Source of the DNA: Hamiltosporidium tvaerminnensis FI-OER-3-3
Lineage: Eukaryota > Fungi > Microsporidia
DNA: 64,000 nt
Reading direction: 5' to 3'
Assembly (NCBI GenBank): GCA_022605425.2
Contig: JAKIMF020000001.1
Location: 2,046,001 to 2,110,000, forward strand
Made by a program: the position numbers and the translations under genes. Below, piece by piece: positions 1 to 64,000 of this stretch. Every line of letters starts with the position of its first letter. Within the stretch, counting starts at the first letter, position 1. The notes under the pieces were generated by a model. It did not search any database, had not been told where the DNA came from, and was given only the letters and a program-made list of their open reading frames with translations.

Positions 1-470
1 TGAAAGCAAATTATTTCATTAAATTATATATAATCTAGATATGTATTAGCACTGAAATTAAACATTTTGAGTATTACAACCAAATTAATGTAAAAATATT
101 ATCAAAAAACGAACTAGAGGATTGAAATGCAAACAATTAACAAAAAATAAAACAAAATGGTGTTTCGTTCTCGTTAAACAACCAATAATTTCTTATGTTT
201 CAATCTAATTATTATTGAATTTCAAATCTTGAAATTCATCTATTATATTAAATAGAAAATCAGTAATCTATGTATAAATTATACGGAATAATTATTAACA
301 TTTTATTTTGAGGATTTAATCAGAATTTAAATTAAAAATTGTGTTTTTTCTTTTTTTATTACTCATTGCAGTATAAGAGTTAAATCAATCTTCTTACAAT
401 GTTTAATAATATTTTAAGTTTTAAGTTTCAAAAATCTAAAAATTGTAAAGACTTGGTTAAATCGGTAACT

Positions 471-620
471 AATCATGTTCATATATGTATTAAGAAACAT
501 GAAGATAATTTTTAAATAATTACACAAATAAAATTGTAAATCCTAAACAAATCATGTTCATATATTTATTAAGAAACATGAAGATAATTTTTAAATAATT
601 ACACAAATAAAATTGTAAAT
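471..620. repeat. Two-copy direct repeat (~71-bp unit, 79-bp period) upstream of the ATPase gene
   Basis: AATCATGTTCATATAT(G/T)TATTAAGAAACATGAAGATAATTTTTAAATAATTACACAAATAAAATTGTAAAT at 471 and 550, one mismatch. Confidence 0.9.
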
Positions 621-699
621 TGATATCAATATTTTGATTTTTATTTTTTATTTATATATTTTTCAATATCAAATCTCAAAGAAGAAGCCCTACATTTCA

Positions 700-3684
700 A
701 TGAATATATCTTCTGAGCAAAAAAATATTAAAAGTGAAAGTTGCGATGCGAATTTGGTTCTTTCACACGAATATGACAAGAATATTATTAAATCTGAAAA
801 TAAATCTCATGAAATTTCGTTAGATCATTATTTTTCTACTGGACAAGAAAAAAAACCGCGAAAAGAGAAAATAAAAGATTCGAGGATCGAAGAATTTATA
901 TTTAGTGCATTGTTTTCTCCACTACAAGATAAACTTTCTCTTATTTTGTTGATTTCTTCTCTTTTGAATTTTCTTCTTGCTTTTTGTCAAAATTGCACCA
1001 AAGAAGATATTTTTGAATTTTTTAATTCTATTTCTGTCATTCTAATTTCATCTTTTCTTGAGGCGTTCCAAGACTATAAAAATGCACTTTTTTTAGAAAA
1101 ATCCCGTTTACTTCTCGCACCCAAAACGCTTGTCCTTAGAAATAAATTGTTAAATGAGGAAACGTATCTTTTTAAAAATGATATAATATATCTTAGACCT
1201 GGAGATATTGTCCCGACTGAATCTTTGCTTATTGAATCCTCAATATTTAAAGAAACAACCACCACTTTTTTAAGTATAAATGAAAGTGCAATTACAGGAG
1301 AAAGTCATTGTATTTTTAAAAAAGTCTTAAAAACTGAAAATTTTAAGAATCTTGATGAAATTTACATGCATTTACAAAAAAATTCTAATTTGGATACCGA
1401 ATGTACATCTGATACATTTTCAAATCCTTCTTCTCATGCCAATATTAAAACAAAATCTTCTCAAAATATTTCTATTTCAAAAGAAGAAGAAGAAAACGAA
1501 ATAAATGGTTGTTTAATGCGTGCCGGGTCTTTTGTAATCCATGGTTCTTCCTATGCTCTTGTTTTAACTGATATGGACAACAACTCTATTTCAGAATTAA
1601 GACAGAAACTAGAAAAATTACATTCACTGAAGAAAAGTTCGTTGCTTCTTACTACAAAGAAATGTGGAGATGTTCTTTCGATTTTTATTGCTTTTTTTTG
1701 TATTATTTTGTTCATCGTTGGAACTTTTAGGAGTGTTTTTGAATTTAATGTGTATTTCAAAGGAGATAGAAGAAATATCGGGGTTTTCAATTTTTTCGGG
1801 TCAATTTTTGTAGAATTATTGGCGAATTTTAAATTTTGTGTTTCTCTAGCTATTACAGCTATTCCAGAAGGTTTGGAATTGACAGCGAGACTCTGTTTAT
1901 CTTATATATCACAGAAATTACAGAAAAAAGGTGTTTTGATTAAAGATAGTCGTAGAATTGAATCGCTGAGTAAAATCACGACCATTTGTACTGATAAAAC
2001 AGGAACTCTCACTACAAATGAACATATCGTAAGTGAAATATATATTTTAAAAAATAAAAAACAAGAAATCGAGTCATTAAAAGTTTCTAATGCACTTGAA
2101 AATTCTGGTGTGTTTGAATCCGTAGATTTTGAAAAATATTTTGAACACAAAATGTCGAGAATGCTTTTCAAGTATTGCAATCATCTTATTGAAGTGGATT
2201 CAAAGCCGTTTGGTGATCCACTTGAATTGGCAATGGCAGATTTGTATTCGGATTTTGAATCAGATTCCTCAGAAATTTTACATGTTCGTGAAGAAATACC
2301 CGTTTCAGATTCTTTATTCTCAAAAACCGAGAATTCGAGTTCCTCGATTATTAAATTACCATTTTGTCCCGAGAATATGTTTATGAAAGTCAAGATTACA
2401 AATAACGATGGAAAAGAAATATTTATTGTCAAAGGTGCACCCGAAAATATTTTAAAAAACGCAACAGATATTTACATTTCAAATGGAGCAACCACTGACA
2501 TTATAAATATCACTGACACAATTAAAAATGAAATTTCTGATAAAATTAAATGTTTATCTGAAAATTCTTTTAGAATAATTGGTTGTTGTGTTCAGATAGA
2601 TAACAAAAATATATTTCATTCTTTAATAAGCTTTATAGATCCACCAAGAAATACTGTAGAGGAATCTATAAAATGGTGCCAAAATGAAAATATAAATATT
2701 ATTGTAATTACTGGTGATTCTCTTCTAACTACAAAAAGTATTTGTAATGAAGTAGGAATTATTGAGAATTCAAAAGAAGTATTTTTAAGTGGAATTGAAT
2801 TTTACAATATGAAAGAAATGGAATTTCAAGAAATTTTACCTCATTTAAAAATTATTTATCGAGCTGAACCTAAACATAAACTTAGATTGATTTCTTTGTT
2901 AAAGAAAAAAGGAGACTATGTTTTAATGTGTGGAGATGGAGTCAATGATGTTCTGGCAATTAAAGCAAGTGACTTTGGAGTTGGAATGGGAAGTGGAACA
3001 GAAATATGCAAAGAAACAAGTGACTGTATAATTAAAGACGATGATTTTTCCAAAATAGTAGAATGCATTCAAGAAGGTAGAACAGGATTACACAACGTGT
3101 TTTGTATTTTAAAATATTTATTGAGTTCAAATTTAGGAGAATTAATTTTAATAGGATTGTGTTATTTTAATAATATAAAACCATGCTTTAATTCCTATCA
3201 ACTTATGTTTATAAACATGTTAACTGATGGTCTTCCTGCTTGCTTTTTATGTTTTAATAAAAAAGGGAAATGTAAAGCAAATTATTTTACAATTATTAGA
3301 GGAATACTTATAGGATTTTATATAGGAATTGGTGGTTTTTTAGTTTACAAAAATACCCTTCAAAATATATTTTATAATACAAAAGTGCAAGAAAATCCTG
3401 GATTAGCCCTCACATTTATTTTATTTTCCGAAATGGTAAATTCTTTAAATAATATAGATTTGAATGAAAGTATATTTTTAACCTATCAAAATAATTTTAA
3501 GGTGGTAGGTTGTGTGGTTATGTGTGTTAGTATTTTAATTGGTGCTATCAAACATGGTAGAATATGTGGTTATATGGGAATTGAAAATGTTGATGTTTCT
3601 GAGGCTTTATTTGTGCTTTCATTATCTTTTGGAGTTTTGGTTATTGATGAGATTATGAAGGTTTTGAATAGATTATTATATTAA
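700..3684 (+). CDS. P-type IIA Ca2+-transporting ATPase (SERCA-like)
   Basis: TGES, PEGL, DKTGTLT, KGAPE and GDGVND motifs; M5 YLLSSNLGE and M6 INMLTDGLPA match SERCA rather than PMR1; first ATG at 700 preceded by CCC (688-690), whereas the ORF track starts at a TTG (634). Confidence 0.9.
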   Translation: MNISSEQKNIKSESCDANLVLSHEYDKNIIKSENKSHEISLDHYFSTGQEKKPRKEKIKDSRIEEFIFSALFSPLQDKLSLILLISSLLNFLLAFCQNCTKEDIFEFFNSISVILISSFLEAFQDYKNALFLEKSRLLLAPKTLVLRNKLLNEETYLFKNDIIYLRPGDIVPTESLLIESSIFKETTTTFLSINESAITGESHCIFKKVLKTENFKNLDEIYMHLQKNSNLDTECTSDTFSNPSSHANIKTKSSQNISISKEEEENEINGCLMRAGSFVIHGSSYALVLTDMDNNSISELRQKLEKLHSLKKSSLLLTTKKCGDVLSIFIAFFCIILFIVGTFRSVFEFNVYFKGDRRNIGVFNFFGSIFVELLANFKFCVSLAITAIPEGLELTARLCLSYISQKLQKKGVLIKDSRRIESLSKITTICTDKTGTLTTNEHIVSEIYILKNKKQEIESLKVSNALENSGVFESVDFEKYFEHKMSRMLFKYCNHLIEVDSKPFGDPLELAMADLYSDFESDSSEILHVREEIPVSDSLFSKTENSSSSIIKLPFCPENMFMKVKITNNDGKEIFIVKGAPENILKNATDIYISNGATTDIINITDTIKNEISDKIKCLSENSFRIIGCCVQIDNKNIFHSLISFIDPPRNTVEESIKWCQNENINIIVITGDSLLTTKSICNEVGIIENSKEVFLSGIEFYNMKEMEFQEILPHLKIIYRAEPKHKLRLISLLKKKGDYVLMCGDGVNDVLAIKASDFGVGMGSGTEICKETSDCIIKDDDFSKIVECIQEGRTGLHNVFCILKYLLSSNLGELILIGLCYFNNIKPCFNSYQLMFINMLTDGLPACFLCFNKKGKCKANYFTIIRGILIGFYIGIGGFLVYKNTLQNIFYNTKVQENPGLALTFILFSEMVNSLNNIDLNESIFLTYQNNFKVVGCVVMCVSILIGAIKHGRICGYMGIENVDVSEALFVLSLSFGVLVIDEIMKVLNRLLY

Positions 3685-3769
3685 ATAATGGTTTTCTTGG
3701 TTTTTCTATTCTAAATATTTTTTTGATTTTTATTAATAGATCTGATATAGATTGGATATTAAACATTTA

Positions 3770-4230
3770 AGCTTTCACTAATATTAATTAAAATTACTTT
3801 GCAAGAATCGCTTCAAATTTTTGAAACTGGAAAACTTCTGTTGTATGATATATCAGCCAATTGGTTGGGTCTTATTTATAAGTGTAGTGTTGCAATAATA
3901 CCTCATGCGAAATCAAAGATATTACTGCAACTAAATATTCTATAATGTCTTTTAAAAAGCTCCAAATATCAGAATAATATATATTTTAATATTATCTAAT
4001 CGATAATTCTTGAAAAAACACTCAAACATTTCTTTAGATTAATAAAAGATAAAGGTTCGGATCAAATGTTCTTAAGTCTGAGAGAATGCATCTAGAAAGT
4101 AACATATAGAACCGAAAAATAGAAACCGCATAATAACCCAAAGATAGAAATAATACGTGAATAGATTGCAGGAAACGAATAGTACATTACGAACCACAGA
4201 ATGTTTAAAAATGACCTGAATGAATAAATT
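3770..4230 (+). mobile_element. Heavily decayed 3' fragment of the R4/Dong-like retrotransposon family
   Basis: CAAGAATCGCTTCAAATTTTTGAAACTG...TTGGGTCTTATTTATAAGTGTAGTGTTG aligns by eye with ~36600-36700; ends approximate. Confidence 0.75.
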
Positions 4231-4344
4231 AACTTAACATCTAGTAGAATTCTTAAATATAAGATAGGTAAAATAAAATAGGAAGATAAAATAAAATCGA
4301 CAATTTCAACAGGAAAAAATAACTTACTTATAAATCAATTTATT

Positions 4345-4920
4345 TGTCCTTGACAATAAGCCCTTCACGATCTTTGACCTCCCACAGTAATGTTTGCTAC
4401 CGATATGTTTCCAGCGCAACATTCAAACAGTCTTCTACTCCTAGAAGTCGGGCGGTCTTTTCGAATTGATCCATCCAGCGAGTCTTGGGTCTTCCTATCT
4501 TTCTTTTCCGACTGGTATATGAGTCAAAACTTTGAAAGGTATGCGATGTTTCCCCATTTTTAGTAGGTGTCCTACTTAGCGGAGTCTGTTCAGACAGGAT
4601 AAGTCTACTATTGGCATATCCTTTAATTCGATGGAGAGTTCTTTATTGTATCATTTCCTCGCCCTGCCATTTTCTTCTTTAGGTCTATAAATACCTCTCA
4701 GTACTTTACTTTCGAACACCGCTAGTCTTTGCTCATCAGTCTTCTTCACAGCCCTAGATTCTGATCCATATATGAGAACAGGTCTCAGCAGCGTTTTGTA
4801 GAGCATGACTTTTGTCTTCCTAGTGATGAGCTTAGACTTAAAGTTCTTGAAGAGACTATAATAGCAGTTGTTCCTCGCCTGGATTCTTTTTTCAATTTCA
4901 TTAGGGCTTATGTTGTAAAT
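4345..4920 (-). mobile_element. 5'-truncated RTE-clade LINE remnant (RT C-terminal region and 3' end)
   Basis: EIEKRIQARNNCYYSL...TKVMLYKTLLRPVLIYGSES...LAVFESKVLRGIY and downstream GRPKTRW, typical of RTE; colinear with 23165-23720. Confidence 0.85.
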
Positions 4921-5311
4921 CAATGTATAATTATAAATTTTAATTTACTTACTTTTCTTTTCTCTTTTACCAATCAGTGTCGAGGATAACCAAATGAAAT
5001 TTTCATTCATTTCTTTTAATCTTTTATAACTCGGATTAATGGAGATTAGCCTATAGTCCGGTTTGGTTTATACCCTACCAGAATGGAAGTAATGATTAAC
5101 ATGAATTTTACATACTTATTACCGGGTAGAAAGTTTTAATATCGTTATTCTTCCTCAATTCTATATAATATAAGAAAAAAATAAAAGAACGCTTTAATTT
5201 ATAAAAAAAATATTCTTTTTTTAATTTGTTTAAAACTGGTCATTAGATTTTGTGATCTTATATACGATCTAAAAAATTAATAAATATTTAAAGGTAATTT
5301 CAATTCAAAAC

Positions 5312-6795
5312 ATGGGTAATCTATTTTTTTTTCTTCTTTCAATTGATTTTATATCAGTCAGATAGGAAACGAAATTATTCACCTGAAAATGATGATAATG
5401 ATGTTCCGTCTAAGTTGTGTTATTCATCAGAGATATAAATGAACAAAATAATTGAAATTCAACAAGAAAATACAAATTCAGACGATATTAGAGATAGGAT
5501 TGAAAAAAACTGGGGGACTGTACTTGAAAATATAAATAATTATATAAGAAGTGTGGAGGAGTCACGGAATCAAAAGCTTCCACAGTCTGAGGTGTATTCG
5601 AATGTTTCGAATGGACTAGGAATACTCACAAAGTTTTTTAATACCTACGGTTATGCACCCGAGCAGAACAAAAATCCTGAGTTCGAGATTTCTGTTGACT
5701 CATGGGACGAAAAAATATTTATAGATGAATTTAATGAGATGAGAGGCTATGTTAAAAATACAAATATTGGTCACCCAGAATTCTTGGATAAAATATTTAA
5801 TTTTTCAAGGAAATTAATATTGGTTGAACGAATATTGTTTCAATCTCTTACAAAGAGTGTTATCATAAAAACTATGAAAAAATTTGGATTTGAATACTTT
5901 ATTATTGAAATTTTAATCTAGAAAAATTATGTTTTACTTAAAGATTTAATCATCTTTGTGTATAAATACAGGGATAATTTTGAAATAATGTTAAAAGATA
6001 ACTTTGTTTTGTACATATTTTTTCAATTCGAAGTAATTATGGTGAAACTAGAAGAGGAAATCGCACACAAGCTAAATCCTCAAGACTTGGCTTTAATGTA
6101 CATCGAAAGAAATAGAATTCTTTGTAATCTGGAAAAAAAATTATTCATCTTAAATCATATATTTTCTCAGATTTTGTTTGTCATGAAGGATGGATATTTA
6201 ACTGCAAACACATATTTTGCAACAGCTTATTTGAATTATTTCTTTTGCTCACAAAACTGATATACGATAGTTACGGTCCGAATAATTTTGAATATTATGA
6301 ATGATCTGATATTTTCACTTAGTTTTTTTGTTATAGAAAATTTAAACGTCAATTTTTTGTCTTCAATACTTTCTTTTATAAAGAATATATTCAATGTAAG
6401 TTTTGGCGTTAATACTTTGTTAAGCAAATTTACACTTATCATGATTAAATACTCTGAACCCGATTTTTTATGGAAAATATTATAATGCTAAAAAAATACA
6501 CTGAACTCTACAACTCAGAAATAAAAGATAAATATTTTAAATAACATACAATAACCTCGCCAAATTGACCAATGATAAAGTTATCACACTAAAAAGTTTT
6601 GATATAAAAGAATGGGTGAGATTTTTGATTCAAAACCAAATGTGTTTTATTTTAAAAAACAACACTTTTTTCAATTATCGATTAGTCAAATCTTTTAAAA
6701 CTAATCTCAAAAGCAATATTTACACATCAATTGAGACAGAATTGATATATATTTCAAAGCTACTTGATAGAAATTTGTTTATAAATGATATTTGA
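5312..6795 (+). pseudogene. Fragmented lineage-specific gene, possibly secreted
   Basis: ORFs 5439-5921, 5958-6260 and 6288-6485 share one frame separated by single stops; 6565-6795 follows after a frameshift; hydrophobic N-terminus from ATG 5312 is shifted at a T homopolymer. Confidence 0.55.
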
Positions 6796-7552
6796 TATTG
6801 TTTTATATGTTTTCTTTCGAAATAAAGTATTTCCTATTTAATAATAAAAAAATACTTAAAGATTTGTTTTAATATGTATATTGAAATTAAATTCCTTCAT
6901 TAACAAGATTAGTCTAGCATCATAATATTTCTTTTATTTTTATCTTTTTTTCCACCTAATTAGGTATCATTTTATTTATACTAAATAATTCCGGAATGAT
7001 AGGATTTTGTAAAAATTATATCTCTTTTATTTAGCAATGATTCAGATTCGGGGTTTAGTTCGTTTAATATTAATATTTAGTTGAGTCGGAAAACGAAGAT
7101 CGTATTCAATACGGGTTTTATATTGATTGTTTGTGTCTACTTTTATATTACCGACTAGTATTATGATATATATGAGGAGAATAACTGCGTTTATAAACGC
7201 TTAATTTAAAATTGCGACCGATTTTTTATATTATCTTTAGAATAAAAGCTTTAAATCAATCAATTAAACTTAAAAATTTCCGCAAATTTTCAATACTAAA
7301 GCGTGAAATATATACCGCTTGTTAATTTATACTTTATGCTTTCTGGAATAAACTAATACCTTTTGTTTCTACTTATAATTCGCGAAAAGTGACCTAACAG
7401 AGTTTTATTTATTATTTAATTATTTATTCCATTCCCTGTTATTTCTAGATCTTGACGTTAACGGTTAGAAAATTAAAGTATCCTGTGGCTGGTCAAGGTT
7501 TTATCTTTTCTTAGGTCTATTTTTCCTTCAAAAGAGCTCGTGTTAAGGTTAG

Positions 7553-7775
7553 AATCGTCGAAAATACAGCCCTGCACGAGGCGTACGTCCGCGGTAATAC
7601 CCCCACTAGTCTTTTCCAGTGTGTTTTTTACTTTTTTGAGTTTCATAACAAGGTGGTTTTAAAGGGTGGGTCGTCAGTCTTACGCATAACTCCAACCTGG
7701 AGGACTAGTCCTTTTTAGTCGCCTCTTACGGCAAGCAGAATATACTCTTAACCATTCTTCCTCTGGCATGGTCAG
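7553..7775 (-). mobile_element. Bipartite RTE-derived non-autonomous element (SINE-like), copy A
   Basis: Reverse complement aligns end to end with 25982-26218 and 42550-42790; possible TSD GT(G/A)TTAAGGT at 7540-7549 and 7776-7785. Confidence 0.8.
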
Positions 7776-8134
7776 GTATTAAGGTGCCAAACCGTTTCAG
7801 CATCAACATTTTCTCCTATTTCCCATTCGAATCTCTTAATTTTATGTTAGATAAGCAATAGACCGATTCTTGAATAACTTCATGGGCTTCGAGACAGTTC
7901 CTTTGTTTCTTTAATCTTTTTAAATTCAAGATTATAGGTGATGGGGATAGATTATCATTGGTTTATCTTCCACCGAAAGTACAAACAATGATTTTTACGT
8001 GATAAGTCACACTTATTTCTAAGCAGATGGTTTTTGATAAGGTTATATTTTCTGGAAGATGGTTTTTCTGAGTATTCTACTTTAAAAATTGCAGTAGGTC
8101 TTTAAAAAAAAATAATCCATAATTCTCTTTATCC

Positions 8135-9206
8135 CAACTTGCAAAACTATATAAGGAAATAGAAAAACGAAAACTCCATTCAAAGTTATATAATGCAAGA
8201 AAAAATGAACTTGTGAGTGTTAGTGACTCTTCAAGATGGTTAAAGAGAGAGAATATTAGGCCGCGTGATGAAGCAGTGTTCTGCTATATCCAGGATAGAA
8301 ATGTATTCTGGGGAGCAGATGATATGTGTCAACATTGCGAATAGTCTGGTAAGACTGCAGATTATCTAGCAACTAGATGTGAAAAAATGCTAGGCCATGA
8401 CTACACTAGACGGCATAATGAAGTGGTTAGATGCCTACACCTACTTCTTCTAAATAGATATAAGTTTAGATCTTCAAAACGAATAAGGAGTCACTCAGTT
8501 CAAGAAATTCTTGATAATGAGTATACAGAGATAAGAGTGGACATCAGAATTAAAACTGATGTTAAAATTCGGAATAACAGACCGGACATATTTATTTTAG
8601 ACAGGAAAAATATTGAGATAAAAACTCATTGAAGTAGGAATCACTTCCCAAGATTCACTTCAAATAGTTGAAACTGAAAAACTTAGGAAGTATGACCTGC
8701 TAGCCAATGATTTGGGTCTTATTTATAAGTGTAGTGTTGAGATAATCTCTTATATGATGACCTGGGACGGTATTGTGACAAAATACCATAAATCTCATCC
8801 TAAAAGACTAGAAATACCCATGAATGTAGAGGCATACATTCAGTCTATAGTACTTAAGAAAACAGTCGAAACAATTTCCTTTGATCAATGAAGAGGACTT
8901 GAGTCAGCACTAAATGCCGAAGAGAGCTGGGAGAGAGCGTCAATGGGTGTTATTATGAGATCAGAGATGCATGAGGAACCAACACCCCCTTTAAAAGGAG
9001 AGAAGAGAGAGGAAGATGATGCAAAAAATTTTAAACCAAAAAATAAAGAACCCCTTATTTCACAAGGAGGAACCACTTTAGAGGAACCGACCAATAACAT
9101 AAATGAAGAGTCGGATTTGGAAGAAGAGACAATAGTGGTTAAAGAGGTAGAAGAAAACATATAAAAATGTTAAAAATATTTTAACCCAGAATTTTATTAA
9201 ATAAAA
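8135..9206 (+). mobile_element. 5'-truncated R4/Dong-like retrotransposon copy (zinc knuckle, RLE, 3' UTR)
   Basis: Near-identical to 36087-37160, including the terminal TTTTAACCCAGAATTTTATTAAATAAAA; carries stops and frameshifts. Confidence 0.95.
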
Positions 9207-11162
9207 TTTTTACGTTCATTTGTTGTTTTGAATTTATCTTTGAGCAGATATAAAATGAGAATATTTCTAAACAATTTTGACCTCAAATATGAGTTTTAAG
9301 GGTGATTCGTTGCGTTATACTATTACGTGTTGTTAATCTCGTTGAAAGAAGATCACTTTACTTTCATCAGAAAAATAGAGTATTTTATTGATTTATCACC
9401 TTAAACTTCCTAGTGTAAATAAAAATTTTAGATAATTAATTGAAGCTGTTCGGTCTCACTCGGTCCATTTACTCGTATATTTGTTGTTTTAAATATATGC
9501 ATTTCAATATTTTTAAGTAATTTCCTAATATAAATTTAATTTTTTTTTAATCAGAATATAGTGCTTTTCTGAGCTACTCGCTTTTAATATTTTTAGGACA
9601 TTAGGTCATTGTTTATTGTTTGTGCTGTTAGGCTTGATATTTATTTTTATTACATTCAACTTTCTTTTTGATCGGCACAAATTTATGTAAAGCATTTTCC
9701 TAGTCTAAAAAATACAGTTTTTGTGCCGACATGATGTATTTGATTAGTAAATAATTATAAATCTTCTTATTATCGTTATTGAAGCTTTTTTAATCTAATA
9801 GGGTACAATATTCCAAGATATTATTTAGAGTAGGCATTTTATTATACCAATACCAAAGATATAAATAAATCATCGAGGAAAAAGCGATGCCCATTAACTT
9901 TAATCTATAATGTTTATGCATCAGTACAAAAAAGCTTAAAAATATAATTCAAGTTGAGTGAAGTTCTCTGAATTTTTTTGAATTTTTAAAATCTCAATAG
10001 TCAAAACTGAAATATTTATCAATGCTATTCTTATTATATAAAAAAATCAGAAAGATTTTCATTAAAGGTATAGCGCCTAATTTTTTTAATCATTTAAACG
10101 TTTCAATTTGTGTTACATTTTATTTCTGCGAAGTGATATTTATTGTATAAAATTATCAATAACACAAATTAACTTTAATGGGTTCTATTTCTAGTCAGAT
10201 CACTTTATTTGTGTCTTACTTTTTTAAACCAACTAAAATTCCGAGGTGCATCGCCAGTGCATTATTATTCAATTATATAATAAATTTTAAATTCATTTTT
10301 ATTTAAGACTATAATAACGAAATTATAATCTATAATTATTATAGAATAAACTATGTTTTTTTGTTAATATATGATCATTATCTATTAAATACGCTTAAAT
10401 TTCAAAAAAAAATATTTTAGATTCGAGTCATTCAATCCTGTTTTGTTTCACTTAATATAAACAAATTTTTATGAACCAAGGAATAATTAGATTTTTTACA
10501 TATTTCAATCTATTGGATTAAGTGTAAGCAAACATTATCAAAAGTCTATTTTAATTCTTTTTAAGAAATAAGAATAATTTATTGATGAAGATACTTTGAA
10601 ATTTACTTTTTTTGTTGTATTTAATTATTTGGCAAAAACATCAAATTTTTGTGAATCTTTTAATAAGCATTTTTCTTTATGTAGAACACTTACCATTTAT
10701 TTGATTTTAAAAATTAATTTTGTAGCTATTTATCAAATTTATTCCGAAAATATCTCTTTCATTTAAAATATCATCTATAAATTGCTGAATTAATCCCATT
10801 TAATCATATTTTTAAAATACTTAATTATATGAAACATTTAGTACAACAGAAATTATTTATATAAGCATTTTACAGCTAAGTATATAGCAAAAATCTTCTC
10901 TTCGGATGAAATACAAAAATTTTTATTTTCAAATTTATAGTTTCTTTTCGCTTATTGAAAAAAATATTCAATAAAAATTTCATTATTCCCATTTTTTTAA
11001 TATAAAAAATTCTTAATTTTATAATTTAATAGCGACTATTCAAATTTAATTTTTGTATTTTTATAAAATTTTACTATGGAAAGTTCATTATTCTAAATTC
11101 CAAAATCTATTAAAAAATTTTATACAATTGAAATTTAAATAATCGAGATTACCCATTACGAA

Positions 11163-12494
11163 ATGGAATTTACTAAACTAGAAATAACGGAAAATATAAA
11201 ATATGTTTTAAATGAAAATGGATTTTCAAATTCAACTGAAGTACAGCAAAAAGTTATTCCTTTATTTCTTAAGAAAAAAGATTTAATAGTTAAAGCAATG
11301 ACAGGGAGTGGTAAAACGTTGTCTTTTTTGATTCCGATTGCAAACTTTTTAGATATAAATACATCGAAAGTGATTAAATGTATTATTATAGCTCCAACGA
11401 GAGAATTGGCAAATCAAATTGCGGAAGTGGTAAAAATGTTTAAATCTGTATCGTCGTATATTTTAATTGGGGGTGAGCCTATCGAAAATGATCTTAAAAT
11501 TATAGATTCATCTGAAATAAACACATTGATTGTTACGCCTGGCAGATTCAATGAAATAATTAATTTACGACCAGAAAAATTTAAAAGTGTAGAATATCTC
11601 ATTTTAGACGAAGCTGATAAATTATTGAGTATTGGATTTAAAGTATCGGTATTGAATATAATTTCTAAATTACCTAAAAACAGAACCACGTGTCTTTTTT
11701 CTGCTACGATAGATAAATCGATATTAAATTTTACAAAACTTAACTTAAAAAACCCAATTTCTGTTTCTATCAATTCAGATATAATTCCAGATAAATTAAA
11801 AATTTATTATATAAAAACATCACCAAAACATAAAATATCTTTGTTAAAAAATTTCTTAGAGAAGAAATCTATAATATTTTTTACAACTTGCGCACAGGTC
11901 GACTTTTTTTATGATTTATTTACAAAAATGAATATCAGTGGAATACTTAGAATACATAGAAAGGTAAAACAAATAGAAAGAAATAAAATTTATGAAGATT
12001 TTCATAAAACTGGTAGATGGTTATTCTGTACCGATGTAGCTTCGCGTGGTATTGATTTTAAAAATATATACACTGTAATTCATTATGATATTCCTGTAGA
12101 TCCACTAAATTTTTTTCACCGATCTGGAAGAACCGGAAGAAATGGAAATACCGGAGAGGTTTTTCTTTTTTTAATGGAAAACGAAATTAAATATATAAAT
12201 TATCTGAAAATAAAAAACATTGATACTGAAGAATATGAGTGTAAAGATACTTCTAAACGTACATCTAATATTGAAATAGATAATGAAATTACTGAGTTGG
12301 CTACAAAAGCAGTCATTTCTTATCTTAGATCGTATAAGGAACATACATTGTCTTATCTTTTAAACATCAAAGATTTAAACCAAGAAGAAATCGCACAAGC
12401 ATATTTTTTGAAAAAAATACCCGAAAATATTTTTTATACGAAAAATAAAAACAGATTTGGAATATACAAGACTGCAAAAAAAATTAAGAAATAA
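11163..12494 (+). CDS. SPB4: DEAD-box RNA helicase Spb4/DDX55
   Basis: GSGKT, PTRELA, DEAD, SAT and HRSGRTGR motifs; C-terminal SYLRSYKEHTLSYLL typical of Spb4; CCC at 11152-11154. Confidence 0.85.
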   Translation: MEFTKLEITENIKYVLNENGFSNSTEVQQKVIPLFLKKKDLIVKAMTGSGKTLSFLIPIANFLDINTSKVIKCIIIAPTRELANQIAEVVKMFKSVSSYILIGGEPIENDLKIIDSSEINTLIVTPGRFNEIINLRPEKFKSVEYLILDEADKLLSIGFKVSVLNIISKLPKNRTTCLFSATIDKSILNFTKLNLKNPISVSINSDIIPDKLKIYYIKTSPKHKISLLKNFLEKKSIIFFTTCAQVDFFYDLFTKMNISGILRIHRKVKQIERNKIYEDFHKTGRWLFCTDVASRGIDFKNIYTVIHYDIPVDPLNFFHRSGRTGRNGNTGEVFLFLMENEIKYINYLKIKNIDTEEYECKDTSKRTSNIEIDNEITELATKAVISYLRSYKEHTLSYLLNIKDLNQEEIAQAYFLKKIPENIFYTKNKNRFGIYKTAKKIKK

Positions 12495-15467
12495 GTTTTT
12501 GGTGTTTAAATTGTAATTCTTAAAAAAATCTTTAATAAATACTTTTCTACTCTTTATTGATAGTTTTTTAAATCAAAAAATGTTTAAAAATAATAAATTT
12601 TGATTTACCAATAATTTATTTTCTATTTGTAAATCAATTATGTAAAATTTTGAAAAAAAGTAAAGAAATAATTTTAAAAAAAATTACATTTTTTTTCCAC
12701 GCGCATACCCGATGAATTACATATTAAGAAGCCAACCTTGATCATTATTCATTGGAAATTTAAATATCTTTTTATTCATCTTTTATGCATGTAGTACACT
12801 ATTGTGTTTTTTTAAAGTCATTGAATCTTCTCTTTTTTAAAGAAACACATCTTACTGATATTCGATTTTTGAAAGTCTAACAACCATCTTTTCTTTGTGC
12901 TATACTTTATGACATTCATATGAAGAAATCTAGCAACAGAGGTGAGCTCTCTTGGTTTTTATGAACAGGAATTGTTTTTTTAGCGAAATTTTAGAGTTAC
13001 GCTCGTTACAAATTTGCTATTTACTTGGTAATTTCGTTTCTTCCGCGTATTTTAGTAAAATTGCTTTTAATTGTGAGATAATAACTTCATCTCGCTTATT
13101 TAGATCATATTTACTCATTCGGATATCAATTTATTTTTATCATAAGTCTAATATTTTTTTTTGCTTTGCTAACTTAAAAATTGAAAATTCAAATATAAAA
13201 TATTGAAAAAGCAAAATTATATCTTTTTTCAGGTTTTCTTTATCTCATTTATTTCAAAGCTTATATTTTGTTTTACCAAACTTGATGATGTTAAAGTTTG
13301 ATATTGGCTTAAACTGATCCGGATAAACAGCATCATTCTTTATAAGTTTCTCGCTTTTTTTTGAAATAAATGATCATAAAATCAATCGATGTAAAAGTTT
13401 ATTCTAGGCAAAATTTGCAATAAATTTATGAAGTATTTTTGAGCGAATAAAATATAAATTATTAAATATATATTCACAGATAAAGCCTGACAGCACTGTA
13501 CGTACTAGAATGTTGTTCATTTTTGATTTTATTGCATTTCTAATAATCACATAACTAATAATTGTAAAAAAAATTACATAAATTACTTTATTCCAAGTGT
13601 GTTACATCTTAAGATTTCCAAACTTTTGCGGCATCTTGATTCCTTTTTGGGTATATTGGGGTTTATCTAAATTAATAATCGGATTATTCGTAAGTGTAAT
13701 AAGGTAATTTTATTCCAAAATTGATATGAACTGAAATAAAAATATGTTTATTTTGGTATATATGAAGCGCTTATTTGCCTTCGTATTGTTGGTAGTATTG
13801 TTTGCCATGATATTATCTTAATTTTCAAACCATCGGCATCCTTCAACCAAAATAGTTTGCTATATTACCGGAATTCTTATTTTTATGTAATCAAATGTCT
13901 TGATAGAAGTTTGAAATTTCCGGTCATGTCGATATGATATATTTTTTGTGGAGAAAAGTACTAAATTAGAGTCTCTGCTTCGAATTCAACTGTTGGTGTC
14001 ATACTTTAAAATTCTGACATTTTTTCATGTGTCAGCACAGCAGGAATAAGTAAAAACATGTCTATATGTGATTTTAATTGCTATAAAGTAACTCGTCAGT
14101 CACATGAAGTTATTCGGACCAGGAACACTTGTCTCATAGATTGAAGTGCAATTTTGAATTATAAATTTTTGATTACATTGTTTTTGATTCAACCAGCACA
14201 TATTTCCTTTACTATTAACTAGATGAGACTAGATTAATAAAATTATTGAGGGAATTTGTACAGAAAATTTTACACTCTATGTCTATGATCACTGTTAAAT
14301 TTCTACCTTGCCTAACCACCATTCAAATTTAGTAATATTTATTTGATTGTTTGATTTTTAATACTTTCTTGTTTGTGTCCACATTCACCTTTTATGAGTA
14401 TCTTATGTGTCGTTTTTACATTTTCCAATCTGCTTTTGTGTACATTCGTCTCTTCACTTTTGTTGCTATAATTCGAAAATATTTTGATTTTGTAACTCAC
14501 TAAATATTTCATCTATATCTTTCCTCCTTCTATTTAATCTTATCTATTGGTTAACAGGTCATCATTTCGCTAAACTTTTTGTGATTAATTATTTATGTTG
14601 CACTTCTTTTATTTCTGGGTTTCTGTTTGTTTAGTATACCAGAAACTTTTAATTTTCGTAATTTAAAAACTTCAGAAGTACTTTTTCATTCCTTGAATAA
14701 CTATTGACGTTGTCTTTCTAATTTCATATCCTATGTTTTTGAAATATCAAATTACTAATTTAATGATCTTTGAAATAGAAACTCTTTATACATAGAAAGA
14801 TTTAATAATTATGACCAGTAATCTGGTGTTTAAAGCATGATTAATCACACAATCTATATATAATATATCGTGTTTTTAAACATCAAAGCACATAAAAGAC
14901 CGTTATTGTCTTGAAATTTCCCTCTATTTTCGATAAGAATAAATTTGGTGTTACCTAGCTTATGCAGGATAGCTAAAAAAGTATCATTTAAGTAATTTAT
15001 TGTCTATTTTATTGTAGGCACTCAGAGTTTTCTAGTATTTTGCATCGTTTCAAAATATCCTGCCTCACACTGATTTATGCACTGAATGATCATATTTTCA
15101 CGATAATATGTGAATATAATGATTATTTGATCATTAGTTGCACATTTAAGTGTTTCTAACTTTGATGCATTCAAATTCACAAAACTATTTTTTATTTCAT
15201 CGATATGATAGCTTTTAAGTTCAAATACAAATTCTAAATATTATAAGATTTTATTAAAAAATAGTTGCCAAATTACAAGATGAAAATAAATCCTTCAGTT
15301 TTTTTTCTATTTTCTAGTTTGATTTTGCTGTCAATTGCATCGGAAGTTTAATTTTGAGATTAACAAAAATATAAAACTAATATATTTTGAAAAAAAAGTA
15401 AAATTAATACATATAGGTTATGATTTTGTAAAAAAAAATTCAAAGAATTTTAGAAAATTAGAAAAAT

Positions 15468-15905
15468 TTATTCTTGGTTTTGATTACTTTTATCAGTATC
15501 ACGTTTTTTTTCTATTAAACTAATTATATTTATTAGTGGAATTTCTGGATTAAGAGCAGAATTTCGTTTTATAGAATCGAGTGATGAAATAAACAGACAT
15601 GATCGTTTTATTTCTGATGGATCCATATTTTCTATAACCTCTTTATCGATACCCGATGAATTGGAATTTGATTTTGCATCAAATGCGGTCAACTCTTCCT
15701 TACTGCAATAGAAAAAAATTATTTCTTCTTCGATCTGCTGAATACTTTGACTTCCCAGCATTTCCTCTGTAGAAATATTGTTTCTCATACAATTCATATC
15801 TCGTTGCGGCCCTGTTTCTGTACTCTTTATAGATACCAACAACATATAATATAACATATATTGAGTCTTGCTTAAATATAACCATAACTGTAATTTTATA
15901 TACAT
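15468..15905 (-). pseudogene. N-terminal part of a lineage-specific gene with hydrophobic N-terminus; decayed coding-like sequence seems to continue toward ~12700
   Basis: CCC motif upstream (GGG at 15911-15913 on +); hydrophobic stretch YMLYYMLLVSI; downstream sequence looks coding-like but has many stops. Confidence 0.4.
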
Positions 15906-17192
15906 ATTCTGGGAATAAAAAATTTAAATCGTAATAAATATTTATTAATTAGCTTCTTTTGGGAACTAGTAACTTAGATTAATTAAAATAACATGTAAAA
16001 TAATCAAAAAATATTTAAATTAAAAAATCTTTTAAATTCATAATGTCGTCATAAAAGAAAGAATTTTTTAAGATAATAAATAAGCTGTACACGAATTTTA
16101 AAATAATTTAGTATGTATTTTTGCAAAAACCGATCTAAATTAATTTATCAAAACTAAATAAATAGTTTTAGTTTTTTATGTATTTATATTCATTTATTTC
16201 AAAAAGTTTAACCTATTTCCTTTCAAAAAAAATAATGTTTGATTATTTCTTATTTACAGTCGATTTTTTATATAAATTCGAATTCAATTTGTATACTGAA
16301 TAAATAAAATAGGAATCGTATTCCGAATGATTAAAATTTAATTTAAGAGATTTTTTACAATTAATATATCATTAAAGAAATGTAATAAAAGTTTTACCGG
16401 GTTTTTCAATAGTTTTAATTACAATTTATTGTTTAAAAATATAAGATTTGATGTATAACTGTGAGTAATTTAAAAAGTAACTTTTTATTCGTTACATTAA
16501 TTGTAAAAAATTACAATATTTACTACAAATATTCGAAATTTATGAATATTTTCTATTTAATTTTCTAAAATTACGGTATTTTAAAATCTTTCAGAAGATC
16601 TGATTCGTAAATATTTCAAAGAGAAAATTAAAAAGTAAAGTTTACTACCTAAATTACAATTTTAAAACTGCTTAATTCTCCGAAAATATTATATTAAATC
16701 ATAAATATGATTTGGTGACAATAATGTAATAAATTATATCTGATTTTGTAACATAAATAATTTTTAAAATTTATATGTGCATATATAACAAATTACAACA
16801 AAAATTTATTAAACTCAATGTTTAAAATATTTAAAAAATGTAAAAATAAACTTAAAGTTTCTTTTTAACATTAGTAATGATAGATTTAATGAAAAATATA
16901 CAAATTCAATATTTAAATATTTCATATAATTTCTCTTGAAAATATTGTCTTTGCTTAAAATTATAACATTTCTTTATTTAATCATTCGTTTTACAATATT
17001 TCATATTTTAATTATCTTAAAATTTAATTTATCAAATATAAAAAAATGCATAAACAAATTCATTAATGATCTTTTTCGTTAAAAATTAATTATAAAAAAA
17101 TAATTTGCGAATTTAATTCGAATATTAAAATAAAATATAATTTATAAATAGAAATATGAATATACAGTTCAACCTTTCTCTCAATAAATATT

Positions 17193-18692
17193 TTAATTGG
17201 AGTCCTCTACTTCTCTAATATCGAATTTACCTCCGTTTTTAGTGTACAAAAGTACACCGGTTTGACAATTTTTTACAACTAAAAATTTATTTTCTTGGAA
17301 TTCGATTTCGTTCTCTAAAAAGTCTTTGAAATATTTATCATACAAAAGATAATCACCATCGTATATTTTTAAATCATTTATCTCAAATAATTCATTTATT
17401 TTTTTTATAATCATAGATATTTTAATCTTATCACCAAAAATTATTGCCTTTTTGTAAGTACAAATGCATTCTTTATTTTGATAACAATTTACTTTACTAA
17501 TGAGTTTTCTATTTCCAACAATATAATAATTCATTTTACTTTTCAAACTAAACATCATTAAAGAACTTATAATAGAGTTTGTTGTACAAACAGCTGGTAT
17601 AATATTACCGGCTATACTTTTTGTTTCAAATTCATCCTTGGAATTGATATTAAAATATTTACTTCTTAATTTGGCAGAATAATATATAAAATCAATTATT
17701 TTTTGATTGTCTTTGTCAAAATCTGAAATTTTATTTTTAAGGAGATGATTTACTGTGTCTATAAGTTTTTTACAATCACTTTGGTTATTTTTATACAAAT
17801 TTTTATATAATTTTTCTGTATTTTTTTTGATTTTCTTAGAATTATTTGGCTCTTCATATTTATAAAATTTACCGTCTGAGATATTTTCTGTACTTTCGAT
17901 TTTCATTTTCTTAGAATCATTTGGCTCACAAAATTCGGGAAATGTATCTTCTGAGATATTTTCTGTACTTTCGATTTTCATTTTCTTAGAATTAGTTGGC
18001 TCTTCAGATTCAGAGAATTTACCTCCTAAAATATTTTCCGAACTTTCAATTTTCTTAGAATCATTTGGCTCACCAAATTCAGGAAATGTATCTTCTGAGA
18101 TATTTTCTGTATTTTGATTAGTAATAATTTTCAACAGCGTATTTTTATCAAAAATTTTATTCGAAAAAACTTCTTTAAAAAAATATTCTTTCGCCCAAAC
18201 AACACAATGCTCATATTTAGTAGGATTCGTTTTTATACTACACACCGGATATTCTATTACCTCCTTCTCCACACAATCAAAACACCCTATTTTTCCATAT
18301 ACTTCTGACTGTCCTTTAAGTCCATTAGTACCACCGTCAATTAATAAAACATTTCCAAATAAACATCGCATACTTACATATGATCTTGCTTCTATATTAT
18401 CTAAACAATTAAAAACAACATCGAATTGTAGAAAGAATTCTAAATTATAATCCATAATTGAATTTTTTATAACTGAAATTTCTGCATCAGGAAATTTTTT
18501 TATAAATTTTTTTTTACAAATCTCTGATTTGTATTTATTTATATCTTTTCTCGTAAAAAAAAATTGCCTATTCAAATTTGAAAAAGAAATTGTGTCGTTA
18601 TCTACTAAAGTTATTCTTTTAAAATTTGATAAATATAATTGTTTAAGTAATTCGCAACCAATACCGCCACATCCAATTATTAATACATTCAT
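17193..18692 (-). CDS. UBA2: SUMO-activating enzyme E1 large subunit
   Basis: GCGGIGCE, DNDTISFSNLNRQF, catalytic YPVCSIKTNP...HCVVWAK, FDKDN and AGNIIPAVCTTN; CCCC upstream. Confidence 0.9.
   Translation of the reverse strand: MNVLIIGCGGIGCELLKQLYLSNFKRITLVDNDTISFSNLNRQFFFTRKDINKYKSEICKKKFIKKFPDAEISVIKNSIMDYNLEFFLQFDVVFNCLDNIEARSYVSMRCLFGNVLLIDGGTNGLKGQSEVYGKIGCFDCVEKEVIEYPVCSIKTNPTKYEHCVVWAKEYFFKEVFSNKIFDKNTLLKIITNQNTENISEDTFPEFGEPNDSKKIESSENILGGKFSESEEPTNSKKMKIESTENISEDTFPEFCEPNDSKKMKIESTENISDGKFYKYEEPNNSKKIKKNTEKLYKNLYKNNQSDCKKLIDTVNHLLKNKISDFDKDNQKIIDFIYYSAKLRSKYFNINSKDEFETKSIAGNIIPAVCTTNSIISSLMMFSLKSKMNYYIVGNRKLISKVNCYQNKECICTYKKAIIFGDKIKISMIIKKINELFEINDLKIYDGDYLLYDKYFKDFLENEIEFQENKFLVVKNCQTGVLLYTKNGGKFDIREVEDSN
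17823..18113 (-). repeat. In-frame tandem repeat (4 units of ~23-25 aa) inside UBA2
   Basis: TENISEDTFPEFGEPNDSKKIE / SENILGGKFSESEEPTNSKKMKIE / TENISEDTFPEFCEPNDSKKMKIE / TENISDGKFYKYEEPNNSKKIKK. Confidence 0.9.
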
Positions 18693-18861
18693 TTGGGGTA
18701 AAATTTTAAATTTGAAAATTATAATTTATATCGTTTGATGAGTAAAGAAAAGAAAAACGATAAATAATTCAACAAATATTCAATAAATATATAAAAAATC
18801 TCAAAAAAATCATAAAAATATTTAAAAAAATAAGAAATAATTTTCTTTAATAATTAAACGG

Positions 18862-19339
18862 TTATCCAGAAACAACACATTTTCCACCTGCAGCTACAAT
18901 TTTTTCTTCAGCCTGTTTGGTAAACCTCCTTGCTAAAACAACCATAGGCTTTTTATAAAATAAATCCCCTCGTCCAAGAACTTCAAAATATCCAAATCTC
19001 TTTAGATCCAAAACGGGTGCTTTAACGGATTCATTACCAACGAATTCCGGTAAAACATCCTCAGGAATCAAAGACCAAAGTTTGTCCACATTTATTGCAG
19101 GAGAAAATTCTGCATTTTTATTTCTGTGAAATATTTTGATACCAACTTTACCAAAATGATCAGGATGATATCTCTCAAATAATGTTTTGAGATGTTTCAA
19201 ACCACCTGCTTTACCACGGCCTCCTGGATGTTTTCTGTGTTTACCTACTCTTCCATATCCATGAGATACTTGTCCACGATGCTTACGGCATTTTCTAAAT
19301 CTTGTGGTCTAAAAATTAATACAAATATTTACTTACCAT
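18862..19339 (-). CDS. RPL28: 60S ribosomal protein uL15 (L27a/yeast L28); exons 19337-19339 and 18862-19308; 149 aa
   Basis: Splicing gives MTTRFRKCRKHRGQVSHGYGRVGKHRKHPGGRGKAGG...YHPDHFGKVG...AEEKIVAAGG; CCC upstream (19345-19347). Confidence 0.95.
19309..19336 (-). other. 28-nt spliceosomal intron directly after the start codon
   Basis: ATG|GTAAGTAAATATTTGTATTAATTTTTAG|ACC; removal restores the conserved uL15 N-terminus. Confidence 0.92.
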
Positions 19340-20504
19340 TTTATGGGTATCAAGATTGGATTTTTATAAAAATTTTAAAATGAATAAAAAAAGTGGGATG
19401 AAAATTAAATTTGGGGTTTGTAAATATAAAAAGCGTAAGCAATGTTATTAGCTCTGCAATACTACTGATATAATTTAACAATAAATATTTTTTTGGGGTT
19501 TTTATAAAGGAAAACAAAGATTAATTTATTTATACAAATGATATAATCGAGTTTGAAATATTCTTAGAGAATTTAAAATTAAAAATTAGTTCTGTGGTAC
19601 GAATAGTTTAACTGAATAGTTAAATTTTTCTATAAAAGTTATCTACAAAAATAAAATGAATTTTTTACTCAGATAATAAAATTCAACAGAAATTCTTTCC
19701 AAAATAATTTTAAAATAATTATTGGAGTTTTATTGCATAAATGTTTAACTAATCTAACTCAACAATAAATATTTGAAAAAAAACTAATTCCTAGACCCAA
19801 TTAATTTACACACTGAATTTATTTTATAATTCTTGTTCTACTAATCATTTTGCCTCTTTAACCAACTTTAAACCCTCGCTTTTTTGGGTTTTTTTTTTAA
19901 AGAAACTACTTTATTTGAAATTATCACATCTTTATGAAATAATGACAAGTGTCATATTTTTTTACATGACATTAACCCAGTTCTAGGTTTAACATAAATA
20001 ACAGCTACCCCAACACTTTATCAGTACCTCCTACGATACCTATGTTCCAACACCTTTCATCTACCAAGTGTGTAGAACCTAATTAATAGACGAGGCAGTT
20101 GCTCGAAGTTTGTTAATGTCCGTTGCACGGAGTGTGATCGAAGGCCGAAGCCCCCCAAGACTATGCAGCATTCCCACTTACTCTATACTTTCTAAACTCA
20201 ATAAACTTCTTGCTAAGATATATTTCAGTGACTTACATGGGATTCACCTAGACAGCGCAATGTCATACCAACAGGTATAACCCGCTACTTAGCTCTCTCA
20301 GCTTTAAATAATTTTATTTTTTATATCATCCAGGCGCTAAGTCTTCTAACCCGATTGAGAAAGGCTAGTTTTCCATGCTTAATATGGAAATTAATTACAA
20401 TTCAGCAAAGGTCTGAAATCGAGTTACGTAAAAAAACTACAAATAAATTTATAGAAAAAGTTTCTCCATTTCTTAGACCTCTCCTCCTCATAACAATTCC
20501 CATG

Positions 20505-20612
20505 GAACAACCAAAGTGTAGTCTGGTTTGACTTACACCAAAAATCCAAACAATGATCCTCACATCGGTTCCACGCACTCATGGCCAAGAGAAAGTTTTT
20601 AAGTGGTTATCC
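20505..20612 (-). repeat. Dispersed repeat homologous to 49635-49735, probably an AP-endonuclease fragment of a LINE
   Basis: GGAACCGATGTGAGGATCATTGTTTGG versus GGAACCGACGTGAGATCATGATTTAGG; reads like RGTDV..DH (RGADxxSDH motif). Confidence 0.5.
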
Positions 20613-21329
20613 TCCCTCTCATCTTTTTTTCGGCTTAATTATTTTTTTTTTCAAATATTTAACCTCACAATTATTTCATAATAGATTAATGATGAGATTG
20701 AATTAAAATTATTATTTTTGGTAAAATAATAAAATTGTTATCAATCTATTATTCTTCTAGAAATTTGCCACAACTACTTTGTATTGAATCTAAATTTACT
20801 TTTAATTATCTAGAAATAAAGATATAATTTTAGACGCGAGAAAGGATATTTGAATATACCGTTTTTTAGGAAGAAAATATAATAAATTACAACAAGTCTC
20901 AGATTATATTAGTATGAAGAAATATATAAATCTTAGATTAATTTTAAGTTTTGCTGTCAATCCTATTATCGGGGCAGTTTTCATAATGCTTGGTTAAGAA
21001 TAATTGTATATATAATTGAGAGATTTAATATTTTTACAGCGATTGGGATAATTTAACACGCTGATCAGTCAATGTTTATGCACAAAAATTTTCTCTAGCC
21101 ACTAACTTAATTTACAGCAATTTTTCACCGAGTTAAATTGTTTTTGCTGACTAATCTGCAATCCTTTTCGACTTATAGCCTGTGCTATCTTGCACTTCAA
21201 ATAGTTCTCGATTGTTTTCTGTTTTTTTTATTAAGCTTTAATTGTTTCTCTACAGACTATAATAAAAGAAACTTTGTGGACTGATTTAAGTAGTATGAAG
21301 TATCTTTTGAATAATCAACTAAAATAATT

Positions 21330-22200
21330 TTGCTCATAAAAAGGCCAGAACTACAAATTAGTAAAAAAACTAAAATACTTGGTGTTGCTAGAAAAGTGAA
21401 AGAATAAGATAACAGCAAAAAACCTCCGTGGATAATCAACTTATATTAAAGTTTGGCAGGATAGCTATTGAAGAGAGGGGAAATTGATGTTTCCTGTATA
21501 GGAGAGTAAATGGCAGTTGGGTTTTACGTACATTGGGAAGAGATATTTCAAATTTTATATGATACAAATGTTACATTTCGTACTTGTATGTAAAAGAAAA
21601 GGCTCGAAAGATAAAAAAATCACAAAAAAATGCTAATAAACCTTTTAAATTTATTTATGCCGTGCAAAAAAAAATACGGCTTACCAAAAAAAGTATTGGT
21701 TGTAAGACCGATTATTCAGTAAAAACATGAAATAAAAATGACCTGTAATTAAATCGACATACATTACGATCTAATGATCGATGTAAACCCATAATTATCC
21801 CAAGATCATTCGAATAAATTTATTCAACCTCGACTTCTGAAAAGCAAAAATCCAGAAGAAGCAGCTTATGCACTTTTAAAAATTGAAAAAAAATCATCTG
21901 CTTACTATTGTGCAACGTGATAATGGAAGGTAATTTTTTAACAACACATTAAAGAATTATGTAGTCTTTTATCTGTGTTAAATATATTACATTATAAGCC
22001 TGGACTCTCTCTAGATGAAAGCCCGTAGAAAGTGCTTATTCAGACATGGAGAATGAGCTTTTTTTCGTGCCTAGAGACATATACATAAGAAAATGATCAG
22101 AACGCTTACTTTTTGTTTAGATTATAAAAAATATAGCATTTCATAATGGAAAAAACTGTATTAGTTTGAGACCATATTTTAAAAAGGTATATATTCTGTA
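21330..22200 (+). mobile_element. Decayed KRBA2/SCAND3-like (Ginger-related) DDE integrase remnant
   Basis: Frameshifted segments in expected order: YVHWEEIFQILYDT, PCKKK.GLPKKVLVVRPII, QDHSNKFIQPRLL, PEEAAYALL, VQRDNGR, VESAYSDMEN, KNIAFHNG; ends approximate. Confidence 0.7.
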
Positions 22201-22304
22201 TAATAAGTTTCCCACCTTAAGAAATTCTGCTTAATGTGAATTTTGAAGAAACTTAGAGGTAATATTGAAAGGTCCAAATGATTTAAAACCAGGAGAGCAA
22301 AGTG

Positions 22305-22360
22305 TACCTTCCAGAGATTGTGGCTATCCGCCAGTCCCAAGCCCGGATTAGTAGGATTTA
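22305..22360 (+). ncRNA. Decayed twister ribozyme core at the RTE 5' end
   Basis: GCCAGTCCCAAGCCCGGAT (22330-22348) is one base from the canonical twister GCCGGUCCCAAGCCCGGAU; partial P2 CCTTC/GTAGG; GAGGG pseudoknot strand absent. Confidence 0.65.
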
Positions 22361-23164
22361 GAGCATAGGGATAAGCTAACTATCTTTTAATACCATTTTT
22401 TAATGAAATTACAAAATAAGTAAAACTTATTTCTGGACGAAACGTAAATGAAAAAAAAAATCTACACGTAAATGCGAGACAATATAATTGCAGCCTTTTC
22501 CAAGCAGCCGCACTAGATAATCCGATTTCTGATTGCTGATCATTTTAAATGTAATTTCGATATCTTAGCTCGGCTAAAAATAAGATGAAAAGCAATGAGG
22601 CATTAAAAACCAAAGAATACCCGGTTTTTACGGTGGAGATACAACTTACACTTTCTAAATAAACTTTGCAATCAGTAAGAACTTATTAAATAAAGCTTTA
22701 GAGTAAACACATAAATAAACGATTGTACTCAATATGGATACAGGTTCTTTTTAATACTACCTTGATATGTGTGCACACATCTACATAATATACTAATGAT
22801 AATAAATAAACCAAATTTAATGATACATTGGAAGATTCATACGATAAATCACCACCTTATGGCATAAAATTTTTTGTGGGTGATCGTTATGCGAAAACAG
22901 ACAATGAAATATACTGCCACCTAGAATAAAAGGAGATAATATTTATCTAGAATCTAATATTAATGGTCTCAGATTGATTGATTTTGCAGTAAGCAAAATT
23001 ATTAGTGTTCCCAGAAACTTCTTTTCTCATTAAAAAAGGCCTAAATAGACGTGACTTAAAACAAATAGAATGGCTTATAACTGAATGGTCATGTCTTGAA
23101 TGCTTCTAGACATACTTAAAGTTTTACTGATGTGCGTAGTTTACGAGGTGTTGATATATTTATT

Positions 23165-23872
23165 GATTTATCCTCGGCGCCACAGCCCTAAACGAGCCTT
23201 GACCCACCACAGTAATGTCGACAACCTGTCTCTTTCCAGCACAACATTCCACAAGTCTTCTAAACCCATAAGTCGAGCAGAAATTTCGATTTGATCAATC
23301 TAGCGAGTCTTGGGTTTTAGCACCTTCCTTTTTCCGACTGGTATATGGTTCAAAACTTTAGAAGGTATGTGATGTTTCCCCATTGTTAGCAGGTATCCTA
23401 TCCAGCGGTGTCTGTTCATGCAGACCAAGTCTACTGTTGACATATTCCTTAATTCGGTGCAGAATTCCCTGTTGTGTCGTTTCCTTGCCTTTTATTTGCT
23501 TCTTCAGGCCATAAATACGTCTCAGTACTTACTTTTCGAACACCGCTAGTTTTTGCTCATCAGTCTTCTTCAAAGCCATAGATTCTGATCTATATATGAG
23601 AACAGGTCTCAGCAGCGTTTTGTAGATCATGATTTTTGTCTTTCTAGTGGTGAGCTTAGACTTAAAGTGCTTGAAGAGACTATAATAGCACTGGTCGGTC
23701 GCCTGTATTCTTCTTTCAATTTAATTAAAAGCTGCTGTATTTTACATTTATTCTGGATCCTAAATAGACAAAATTTTCTACTGTTTCAAAGATTTAATTT
23801 TCGACTCGATATTGTGGGAGCCTTCGGGTATGGCTAAATGTCATATATTTGATCTTGCGGATGTTAATAAAC
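23165..23872 (-). mobile_element. 5'-truncated RTE-clade LINE remnant, same family as 4345-4920
   Basis: INIRKIKYM...VENFVYLGS and YKTLLRPVLIY; 3' end GGTCAAGGCTCGTTTAGGGCTGTGGCGCCGAGGATAAAT. Confidence 0.85.
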
Positions 23873-25981
23873 AAGTTATATATATAGCGAATCGTTTTAA
23901 CAAATGATATAATATTAAAAACTTATACAATGCTCTAGATAATTAGAAACTCTAAGCCACAAATATTTGATTGTATTAAATTGTAAAATATAAATATTGG
24001 AAAAAAAATACAATGAATGAATTCTAATTTGTTTAAGCCTAGACTCAGACTTTAAGCTGTCATATTAAAAAACACAGAATGAAGTATTTGGATCTAGTAA
24101 AGCCCAAATTTCTTCTGGGCAAAAAGCATGCAATTTATGAAGAATATTCTTTAAGCTCTTAATTAAATTAATATTCCGAGAAACAGATCAAAAAATAGAG
24201 GTGTCATTTGGAGATGACTGAGTAGATTATTTGCTTACACTATCTAATACTATAAATATTTTCACAAATGCTTCGATCGAATATAAAAAATTTGTGGCGT
24301 ATAGGGAAAACGATGCAGACTTAGACAACTTTTGCCTTGATTTAATACTGAGGATGTAATACTATAGAAAGAGTGTTTGATAGCAATCAAAATACATAAA
24401 AACTAAAAAGGTTAAGTTTTATGAGGAAAAATTGAATGGATTTTCTACAAAAGGCAGGATATATATATTTACCAGAATGCAAATGAAAGCAGAAAATTGT
24501 TAAAAAATCGTATTAAGATGTATAAATATGATGGATTATCTCATCTAGAAAATATCATGAAGGATTTTAAGCTTTCATTTTGGAATAACCGCTTAGATTT
24601 TGTAGATAGTATTTTCCACGATATTTTTGTTTAATTTCTCAATGATTGTTATCTTTCTTCTTTTTTAACTTTCTGTGTGTTCGATTCGGTAAATTAAAAA
24701 ACTCAAAAAAGAATAAAAAATGGCTTAAGAAAACAATTGAGGCAAGCATATAGATTTAGATATGTAAAATGGATTTAATGTATCTTTTTTAGGGTTCATA
24801 TGCAAATAATTTTTTGTGGTTATGAAATGGGTGAGACAATATATGAAATTTCATAAAATTATTACATCAAAGAACCAAGATTAGTTCTTCGGATTTTTTA
24901 ATTACCATAATTATACTCTAAATATTTTTCTATTCCCACACAAAATAAACATCTATTCGGCACATAAATCGATGACGATGTGAAATGACTATATTGAACC
25001 AGTTAATGTATAATTTTGATCAAAATATAGACTTAAGATGTTTAAAAGATTTATAGTTCAATAGAAACAATTAATAGAAAAATTTGCTGATGGATTTTTA
25101 TAAAACATTAATAAATTAAATTTTATAAATTGATACTGTTATATGTGTTTCAGATATGCAAAAAAAATTCTAGCGTTTCAGAATATTAGTTGAGATCTAT
25201 TTTAAGTAAATTATAAGGTTATATAAAGTAATGTTATTTCATACTTTTAGAAAAAAATCTTCTTTGTACATTTTTTTAACATTATTCAACAATATGTGAA
25301 CTGTATTTTAATTACCGTAACTTCCTGAATAAGTAATTATGAAATTAAGCATTCCATGTTTTAAAAAACACACAAATCCAATCTGTTAAAAAAAAGAGTC
25401 TTTTAAAAATACATTGTATTAAATGATAACATTTACGATTTTTTTGAGAATTTTTATCGATACTTATTGGCTTCTATAAAATTACAGTATTTGCTCGGAC
25501 TAAAAGCATATTTTTTTGAGAAGTAATATGTTGTTTATTTAAATTAAAAATCGAAATATGATGAATGAGTTATAAAAAAAAGCAAAGATTTTTTTAAGGA
25601 AACTATTAATCTGATAAAAATTATTTCGCATCCATGATATGAAGTTAAAAAGGGATAAAATTTTATTTTTGGTTCACCCGTGCTAACACCGAGCTAAAAT
25701 AAAGTAATAGTTAGGTGGTATAAGTTTTATGTAGAAAGAAACACAAATTTTAGAATCATTATATAAAAGCGCAAAAACATCTTATCTGTTTTACTTTTAA
25801 TACGTTTTCATCAAACATTTGAATTTGTAATTTCCCAAATAAATTAAAAAATTAATCAGATATTCTTAAAATGAAATATTCATTTAAGTGATGATTTACC
25901 GGACGTTATAACATGATATGTTACATAAATTTACAATTTTTTGCAGTTATATATCTAAAATATGATTTTAATATGTAAAAT

Positions 25982-26218
25982 TTCCCCACCATGCCGGGAG
26001 CAGAATTGGCTTGGAGTATTCTCTACTTGTCTTAAGAGGTAACTAAAAGGGACTGGCTCTCCAAGTTTGGATTTAAGCGTAAGGCTAACAACCCACCCTT
26101 TAAAACCGCATGTTACGAACCCCGAAAAAATAAACAAACTCACTGTAAAAAGACAGAAGGGCGGTATTACAGAAAGAAACCAAGGCTTGTACAGCGCTTT
26201 AGTACCGATGATGATAAT
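25982..26218 (+). mobile_element. Bipartite RTE-derived non-autonomous element, copy B
   Basis: Same 5' start as copy C (TTCCCCACCATGCCGGGAGCAGAATT); RTE 5'-UTR-like GGCTAACAACCCACCC..AAAAC..TGTTACGAA; RTE-like 3' end with GATGATGAT tail. Confidence 0.85.
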
Positions 26219-26332
26219 TAAATAAAATGATAAATTAAAAAAATATAAAATAACTTGATAAATTAAATAATTTTTATATTTACTAATTTGGAAATATATT
26301 GAATATTTATTGCAAAAACTGAAGGTAACCCT

Positions 26333-27073
26333 ATGAATAACTTATTGAATATTCTTATAACAGAAATAAAAGAATCACATGAAGTTCCCTTGGTGATAGA
26401 ATGGTGTGAAGAATTTATCAGAAATTATTATAAAAGTAACGAGTATTTCGAAAGCATGTTAGTGTTTTATAAGAAAAACCAGGTGAAATGTTCTGAAAAG
26501 CATGAAATATTAAATATATGTATTAATTTATTTTATTTCGGATATGATATAACAAACAACATTTGTTACAATAAATATACCGATTTAGATGAAAGATCAA
26601 TTCATGTTGTTGGTTCGATGGTATGTTGGGCTGCTATAGGAAATATTTTGAGAAAAAATTTTAATGATGTTTTATATTTGCAACTAACGGAGATTTTTGA
26701 TGATGCTGGATTATATCTTAATTTACCTAATAATAGGAATATTTGTTTGAATTTCCATATGTCTAAACTGCGATTAAATTTTTATACAAAAGTATATTTA
26801 CCTTTGAAAATCAAGGATGCTTTAAATTGTGAGAACAACGGAAATAACTATAACAAATATGAAAATATATTCTGTTTTTCTTATTTAAACAAAGAATTTC
26901 GACTCAAAAATCTTAAAAAGGAAGAGCTTTTTGACAATTTTTCAGAATATTTAAAATTTTTCTCTGAAGATATCGATTTGGGTATAATTATGGATAAAAT
27001 AATATCAGGATTGTGTTCTAACTATCAAGAAAATTCTTCGGATATTTTCAATCTAATGACTCAATTAAATTGA
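26333..27073 (+). CDS. Hypothetical protein (246 aa)
   Basis: Long intact ORF in AT-rich DNA; CCC at 26329-26331 immediately before the ATG; no recognised motif. Confidence 0.7.
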   Translation: MNNLLNILITEIKESHEVPLVIEWCEEFIRNYYKSNEYFESMLVFYKKNQVKCSEKHEILNICINLFYFGYDITNNICYNKYTDLDERSIHVVGSMVCWAAIGNILRKNFNDVLYLQLTEIFDDAGLYLNLPNNRNICLNFHMSKLRLNFYTKVYLPLKIKDALNCENNGNNYNKYENIFCFSYLNKEFRLKNLKKEELFDNFSEYLKFFSEDIDLGIIMDKIISGLCSNYQENSSDIFNLMTQLN

Positions 27074-27899
27074 TGTTTTAAATTTATTTTTCTATTTTGT
27101 TTTAAGTCTAAAATTTTATGTTATTGTGCTTTTCAATCATTAAAATTCAATTTTCCTAAATATTCTTTCTTTCGAAATAAAATAAATAAAAATGTTTTAA
27201 CTCGATATTTGCCATAAAATTATACAAATCTTTATATTATTTTTCTTCATATTTTCATTATTTTAGAATATAAAGTAAGCTTATGATAGATATAATGCTA
27301 AATTATAAGCTTAAAATAATATAAATAATGAAATTAAATGGAGTAATTCTTCATGAACTATAATTTTTCGCATTCTAAAATGCCTTATCTAGAATAATTT
27401 AAACATAATTAATGTTCAAACTGTTTTTAATCAGAACAAAAATTATTAAGATTGAATGGAAATCATAAAAAATACAGAGCTTGGGCAAATAAGAAATATG
27501 ATTTGAGGGAAACAATACAAATCTTGGAAGTATATATTCAAATAAAACTATTAAGTAAAATGAAAAATAAATCAAGGAATATGTTTGACTAATAATCGAG
27601 ACATGGATTTAATTATGCCATATAACTAACAATAGAAACCATGGTTGTATTTTATTAGCAATTAAATCAGTAAAAAATCATCTTTATGTTAAGAATTGTT
27701 TTGATACTATTTTTATTTTATTTTGGCGTAAAAAATCTGGTAAATTATAAGCATACGAAAATATAAAATCGTATAAAGCAATAAAAATAAAATTTCACAT
27801 CTAAAGTTATAATAATTATTTCTTTGGAATTCGACTGTATTTTAAATGTTAAGAATACTAAAACCATATTTTTTAATTTAATTTAAACTTACCCTGTAA

Positions 27900-28270
27900 T
27901 TTACAAACAAGATATACGGGAATTAGAATTACCCGAAATCAAGATTCATTTAAAAACTTGGAAAAATAGACCCGATATATTTATTTTAGCTACAAAAACA
28001 CTCGTTGATGTAGGAATTACTTCCCAAGATTCACTTCAAATCATTAAAATTGAAATACCATGAAAGTAAGACTTTTTGGTCAAGTTTTGGTTTATATTTA
28101 AAAATTTATGGTGGAAACTATCTCTTAAGTTATAATCTAAGATATTAATTTACAAAATACCTTTAAACGTATCTTAAGAAGCTCTAAATACCAGTAAAGA
28201 CAGAGGCATATACCCAGTCGATAAAAAATAATGAACAAACTTTGTAATTTGCGACCTATGAAGAAAATTA
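27900..28270 (+). mobile_element. Decayed R4/Dong-like RLE fragment
   Basis: AGACCCGATATATTTATTTTAG...GTAGGAATTACTTCCCAAGATTCACTTCAAAT matches ~36530-36620. Confidence 0.8.
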
Positions 28271-28709
28271 GGTTTTAGGCCGAATGTCTAGACCTTTAAT
28301 TTAGATTCAAGGTCCGTTAAGATTAAGGGTGTGCGGATTTATTAGGTAGCACCAAATCCAAACATAAACGTATAAAAATATTTTCGGTAGCTGATAATCT
28401 AATAAAAAAAACTAGGTTATCCAGAAAAAAATATTCGGTTTGAACATGGAAAAAACTTGAATAAAAAATTAATTAAGATCATAAAAATAACATTTATATT
28501 CTAAATAAGTTTTTTTTATATTATGATTTTTAAGCTAAGAAATATAAAGATAGTTTGATTGAATTCAGTACATTTTATTTATTGTTTTTCTAATTAAAAT
28601 ATTTCAATGTCTTACCACAAAACCATTTATAATTTTATTATTATTTGCGTTTTTTTCCGTTAAATTTTTTTCTTTGTATTTTTACGTTAATTATAAATAC
28701 CCATTGGAG

Positions 28710-29240
28710 ATGAGAAATTTAAAATCAGAAGAACAAGAAAAAGTGTTTAAAAAATTAAAAAAATTTATTGGAGAAAACACAGAAAAACTATTAAAAGGCC
28801 ACAGACTTTTTCTACACAAACAGAAAGTTTTCCACGTCTCAGATGAATTAGAAAAGAATGCCTCTTCAATTCCCAAAGATGATTTGGTAAGTATAGGTTC
28901 GTGTCTTGGTAGATTCACCAAATCTATGCATTTTAAACTTACAATTACTTCTCTTCACGTTTTATCAAAATATGCGCTTCACAAAGTTTGGTTAAAAAAT
29001 TCTGCAGAAATGAATTTTTTATACGCCAATAATATTTTAAAATCACATATTTTAAAAATGTCTGAAGATGTACCAATAAATGCGAATGTATTTGTTTTTA
29101 ATCAAAATGATCTTCCACTTGGTTTTGGAGTGACAGCTAAAGGTTCTACACATTTATCTAATATAGAAGGAAATACACTCGTAGTTTTACATCAAGCAGA
29201 TACTGGGGAATATATAAGAGACGAGGAAAGAATTGTTTAA
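28710..29240 (+). CDS. NIP7: 60S ribosome biogenesis factor Nip7 (PUA domain)
   Basis: MRNLKSEEQEKVFKKLKKFIG, GRFTKS.HFKLTIT, AEMNFLYAN, HQADTGEYIRDE; ATG 28710 preceded by CCC. Confidence 0.95.
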   Translation: MRNLKSEEQEKVFKKLKKFIGENTEKLLKGHRLFLHKQKVFHVSDELEKNASSIPKDDLVSIGSCLGRFTKSMHFKLTITSLHVLSKYALHKVWLKNSAEMNFLYANNILKSHILKMSEDVPINANVFVFNQNDLPLGFGVTAKGSTHLSNIEGNTLVVLHQADTGEYIRDEERIV

Positions 29241-29750
29241 TCCAAATATTTTTATTAATTTAGATAAATTTCATCTTTTTTCATTTTATTATTTTTTAAA
29301 TTTTTTTGAAACTAAAAATTTAACAAATATTATTCCTTCAATAATAAAAAAAACCGTTAAAAAAAATATTTTCATTTTTATTAAAAATTATTTAAAATTT
29401 TTCCCCTCCATCTGCTATTCAATTGTCTTTTAATTGTTTGAGAACTCTTAGTCAGTTTGAAAAAAAATCGTTATAAAACCCCATTTACTTGTCTTTTTAT
29501 GTTTTAAAAAATTGTTGTCAATTTTATAAAAATAAAATAATTTTTAAAAAATGATTAAAAATTTTTCTATAAATGTACAACTTTAGACCAAAAGAAGAAA
29601 ATAAAATATTGCAATAAAAAAAAAACATTTAAAAAAAAATATAACTTGTAAATTTATAAAGCAATACAAATTTTTAAAAAAAATTGAAATATATTTTGTA
29701 AATTAAATAAATGAATTTAAATTTTATTTATTTAGTGCCGTTATATTAAT

Positions 29751-30755
29751 ATGGGAACGTTTATATTGAAAAAAGATCTAACTGCCATAGAAAAATTGGG
29801 TATCGGTAGATTTTGGCAAAACTATCTTGTACATTTTTGTGGATTGAATGAAGATAAAAATATATTTTTTGAAATGAGAGTTATGAAAAAGAAAAAAATT
29901 ATTGAATTAAATGAAGAAGGCTGTATCAAAGAAGAATATAAAAAAAGATTTGCAATACGATGTATGTTTTTAATGAATGTAATTTCTACATTTCAAGATT
30001 ATGAATATCTTTATTACATTCAGGAACTTCCAAGAGGTGGATTTTTTTATTATTACTTGAGGTCAAGCAAAAAATTTACAAAGGAAGTTTCCAAATTCTA
30101 TTTTGGGGAAATGGTGTTGGGTATTCAATATTTACATAGTAAAGGAATGTTTTTTAGATTACTTTCACCAGATAATATTATGATAACACTGGATGGTCAT
30201 ATTAAGCTAAGATTTGATTTTTTAAATTCAATTGGAATGCCATTTTCAGAATATGAAAAAAATATTGAATATATTCCAATCGATTATGTACGGAACAAAG
30301 AATTTTCTATTGAATCTGATTATTGGTCTTTAGGGATTATATTATTCGAAATGATGGTTGGAAGCACACCATTTGCAGCAAAATCGTATGAAAAAGTAGT
30401 TTTCAAAATGCTCAACGATACAATAAATTACCCATCTTTTATCGATGAAGAAACTAAAGATCTTCTCATCAGATTACTTGATAAATATAAGTTTAGAAGA
30501 ATAGGTCATAATTATAACGATCGTTACTTGATCAGAACACATCAATTTTTCAACGGAATTAATTGGATATCTTTATCGCAAAAAAAGATACGACCACCAA
30601 TTACTATTAAAGTAGATCCACTTGCAGATAAAAAAAATGGTAAAAAAGTTTCTGAAATGTTTACAACTGACTTCAAAAAAGGACAAACGGATGGATACGG
30701 ACCAATGTTTAGATATTATGGCACTACAATCGATAAAAAGATTTATAAATGGTAA
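29751..30755 (+). CDS. AGC/PKA-like kinase fold, predicted pseudokinase
   Basis: Intact AGC scaffold (TFQDYEYLYYIQELPRGG, DYWSLGIILFEMMVGSTPF, HQFFNGINW..KIRPP) but catalytic motifs altered. Confidence 0.8.
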   Translation: MGTFILKKDLTAIEKLGIGRFWQNYLVHFCGLNEDKNIFFEMRVMKKKKIIELNEEGCIKEEYKKRFAIRCMFLMNVISTFQDYEYLYYIQELPRGGFFYYYLRSSKKFTKEVSKFYFGEMVLGIQYLHSKGMFFRLLSPDNIMITLDGHIKLRFDFLNSIGMPFSEYEKNIEYIPIDYVRNKEFSIESDYWSLGIILFEMMVGSTPFAAKSYEKVVFKMLNDTINYPSFIDEETKDLLIRLLDKYKFRRIGHNYNDRYLIRTHQFFNGINWISLSQKKIRPPITIKVDPLADKKNGKKVSEMFTTDFKKGQTDGYGPMFRYYGTTIDKKIYKW

Positions 30756-31688
30756 TCACTCAAATAATTTTATTATATAAATGAAATTATAAAAAATTTA
30801 TAATTAAATTATTATCTACAAACTGTCTTTAATCTAAAATTTTTTATTTATCTTTCTTATCGCTCAGGATCTAAAATTTTATACTTTATTTTTCTTAAAA
30901 TATTCATTAACTGCTTTAAAAATATATATCTGTCATTTTTTATTGATCATTATATATTATACATACTAAAGTCACAGACAGGTTATAAAGAAGGCATTAC
31001 AAATATGTATCTATCATAATTGATTATCTTTCGATTTATTATGCATCTAATGAATATGTTTGGTATTGTAATAGCCAATTAATTAAACCATTTATTGTTA
31101 TGCCACAGTTAGTTTAGATTAAAGCTATTTCTTTAAATATTTCTTTCTGACACTTGGTTACCCTATTGCTTCAAATATAATTATTAACAGCTTTATTTTA
31201 TACTTAATTTACCTTAAAAGACGAAATATATATGAAGGTATGTTTCAAAAAAACCATTTTAATAATATATTAACAAAAAAACAAAGTCTTTCTCACAATT
31301 TTTATTAAATTCCTGTATTAAATCATAATATTTAAGCGAGCAGAATATATTCGATTTCAATTAAATATGGAGAGAAATATGGCTGTATATATATATTTGG
31401 GTTATCTTTGATATGTTTATAAGTGTTTTTATCTTCCCAAAACATAAATTTAAAGATATATACTACTGAATTGTAAAGTGAGGACATTCATTTTCAGCTT
31501 TTGACTTATTTGGATATAAATAAAGAAATCTAAACCAGAAGAGTGTCTATTTCAAATGTGTACTATTATAATAAACCCATCATGTACTGTTGTAAAACTT
31601 TATCAAGTAAATATTGGTCAGGAACAGATATCACAGAAAAAATATAGAGAAGTACTAATAGCATACATATAAAACAAAAAATTATTAC

Positions 31689-31829
31689 AATCGATATTGT
31701 ATAAATCAAAAATAATTGGTTTTTAAATAACTAATCTAAATGACTTGATTACATTAGAAATAAAAAAATATTAAAATCGATATTTTATAAATCAAAAATA
31801 ATTGGTTTTTAAAGAACTAATCTAAATGA
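31689..31829. repeat. Two-copy direct repeat (~55 bp, 86-bp period)
   Basis: AATCGATATT(G/T)TATAAATCAAAAATAATTGGTTTTTAAA(T/G)AACTAATCTAAATGA at 31689 and 31775. Confidence 0.85.
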
Positions 31830-33344
31830 TCTAAGAATGAATTTATCAAACTACCTCATGAATCTAATTTCTACCACATCAATGGCAGAAATTATTCCTT
31901 AAAAATATAAAACCGCCAAAATTGTAGAGATTTTGGAAATTCTGTATATAAATAGAGACTCGATGCGATTAAATACTTGGACATAACTACATTAGACAAA
32001 ATAATGAATTGCTTATTAGGATATCTATATTTCTTAAATAAATATAAATTTTGTATACTAAACAAATTATGTATTCCTACGATTTAAAAATTTTTTGGAA
32101 ATGAAGAATGTGAAATCTATGATTAGGTATTAGAATAAACATCAAGTCGGAATTTATAAAGAAAAGTGATATATTCATTTTAAATATCAAATTAATTTAA
32201 ATAAAGTTGTATGAAATTAATTTATAAACTTTTTGATATTTTTAAAGTGAATAATCCTAAAAAATACGATTTATACTTAAATATATAGTTTTGTGATTCC
32301 AGTCTGTGATAGAATATTACTTATGTAATGACAAGATATTAATTTTAACTAAGCGTTGCAATAACTATTTAAAAAAATTGAAATACCTGTGAATCTAAAG
32401 ACTAAATTTACTCATTTTTTTAAAAGCATAATCAAGCCATTGATTATAATTGCTCAGAATGATAACGATAAGATAAGATAAAATACGCAAAAAAATTCGG
32501 AACGAGTAAAATAATTTTATCGAACTGACTCGGTATTGATAGAATAACTTAGAAACATCACACAAGGGGATTTATAAGTGAGGAAATGTTGGTAAATCAA
32601 AATATCGAAGCATATTTTAAACTGAAAATGCACAAGAAAAACACCAATATAGAATCCAAAGCAAGTGGTTATATCTATTAACCATGTAAAAACTCATAAT
32701 AAACTATGAAAACAAAAATACTGCAAATCTAAACAGCTCTGCTTTGAATCAAACATTTACAAAATATCTGACATAATATAATAAACCACACAAATATTAG
32801 AATATAAATATATGCAATTCTATTTAGAGCCTGAATTTTTTCCGCCTATTATATTTAGGTTCCCAAAAGGTTTTTTTAGCTTTTTTTGTTTATTTCAGTA
32901 GTTCAATATTATTAAATTTACAGTAAATTCTTGTTTTTTTGAGGCGCTTTCTACAATTTATTCGGTCAATTTTCTTTTCAAGAGGAAGTAAGGTTGTTTC
33001 AAAACAGTAATTTATTAAAAAAGGTTTTAATCTCTACCGTTTTTGATCAAATAATGAACTAAAAAAAAATATTCACCTGCATACTAGCATTCATTGTCTA
33101 TACTAATAATTTAGATTTGAAAACACAAAGAAATTTTTTAACTTTCAAAATATTCTAAAAATTAATATTAAAATAGTAAATAATTTATCTTTATTATAAA
33201 AAAAATTAGATTCTCAATGTACAAATTAATTTTTTATTTATAAATAATTTACTTCATACATATCTTAAAATTATGAGTTTGCTTATATTCTTAGTTATTT
33301 TTTATTTTATATTTAAATTGTATTCTTAGTTGTATTTTTAATTT

Positions 33345-36300
33345 AACCGACATATGGGTAGAAAGAAAAATGTTAGCAGCGAAATATCGAATAATACCAA
33401 AATAAAGGCTGCAAACGACGCTGATGAGGTGATGAAGAGTGATAGTGAGATACAAGAATGTAAGCTACATCCACCGGCGATTCCCCTACCTTCCTCCTCC
33501 TACACAACAATAACACCTCCACCACCAAGCCAAACATGCAGTAAAATGCAAAATAGTGGGCTTGACACCTTACCTTCGCCTAATGCACCAGTTCCCTCTT
33601 CGGTTGAAGTCTCTGCGTGCGAGCCATCGTACGACATGACAAGCCCCTGTACTCTAGCTATTCCGGAAGGTAACAGGCTAATGGCATTGCGGACGATATT
33701 CGATTCCGTAACAGCCGACCCGAAGGAATGGCCTCGAATTGTTTTTTTTGCAGTACAGACAAGGTTTGAAAGAATGCCAAGAAATGGCTGGACAGAGCTT
33801 CACAGGTACTATAATGAGAAATTCGGCTGCACTGAAACTCTCGAAGTGTTAAAAAAATTGGCACAAAGTGAGATGGGAAAGGAAGTAAAATCAGAAGAGA
33901 ATGGAGAGCGACGTAGAATCGCCACTTGTCTCGCTGATACATGCACCTTGACCGACACCACGGAGTACCTAAACCTGAGAGATGAATTCTTGAGTAAAAT
34001 CAAAGAAATCTCGGAGAACGAAATTAGAAAAGTGGTGGTCCGAACTAGAAAACATCCAAATGAATTGGTTGATAGTAAAGTTCTGGATCTCATTAATCGA
34101 GTAGTCGGTGAATATGCAGGAGCTCATGTACCTGAGTCAATTACGGAAGCCGCGTATATCATGCAAGCTGCGCAGGTATGCTATGACGAGGCAACACGCA
34201 AAGAAAAGCCTAGATCCGCTTGGAAGGAAAACATAGAAAGTAAAATTTCTAAGTTAGTACTTTCCAAAGATCTTCTCGAGAAGGCTCGTAAGCAGGAAAA
34301 GCTCTCCACTTCGGAAACGAAGAGCCTTATGAAAATCATGCGAGAGTTTAATTTAAACTTGAGCAGCGTAACTGATCTTTCTGAGGCTTTAGTTAAGAAG
34401 AATGAGTCTTTGAATGTTTACGAGAAAAAAATTACGATGCATGAAAGTAGGAAGCAATTCCGAAAAGAGAATCGTATGTTTGAGCTTTTCCGAGGTCGAT
34501 TTTATCGTGGGTTATCTGAGCGTGTAGAATCCGAGCATGTGGTTAGCCGTGATGAAATTGTGAGTTTTTGGTCTACAATGTGGAACAAAAATGATGACAC
34601 AGTCACGTACGATGATTATTTGATTCCATTTGTATCAGATAATCATCCGACCACGTTTCCTTCACTTGATGAATTTGTAAATATCATTAATTGGCTTCCC
34701 AATTGGAAAGCTGCTGGAATTGATGGTATTTACAATTTTTTCATTAAGAAACTTACAACTCTTCACAAATATCTTTATGATATTGTGAAAGTTATATGTT
34801 TAGAAGGAACAACTCAAGCTGATTGGTTTTACTGCGGGCTTACGTATTTGATACCGAAAGGAATTCCACGAAGAGGCTCTGACTACAGGCCAATCACTTG
34901 TATGTCCAACCTCTATAAGTTAACGACAAAGTGTGTAACGAAAGTCGTTCAACTTGAAGTGGAAAGGCGAGGGTTGCTTGCAGAGAACCAACTAGGGGCG
35001 GTAAGAGGTGTGCAGGGAGCGAAAGAGCAGGCTCTACTGAATATTGCCTTAAATAAAGAGTATGGAAATAATCTTAAGGCAACATGGATTGATGTAAAAA
35101 AAGCTTATGATTCAATAGATCATGCTTATTTTACTCAATGCATTGAAAACCTTAATTTACCTGATTGGATCCTGAAATTTATTAAGGTAATTATATCAAA
35201 ATGGAAAATTGATATATCAGTAGGGCCTGAAAAAATCATGAGCAAGAAGATTGATAGAGGAATTCTACAAGGAGATAGTCTGTCACCTTTGTTATTTGTG
35301 TTGTGTATGGATCCATTAAGCCGAAAGCTTAATGAAAAATACACAAAAGTGACAGTACAAACAGATGCAGAATCCCATTCTACTAATCATCTCTTGTTTA
35401 TTGATGATCTTAAGCTCCTTGCAAAAGACAGCTCCACATTGAGTGCTATGACAGGCGAGGCAAAGGAATTTTTAGAGGTGATTGGCTTAGAGATTAACAA
35501 AGAGAAGTCAGCCACAAATGATACGTGTTGTGAAGATACTGCTACTCTTCTAGAAGGTGTTAGTGTTTACAAATATTTAGGAATAATAGAAGATAGCAGA
35601 GGAATCCCAACACGTAGCTCATTTGAAGAAGTACAGAGCAAACTTATATCAAGAGTTGAAAGACTTTGTCACACTAGATTAAATGCAAAAAAATTATTTT
35701 CTGCAATCTATCAACATGCGATATCGTTAATCAACTATCACATAGGAGTACTTCGACTTGAACCGGCTGACTTCTCTAAGTTAGATGATGCAGTGCGTGC
35801 GGTGTTGGTGAAGAATAAGATACATCTCCGCCCAGGATGTAAAGAGCGTTTGTATTTTCCTAGAACAGAACTTGGAAGAGACCTAAATAGTGTTGAGTTG
35901 CGATGCGAACATATGCTTCTGCAGTTCTTGGATTGTCTGGAAAAAAGTAAAGAAATATCAACTAGACGAGCAGCAATCCTCAAGGTGGAGAATAATAATA
36001 AAACCCATCTTGCACTAATAAAAAGCTTCGTAAAAGTAAAGTACAGGTTGGTAGAAGAAGTCACTAAGAAAAGTTTAGAAGAAGCTCAACTTGCAAAACT
36101 ATATAACGAAATAGAAAAACGAAAACTCCATTCAAAGTTATATAATGCAAGGAAAAATGAGCTTGTGAGTGTTAGTGACTCTTCAAGATGGCTAAAGAGA
36201 GGAAATATTAGGCCACGAAATGAAGCTGTGTTCTGCTATATCCAGGATAGAAATGTATTCTGGGGAGCAGATGGTGTGTGTCAACATTGCGGGAAGTCTG

Positions 36301-37163
36301 GTAAGACTGTAGATCATCTAGCAACTAGATGTGAAAAAATGCTAGGCCATGATTACACTAGACGGCATAATGAAGTGGTTAGATGCCTACACCTTCTCCT
36401 TCTAAATAGATATAAGTTTAAGTCTTCAAAACGAATAAGGAGCCACTCAGTTCAAGAAATTCTTGATAATGAGTATGCAGAGATAAGAGTGGACACCAGA
36501 ATTAAAACTGATGTTAAAATTCGGAATAACAGACCGGACATATTTATTTTAGATAAGAAGAAGAATAAGATAACACTCATTGAAGTAGGAATCACTTCCC
36601 AAGATTCACTTCAAATAGTTGAAACTGAAAAACTTAGGAAGTATGACCTGCTCTAGCCAATGAGTTGGGCCTTATTTATAAGTGTAGTGTTGAGATAATC
36701 CCTTATGTGATGACCTGGGACGGTATTGTGACAAAATACCATAAATCTCATCTTAAAAGACTAGAAATACCCATGAATGTAGAAGCATACATTCAGTCTA
36801 TAGTACTTAAAAAGACAGTCGAAACTATTTCCTTTGATCGACGAAGAGGACTTGAGTCAGGACTAAATGCCGAAGAGAGCTGGGAGAGTGCGTCAATGGG
36901 TGTTATTATGAGATCAGAGATGCATGAGGAACCAATACCCCCTTTAAAAGAAGCGAAAACAGAGGAAGATGGTGCCAAAAATTTTAAACCAAAATATAAA
37001 GCCCCCTTTATTTTACAAGGAGGAACCACTTTAGAGGAACCGACCAATAACATAAATGAAGAGTCGGATTTGGAAGAAGAGACAAAAGTGGTTAAAGAGG
37101 TAGAAGAAAACATGTAAAAATGGTAAAAAATATTTTAACCCAGAATTTTATTAAATAAAAAAA
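33345..37163 (+). mobile_element. Near-intact R4/Dong-clade non-LTR retrotransposon (RT, CCHC, restriction-like endonuclease) with 13-bp TSD
   Basis: TSD GTATTTTTAATTT at 33332-33344 and 37164-37176; ends in AATAAAAAAA; single long ORF. Confidence 0.93.
33354..37117 (+). pseudogene. Retrotransposon ORF (~1253 aa if repaired) with one 2-bp frameshift near 36651
   Basis: YRPITC, WIDVKKAYDS, GILQGDSLSP, HLLFIDDLKL, YKYLG, CQHC..DHLATRC, RHNEV, RPDI..IEV..EKLRKY; extra CT (CTGCTCTAGCC versus CTGCTAGCC in the copy at ~8700). Confidence 0.92.
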
Positions 37164-37288
37164 GTATTTTTAATTTTATATTTTATATTTAAATTGGGTT
37201 CTATTCATTCTAAAAATAAAATATTTTTATCTTTTTTTTGTTTTGTAAATGAAATGTCGTTATATTTTTTAATATTTGCCCTCTAAAA

Positions 37289-38209
37289 ATGTTTGTAAAA
37301 AATGTATTTTTAAAATTGAAAAACGACTATAAAAAACAGAAATTTCCATATTTTAGTACTTTTCTATTGGCGAGTGGTGTAGGTGTGTATTTTTTAGGAA
37401 AACCTAAAGAAGGTGAAAGTAAAAGAATAATAGATTATGTGAAAAGATCTATAAATAAAAGTAAAAGGTTTTTATGGATAGAAAGGGAAATACCAACATT
37501 ACCGAATCAAATAGAAAAAAAACCTGTAATTTTATTTGATATTGACAATTTTTTGTCAAAAACAATATTTTCGTTTTACAGTTTTGATTATATTTTGAAG
37601 AAACGGCAATTTAATGACGTTTTTCTTTTTCACCTTGCACATATGTATGAATTAGTTGCTATTTCGCAAAGTAACAAATATATAGGAGATGCATTTATAC
37701 GACAGATAGATCCATATGGATGTTTTGCTTATAAAATATTTTTAGAAGATAAAACAAAATTTTGTTTAAAGAATCTTAATCGGCCTTTGGAAAATACAGT
37801 TTTTATTTCCACTAAAAATAACGAATTTAATAAAGAATTTGAAAAAAATATTTTATATTTAAATCCATGGAATGGAAAAGAAGATAAGAAATTGTTAAGT
37901 CTTTTAGATTTTTTTACAAATTTATTTTTTGTTTCAAGTAAAGATTGGAGAAATACTTTATTTTCATATCAAAATAAAGATTTCTTCAACGAATATTCTA
38001 AAATACAAAGAAAATTATTTGATCAAAAACATTTTTTTAGACTACAAACTGATGATTTATTTCAAAATAAAATTAAACAAATAAACGATGAAAGAATTGG
38101 AGATTTTTATAAGGCAAAAATTTTTATGGATCAGAAAATTCAAATGGAAAATCAAAAAAGTGGTTTTTTATCAAAATTTAATTGGTTGGTTAAAAAAATT
38201 GTGTTTTAA
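37289..38209 (+). CDS. TIM50: Mitosomal/mitochondrial import receptor Tim50 (NIF/FCP1-like domain)
   Basis: N-terminal single TM (FSTFLLASGVGVYFL), then KKRQFNDVFLFHLAHMYELV..IDPYG..KNLNRPLEN..PWNGKEDKKLLSLLDFF..DWR; CCC upstream. Confidence 0.8.
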   Translation: MFVKNVFLKLKNDYKKQKFPYFSTFLLASGVGVYFLGKPKEGESKRIIDYVKRSINKSKRFLWIEREIPTLPNQIEKKPVILFDIDNFLSKTIFSFYSFDYILKKRQFNDVFLFHLAHMYELVAISQSNKYIGDAFIRQIDPYGCFAYKIFLEDKTKFCLKNLNRPLENTVFISTKNNEFNKEFEKNILYLNPWNGKEDKKLLSLLDFFTNLFFVSSKDWRNTLFSYQNKDFFNEYSKIQRKLFDQKHFFRLQTDDLFQNKIKQINDERIGDFYKAKIFMDQKIQMENQKSGFLSKFNWLVKKIVF

Positions 38210-38484
38210 ATCTATTAAAGAGTAAAATGCTGTTTATCTTAATGAATAATTATTCGTTATAAATATTCTTTGATTCTAAATTTTTTATTTTTTTCTATAA
38301 ATATTTTTTGAATTTTATATATTATGTTCTGTAAATATTTTTTTTTTATTTCGCACCTCTGTTTTTCTTTAATAGTTTTTTTATTCCATATATTTGTTTT
38401 CCTATGAATATTTTATTCTGATTTTAAATATTTTTTTTAAATTTTTCTAAATATTTTTATTTCTGTTTTAAGTAAAAAACCGTT

Positions 38485-39396
38485 ATGTACACTAATGAGG
38501 GATTGATAGAAGAATTTGAAAATGAGAAAAAAACATTGAATGACGTATTAAATGAATTAGAAATAGAAATTATAGAAAAGAAAGATAATATAATGATATT
38601 TGATATAAAAAATGTAGACTGTTCGATAGTTAATGGAATAAGACGTATAATTATGAGTGAAATACCAACTATAGCAGCTGAAAAGATTTTTATGAATCAA
38701 AATACTGGTGTTTTACCAGATGAGACATTGGCACAACGAATAGGATTGATTCCTCTTCATTTTGATCCTGATTTACTCGATTTCGTTGCCAACGATGTGG
38801 AGGAAAAAAATACACTAATTTTTACATTAAAAATAAAAAATAATCAAAAAGAAATCAAAACGGTTTATTCAGATGATTTGGTTTGGATTCCTAAAGGAGA
38901 ACAGAAATCAACTTTTAAAAATAATGAACCTGTTTTTCTAAAAAGAGTACCAATAACCAAATTATCCTGTGGGCAAGAACTGGATTTAGAAATATATTGT
39001 CAGAAAAACATTGGCAAAGTACATGCTAAATGGAGTCCTGTTTCGTTAGCATCTTATCGTCTCATGCCAAAAATACTTTTGTTGGACGATTTTTATGACC
39101 AAGAAGCTTTGAAATTACAGAATTGTTTTTCTAAAGGAGTAATAGGTATAGAAGAAGTAGATGGGAGATTAAAAGCTTTTGTTCAAAATCCAAGGTTAGA
39201 ATCAATGAGTAGAGAAGTATTAAGACATAAAGAATTCGACAATAGAATTTATTTGGGAAGAGTATTTCAACATTATATCTTTACAATAGAAAGTATTTAT
39301 ATTGATCCACTTAGTCTCTTAAAAAAAGCTTTGCTTATTTTTTATCAGAAATGTCAACATTTGAAAGGTGAAATCGATAAATGTTTGATAAATTAA
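38485..39396 (+). CDS. RPC40: RNA polymerase I/III subunit AC40
   Basis: NGIRRIIMSEIPTIA, NTGVLPDETLAQRIGLIP, GKVHAKWSPVSLASYRLMP, SREVLRH. Confidence 0.95.
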   Translation: MYTNEGLIEEFENEKKTLNDVLNELEIEIIEKKDNIMIFDIKNVDCSIVNGIRRIIMSEIPTIAAEKIFMNQNTGVLPDETLAQRIGLIPLHFDPDLLDFVANDVEEKNTLIFTLKIKNNQKEIKTVYSDDLVWIPKGEQKSTFKNNEPVFLKRVPITKLSCGQELDLEIYCQKNIGKVHAKWSPVSLASYRLMPKILLLDDFYDQEALKLQNCFSKGVIGIEEVDGRLKAFVQNPRLESMSREVLRHKEFDNRIYLGRVFQHYIFTIESIYIDPLSLLKKALLIFYQKCQHLKGEIDKCLIN

Positions 39397-40294
39397 ATTA
39401 TTTTTTAATTGAATTTTATTTAAAATTTTGCTATTTTAGTTTAAATTAATTTTAATATTTTATTCAAGATTAATTTCTTATCAAATATTTTTTAATTAAA
39501 TTGTTTATGCATCCGATAATATAGCAAATTAAATTAAATTATCTTAAAAATAATGAAATTAAGATATCTAATTTTACAATAAAAAACGCTTAATATAAAC
39601 ACACCTAGCTGAACTAAACAGTATTTTGTCTCTATAAAATATGTGATTATATCAACTTTTTAAATTAATTTATGTTTTAAATATAAATTTTTATGGAATG
39701 ATAATTTTATTTATTCACCGGTATATATTTATTCATATCCTTAAACTCAAAAATTTCAAGTTTTTTTTCTGTTTTATATTTTAATTAAAATTTTAATCCT
39801 TCAATGATATTTCATTTTTTTTTATTCAATAAAATTCTAGGTTAACAAAATTTCTCAGTATTAAATAGCTTTTTACATTATAACCACTTTCTATGGCATA
39901 AGTGTTATTTTATCTTAAATTTAATGTCTATTAGTAATAAAAATCAAATATATTTTGTTAAATGTACTCTAATTAGATTGAGCTTCTATCGGATTAATTT
40001 TTAATTTTCTAAAATACATCTTGCAATAAGAAATGGCAATACCATTCTAAATAATTCCATCCCATAAGAACTTATTTTAACAAAATTTACAACTCAGACG
40101 AAATCTTTCCTTTTAAACCGAATAAATATTATTTTTAAATTCAAATACATCCTTTTTCATTAATATTTACAATTGAATTTCCATATTTAGAAGTTATATT
40201 AATTATATTTCAGTTAAAATTTTCAAAAATATTTATAAAATGATTAAAAACTGTAAAATGTTTTTTATTTGAATAGAAGTAATAGAAATGAACT

Positions 40295-41332
40295 TTATTT
40301 TAAGAGAAAGTCCCCATTATCTTCTAAAAATGTGTTATAAATTATTTGATATTGTTTTTGGCCAAGTTTTCTATGTCCTGTCTTATTTTCATTTGGTATC
40401 ATAAAATTTATTAAAGATTGTGAATTTTCTGAGTTTAAGAATATTACGAATTCTTTTAAACTTGAAAATTTGTCACTTAAAGCAATACCTACAGTTATAC
40501 TTATCCCCGGTATTTTGGTTAAAATATATTTAAAAAATTCTTTTTTTTGATCGGCTTTGTGTTTTTTAACTTTTGGAATAAAAACTTTGGGTGTTTCAAG
40601 AAATTTAATCATAACTTTGAATTCTCTAAGAATATCTTCGTTGGATTCTATAAAAATAAAATTTACATGGAATTTAAGCTGAAACATAAAAGTTTTTTTT
40701 CTTAGATCTTTAACTTTGTCAAAGAAATCGTGTGTTTTGTGTTCTTCTAATGCTTTTTTATATTCCAATCGCTGATTTGTTTTTAATTTCTTAACATATT
40801 TTTCTCGTCCTAAAATAAATATAATTTTGGTGGAAAAATGTTCGTCTTTCAGATCAAAAAGCCTTTCATATTCACACACTAAAGTTGAAAATAAAATAGA
40901 ATTGTCTAAAACATTTCTCAAAACAAGAATATTGTTTTCGCTATAAAAATATCTAAAATTTTTATTTACAACCGAATCAACAATTTTTTTCAATAAATTT
41001 GGTATTTCAAATTTGTATTTGTAAAATAATGGATCTATACAACAACCTTCTGTTTTATGAAATAATATATTAGAATCTTCATTTTGTTTAATCTCGAAAT
41101 TAAAATTTTTTTCTGATTCAGAATTTTTTACTGTTTTCTTTATTTCGTTGATTTCTATTTCATCAAAAATTTTGTTCTCATCTAATAGATTGATATCGAA
41201 TTTTGAAATGTATTTTCTGTTTTCTTTTATATCTTCTTCGTTTACTTTAAATGGTGTTTCTATTAGAATTAAGGATGAATCGCTATGTGTGGTTTTTGCA
41301 ATATTTATGGTCTTTTCGTTTTTTTTATCCAT
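40295..41332 (-). CDS. Probable Mus81 partner Eme1/Mms4-like protein (inactive ERCC4 domain plus HhH2)
   Basis: C-terminal LTKIPGIS..IALSDKFSSL...RKLGQKQYQIIYNTFLEDNGD resembles the EME1 HhH2 region; no nuclease ERK motif. Confidence 0.6.
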   Translation of the reverse strand: MDKKNEKTINIAKTTHSDSSLILIETPFKVNEEDIKENRKYISKFDINLLDENKIFDEIEINEIKKTVKNSESEKNFNFEIKQNEDSNILFHKTEGCCIDPLFYKYKFEIPNLLKKIVDSVVNKNFRYFYSENNILVLRNVLDNSILFSTLVCEYERLFDLKDEHFSTKIIFILGREKYVKKLKTNQRLEYKKALEEHKTHDFFDKVKDLRKKTFMFQLKFHVNFIFIESNEDILREFKVMIKFLETPKVFIPKVKKHKADQKKEFFKYILTKIPGISITVGIALSDKFSSLKEFVIFLNSENSQSLINFMIPNENKTGHRKLGQKQYQIIYNTFLEDNGDFLLK

Positions 41333-42549
41333 AAAAACAGGTTGCTTTAGAAATATTTTTTATTATTTTGTGATAACAAAGAATTAAAAAACAGATTACT
41401 TTTAAGTGAAGTATAAATAGCTATTAAAATAAAGACATATCCAGGCATTGTAAATTTAATTTTATAATATGCTCATGAGTTATTAACGATATCTTAAATA
41501 TATTTTTTAATTATTAAATTAGGTTTTTTTGGGAATAAAAGAAACATTGAATGTAAGAGTAGCAATCCTGAAGATAAAAAATGATAATAAAACTAGATTT
41601 ACATTAATTGAGTTTGGGAAACAATATAATATAGTCAGAATTGGACTTGAAATATATTATTTAAGATGAATGGTGTCATTTTCTAATAGAATTCAATATA
41701 TAGATAAAAAAAATTAGTAAACAAATTTATATATAAAAAGCAACTTAGTAGAGATAGTTTTTAGAATAACTACATTGAGAGAATTTATACAAAAAATCGA
41801 ATTTTATTTGCCACATTTAAATGTATTTTAGGAAACAAAAGAAGAATTATTCTTTAAGTATTTTACATAAAGATGAATATTTAGGTTAGATTTTGCGAAA
41901 AATATATAATTTAAAAATTTATTACACATCAAGATAGTAATTATTTCGCTGTTTACGATTACATTTTTTGGTTAAAAATGTTAAATCAAGTATTAAAAAC
42001 GAAATGGTATTGCTCATGGTAGGAGATTGCTATAAATACTAAAATGAATACGAATCAATATTCAAATGATATCAGTAAAAATCTATAATAATAAATCTGA
42101 TTTATTTAGATAATTTTTCGCATAAGATTTAATATGAAGGATGACTCATTTTGAAGTAAAAATTGCTTCAAGATTCTTTCCGGGCTTTTGGAGGCAAAAC
42201 AAAATAAAAAAACGGTTTTGTTACCAAAAAATTTAAAATATAATACAAATTTGAACCAATTACATTCTAATGACGAATATATACTATATTGATATAAATA
42301 TTTCATAGTATAATGCAAAAACCTATGTATCAGTTTGAATGTATATAAATATAATGTCGTATTAGAACACAGCTCATAGTATTCCTTTTCACCGTTGAAT
42401 GCTATTAACGCTGGAAAAGATCTTTAAATAACTGGAAAATGAATTCTAAGAAATGAACTGTATAATTCAAAATGAAATAAATAATAAAAAAGTACACATA
42501 TGAAGAGAATGTGTTGATTCTATAAATAATCATCAATACAAGCCTGATT

Positions 42550-42790
42550 CTTCCCCACCATGCCGGGAGCAGAATTAGCTTGGAGTATTCTCTGCTTGTC
42601 GTAAGATTCAACTAAAAAGGACAGGCCCTTTTAAGTTGGGTGGTGCGTAGGGCTAAAAACCCACCTTTAAAACCAACTTGTTACGAAACCCGAAAAAGTA
42701 AACAAACCCACTAGAAGAAGACTGCTAAGCGGTATTACTGAGGGCAGACAAGGCTCGTGCAATGCTGTAGTGCCAAGGATAATAGTAATA
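42550..42790 (+). mobile_element. Bipartite RTE-derived non-autonomous element, copy C, with 12-bp TSD
   Basis: TSD ACAAGCCTGATT at 42538-42549 and 42791-42802; 3' end CAAGGCTCGTGCAATGCTGTAGTGCCAAGGATAAT matches the RTE LINE end at 23170-23205. Confidence 0.9.
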
Positions 42791-43207
42791 ACAAGCCTGA
42801 TTTCTTTATTATGAAAATAATCAAAGCGTTAATCTAAACTTAAATTAAAAATTTTAACTTTATAACTTTTCAAAAAAGATAAAGATTTGAATAAATTGCC
42901 TGTTAAAACAGTAAAACTCTCCCAAAACTAAATTTTATATCAACTTGATATTCTAAAGACTTATTTATAAAAATTTTTACGTTTATATGTAATTTAAAGA
43001 CCAAGAAAAAAATTATAAAAGATTATAAAAAAGAATTATATACGACTTCTGAATGAATGATTATACTCAATCGTTTGTTACTTCTCAATAAATATCTACG
43101 ATCTTTTGAAATTTGAAGTGTTGATTTTTTTGCGCCTTTTTAATAAAAAAATACTTTTAACCTCAAATTTTTTATTAAAAATAAAAATATTTCCTAAAAA
43201 ACAAATT

Positions 43208-44120
43208 ATGGGCAATTATCTTTCCAAGCCTGAATTATCAAACAACAATTATTTTGTTGATACTGAATACCTAACAGCAATTGGATCCTGTATTCAAGGT
43301 TATAGAAAAGGTAATTTTATTCTAATTAGAAATGGAAGACAAAATATTGTTTTTAAACATGGAAAAACATGAAAATATTGAGTTTTCAATATTTGGTATA
43401 TTTGATGGACATGGAGGTTATGAAGTAGCAGAGTATTGTAAAGAAAACTTTATAAAATTTCTGAAAAAAGAAATTTCAAATGTAACTAGAAATAATTTAC
43501 ACGTATATAATTGGGAATCTATTTTTAAAAAAACTTTTATTGAAATAGATAATAGTTTATTAAAAGAAAAATACATATATTCATTTATCGGAACCACAGC
43601 ATTGTTGCTCTTTATTAATCATAATAAACCAATGAATGAGTTTTATATAATAAATTTGGGAGATTCTACTGCATTTAAATGTAACGAAACAAGGTATACC
43701 GTCTTGAACGAACATCATAATTTAAGAAATTCAGTGGAAGCTACAAGATTAAGGAATACCAATATAAACATTTTTGGCGATAGACTTGATGGAAAATTGG
43801 ATGTTACAAGATCTTTAGGGGATTTCTATTTTAAGAAAAACGAAAATAGAAATTTAGATAGTTGCGATAAAGAACTATCACCTGTACCAGAGTGCTTAAG
43901 AATCAAATTTGCTAAAGAAGAAGTTTTATCAATAATGAGTGATGGTGTCACAGATGGTATAGATTTTCCCTCATTACATAAAATAATTATACAGTATTCA
44001 TTTGAAAAAAACCAACTAAATTTTCTTCCAAAGAGAATATTTGAAGTTTGCTTGATGGAAAATCCTGATAAACAAAGATCGGAAGATAATATGTCAATAA
44101 TAATAATAAAATTAAAATAG
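43208..44120 (+). CDS. PP2C-family protein phosphatase (Ptc2/Ptc3-like); exons 43208-43310 and 43330-44120
   Basis: MGNYLSKP (myristoylation-type N-terminus), spliced QGYRKEMED, FDGHGG, NLGDS, VTRSLGD, MSDGV and EDNMS. Confidence 0.88.
43311..43329 (+). other. Predicted 19-nt spliceosomal intron
   Basis: AAAG|GTAATTTTATTCTAATTAG|AAATG; removal joins two overlapping ORFs and restores the QGxRxxMED motif. Confidence 0.8.
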
Positions 44121-44229
44121 TATTGTATTTTTTTATAAGTCCTAAAATTTATGTATATTTACTGCTGAAAATTCTTCTTTAAAATAATTTTAAGAACTCG
44201 TGATGAATTAGTCTTTTTACTATATCAAG

Positions 44230-45015
44230 TATAGAAATGTATTCTGAGGAGAAGAAGCGAATTGATAATATTGTAACAAGCCTAAAAATGGTAGAATAAC
44301 TTGCAATTCAATTAAGTATAATGTTCAGAAATGACTACACTTTGTCTTTTTCTAGTGATAAATTCAAATCTAGAAATAACTAAGAGTCACTAGGTTCAAG
44401 AAATTCTAAAAAATGAACATGAGGGATATGAGTGGCACCAGGAAGAAACCTCTGTTACAGGTTCGGAAAATTTTAACCGAAATATTTTTGTTAGATAAAA
44501 GTAAAAGGAAGATTACTCTCATTAAATTAGCAATTAATTACTAGGATTCACCTTAAATAGTTGACACCAAAAAACTTGGGAAGCAGGAATTATTAGAAAA
44601 TGAACTAAGGCCTATATATAAGTTGGATGTTGAGATAATGAACTATGTATTAACCTAGAACGATATTATGACGCGTTAACTTCCAAAAAATCTTAAAGAT
44701 TTTCAATAAACATGAACATAGAGGCTAAATTCAGTCGAAAGTGCATAAGAAGACAGTCGAAATAATTTCCTTTGTTTGATAACAAGAACTTTAGTCAGAA
44801 TAAAATACAAAAGAGGGTTGAGAAAGAGTTCATTGGATTTTGATTAATGAGTTTAATTTATTGAGAACCAACACTTTTTTTAAAAAAAAAAGTAAAGAGG
44901 AAGATGGTGTTAGAGAAGTGTATTTGAAAAAAACCACAACTCGTATTTTCGATGAAGAATTCACACCAGGTAAACCGATAACAAATAAAAAAAAATAGTC
45001 TGATTTGAAGATAAA
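44230..45015 (+). mobile_element. Decayed R4/Dong-like 3' fragment
   Basis: Colinear similarity to ~36245-37080 (AGAAATGTATTCTG, GTTCAAGAAATTCT, ACAGTCGAAA.AATTTCCTTTG, GAGGAAGATGGTG). Confidence 0.75.
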
Positions 45016-45461
45016 TTTATTATTTACAAATAATTAGAGCTGATAATCGGATAATTTCATACCAATCTAAACTTAATATTTAATTCTTTACCAATCTGCA
45101 ACTAGATATTAAAAGAAAACCCTAATTAAAAAATAAAGATATTGAGTTAATATTAAGTCAGGAAGGAAGTCACGATATCAAAAAAACCAAATTTTAAACT
45201 AAAATAAAGGGTTATCGGGTAAAAATTTGAGGGACAAATAAAAAATATTTTAAATCAATTCTACACTGTTAATATCTATATTGTTATCAATTATATCATG
45301 ATTATTATCAAGAAAATAAATTCAACTTAAGAAAATTCATTCATCATCATTTTATCTATTTTCTTTTATCAACATATCAAAAACTAAATTTATTAAAAGA
45401 TATTTTGATATTCCTTTTTTAGAAATTTTGAATAGATATATATTTAAAAAATAGATAGAGC

Positions 45462-47312
45462 ATGTTTTTTCATATAATATTTTGTCTCTGTTCATTGCAA
45501 GAAAATTCTGAAATTCTTTTGACTGATCCTACAATAGCTGAAAATACGCATATCGATTTAATCTGTCTAAGAAGAAGCAATAGTTATGTTGAAAATTATT
45601 TAAAAAAAATAGATTTCAGAATCAGCAAAGAAAAATTGGTGGAAATCAGTTCAATTATATGTTTTTGCATGGAATTATCGGAAAATTATAATGGTAAATC
45701 TGATTATGACTATTTGCTTTTATTTGTGTCATCGATTTTTTATATCATATTTATCTCGGATGCAATACATTATTTTCAATGTAACCCAGAACTTTTTTTT
45801 AACGTAAGCACATTTTTAAAACTATATAAATATTTAAACCAAGTTCAAAATCATGAATCTTTCTTGGTAAATTTGACTTTAGATTTTCTTATTAATAAAC
45901 CCGAATTTATGAGTTTATTAAAATTTAGAGGTCTTGAATCTGACATTGATTCCACCAAGAAAATGCTACCGGAATTAACATTAAATATAGAACGAAGTTG
46001 TACACAAAATAGTAGATTAGATGTGGATATATGGGAAAACATACAAATTAATCTTGATATCCACAATCCGGTTTCATTTCGACTTAGTGAATACCTTCAA
46101 AATGCATCTTTCGAAAGAATCTTTATATTTTTTTTAAAAATAAAAACAGATGTCGCCTTAATAAACATTACAGCTTTGTGGGATGTAGATCCGAAAATCA
46201 ACCCATATAAGTTGATAATAGATCAAAAATTTTTGGATGAAACTTTTTTAACAGAGGAATGGTTTAGAAAAAAATATTCTGCGATGGTTAATCAGAATAG
46301 CGCGGCTGAGTTGATGAAGCTTGTGTTGGAACCTTTCATTAATGGCGTTTTAATGGATAAAAAGAGTCTTGAATGTATTTTTGGATTAAGCCGAAAAGAT
46401 TTTTCGAATACATCAACGCTCGTTGATGAAAAATTCCCACAAATCCTTTTGGAATTATTTGCAGAAAAAACAAATATAAACATGTTAAAAAACCTTTATT
46501 GCTTTTTGAAAAAAATTATAAAACCTGAGATTTATAATTTTATTCCAATTGTAATTTGTTTGAAATGCTTGTGCTTTAAACAAGAATTTTCAAGTGATAT
46601 GAAGTTACAACGAATCATCTTAGAAATTATATTTTTCATAGCAATATTAAAGAGAAATAATACAGAATTTGAAGAAATAGATATAGAAAACCGATTACAA
46701 AAAGAATATCTAAGGTTTTTAAAGAATGATATCATCGTCAAAAATATTGTTTGTGAAAAAGATACTAATGGTGATCCTTTGATATCGAAGATTATTCCAA
46801 AAACATTAAATTTTCTTCAAACAGCCGTTTATGTACAATATTTTGCCGACGGAAAATTTTTAGTGCTATTTAGCATAGCCTTGGATACGAAACACAAGGA
46901 ATTCAATATTAATATGAACGATTCATTTGAAAAAAGGATGAAAAAAATTTTAATTTGTTTAATGGAAGATGAATTAAAAGATTTAGATCTAAAAGGGTCA
47001 GTCTGTGTTCCATCTACTGAATCAAAATCCCTATTAGAAACTGCGATGACTTCTACAAAACCACAGGGGGAAATTTTTGAAAAACAGGCTCGGGTACCCA
47101 GTGAAGGATCGAATGAGATATTCAAAAAGGATTCAGACAAAGAAAAAGTAAATTTGCCTATTTCCGAAGAAAACCAAAAACGACTGCCTGAAACCGAAAA
47201 AAAGAATCAAATTAACACTTGGAAAATTGTCTTGGTTGCAAGCATAGGTTTGGCAATAGCAATTTTATTGTTCGGATATTGGTTTTTTTTTAGAAAAAAA
47301 TTGACAAACTAA
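45462..47312 (+). CDS. Lineage-specific type I membrane/surface protein (616 aa)
   Basis: Short hydrophobic N-terminus; charged low-complexity stalk; C-terminal TM IVLVASIGLAIAILLFGYWFFF followed by RKK. Confidence 0.75.
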   Translation: MFFHIIFCLCSLQENSEILLTDPTIAENTHIDLICLRRSNSYVENYLKKIDFRISKEKLVEISSIICFCMELSENYNGKSDYDYLLLFVSSIFYIIFISDAIHYFQCNPELFFNVSTFLKLYKYLNQVQNHESFLVNLTLDFLINKPEFMSLLKFRGLESDIDSTKKMLPELTLNIERSCTQNSRLDVDIWENIQINLDIHNPVSFRLSEYLQNASFERIFIFFLKIKTDVALINITALWDVDPKINPYKLIIDQKFLDETFLTEEWFRKKYSAMVNQNSAAELMKLVLEPFINGVLMDKKSLECIFGLSRKDFSNTSTLVDEKFPQILLELFAEKTNINMLKNLYCFLKKIIKPEIYNFIPIVICLKCLCFKQEFSSDMKLQRIILEIIFFIAILKRNNTEFEEIDIENRLQKEYLRFLKNDIIVKNIVCEKDTNGDPLISKIIPKTLNFLQTAVYVQYFADGKFLVLFSIALDTKHKEFNINMNDSFEKRMKKILICLMEDELKDLDLKGSVCVPSTESKSLLETAMTSTKPQGEIFEKQARVPSEGSNEIFKKDSDKEKVNLPISEENQKRLPETEKKNQINTWKIVLVASIGLAIAILLFGYWFFFRKKLTN

Positions 47313-48399
47313 AATGAAGTTTCATTTGAATATATTCTTTAACCACGGGTTTTCGCATAATAAGACACTTTTTTGTACATTAAAAATCATATTCATTTAA
47401 TTTATTTTACAGTTACAAATATATTTACGTATCTTCTTTCAAAAGAGTAAGAAACTATATAGACGAGAGGTTTAGAGTTTTTTATTGGATACTTGTTCAA
47501 GTTTATGATGAAATAATTCTAAAAAATTGCCAATCAAACTTTTTTAATTAACCTATTTATTCTTACAAGCGAAAATAATATAAGATAAGTCTAATCTTGG
47601 ATTGAATTTTAACCGTATATGGAAAGTTCTTCGTACAAAAGATTGGGGCTTCGTTTGACAACAAGCTGCATTATTTCAAGTTATAAAGAGTATAAAACTA
47701 TTTTGAATCCAATCGTTCTGAATTAAAAAACGGTCTATTGAAATGAAAATAATACTAAAATAAAGTATAAATTAAAGAGAAGAAATACATTAACGATGTA
47801 GCTTGATATGTTTAAAAAAATTCCATTTGTTAAACCTAAACATATTTTTCGTAATATTTTTTTAATCGAAAAATAAAAGTTCTGGAAAAGCTTTAGTTAA
47901 AATCACAATAAATCATAATATAAAACTGGATTATGCTTTTGACATATGTTCAAAGCTATCTATAAGTTCCCTAAATACAATTTTAAAGAATTATAGAAGA
48001 AATTGTAAATGATGTTTGCAATAAAAAAAATATTTTTCTACGTTTTAAAGTATATTGCAGATTTTATAACAAAGAATTTCTTTTAAATCATAACACATAC
48101 AGAATGTCAAAAAAATCTTGAAACTCAAAAAATATAAACTTTCATTTATTTTAAAAGGAATTTCAAAATTGTTTTATAGTAAATAATGATTCATAATATT
48201 CTAAATCTATGTTTTCTTTGGTAAAATTGATTATATAATTGAATGAACCTTTGCAGATAAATATTTTTGAAATGTCAAAAAACACCCGGACACCTAAAAA
48301 ATGTTAAATATTCTATGTCATAGATCAATAATTATTTCTTTTGAGTTTTAAATCATATATCAAATTAGATATATTCATTCAACCAGGAAGAAAAATGCT

Positions 48400-49362
48400 A
48401 GGGTGGAATTAAGCTAAAAGGCTATTCAATAGAAAAATTTATAAATTGCTACAAGTAGCTAGGTCAAAACTCCACGATACTTTACAGAGTTTACAAATAG
48501 AAAAAATTCAAATCGTAAAAATAGACCCTGAAGACCTCCTGTTATAGATTTTGCCGTCGCAAATAAAATTTCTGATGTTGGAAGAGAGAATTCTAAAATC
48601 ACTTCACCAGATATCACCTAAAATTGGAGGCATTGTGTAATTATTATGATGATTTTCAAACCATAAGAAACCATCTAAGCAAGGTTAGTGTCTATGCTTG
48701 TTCCTCCGCTCAAAAACCTTTGTTGTCACTAAAAAATATGGTTTCTACATTTGAAATTATATAAATCATTTTAAGATAGCGATTGGAAGCGTACATATTT
48801 AGTGATCAATGCAATTTTTAATTGTTTAAATTCAGAAGGTACGGTTTAGGTATTAAGGAAGTATGAAAAACGCCTTAATCCTTATTATATGACAAACTCA
48901 GTTACATAAAAGTGGAAATATTATGGTTCAGACATTTATGTCATATTACTGTGTTGATATTCTAGAATTTATTGATACTCTATAGACCGATTTCAACATT
49001 TACTATTCTTGAAAATAATTTAGAATCATTTTAAAAAAATTTGGGTTTAGACCTGTATATTTATCAGCAAGGTAATAAAATTAAACAAACATCAAAGGTT
49101 GCTGTGTGATATTTTCAAAGAAAAGAATTGAAATACTTCCCTTGCCATCCCAATTACTAGATTTAACCCCAATAGAACATCTTTGGGCTTATATGAAAAA
49201 ATATTTGTTTAATTTTACCTTGAAAAATATGAATGAGGTAAAGCAAAAATTAATCGAAATATGAAATATAATTCTTATGTTTTTTGCAAAAAACTTGCTA
49301 GTTCTATGAAAAAACATGTGTTAGCTGTTTTACTTGCTCGTGGATGGTATAATAAATATTAA
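48400..49362 (+). mobile_element. Decayed Tc1-family transposase remnant
   Basis: QKPLLS, DWK..IFSD, YIYQQGN, PSQLLDL/NPIEHLW and terminal RGWYNKY* read across frameshifts; no TIR pair identified. Confidence 0.8.
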
Positions 49363-49634
49363 ATAGAAGTGTCTGTTTTCATTTTTACCACAGATTTGCA
49401 ATTTCAATTCTATCGTTAATATAGAGAAATTATATAAAAACATTCATTAAATACATAAAATATATCTCATTATACCTAAAAATAACACTTTAAATTACGA
49501 CGTTCTATAAATAATTAGTTTTATTAAAACATAAGTATCACTATATTTTGCATACTGTGTTAATACTATAGCCATAATAAATTTATAAAAATATAACGGT
49601 TAGTATTACAAAAGAAATTAAATACGGCAAATAT

Positions 49635-49735
49635 AAATAACCAGATTTAAAACCATCTACTTGTAAAGATTACACGGAACCGACGTGAGATCATGATTTA
49701 GGCTTTTAATGGAATAACCACACTGCATTTTTGCT
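49635..49735 (+). repeat. Second copy of the dispersed repeat at 20505-20612 (opposite strand)
   Basis: Shared TAACCA..TTAAAAC...GGAACCGA(C/T)GTGAG(G)ATCAT...AACCA(C/G)ACT(G/A)CA. Confidence 0.5.
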
Positions 49736-50332
49736 TTACTCGTAAAAATCATTATAGAATAGATGGTATATAAAACGGAAAAAAGTTTTTATTAAGCTTG
49801 TTTGTAGTTTTTAAGTGAAAATATCAAAAACGGAAGCTGGAGTACTAAATATTTGCTGGTAAAAAACGTCCGGACCTAACCTTTCTCACTCTGATTTGGA
49901 GACTTTACGCATGATAGATACGAGAAAAAGCATCCCCCATGTTTCAGGAATTCTTAATATCTGATTATAACAGTTGATATGTATACCTTTGTCTAATTTA
50001 AGCCCATTTGTGCTACTGAGATATATTCTAGTGATTGTTTTTTTTTTTTGGTTTGAATAGTGTAGTTTAATTAGAAAGGCTACTCATCTTGTTTTTTTAC
50101 AAGCGTATTAATTTCTTCATGTACAATATAAGCAGCAGAAATACACAAACACCTGGAAAATTTGACTATTAAATGGTATAAACTCTCTACAAGGATTAGT
50201 TTTGTAATGTGGATATCCAGGGTTATCGATAGAGTCTTAGGAAAGCAGCTAGAACAGTCAAGCCAAAAATATAATATGAATGGTACTAAATTTTACAATT
50301 ATTAAGAGTTCTGATGGTTTTCTTTATTAAAG

Positions 50333-53300
50333 TTTATTTAATAAAATTCTGGGTTAAAATATTTTTAACATTGTTTATATGTTTTCTTCTACCTCTTTAA
50401 CCACTATTGTCTCTTCTTCCAAATCCGACTCTTCATTTATGTTATTGGTCGGTTCCTCTAAAGTGGTTCCTCCTTGTGAAATAAGGGGTGTATTATTTTT
50501 TAGTTTAAATTTTTTTGCACCATCTTCCTCTCTCTTCTCTTCTTTTAAAGGCGTTCTTGGTTCCTCATGCATCTCTGCTCTCATAATAACACCCATTGAC
50601 GCTCTCTCCCAGCTCTCTTCGGCATTTAGTCCTGACTCAAGTCCTCTTCGTCGATCAAAGGAAATCGTTTCGACTGTCTTCTTAAGTACTATAGACTGAA
50701 TGTATGCCTCTACATTCATGGGTATTTCTAGTCTTTTAAGATGAAATTTATGGTATTTCGTCACAAACACATCCCAGGTCATCACATAAAAGATTATCTC
50801 AACACTACGCCTATAAATAAGACCTAACTTATTGGCTAGCAGGTCATACTTCCTAAGTTTTTCAGTTTGATCTATTTTAAGTGAATCTTGAAAAGTGATT
50901 CTTACTTCAATGAGTGTTATCTTATTCTTCTTTTTATCTAAAATAAATATGTCCGGTCTGTTATTCCGAATTTTAACATCAGTTTTAATTCTGGTGTCCA
51001 CTCTTATCTCTGCATACTCATTATCAAGAATTTCTTGAACTGAGTGACTCCTAATTCGTTTTGAAGACTTAAACTTATATCTATTTAAGAGAAGTAAGTG
51101 TAGGCATCAAACCACTTCATTATGCCGTCTGGTGTAGTCATGGCCAAGCATTTTTTCACATCGAGTTGCTAGATGATCTACAGTCTTACCGGATTTATTG
51201 AAGTGTTGACACACACCATCTGCTCCCCAGAATACATTTCTATCCTGGATAAAGCAGAACACAGCTTCATTTCGTGGCCTAATATTTCCTCTCTTTAGCC
51301 ATCTTGAAGAGTCACTAACACTCACAAGCTCATTTTTCCTTGCATTATATAACTTTGAATGGAGTTTTCGTTTTTCTATTTCGTTATATAGTTTTGCAAG
51401 TTGAGCTTCTTCTAAACTTTTCTTAGTGACTTCTTCTACCAACCTGTACTTTACTTTTAAGAAGCCTTTTATTAGTGCAAGATGGGTTTTATTATTATTC
51501 TCCACCTTGAGGATTGCTGCTCGTCTAGTTGATATTTCTTTACTTTTTTCCAGACAATCCAAGAGTTGCAGAAGCATATGTTCGCTTCGCAACTCAACAC
51601 TATGTAGGCCTCTTCCAAGTTCTGTTCTAGGAAGATACAACCGCTCTTTACATCCTGGGCGGAGATGTATCTTATTTTTAACCAACACCGCACGCACTGC
51701 ATCATCTAACTTAGAGAAGTCAGCCGGTTCAAGTCGAAGTACTCCTATGTGGTAGTTGATTAACGATATCGCATGTTGATTGATTGCAGAAAATAAATTC
51801 TTTGCATTTAATCTAGTGTGACAAAGTCTTTCAACTCTTGATATAAGTTTGCTCTGTACTTCTTCAAATGAGCTACGTGTTGGGATTCCTCTGCTATCTT
51901 CTATTATTCCTAAATATTTGTAAACACTAACACCTTCTAGAAGAGTAGCAGTATCTTCACAACACGTATCATTTGTGGCTGACTTCTCTTTGTTAATCTC
52001 TAAGCCAATCACCTCTAAAAATTCCTTTGCCTCGTCTTTCATAGCACTCAATGTTCGGCTGTCTTTTGCAAGGAGTTTAAGATCATCAATGAACAAGAGA
52101 TGATTAGTAGAATGGAATTCTGCATTTGTTTGTACTGTCACTTTTGTGTATTTTTCATTAAGCTTTCGGCTTAATGGATCCATACACAAAACAAATAACA
52201 AAGGTGACAAACTATCTCCTTGTAGAATCCCTCTATCAATCTTCTTGCTCATGATTTTTTCAAGCCCTACTGATATATCAATTTTCCATTTTGATATAAT
52301 TACCTTAATAAATTTCAGGATCCAATCAGGTAAATTAAGGTTTTCAATGCATTGAGTTAAATAAGCATGATCTATTGAATCATTAGCTTTTTAACATCAA
52401 TCCATGTTGCCTTAAGATTATTTCCATATTCTTTATTTAAGGCAATATTCAGTAGAGCCTGCTCTTTCGCTCCCTGCACACCTTTTACCGCCTTTAATTG
52501 GTTCTCTGCAAGCAACCCTCGCCTTTCCACTTCAATTTGAACAACTTTCGTTACACACTTTGTCGTTAACTTATAGAGGTTTGACATACAAGTGATTGGC
52601 CTGTAGTCAGAGCCTCTTCGTGGAATTCCTTTCGGTATCAAATACGTAAGCCCGCAGTAAAACCAATCAGCTCGAGGTGTTCCTTCTAAACATATAACTT
52701 TCACAATATTATAAATATATTTGTGAAGAGTTGTTAGTTTCTTGGTGAAAAAATTGTTAATACCATCAATTCTAGCAGCTTTCCAATTAGGGAGCCAATT
52801 AATAATATTTACAAATTCATCAAATGAAAGAAACGTGGTCGGATGATTATCTGATACAAATAGAATCCAATAATCATCATACGTGAGTGTGTCATCATTT
52901 TTGTTCCACATTGTAGACCTGAAACTCACAATTTCCTCACGACTAACCACATGCACGAATTCTACACGCTCAGATAACCCACGATAAAATCGACCTTGGA
53001 AAAGCTCAAACATACGATTCTCTTTTCGGAATTTCTTCCTACTTTCATGCATCTTGATTTTTTTTTCTAGTAAACATTCAAAGACCCATTCTTCTTAACT
53101 AAAGCCTCGGAAATATCAGTTCCGCTGCTCAAGTTTAAATTAAACTCTCGCATGACTTTCTTAAGGCTCTTCGTTTCCGAAGTGTAAAGCTTTCCCTGCT
53201 TAAGAGCCTTCTCGAGAAGATCTTTGGAAAGTACTAACTTAGAAATTTTACTTTCTATGTTTTCCTTCCAAGCGAATCTAGGCTTCTCTTTACGTGTTGC

Positions 53301-53686
53301 CTCGTCATAGCATACCTGGGCTGCCTGGATTATCCGTGCCACTGCAGTTATCGTCATCGGCACACAAGAATCAGCATACTCACCGATAATTCGATTAATA
53401 AGCTCCAAAACTCTTCTGCAACCAATTCATTTGGAAGCTTTCGAGTTCGGACCACCACTTTTCCAATTTCCTTCTCCGAGATTTCTTTGATTTTACACAA
53501 AAATTTGTCTCTCAGGTTCATATAGAGTGTAGTGTCAGCGCAGGAACATGGCTTGGCGAGACAAGTGGCGATTCTACGTCGCTCTCCCTTCTCTTCTTGC
53601 TTTATTTTCCTTTCTGCCTCATTTTGTGCAAGTTTTTTAAACGCATCGATATCTAGTGTGCAGCTAATTTTCTCATTATAGTACCT
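50333..53686 (-). mobile_element. 5'-truncated, frameshifted R4/Dong-like copy
   Basis: ORF fragments 50375-53408 match the 33354 ORF; same 3' terminus; homology stops at GTACCT (53686); no TSD found. Confidence 0.95.
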
Positions 53687-54029
53687 CAGAGTAAAATATA
53701 ATAATAATAATATTCAAAAATATAAAATATGCAAGCTTTTTAAGATTTTACATTTACTTGACAAGAATCCAATAATGGGTTAAAAATAGAATCATTATCT
53801 ATTTCCAGAATAATATTACAAAAAAGGCAATTGAAATAAGTTGTATTATATATTTTATTTACAAGCTTTTCTTGGTTTATTCTGCTTTTTGTATTAATTC
53901 TTAAGTCTTTTACTATGTTTCGAGTCGTTCTTTGTGCACGAATTCTTTCCCAATTTGGATTTATTACTTGAGTTTTAGTTGATTAACACTTTATTCCTTT
54001 TAGTCTGTATAATTATGAAAAAATAAAGT

Positions 54030-55110
54030 GTTCCTGTTTCTGAGCTTTCTGAAGCCATAAAGTAATATATTTGTTCAACTCGCTCAGGCCTGTAGGCTTA
54101 AGCTCAATTTAAAAGCCAGTCGTAAGAATTTGTCTCGAGTAATATGTTTGGTACTATTCAAAGAGTGTATAACCCTAGTTTTATGGGTATTTTTAATCTT
54201 TTAAGGTGGGGTTTGCTATATTTTGTCAGAAAAATGCTCCATATCATCTAATAAGAGATTATATTTGCACTAAATTCAAAAATAAAAATTCTACGAAGTG
54301 TCATATGAGTAATTTTCCTTACTTATACTGTTTCGACAATTTGAAGTGAATCTTGGGAAAATATTCCGCCTTAATTGAGTGTTCTATGTTTTTAAGCGTT
54401 GCAAAAATAAGACATCGAGCTTATTTTTCCAAATTTTAAATTTTTTTTTTCTGGTGTTCATTCATATTATCACATACTCAGTATAGGTTCCATGAATTAA
54501 ATGACTTCCAATTCGTGTTTAGATGTGAGCATACATAAATTGTGGAAATCCAATTGTAGGTATGAAACTTGTCCATTATAGCGTTCAATTTAGTCATTCC
54601 AGAAAAATTTTTCACATCGACCTCTAAGTGCTTCATGCTTTACCAGACGCTTTGTAGCATTGAGACTTACCTTATGTTCTCAAAAAATTATTTCTATATT
54701 GAATTTCAGAATACAGCTGCTACATCTAGTGGCCTAATAACTCTTCCTTTAACTATCTAGAAAGATAATTAACACTTAAAAACTCGTTTTTCTTGTATTG
54801 CATACTTTGTGTTAAGTTTTTGTTTTTTTTATTTCGTTATATAATTTCGCAAGTTGAGCTTCCTCTAAATTCTTCTTCTAACCTATATTTTACCTTTAAA
54901 AAACTTTTTATTTGTGAAAATTGAGTTAATTTCTTTTCCACCTTTAGGATTGCTGCCCTTCGAGTTGATATTTCTTTGCTTTTTAAAAATCAAACTATGT
55001 GTTACAGAAGAATATATTCACTTCACATTCAATATTATGTAAGCCTCTCCCAAGTTCTGTTTCAGAAGGTAAAAATGCTCTTTACATCTTCAGAATCTAG
55101 AACATTAGTT
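54030..55110 (-). mobile_element. Older decayed R4/Dong-like fragment
   Basis: TTGAAGTGAATCTTGGGAA, ATTTCGTTATATAATTTCGCAAGTTGAGCTTC, CCACCTTTAGGATTGCTGC and CTCTTTACATC colinear with ~50560-51690. Confidence 0.8.
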
Positions 55111-55466
55111 TGTACTAAAAAAACCAGGGGTTTAAATCAAATATTTTTTTTACAAAAGCGCAATTAAACATTCTGGTTTCACTATAAAGATGGATCATAA
55201 AAAAGACCAACAAAGAAATAAATTACATTATCTTATTTCTCACATTGCTCTCTTTGTTTTATCAGTTGAAAAAGTAAAGTAAAATTATTTAGTACTTAAA
55301 CAAATTTTTAGTCTCGGAAATTTTATAATCCGTATTTCGTTATTCTGATTATCCAATCGTTTAATATTCTTTCCTTTATTAAAAACACGCAAAAATATTT
55401 TATTTATTCTTCTTTTTTTATTCCATAGTTATTTCTTTCCATAATCAAACTTATACCGTCTATTTT

Positions 55467-55650
55467 CCTTCTTCTCTATAATTTCATTGTTCTTTCTTGT
55501 TTAAATTTCACCCATTCTACTAAAAACTTACCAGTCTTGTCTATAATTTTCATTGGCTTTTTTATTCCCACTCTTTCAATTATAAACTTCCCCTTCTTCT
55601 CTATAATTTCATTGTTATTATTTTTCTATTTTAAATTACCCATTCTTTCT
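55467..55650. repeat. Pyrimidine-rich imperfect direct repeats upstream of the importin gene
   Basis: CCTTCTTCTCTATAATTTCATTGTT...TTTAAATT..CCCATTCT at ~55467 and ~55592, with a partial copy at ~55540. Confidence 0.7.
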
Positions 55651-55709
55651 ATTATTACCCTTCCTCTTTAAATTCTGCTAATTTTCAATATTTTTTTCTT
55701 AACCCCCTC

Positions 55710-58340
55710 ATGGATACTTCTTCTCTTAGATCTGTCTTCCTAGACACTTTATCACCAGACAATACAAAAAGAACAACCGCTTCTGATCGTTTACTTTCTC
55801 TTCAAAAAAATCATGCATTTATTTTACATTTACCGACTTCTTTTATGCAAGACACAGACCAATCAGTGAAACGAATTGCCGCTCTTTATTTCAAAAATAG
55901 TATTTCGCATGAATTTGCATCCTTCAGTCCGGAAGAACAAGATCAACTTTTAAATGCAGTATTCATCAACATAAGTGATCCATCTCTTTGCAGTGTCTAT
56001 ATTTCTGTACTTCAACACATAATACAGAACTGTTGTGAACCTTTTTTACAAAAAATTGCTACACACGCTGCAACATTTATTTCGTCACCTTCTACACAAA
56101 CAGTCTCTCTTTACATTCATCTGTTCATTTTAAAACAAGCAAAATCCAAATTTGATTCTTCTTCTGTCACTCTCAACACACTATTTGACACCACAGGTTC
56201 TATTCTCATTTCTCTTCCCAATACTTCAGATTATTTAATTACTTATTTAACTATAAAATTATTTTGTCAAGCTACTGATTATTACAAAATGCCTCGTTTT
56301 TTTGAAGAATATTATCTTCGAGTCTACGATTTATGCCACACACTTCTTTCCTCGACCAACGTATACAACGACACAAATACAAACTTTTTAAAAACCAGAA
56401 AATGGTGCGCACATTTTCTTTACAAAGCAGTTTCAAAAAGTCAAAAAAATTTTCTTAAAAAAAAAGAAAACAATTCATTTATTCGACAAAATTTACCAAC
56501 CAACACATTTCTAATGGTAATACAGAAACAAGACCTACCAAAGACACATCAATTTGCCGGTGATTTTTTCGTTTTAATATCTCGCAAAACAGAATTACCA
56601 CAAAAAATATTTTTAATTGAAAAATTTATTTTTCCAAATTTGGTTTTCAAAGACAAAGAAAAATTTGAATTTTATCCCGATTCCTATTTAAGAGAGAAAT
56701 ACAATTACTACAACAATGATCTAAGAAACAACGTAATGTTACTTCTCAACGAATATAACAAAGACAAAGAAACCAAACAACAACTTCTTCAATTCGTAGA
56801 AAAATCTCTTTCAATTCCTACAAATTCATTTACCACAGCCTGTAATAAATACGGCGCAATGGAATTTCTTTCTTGTTTAAATGATTCAGATTTTCTTATA
56901 AAATTTGTTATTCCAGAAATAAATTCAGAATTTTTATTTTTACAGTCACAGGTTTGTTATATTTTACAATTTTTTGAAGCAAAAATTGTTGAAGAAAAAG
57001 TTGGAACAAATTTTGTTGCTCACCTCCTTGAAAAAATTGTTGCTTTTTCTGGTGGAGAAAATGAAATCTTAAAAGTCGATGCTCTACTCACTCTTCCCTT
57101 CTTTTTTACATATTCTGACCAAACTCGCCTAAAAAGTTTAATTTCTTATTTTGTTCCACTTCTACTCAACACAACCAAAACCTACGACTTAGAAGCTCTC
57201 AACGATGTAATGGAAAGCGTAATTAAAACATACGGAGAAGAAGTAAGCTCATTTGCTCCCAGTCTAATCTCTATGATGGTAGACTGTATGGATATAAAAT
57301 CCAAAAACATAGAAAAAATGTGTGGATACCTCAGAAATATTTCAGGACTGATGGACAGCGTAAGAAACAAAGAAATTCTTAGAAATATGTTTGAAAGATC
57401 ATTTTTATGTTTAATAAATATTTTAAAAGAAAATATAACAGAATGTTACGCAGAAGTTTTAGATGTAATAGTTAGTTACATGTTTGGAGTAAAAGTATTA
57501 GACAAAGAGATGTATGAAATTCTCAGATTTATTTTAGAAGGTGGAGATTTCTCAGGAGTTGTAGATGAATTGTCAGCATTTTTTGACAATTTTATTTCTT
57601 ACGGAGGAAATAATTCTTTACCATTTGTAAATCCAATTTTAAATTATATCAGTGTTTGGATTAAAGGAGACGAATATTTTTTTGATGATGATTATACAGC
57701 AGGCTGTAAAGTTATAGAAAGCATTCTTTTAAATCTAGGTTCCTGTGTCAAAGACAATATAAAAGGAATTTTAGAATTAATTTTAGAAAAATATGAAAGT
57801 TTTGAAAGAGAAGGAAGTTCTTTGTTATATTTCTTATTAATTGTAATGGAATGTTTTATTTTAGAAAAAGAAGTTGTAATTCAAGTTTTAAATGAAAAAA
57901 ACTTTTTAAATAAATTTTTAATTGATTTAAAAGAAAATGAAGATAGAATGAACAGATTACACGACAAAAAAGTAATTTGTATGTTTTTAGGAGAAATTTT
58001 AAATATGAAAAATAATATTTTTAGAAGTACAGATATTAAAGAATTATTACTTAGAAATATTAATGAAATTACTAAAACAATAGAAAATAAATCTGAAATT
58101 AAAGAATATGAAGAAAATGAAGAAGAAGAAGAATATGAAGAAAGTTGTAGTGAGGATTGTTATCAAGATGTACTTGAAGAGGATTATACTTTTGAGTCAC
58201 CTTTAGATTCTTTTGATGTTAAAGAATATTTAAGAAGAGTGTTGGGAAGTGTTAATAAGGAGTGCTTTGGATGGGAAGTTATGGGTATTATGAGTGAAGA
58301 AGATAAAAGAAAAATATACGAAAGATTATGGGAAAAGTAA
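55710..58340 (+). CDS. Importin-beta family karyopherin, importin-7/8 (Nmd5/Sxm1)-like
   Basis: IBN_N region (TLSPDNTKRTTASDRL..AALYFKNSI), KTRKW, FDNFISYG, RLHDKKV, acidic tract then FESPLD; CCCCC upstream. Confidence 0.85.
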   Translation: MDTSSLRSVFLDTLSPDNTKRTTASDRLLSLQKNHAFILHLPTSFMQDTDQSVKRIAALYFKNSISHEFASFSPEEQDQLLNAVFINISDPSLCSVYISVLQHIIQNCCEPFLQKIATHAATFISSPSTQTVSLYIHLFILKQAKSKFDSSSVTLNTLFDTTGSILISLPNTSDYLITYLTIKLFCQATDYYKMPRFFEEYYLRVYDLCHTLLSSTNVYNDTNTNFLKTRKWCAHFLYKAVSKSQKNFLKKKENNSFIRQNLPTNTFLMVIQKQDLPKTHQFAGDFFVLISRKTELPQKIFLIEKFIFPNLVFKDKEKFEFYPDSYLREKYNYYNNDLRNNVMLLLNEYNKDKETKQQLLQFVEKSLSIPTNSFTTACNKYGAMEFLSCLNDSDFLIKFVIPEINSEFLFLQSQVCYILQFFEAKIVEEKVGTNFVAHLLEKIVAFSGGENEILKVDALLTLPFFFTYSDQTRLKSLISYFVPLLLNTTKTYDLEALNDVMESVIKTYGEEVSSFAPSLISMMVDCMDIKSKNIEKMCGYLRNISGLMDSVRNKEILRNMFERSFLCLINILKENITECYAEVLDVIVSYMFGVKVLDKEMYEILRFILEGGDFSGVVDELSAFFDNFISYGGNNSLPFVNPILNYISVWIKGDEYFFDDDYTAGCKVIESILLNLGSCVKDNIKGILELILEKYESFEREGSSLLYFLLIVMECFILEKEVVIQVLNEKNFLNKFLIDLKENEDRMNRLHDKKVICMFLGEILNMKNNIFRSTDIKELLLRNINEITKTIENKSEIKEYEENEEEEEYEESCSEDCYQDVLEEDYTFESPLDSFDVKEYLRRVLGSVNKECFGWEVMGIMSEEDKRKIYERLWEK

Positions 58341-58365
58341 TAAAATTTAAATTCTTTATTATTAT

Positions 58366-58484
58366 TTTGTATTTTAGTTTAGTTTAGTTTATTTTGGTTT
58401 ATTTTATTTTGGTTTATTTTATTTTATTTTGGTTTGTATTTTGGTTTATTTTATTTTAGTTTAGTTTAGTTTAGTTTAGTTTAG

Positions 58485-58515
<31 letters not shown>

Positions 58516-58530
58516 TTAGTTTATTTTATT
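58366..58530. repeat. Pentanucleotide microsatellite, (TTTAG)11 core at 58455-58509 with TTTAT/TTTGG variants
   Basis: Directly visible between the two convergent genes. Confidence 0.95.
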
Positions 58531-58800
58531 ATTTTTTTTAATTCTTTGTTTTTTTTATTCTCCTGTACTTCTCTTAGCTCCTAACTAATTTATAATTTAT
58601 AACTTAAAAAATATTTTAACCCTGAATTTATTTTAAAAATTAAATAAAATATTTTTATTAAAATACTCAACCCTTATCCTAATATACTTACCCTTAATAT
58701 CCTTAGTCTACTACCTCCACCTAAGTATCTCTACTTTAATATCTCTACTTTATTTAATATCTACTTTAATATCCTATACCCCTACTTACCATTATCCTTA

Positions 58801-58841
58801 CCCTACTACCCCCTACTTACCCTACTACCCCCTACTTACCC
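58801..58841 (-). promoter_or_regulatory. Potential G-quadruplex (five G-tracts) built from a 19-bp tandem duplication, 10 nt downstream of the RPA1 stop
   Basis: Minus strand GGGTAAGTAGGGGGTAGTAGGGTAAGTAGGGGGTAGTAGGG. Confidence 0.6.
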
Positions 58842-58851
58842 TTAACTATCT

Positions 58852-60774
58852 CTACTTAACCATGCTTCTCTCAATAATAGAAAGCATTTTTCTTATTTCC
58901 TTTCCACATTCTAAATTCTCAGTATTTAAAACATTATATCTAACACGAGACTCATTATTATAAATTTCTTCTTTTCTTTTAATTTTATAATAAAATTCTT
59001 TATAATAAAGTCCTTTCACAATATTTTGAAGATGTGTAGGACTTTCATCTCCCAAATTCTTTAAATCTTTAGCAGAAATACCAAAAATACGTGTGGCTGC
59101 TTCATCAAACAAAGTAAGCCACAACTGTCCAGTAAAATCACCTACATGTACACTTATCATATACCTGACATTACAATCATCATAAATTTTATTACATTTC
59201 TCACATCTATATCCTCCATTATCTTCCAACACAACTTTTTTATTGCATTGGTCTCCTATACAAGAATTATACCATAAAGAATCTTCTTTAATAAACATTA
59301 TTGTACCACAAATTAAAGAATATTCTAATTCGTAATCTTTAACTTCACAAATCAATTTTCTTTCTTCTTCTCTTTTTATTTTTACTTCTTTTCCATACAA
59401 ATCATACCAACCTTTCAAAGAAAAAGATTCTTCTAAATCTGGATTTATAAATATTAAAGAAGTAGAAATTGTAGATAAATTTATACCGTTAAATTCTGAT
59501 GACTTTACACCTTTAAGTGCTATAATATTTCCTATTTCAAGATTTTCTTCAACAAATCGATTCCAAAGAGTTACTCGTATTGTAGATGTCTTATCAATAA
59601 TAAAAATATCTTTTTTTTTCATTTCTTTATTAAATTTTGTAGTTATTTTTGATGGTGGATAGGATTCTTTAATTATACCGATTACATCAAATATTTTGTT
59701 TGGTTCTGATATTTCAGAAATTGGAATAAAATTGTATGTAAGTGGTGGTTGTGGAATGTCTAAAGATAATTGGACAGAAGAGTTTTTATCCAAGTGTATT
59801 TCATAATCTGATGAGGTGTATTGTGAATTTGCCATTTTTATTGTTCCTTTTGAAATTTCAAATGTCTTGTTTTGTACAATTAACGGATAAAAAAGATCTA
59901 CGGAATCTGAAAAACAGACAATTTTTATTTGACCGCTGGTGTCTCGAAGTTCGAAAGAAAATAATTTTCCTTCTCCTCTTTGACTTGTAAAATGCTTGAT
60001 TTCAGATTTTACAGTTACAATTCCTTTGATCGTCCAACGAGCTGAATAAGGATTTAAAGCTGCAATTGGGGTTGCTTGTACACTTGAATCGTCTTTGGGA
60101 TTTGAAATTTTATTATTTTTTAAAGAATTTGTATTGGTTTGATAGGAGGAAGTTTGATTAGGAGAATTATTTTTTGAATTATTAGTTTGATTAGAAGAAT
60201 TATTATTTAGATAGGAGGAAGTTGGATTAGGAGAATTAGTTGGATTAGAAGAATTATTTTGATTAGAAGAATTGGTTTGGTAGGTGGAAGGTGATTCTTT
60301 TACATTTTCATCAAAATTTGGTGACATGGATGGTTCGTTAGAAATTTTTTTATTTTGTATAATATTACCATGTCTTATATTATCATCAAAATTGGAAGAA
60401 GATGGTTCATTGGATAATCTTTTACTTTGTATGGAAATAGGATTTCCAAGTCGAACGGCTGACATACCAACACGTTCCATTTCTAAAATATACATAAATG
60501 GAATTGTTCCTTTGAATTTAATTTTGAAATTATTAATTTGAACTAACGAATAATTTTTGATGGAATCGTTTTCAAAATTGGTGGCACAAGTGGAAGATAT
60601 CATGCCTTTTATTGAGTATTGTCCGTCTGATAGACTTATAATGTATCTGCTTTTTTCGTCTCCACTTCTTTTTGCTTTTTCAAAGTTTATTACTTGAAGG
60701 ATTGGTTTGGTAAATAATGGATGGTCTTCTTGGTTATTGAATATTGCTTCTACTGTTCCTATTTCTGGTTTCAT
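58852..60774 (-). CDS. RFA1: Replication protein A 70-kDa subunit
   Basis: N-terminal OB (LSDGQY), TPIAALNPYSARWTIKG, GEGKLFSFELRDTSGQI, VTLW, C4 zinc motif C..DQCNKKV..YRCEKC, DFTGQLWLTLF; CCC upstream. Confidence 0.97.
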   Translation of the reverse strand: MKPEIGTVEAIFNNQEDHPLFTKPILQVINFEKAKRSGDEKSRYIISLSDGQYSIKGMISSTCATNFENDSIKNYSLVQINNFKIKFKGTIPFMYILEMERVGMSAVRLGNPISIQSKRLSNEPSSSNFDDNIRHGNIIQNKKISNEPSMSPNFDENVKESPSTYQTNSSNQNNSSNPTNSPNPTSSYLNNNSSNQTNNSKNNSPNQTSSYQTNTNSLKNNKISNPKDDSSVQATPIAALNPYSARWTIKGIVTVKSEIKHFTSQRGEGKLFSFELRDTSGQIKIVCFSDSVDLFYPLIVQNKTFEISKGTIKMANSQYTSSDYEIHLDKNSSVQLSLDIPQPPLTYNFIPISEISEPNKIFDVIGIIKESYPPSKITTKFNKEMKKKDIFIIDKTSTIRVTLWNRFVEENLEIGNIIALKGVKSSEFNGINLSTISTSLIFINPDLEESFSLKGWYDLYGKEVKIKREEERKLICEVKDYELEYSLICGTIMFIKEDSLWYNSCIGDQCNKKVVLEDNGGYRCEKCNKIYDDCNVRYMISVHVGDFTGQLWLTLFDEAATRIFGISAKDLKNLGDESPTHLQNIVKGLYYKEFYYKIKRKEEIYNNESRVRYNVLNTENLECGKEIRKMLSIIERSMVK

Positions 60775-61140
60775 TTTTATGGGATTTTTTTTAATTTTTT
60801 TTATTTAAAAATCGGTTTTTTAAGAATTAATTTTTGGAAAAGTTTTTTTAAAAGGAATTGTTAAGGTGTTTAAAATAAATGTCAAAATGTTTTATATAGA
60901 AATATTTTAAGTGGGTATCTTAAATTTAATAAAAAGTATTTAGATAAAGAATTTTGATGGGTAAATTAAAAAGTAATTTACTGAAGACGGTTAGTAAGGA
61001 GTTTCAATTATAAGAAAGTGTTTAAAAAGAATTATTTAATTTAGTATTAGGTTTATAATAATATATTCGAAGATATAATTTTAATTAAATTAATATTTTA
61101 TAATATTGCAGAAAAAATAAGTAAATAAATTAAAAATTTT

Positions 61141-61485
61141 GATCTAGTACACATAAGTATAAATTCTAATACGTAATATTATAGAAAAGTAAATGAAATA
61201 TAAGATTTTGATCTAGTACACATAAGTATAAATTCTAATACGTAATATTATAGAAAAGTAAATGAAATATAAGATTTTGATCTAGTACACATAAGTATAA
61301 ATTCTAATACGTAATATTATAGAAAAGTAAATGAAATATAAGATTTAGATCTAGTACACATAAGTATAAATTCTAATACGTAATATTATAGAAAAGTAAA
61401 TGAAATATAAGATTTAGATCTAGTACACATAAGTATAAATCCCATTACGTAATATTATAGAAAAGTAAATGAAATATAAGATTTG
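61141..61485. repeat. Minisatellite, 5 x 69 bp
   Basis: GATCTAGTACACATAAGTATAAATTCTAATACGTAATATTATAGAAAAGTAAATGAAATATAAGATTT(T/A) starting at 61141, 61210, 61279, 61348 and 61417. Confidence 0.97.
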
Positions 61486-61555
61486 GAATCTGGTCTGTAA
61501 TAAGTGTAACAATTTATAATAATAAAGAATAAAATAATTAGAATTCTAAATAAAT

Positions 61556-61735
61556 TTATTTGTTCTTTGGAGTTTGAAATCTACCAAGAATTTTTTCTAA
61601 TATTCTTTCTGGTTCTTCTTCATTACTATTATTATTTGATTTCGCTTTCAAATTTGTATTATAGTACCAAACAAATGCCGTAAATACTAAAGCAAGGAAT
61701 AAAACAGAAAATAACATAATAACTTTTCTTTGCAT
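61556..61735 (-). CDS. 59-aa single-TM small ORF, or the C-terminal remnant of a decayed membrane-protein gene
   Basis: MQRKVIMLFSVLFLALVFTAFVWYYNTNLKAKSNNNSNEEEPERILEKILGRFQTPKNK*; shorter than any ORF in the track; no CCC motif. Confidence 0.35.
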   Translation of the reverse strand: MQRKVIMLFSVLFLALVFTAFVWYYNTNLKAKSNNNSNEEEPERILEKILGRFQTPKNK

Positions 61736-62622
61736 TTGACATTGCAGATTGCTTCTTTGAATATGTAAGTATGGTTTTAAATCAAAGTATCATATCTAAT
61801 CATTAAATAATTTATTTTATATTTTAATAGTTAATAGCAAAAATAAAATCTGAGTTCAAACAGTTTCAATGTAAATAACTGATCTTAATTAAATAATTTC
61901 TATTTATCAAATAATTTAATTATGAAATTAAACTAAACTTTAAGAAATTCAAAACTTATTTTAAAAACCAGTTAGAATATTAAATGTTTTAAATAATAAA
62001 TTGTTTATTAATTATTTAAATTTAAACTGAAAACTGGTCGAATAAAAATATAATTGATATTTATAAATTTAGAATCAAAAGGTAAATCCTATAGTTCCGA
62101 ATTACACCAGATTAAAAGAAACCGATGGAAAACTTTCATTTGTGCATCCTCGACACAGATATGTAGAAGAAAAATGGAATATGTAAGTAAGATTTTAAAT
62201 CGAGGAATTATATTGAATGCATAATTCATTTTGTATATTTTATGATTTATCTTGTCATTTTATGTTCGTTAGTTTATGTGTTGAAGTTGGCTTTGACTTT
62301 GATCTTATATTTTAGGTGTTTACTTCTTTGTTTATTTTATCTCTTTGCATTGTTTTCTGTTATATTGATTGCTAAATCAATAATAATTTATTTAATAATT
62401 ATATTTTCTATAGCTTTTTTGTACATTTTATTAATTTTTCTATGACATTATATATAATATAGATATTCATCTAATTATTCGAATATATAATTTCGGTGGC
62501 CTTAGAATAAAATTCTTTGCTTCAAAGAGTTTTCTCTTGTTCGTACTTGTGGCTTTCTAAAATGCATGAGCGGAATTTTTATTATTGCCCTCAGTTAAAA
62601 CCAACCTATAACCCAAATAAAA

Positions 62623-62953
62623 TTTATTTAATAAAATTCTGTGTTAAAATATTTTTTTTACCATTTTAATATATTTTCTTCCATCTATTTTACCACGGTT
62701 GTTTCTTCTCCTAAATCCGACTCTTCAGTTATGTTTATGGTCGGTTCCTCTAACGTGGTTCCTCCTTGTGAAATAAGAGGTGTATTATTTTTTGTTTTTA
62801 AAATTTTAACACCATCTTCATCTCTCTTCGCTTCTTTTAAAGGGAATGTTGGTTCCTCAAGCATCTCTGCTCTAATAACACCCATTGACGTTCTCTCCCA
62901 GCTCTCTTCGGCATTTAGTCCTGACTCAAGTCTTCTTCGTCGGTCAAAGGAAA
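62623..62953 (-). mobile_element. Short 5'-truncated R4/Dong-like copy with ~14-bp TSD
   Basis: Matches the last ~330 nt of the family; CTATAACC(C/T)AAATA at 62606-62619 and 62954-62967. Confidence 0.9.
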
Positions 62954-64000
62954 CTATAACCTAAATATATATTTAAATTACAATGCCATATTTGGAATTA
63001 AAATAAATTTCCAATATTCCTTTTATATCGAAGGTAATTTTTAGTATTATGATAATTTCGGCTTATATAAATCCCTCATCCACAAATTTTTAGATAAAAT
63101 AATCATACGATTTTTGTTTTTAACTTTGACAAAGCATATTTTTAGATTTTGACTTTAATTTCATAATATTCATTTTCAAAGATCTATGAAGCTAAATTTC
63201 TTCAAATTGTTTCACGAAATTTACCGGTTCAAAGCATAAAACTCAAAAATCAAAAACATATTAGATATATTCATTTTGAAGTATATATTTAAAATAACTC
63301 GGTGAAACTTCCGTAACATAGAAAATATGCCAGCATTTCTGAATGATCTTTATGTTTAAAAGGCTTGTTGTCACTGATATATCAAAGTCCAGATTTGTTT
63401 ACCACCTCATATTTCTCCTTTTAAGCCACTTTGAAAAGTAACTAACTATGAATAATTTTTTATTTCTAATTTTTTATAACTTTGAATGCAATTTAAAGTT
63501 TATTTTTATTCTATAAATAAAGTATTTTTATTAGTAATTTTTTTGAACACTAAGTTTTCCTATATTTGAACAGAGATGCCTTAGATAAATCAATTACAAA
63601 ACAAAAACTTATTTTATCTATAAGAACTAGTTTACGATTGAATAATATTTCCTTAATTTTTTTAAAAAAATATTGGTATAAAAGCATCTATTAATACCAA
63701 AATTTAACACATTTTCCTCTTTCTGACACAGAATTGGTTATAAAAACAAACCTTTCTTATAATTTATCAATAGATGGCCAAAATTCAACGTTGAATATTT
63801 CATAATATAACTCTTATGGAAATATTTAGTTTAAGTCATTGATATATATAAATATCCCAATCCATAGCTATTCTCTCGGGTAATGGATTAGACTTATTTA
63901 ATTATTTATTGCTTTACAGACCTTTTAATTTTTAAAATACATAAAAAAGAGACCGAAGAATCTTTTAATGCCAAATTTACCGAATGTTTGGAACATAAAG

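Follow-up and report, generated by a model that had tools for sequence, protein, structure and literature searches.

Positions 43311 to 43329 of the window, the 64,000-nt stretch of the Hamiltosporidium tvaerminnensis genome analyzed here (scaffold_1:2,046,001-2,110,000), very probably form a genuine U2-type spliceosomal intron, 19 nt long and of phase 1, in the single PP2C (PPM-family) gene; judged from sequence, we put the probability of this reading at about 85%. The intron corresponds to scaffold_1:2089311-2089329 of an assembly with 21,638,905 bases in 17 contigs and a GC content of ∼26%. We favor this reading because of the intron signals, the homology of exon 1 to other PP2C N termini, an intron-less nearest homolog, and the conservation of exon 1. 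The 19-nt intron is an extra, slightly shorter example of a class of tiny introns already published for this genome.

A preliminary description of this DNA had proposed that removal of a 19-nt gap joins two overlapping open reading frames (ORFs); its coordinates and sequence matched the window exactly when read again. The gene model is given in Table 1.

Table 1. Features of the PP2C locus, in window positions, with the share of variable alignment columns among five assemblies
Feature	Position	Strand	Reading	Variable columns
Upstream flank				8.2%
Exon 1, PP2C gene	43208..43310	+	ATG 43208-43210; 34 codons (MGNYLSKP ... QGYRK) plus the G of a split GAA	0/103
Probable intron, 19 nt, phase 1	43311..43329	+	GTAATTTTATTCTAATTAG; from ORF joining and the species' signals	0/19
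5' splice site GTAATT	43311..43316	+	T at +5; exon ends in AG	
Branch-site motif TTCTAAT	43320..43326	+	common to confirmed introns; putative branch A 43325	
3' splice site AG	43328..43329	+	read from sequence	
Exon 2	43330..44120	+	AA completes GAA (E), then MED (ATG GAA GAC); TAG stop 44118-44120	1.6% (10 synonymous, 3 non-synonymous)
Likely poly(A) signals AATAAA, ATTAAA	44105-44110, 44111-44116	+	overlap the end of the coding sequence; predicted from sequence	
Downstream flank				11.4%

The intron lies 103 nt into the coding sequence. Unspliced, the exon 1 frame ends at a TGA stop at 43370, and the exon 2 frame, an ORF of 262 codons from the ATG at 43332, is shut upstream by a TAA at 43323-43325; removal of the intron joins 83 open codons upstream to the 262 downstream. 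Six GT..AG pairs restore the frame, and only 43311-43329 keeps both QGYRK and MED, which supports this segment as the intron. The alternative donor at 43299, which reads GTTATA and would give an intron of 31 nt (43299-43329), deletes GYRK, as had been pointed out before. The spliced reading contains both the QGYRK-E-MED junction and the MGNYLSKP N terminus that had been predicted from it. With respect to the likely poly(A) signals, an A.UAAA motif occurs ∼20 nt upstream of 3' ends in H. tvaerminnensis (PMC10542269, Table S3). Elsewhere in the window, two ORFs of non-LTR retroelements contain the Pfam reverse transcriptase domain RVT_1 (33354-36656, plus strand; 51107-52252, minus strand), in keeping with a repeat-rich genome.

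The two frames overlap by ∼44 nt, and the shift required to pass from one to the other is +1, so the same protein ends might be connected by a programmed +1 ribosomal frameshift in the overlap (43326-43369), with no splicing. Such a frameshift would place at least 6 extra residues (GNFILI...) between QGYRK and MED and break the R-x-x-MED spacing seen in homologs with the motif, and splice signals account for the geometry exactly; we regard frameshifting as extremely improbable.

The identity of the gene is set by exon 2. Homology searches were run exon by exon, with each exon as its own query, and the exon 2 ORF was assigned to PP2C (Pfam PF00481) with an E value of 2e-32 and a score of 113.3 bits against a cut-off of 20.3, covering profile positions 15-228 of 255. 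No PP2C locus other than the one in the window was found in the genome. Solved PPM1A structures match exon 2 at an E value of 5e-18, and in the human PPM1A structures, query residue 18 falls on chain residue 53, which places the first methionine of exon 2 on residue 36. The QGxRxxMED motif is present only in the spliced reading, in which exon 1 contributes QGYRK, the split codon the E, and exon 2 MED. In human PP2C-alpha, the arginine of QGxR binds substrate phosphate. The spliced product would start with MGNYLS, which fits the usual consensus for N-myristoylation: Met-Gly at the N terminus and Ser or Thr as the sixth residue. Since the genome has a gene for N-myristoyltransferase (C1:641417-641860; E value, 2e-44), this N terminus could be lipidated.

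All public proteins of the gene are 262 amino acids long, including the model on a 2.68-Mb contig of the 2023 assembly. The entries TBU09823.1, TBU04212.1, TBU11506.1, and TBU12735.1 and the 2023-assembly model are without the first 35 residues; a word search found no longer near-identical protein, and the 297-residue product is absent from protein collections. Because every public model has 262 residues, exon 1 and the intron are unannotated, and the expectation that gene finders would miss this intron has been borne out, with all models starting at MED. The same uniformity is what one would see if there were no splicing at all, with the 262-residue, MED-starting ORF being the functional gene and the upstream ORF being either a relic cut off by a 19-nt (3n + 1) insertion or a uORF; the annotators had Iso-Seq data at hand, and the donor is non-consensus at +5. 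From what is known of the human PP2C-alpha structure, however, a PP2C starting at MED would be without the QGxR arginine and the first strand, and its metal-binding Glu and Asp would be residues 2 and 3. The homology and conservation of exon 1 bear on this alternative further.

Exon 1 alone matched no Pfam family, and among PDB entries it gave no PP2C match, only a spurious one to SdrG at an E value of 0.5. Because exon 1 is too short for generic searches, we turned to a profile made specifically for PP2C N termini. When exon 2 was run with HMMER against 1.84 billion representatives, many PPM1A/Ptc2-like proteins came back, and their N termini read MGxxLSxP...QGWRxxMED; the conserved QGxRxxMED motif and MGxxLS start, which the preliminary description had listed as known features, are seen in these homologs. 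Of the 55 homologs with the motif near the N terminus, 27 place MED after exactly 35 residues, and a start of MGxxLSxP is common. The profile comprises 34 ungapped columns from 19 PP2C N termini and ends before the residue that precedes MED, so that it holds no exon 2 content. When it was run against the 1790 six-frame, stop-to-stop pieces of the window, exon 1 was the best match (E value, 2.2e-4; runner-up, 0.22), and profile positions 1-34 aligned on M43208..K43309 from end to end with no gaps.

The nearest homolog outside the genus, P0011, is a protein of 288 amino acids (E value of 5e-32 to exon 2) encoded by an uninterrupted ORF on a 24-kb metagenome contig with 42% GC. Its residue 36 aligns to the first methionine of exon 2, and BLASTP of exon 1 against residues 1-40 of P0011 aligned residues 1-33 with 11/33 identities, no gaps, and an E value of 1e-6. 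The 34 residues of exon 1 plus the split codon make 35 residues, which is the register of P0011, PPM1A, and many other homologs. Alignment with PP2C homologs, which had been suggested as a check, therefore favors the spliced reading: an intron-less protein has the same N-terminal length, and MED follows 35 residues in both. If the 19 nt were an insertion that cut off an upstream relic, it would have to carry the species' splice signals and have the exact length that restores this 35-residue register.

Three other homologs were considered and set aside. P0012, which starts at MED, had been a candidate parallel for the intron, but its contig is open upstream and Asn-rich, pointing to another kind of organism. 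P0002 and P0017 start with MQG and come from eukaryotes with 17% and 29% GC, respectively. All three are uninformative on Hamiltosporidium. P0017 (on a Logan ERR3200806 contig of the unrelated eukaryote with 29% GC) is annotated from MQGLR, and the sequence upstream of this contains an MGNVHPI start, then GTAATT and an apparent T-rich intron of roughly 60 nt, at another position than that in the Hamiltosporidium PP2C; here, too, the N terminus has seemingly been lost to an unannotated intron.

We compared the locus across five assemblies from two species: the 2023 assembly, GCA_004325075.1 (two contigs), GCA_004325065.1, and H. magnivora GCA_004325035.1. No difference among the five was seen in exon 1, the intron, or the start of exon 2. 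Exon 1 would hold ∼10 variable sites if it varied at the flanking rate; the absence of any fits the coding rate, and we conclude from these sequences that exon 1 is conserved as coding sequence. The intron is equally invariant, but divergence among the five assemblies is low and 19 sites are too few, so this is uninformative. GCA_004325075.1 holds two slightly different copies of the PP2C locus (PITK01000648.1 and PITK01001170.1), with exon 1 and the intron intact in both; the copies may be haplotypes or a segmental duplication.

Conservation also weighs on two of the alternatives. A MED-starting protein would be consistent with the purifying selection on exon 2 itself (10 synonymous and 3 non-synonymous changes). 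A relic upstream of it would decay, though, and exon 1 has kept its ATG and open frame with 0/103 variable columns against 8-11% in the flanks; together with the splice signals and the register, this makes the absence of splicing improbable in our view. A pair of ORFs in different frames is also what an indel error or gene decay typically leaves behind, and the locus might accordingly be a pseudogene or its frameshift an error of sequencing or assembly. Five assemblies from different isolates, technologies, and two species share this sequence, no second PP2C locus was found in the genome, and the 10:3 ratio of synonymous to non-synonymous changes points to constraint; we think it very improbable that the frame is simply broken.

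The intron signals were judged against those of the species. Angst et al. (2023, G3, PMC10542269) reported an H. tvaerminnensis assembly of 21.64 Mb in 17 contigs with 26.6% GC and 98 predicted introns, of which 17 were confirmed by Iso-Seq, with splicing of 7.5-92%; the confirmed introns range from 20 to 68 nt, 13/17 being 20-28 nt (Table S2 of that study). We extracted the sequences of all 17 from the Table S2 coordinates. The 13 short introns share a layout of GTAAGT, a T-rich spacer, and (T)CTAATT(T)(A)AG. Their donor is GTAAGT, or GTAAGC in one, always with G at +5, and 12/13 end in CTAATT(T)(A)AG, the thirteenth ending in TTAATTTAAG. The shortest confirmed intron is GTAAGTATATTTCTAATTAG (20 nt; scaffold_5:731175-731194). 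The 3' part of the PP2C intron, TTCTAATTAG, also ends five confirmed introns, among them this 20-nt one. The preliminary description had treated the CTAAT that abuts the acceptor as an oddity; in this genome it is the rule, given the 12 of 13 short introns that have it.

The PP2C intron has the expected GT...AG termini (GT at 43311-43312, AG at 43328-43329). Its donor, GTAATT, agrees with GTAAGT at positions 1-4 and 6 and has T at +5, and in this it departs from the short class; the earlier remark that the donor is not GTAAGT was to the point, as T at +5 is truly atypical against 13/13 short confirmed introns. With 19 nt, it is also outside the confirmed range, one base under the published minimum of 20. 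It is absent from the 17 confirmed introns, 0/17 of which lie on scaffold_1. The preliminary description had further inferred an ultrashort, gene-internal intron class. A gene-internal intron of 19 nt is very probable; the novelty of the class does not hold, since introns of 20-28 nt were already published (PMC10542269).

In the 64-kb window, the motif GTAANT-N(4-14)-CTAATTAG has a single match, at the PP2C intron, with 0.10 expected. Genome-wide, GTAAGT..CTAATTAG has 16 matches against 2 in the control, with lengths of 17-25 nt and none of 19 nt, and GTAATT..CTAATTAG has 6 against 4 and is not enriched. Matches to GTAA[AC]T..CTAATTAG genome-wide (8 against 11) and to GTAANT-N(1-6)-CTAATT-N(1-2)-AG (38 against 29) are noise. 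Because the GTAATT form is no commoner than in the control, weight falls on the position of the motif in the PP2C gene, precisely where a +1 frame correction is needed.

Ten of the GTAAGT..CTAATTAG matches, 17-23 nt long, are outside Table S2. Among them are C1:1403419-1403439, C2:531234-531255, C2:1692978-1692997, C2:1739405-1739424, C2:1739691-1739713, and C12:1724817-1724837, and several of the ten join long frames (233/47, 89/96, 97/34, 88/44, and 52/100 codons). Such matches may represent additional introns, whether unannotated or already counted in the 98 predicted.

Exactly 19 nt is the length of 4/6 GTAATT..CTAATTAG matches, and all four join open frames in compatible phase. No other 19-nt matches to GTAANT..CTAATTAG occur in the genome; the four represent three independent loci, so the numbers are small. 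Besides the PP2C intron, a 19-nt match occurs at two VPS9 loci, where it joins 58/216 codons with the VPS9 domain downstream. The third case (C2:1680240-1680258, minus strand) is a candidate intron, GTAATTATTTTCTAATTAG, which joins 108/49 open codons and would link a 67-codon hydrophobic ORF, counted from its own ATG, to the 49 codons; its exons gave no convincing Pfam family and no homolog in a word search. Five extra GTAATT matches from a looser motif joined no long ORFs, and the 17- and 18-nt GTAAGT..CTAATTAG matches (C12:2358615 and C10:592142) are without flanking ORFs. Lacking long compatible ORFs, these rejected matches serve as a negative control.

The VPS9 loci (C2:518214-518412, plus strand, and C2:569551-569749, minus strand) belong to an inverted segmental duplication whose copies lie ∼51 kb apart and are 96.5% identical over 2.4 kb. 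Both copies have a published 21-nt intron and, 160 nt downstream of it, the unannotated 19-nt GTAATT candidate.

All GTAAGT-donor CTAATTAG matches that join ORFs are at least 20 nt long. That the ORF-joining 19-nt cases all have U at +5 and those with GTAAGT are at least 20 nt suggests a trade-off, and one could propose that 19-nt introns make up a subclass of their own, at the smallest size that a reduced spliceosome can physically handle, with the +5 pair given up. On this view, the last base could go only at the cost of the +5 pair with U1 and with the unusual ACUGAGA box of U6, and the weakened introns might then be spliced inefficiently. We consider the proposal unlikely. If it were true, such introns would tune how much full-length PP2C, probably myristoylated, is made relative to a product that is truncated or without function.

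U1, U2, and U6 are encoded in the genome, with recognition boxes that are usable for the PP2C intron. U1 lies at C11:188752-188904, with ACUUACCU near its 5' end; U2, with a canonical GUAGUA, lies at C10:549589-549790; and U6 lies at C12:1091599-1091718 on the minus strand, its ACAGAGA box reading ACUGAGA. The U of ACUGAGA would form a Watson-Crick pair with the +4 A of GUAAGU donors. In pairings worked out by hand, AG/GUAAUU, with the slash at the exon-intron boundary, would pair with U1 at every position from -2 to +4 and again at +6, and its +4 and +6 bases would pair with the U6 box. UUCUAAU and GUAGUA would be held together by four Watson-Crick pairs plus a wobble, leaving A43325 bulged. 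We infer the splicing itself, these snRNA pairings, the branch point, and the myristoylation from the DNA.

On this model, AG/GUAAUU would be recognized by U1 and then by U6, only the +5 pairing being lost. The GUAGUA of U2 would pair with UUCUAAU and bulge the putative branch A (43325), which lies 4 nt ahead of the intron's final base, and the AG at 43328-43329, a few bases past the branch A, would be used as the acceptor. Splicing would yield an mRNA of 297 codons, and its product would have a PPM1A/Ptc2-type N terminus with a candidate N-myristoylation signal (MG...S), QGxR, and exactly 35 residues ahead of MED, which binds metal. Without splicing, the RNA would give only a 54-residue peptide or, from the internal ATG, a MED-starting protein.

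The intron corrects the gene model of the only PP2C of this parasite of the water flea Daphnia magna, adding 35 residues, among them the arginine motif that binds phosphate and a likely lipidation signal. With it, the shortest intron length inferred for H. tvaerminnensis drops from 20 to 19 nt, and U at +5 of a donor may be tolerated. The 98 predicted introns are suggested to be an undercount of the real number, and truncated N termini in microsporidian annotations are worth checking for such introns. The general picture of microsporidian splicing is unchanged.

With PPM1A/PPM1B and yeast Ptc2/Ptc3, the Hamiltosporidium protein shares the PP2C domain, an MGxxLSxP start, QGxRxxMED, and 35 residues before MED. 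It is shorter (297 codons), lacks a C-terminal extension, and is highly diverged, with at most 40% identity to proteins outside the genus and 36% to its nearest homolog. Its intron and the confirmed 20-nt intron at scaffold_5:731175-731194 are alike in their GTAA donor, T-rich spacer, TTCTAATTAG end, gene-internal position, and length not divisible by three. Unlike the confirmed short introns, the PP2C intron is 19 nt long, has T rather than G at +5, is unannotated, and lies on scaffold_1.

Introns of Encephalitozoon cuniculi and other microsporidia are ∼23 nt or longer; the PP2C intron is shorter than these and is located in the gene of a signaling enzyme. Our literature search found no mention of a microsporidian intron of 18, 19, or 20 nt, and the 20-nt one is known from Table S2. 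E. cuniculi and other microsporidia likewise combine a reduced spliceosome with tiny introns whose branch site is near the acceptor (Grisdale et al. 2013, PMC3629993; Whelan et al. 2019, PMC6349667). Splicing in such systems is often inefficient, at <20% for the short introns of E. cuniculi (PMC6349667), and most microsporidian introns occur at the 5' ends of genes for ribosomal proteins (PMC10815200).

Among eukaryotes, 19 nt is not the shortest intron length: ultrashort introns measure 18-21 nt in chlorarachniophyte nucleomorphs, 16-17 nt in mikrocytids, and 15-16 nt in heterotrich ciliates (PMC10245619). The PP2C intron resembles them in length range and in its constrained sequence. Those systems have hundreds of near-uniform introns, whereas H. 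tvaerminnensis has about a hundred or fewer, ranging from 19 to 68 nt, and their lineages and splice motifs are unrelated to those of H. tvaerminnensis.
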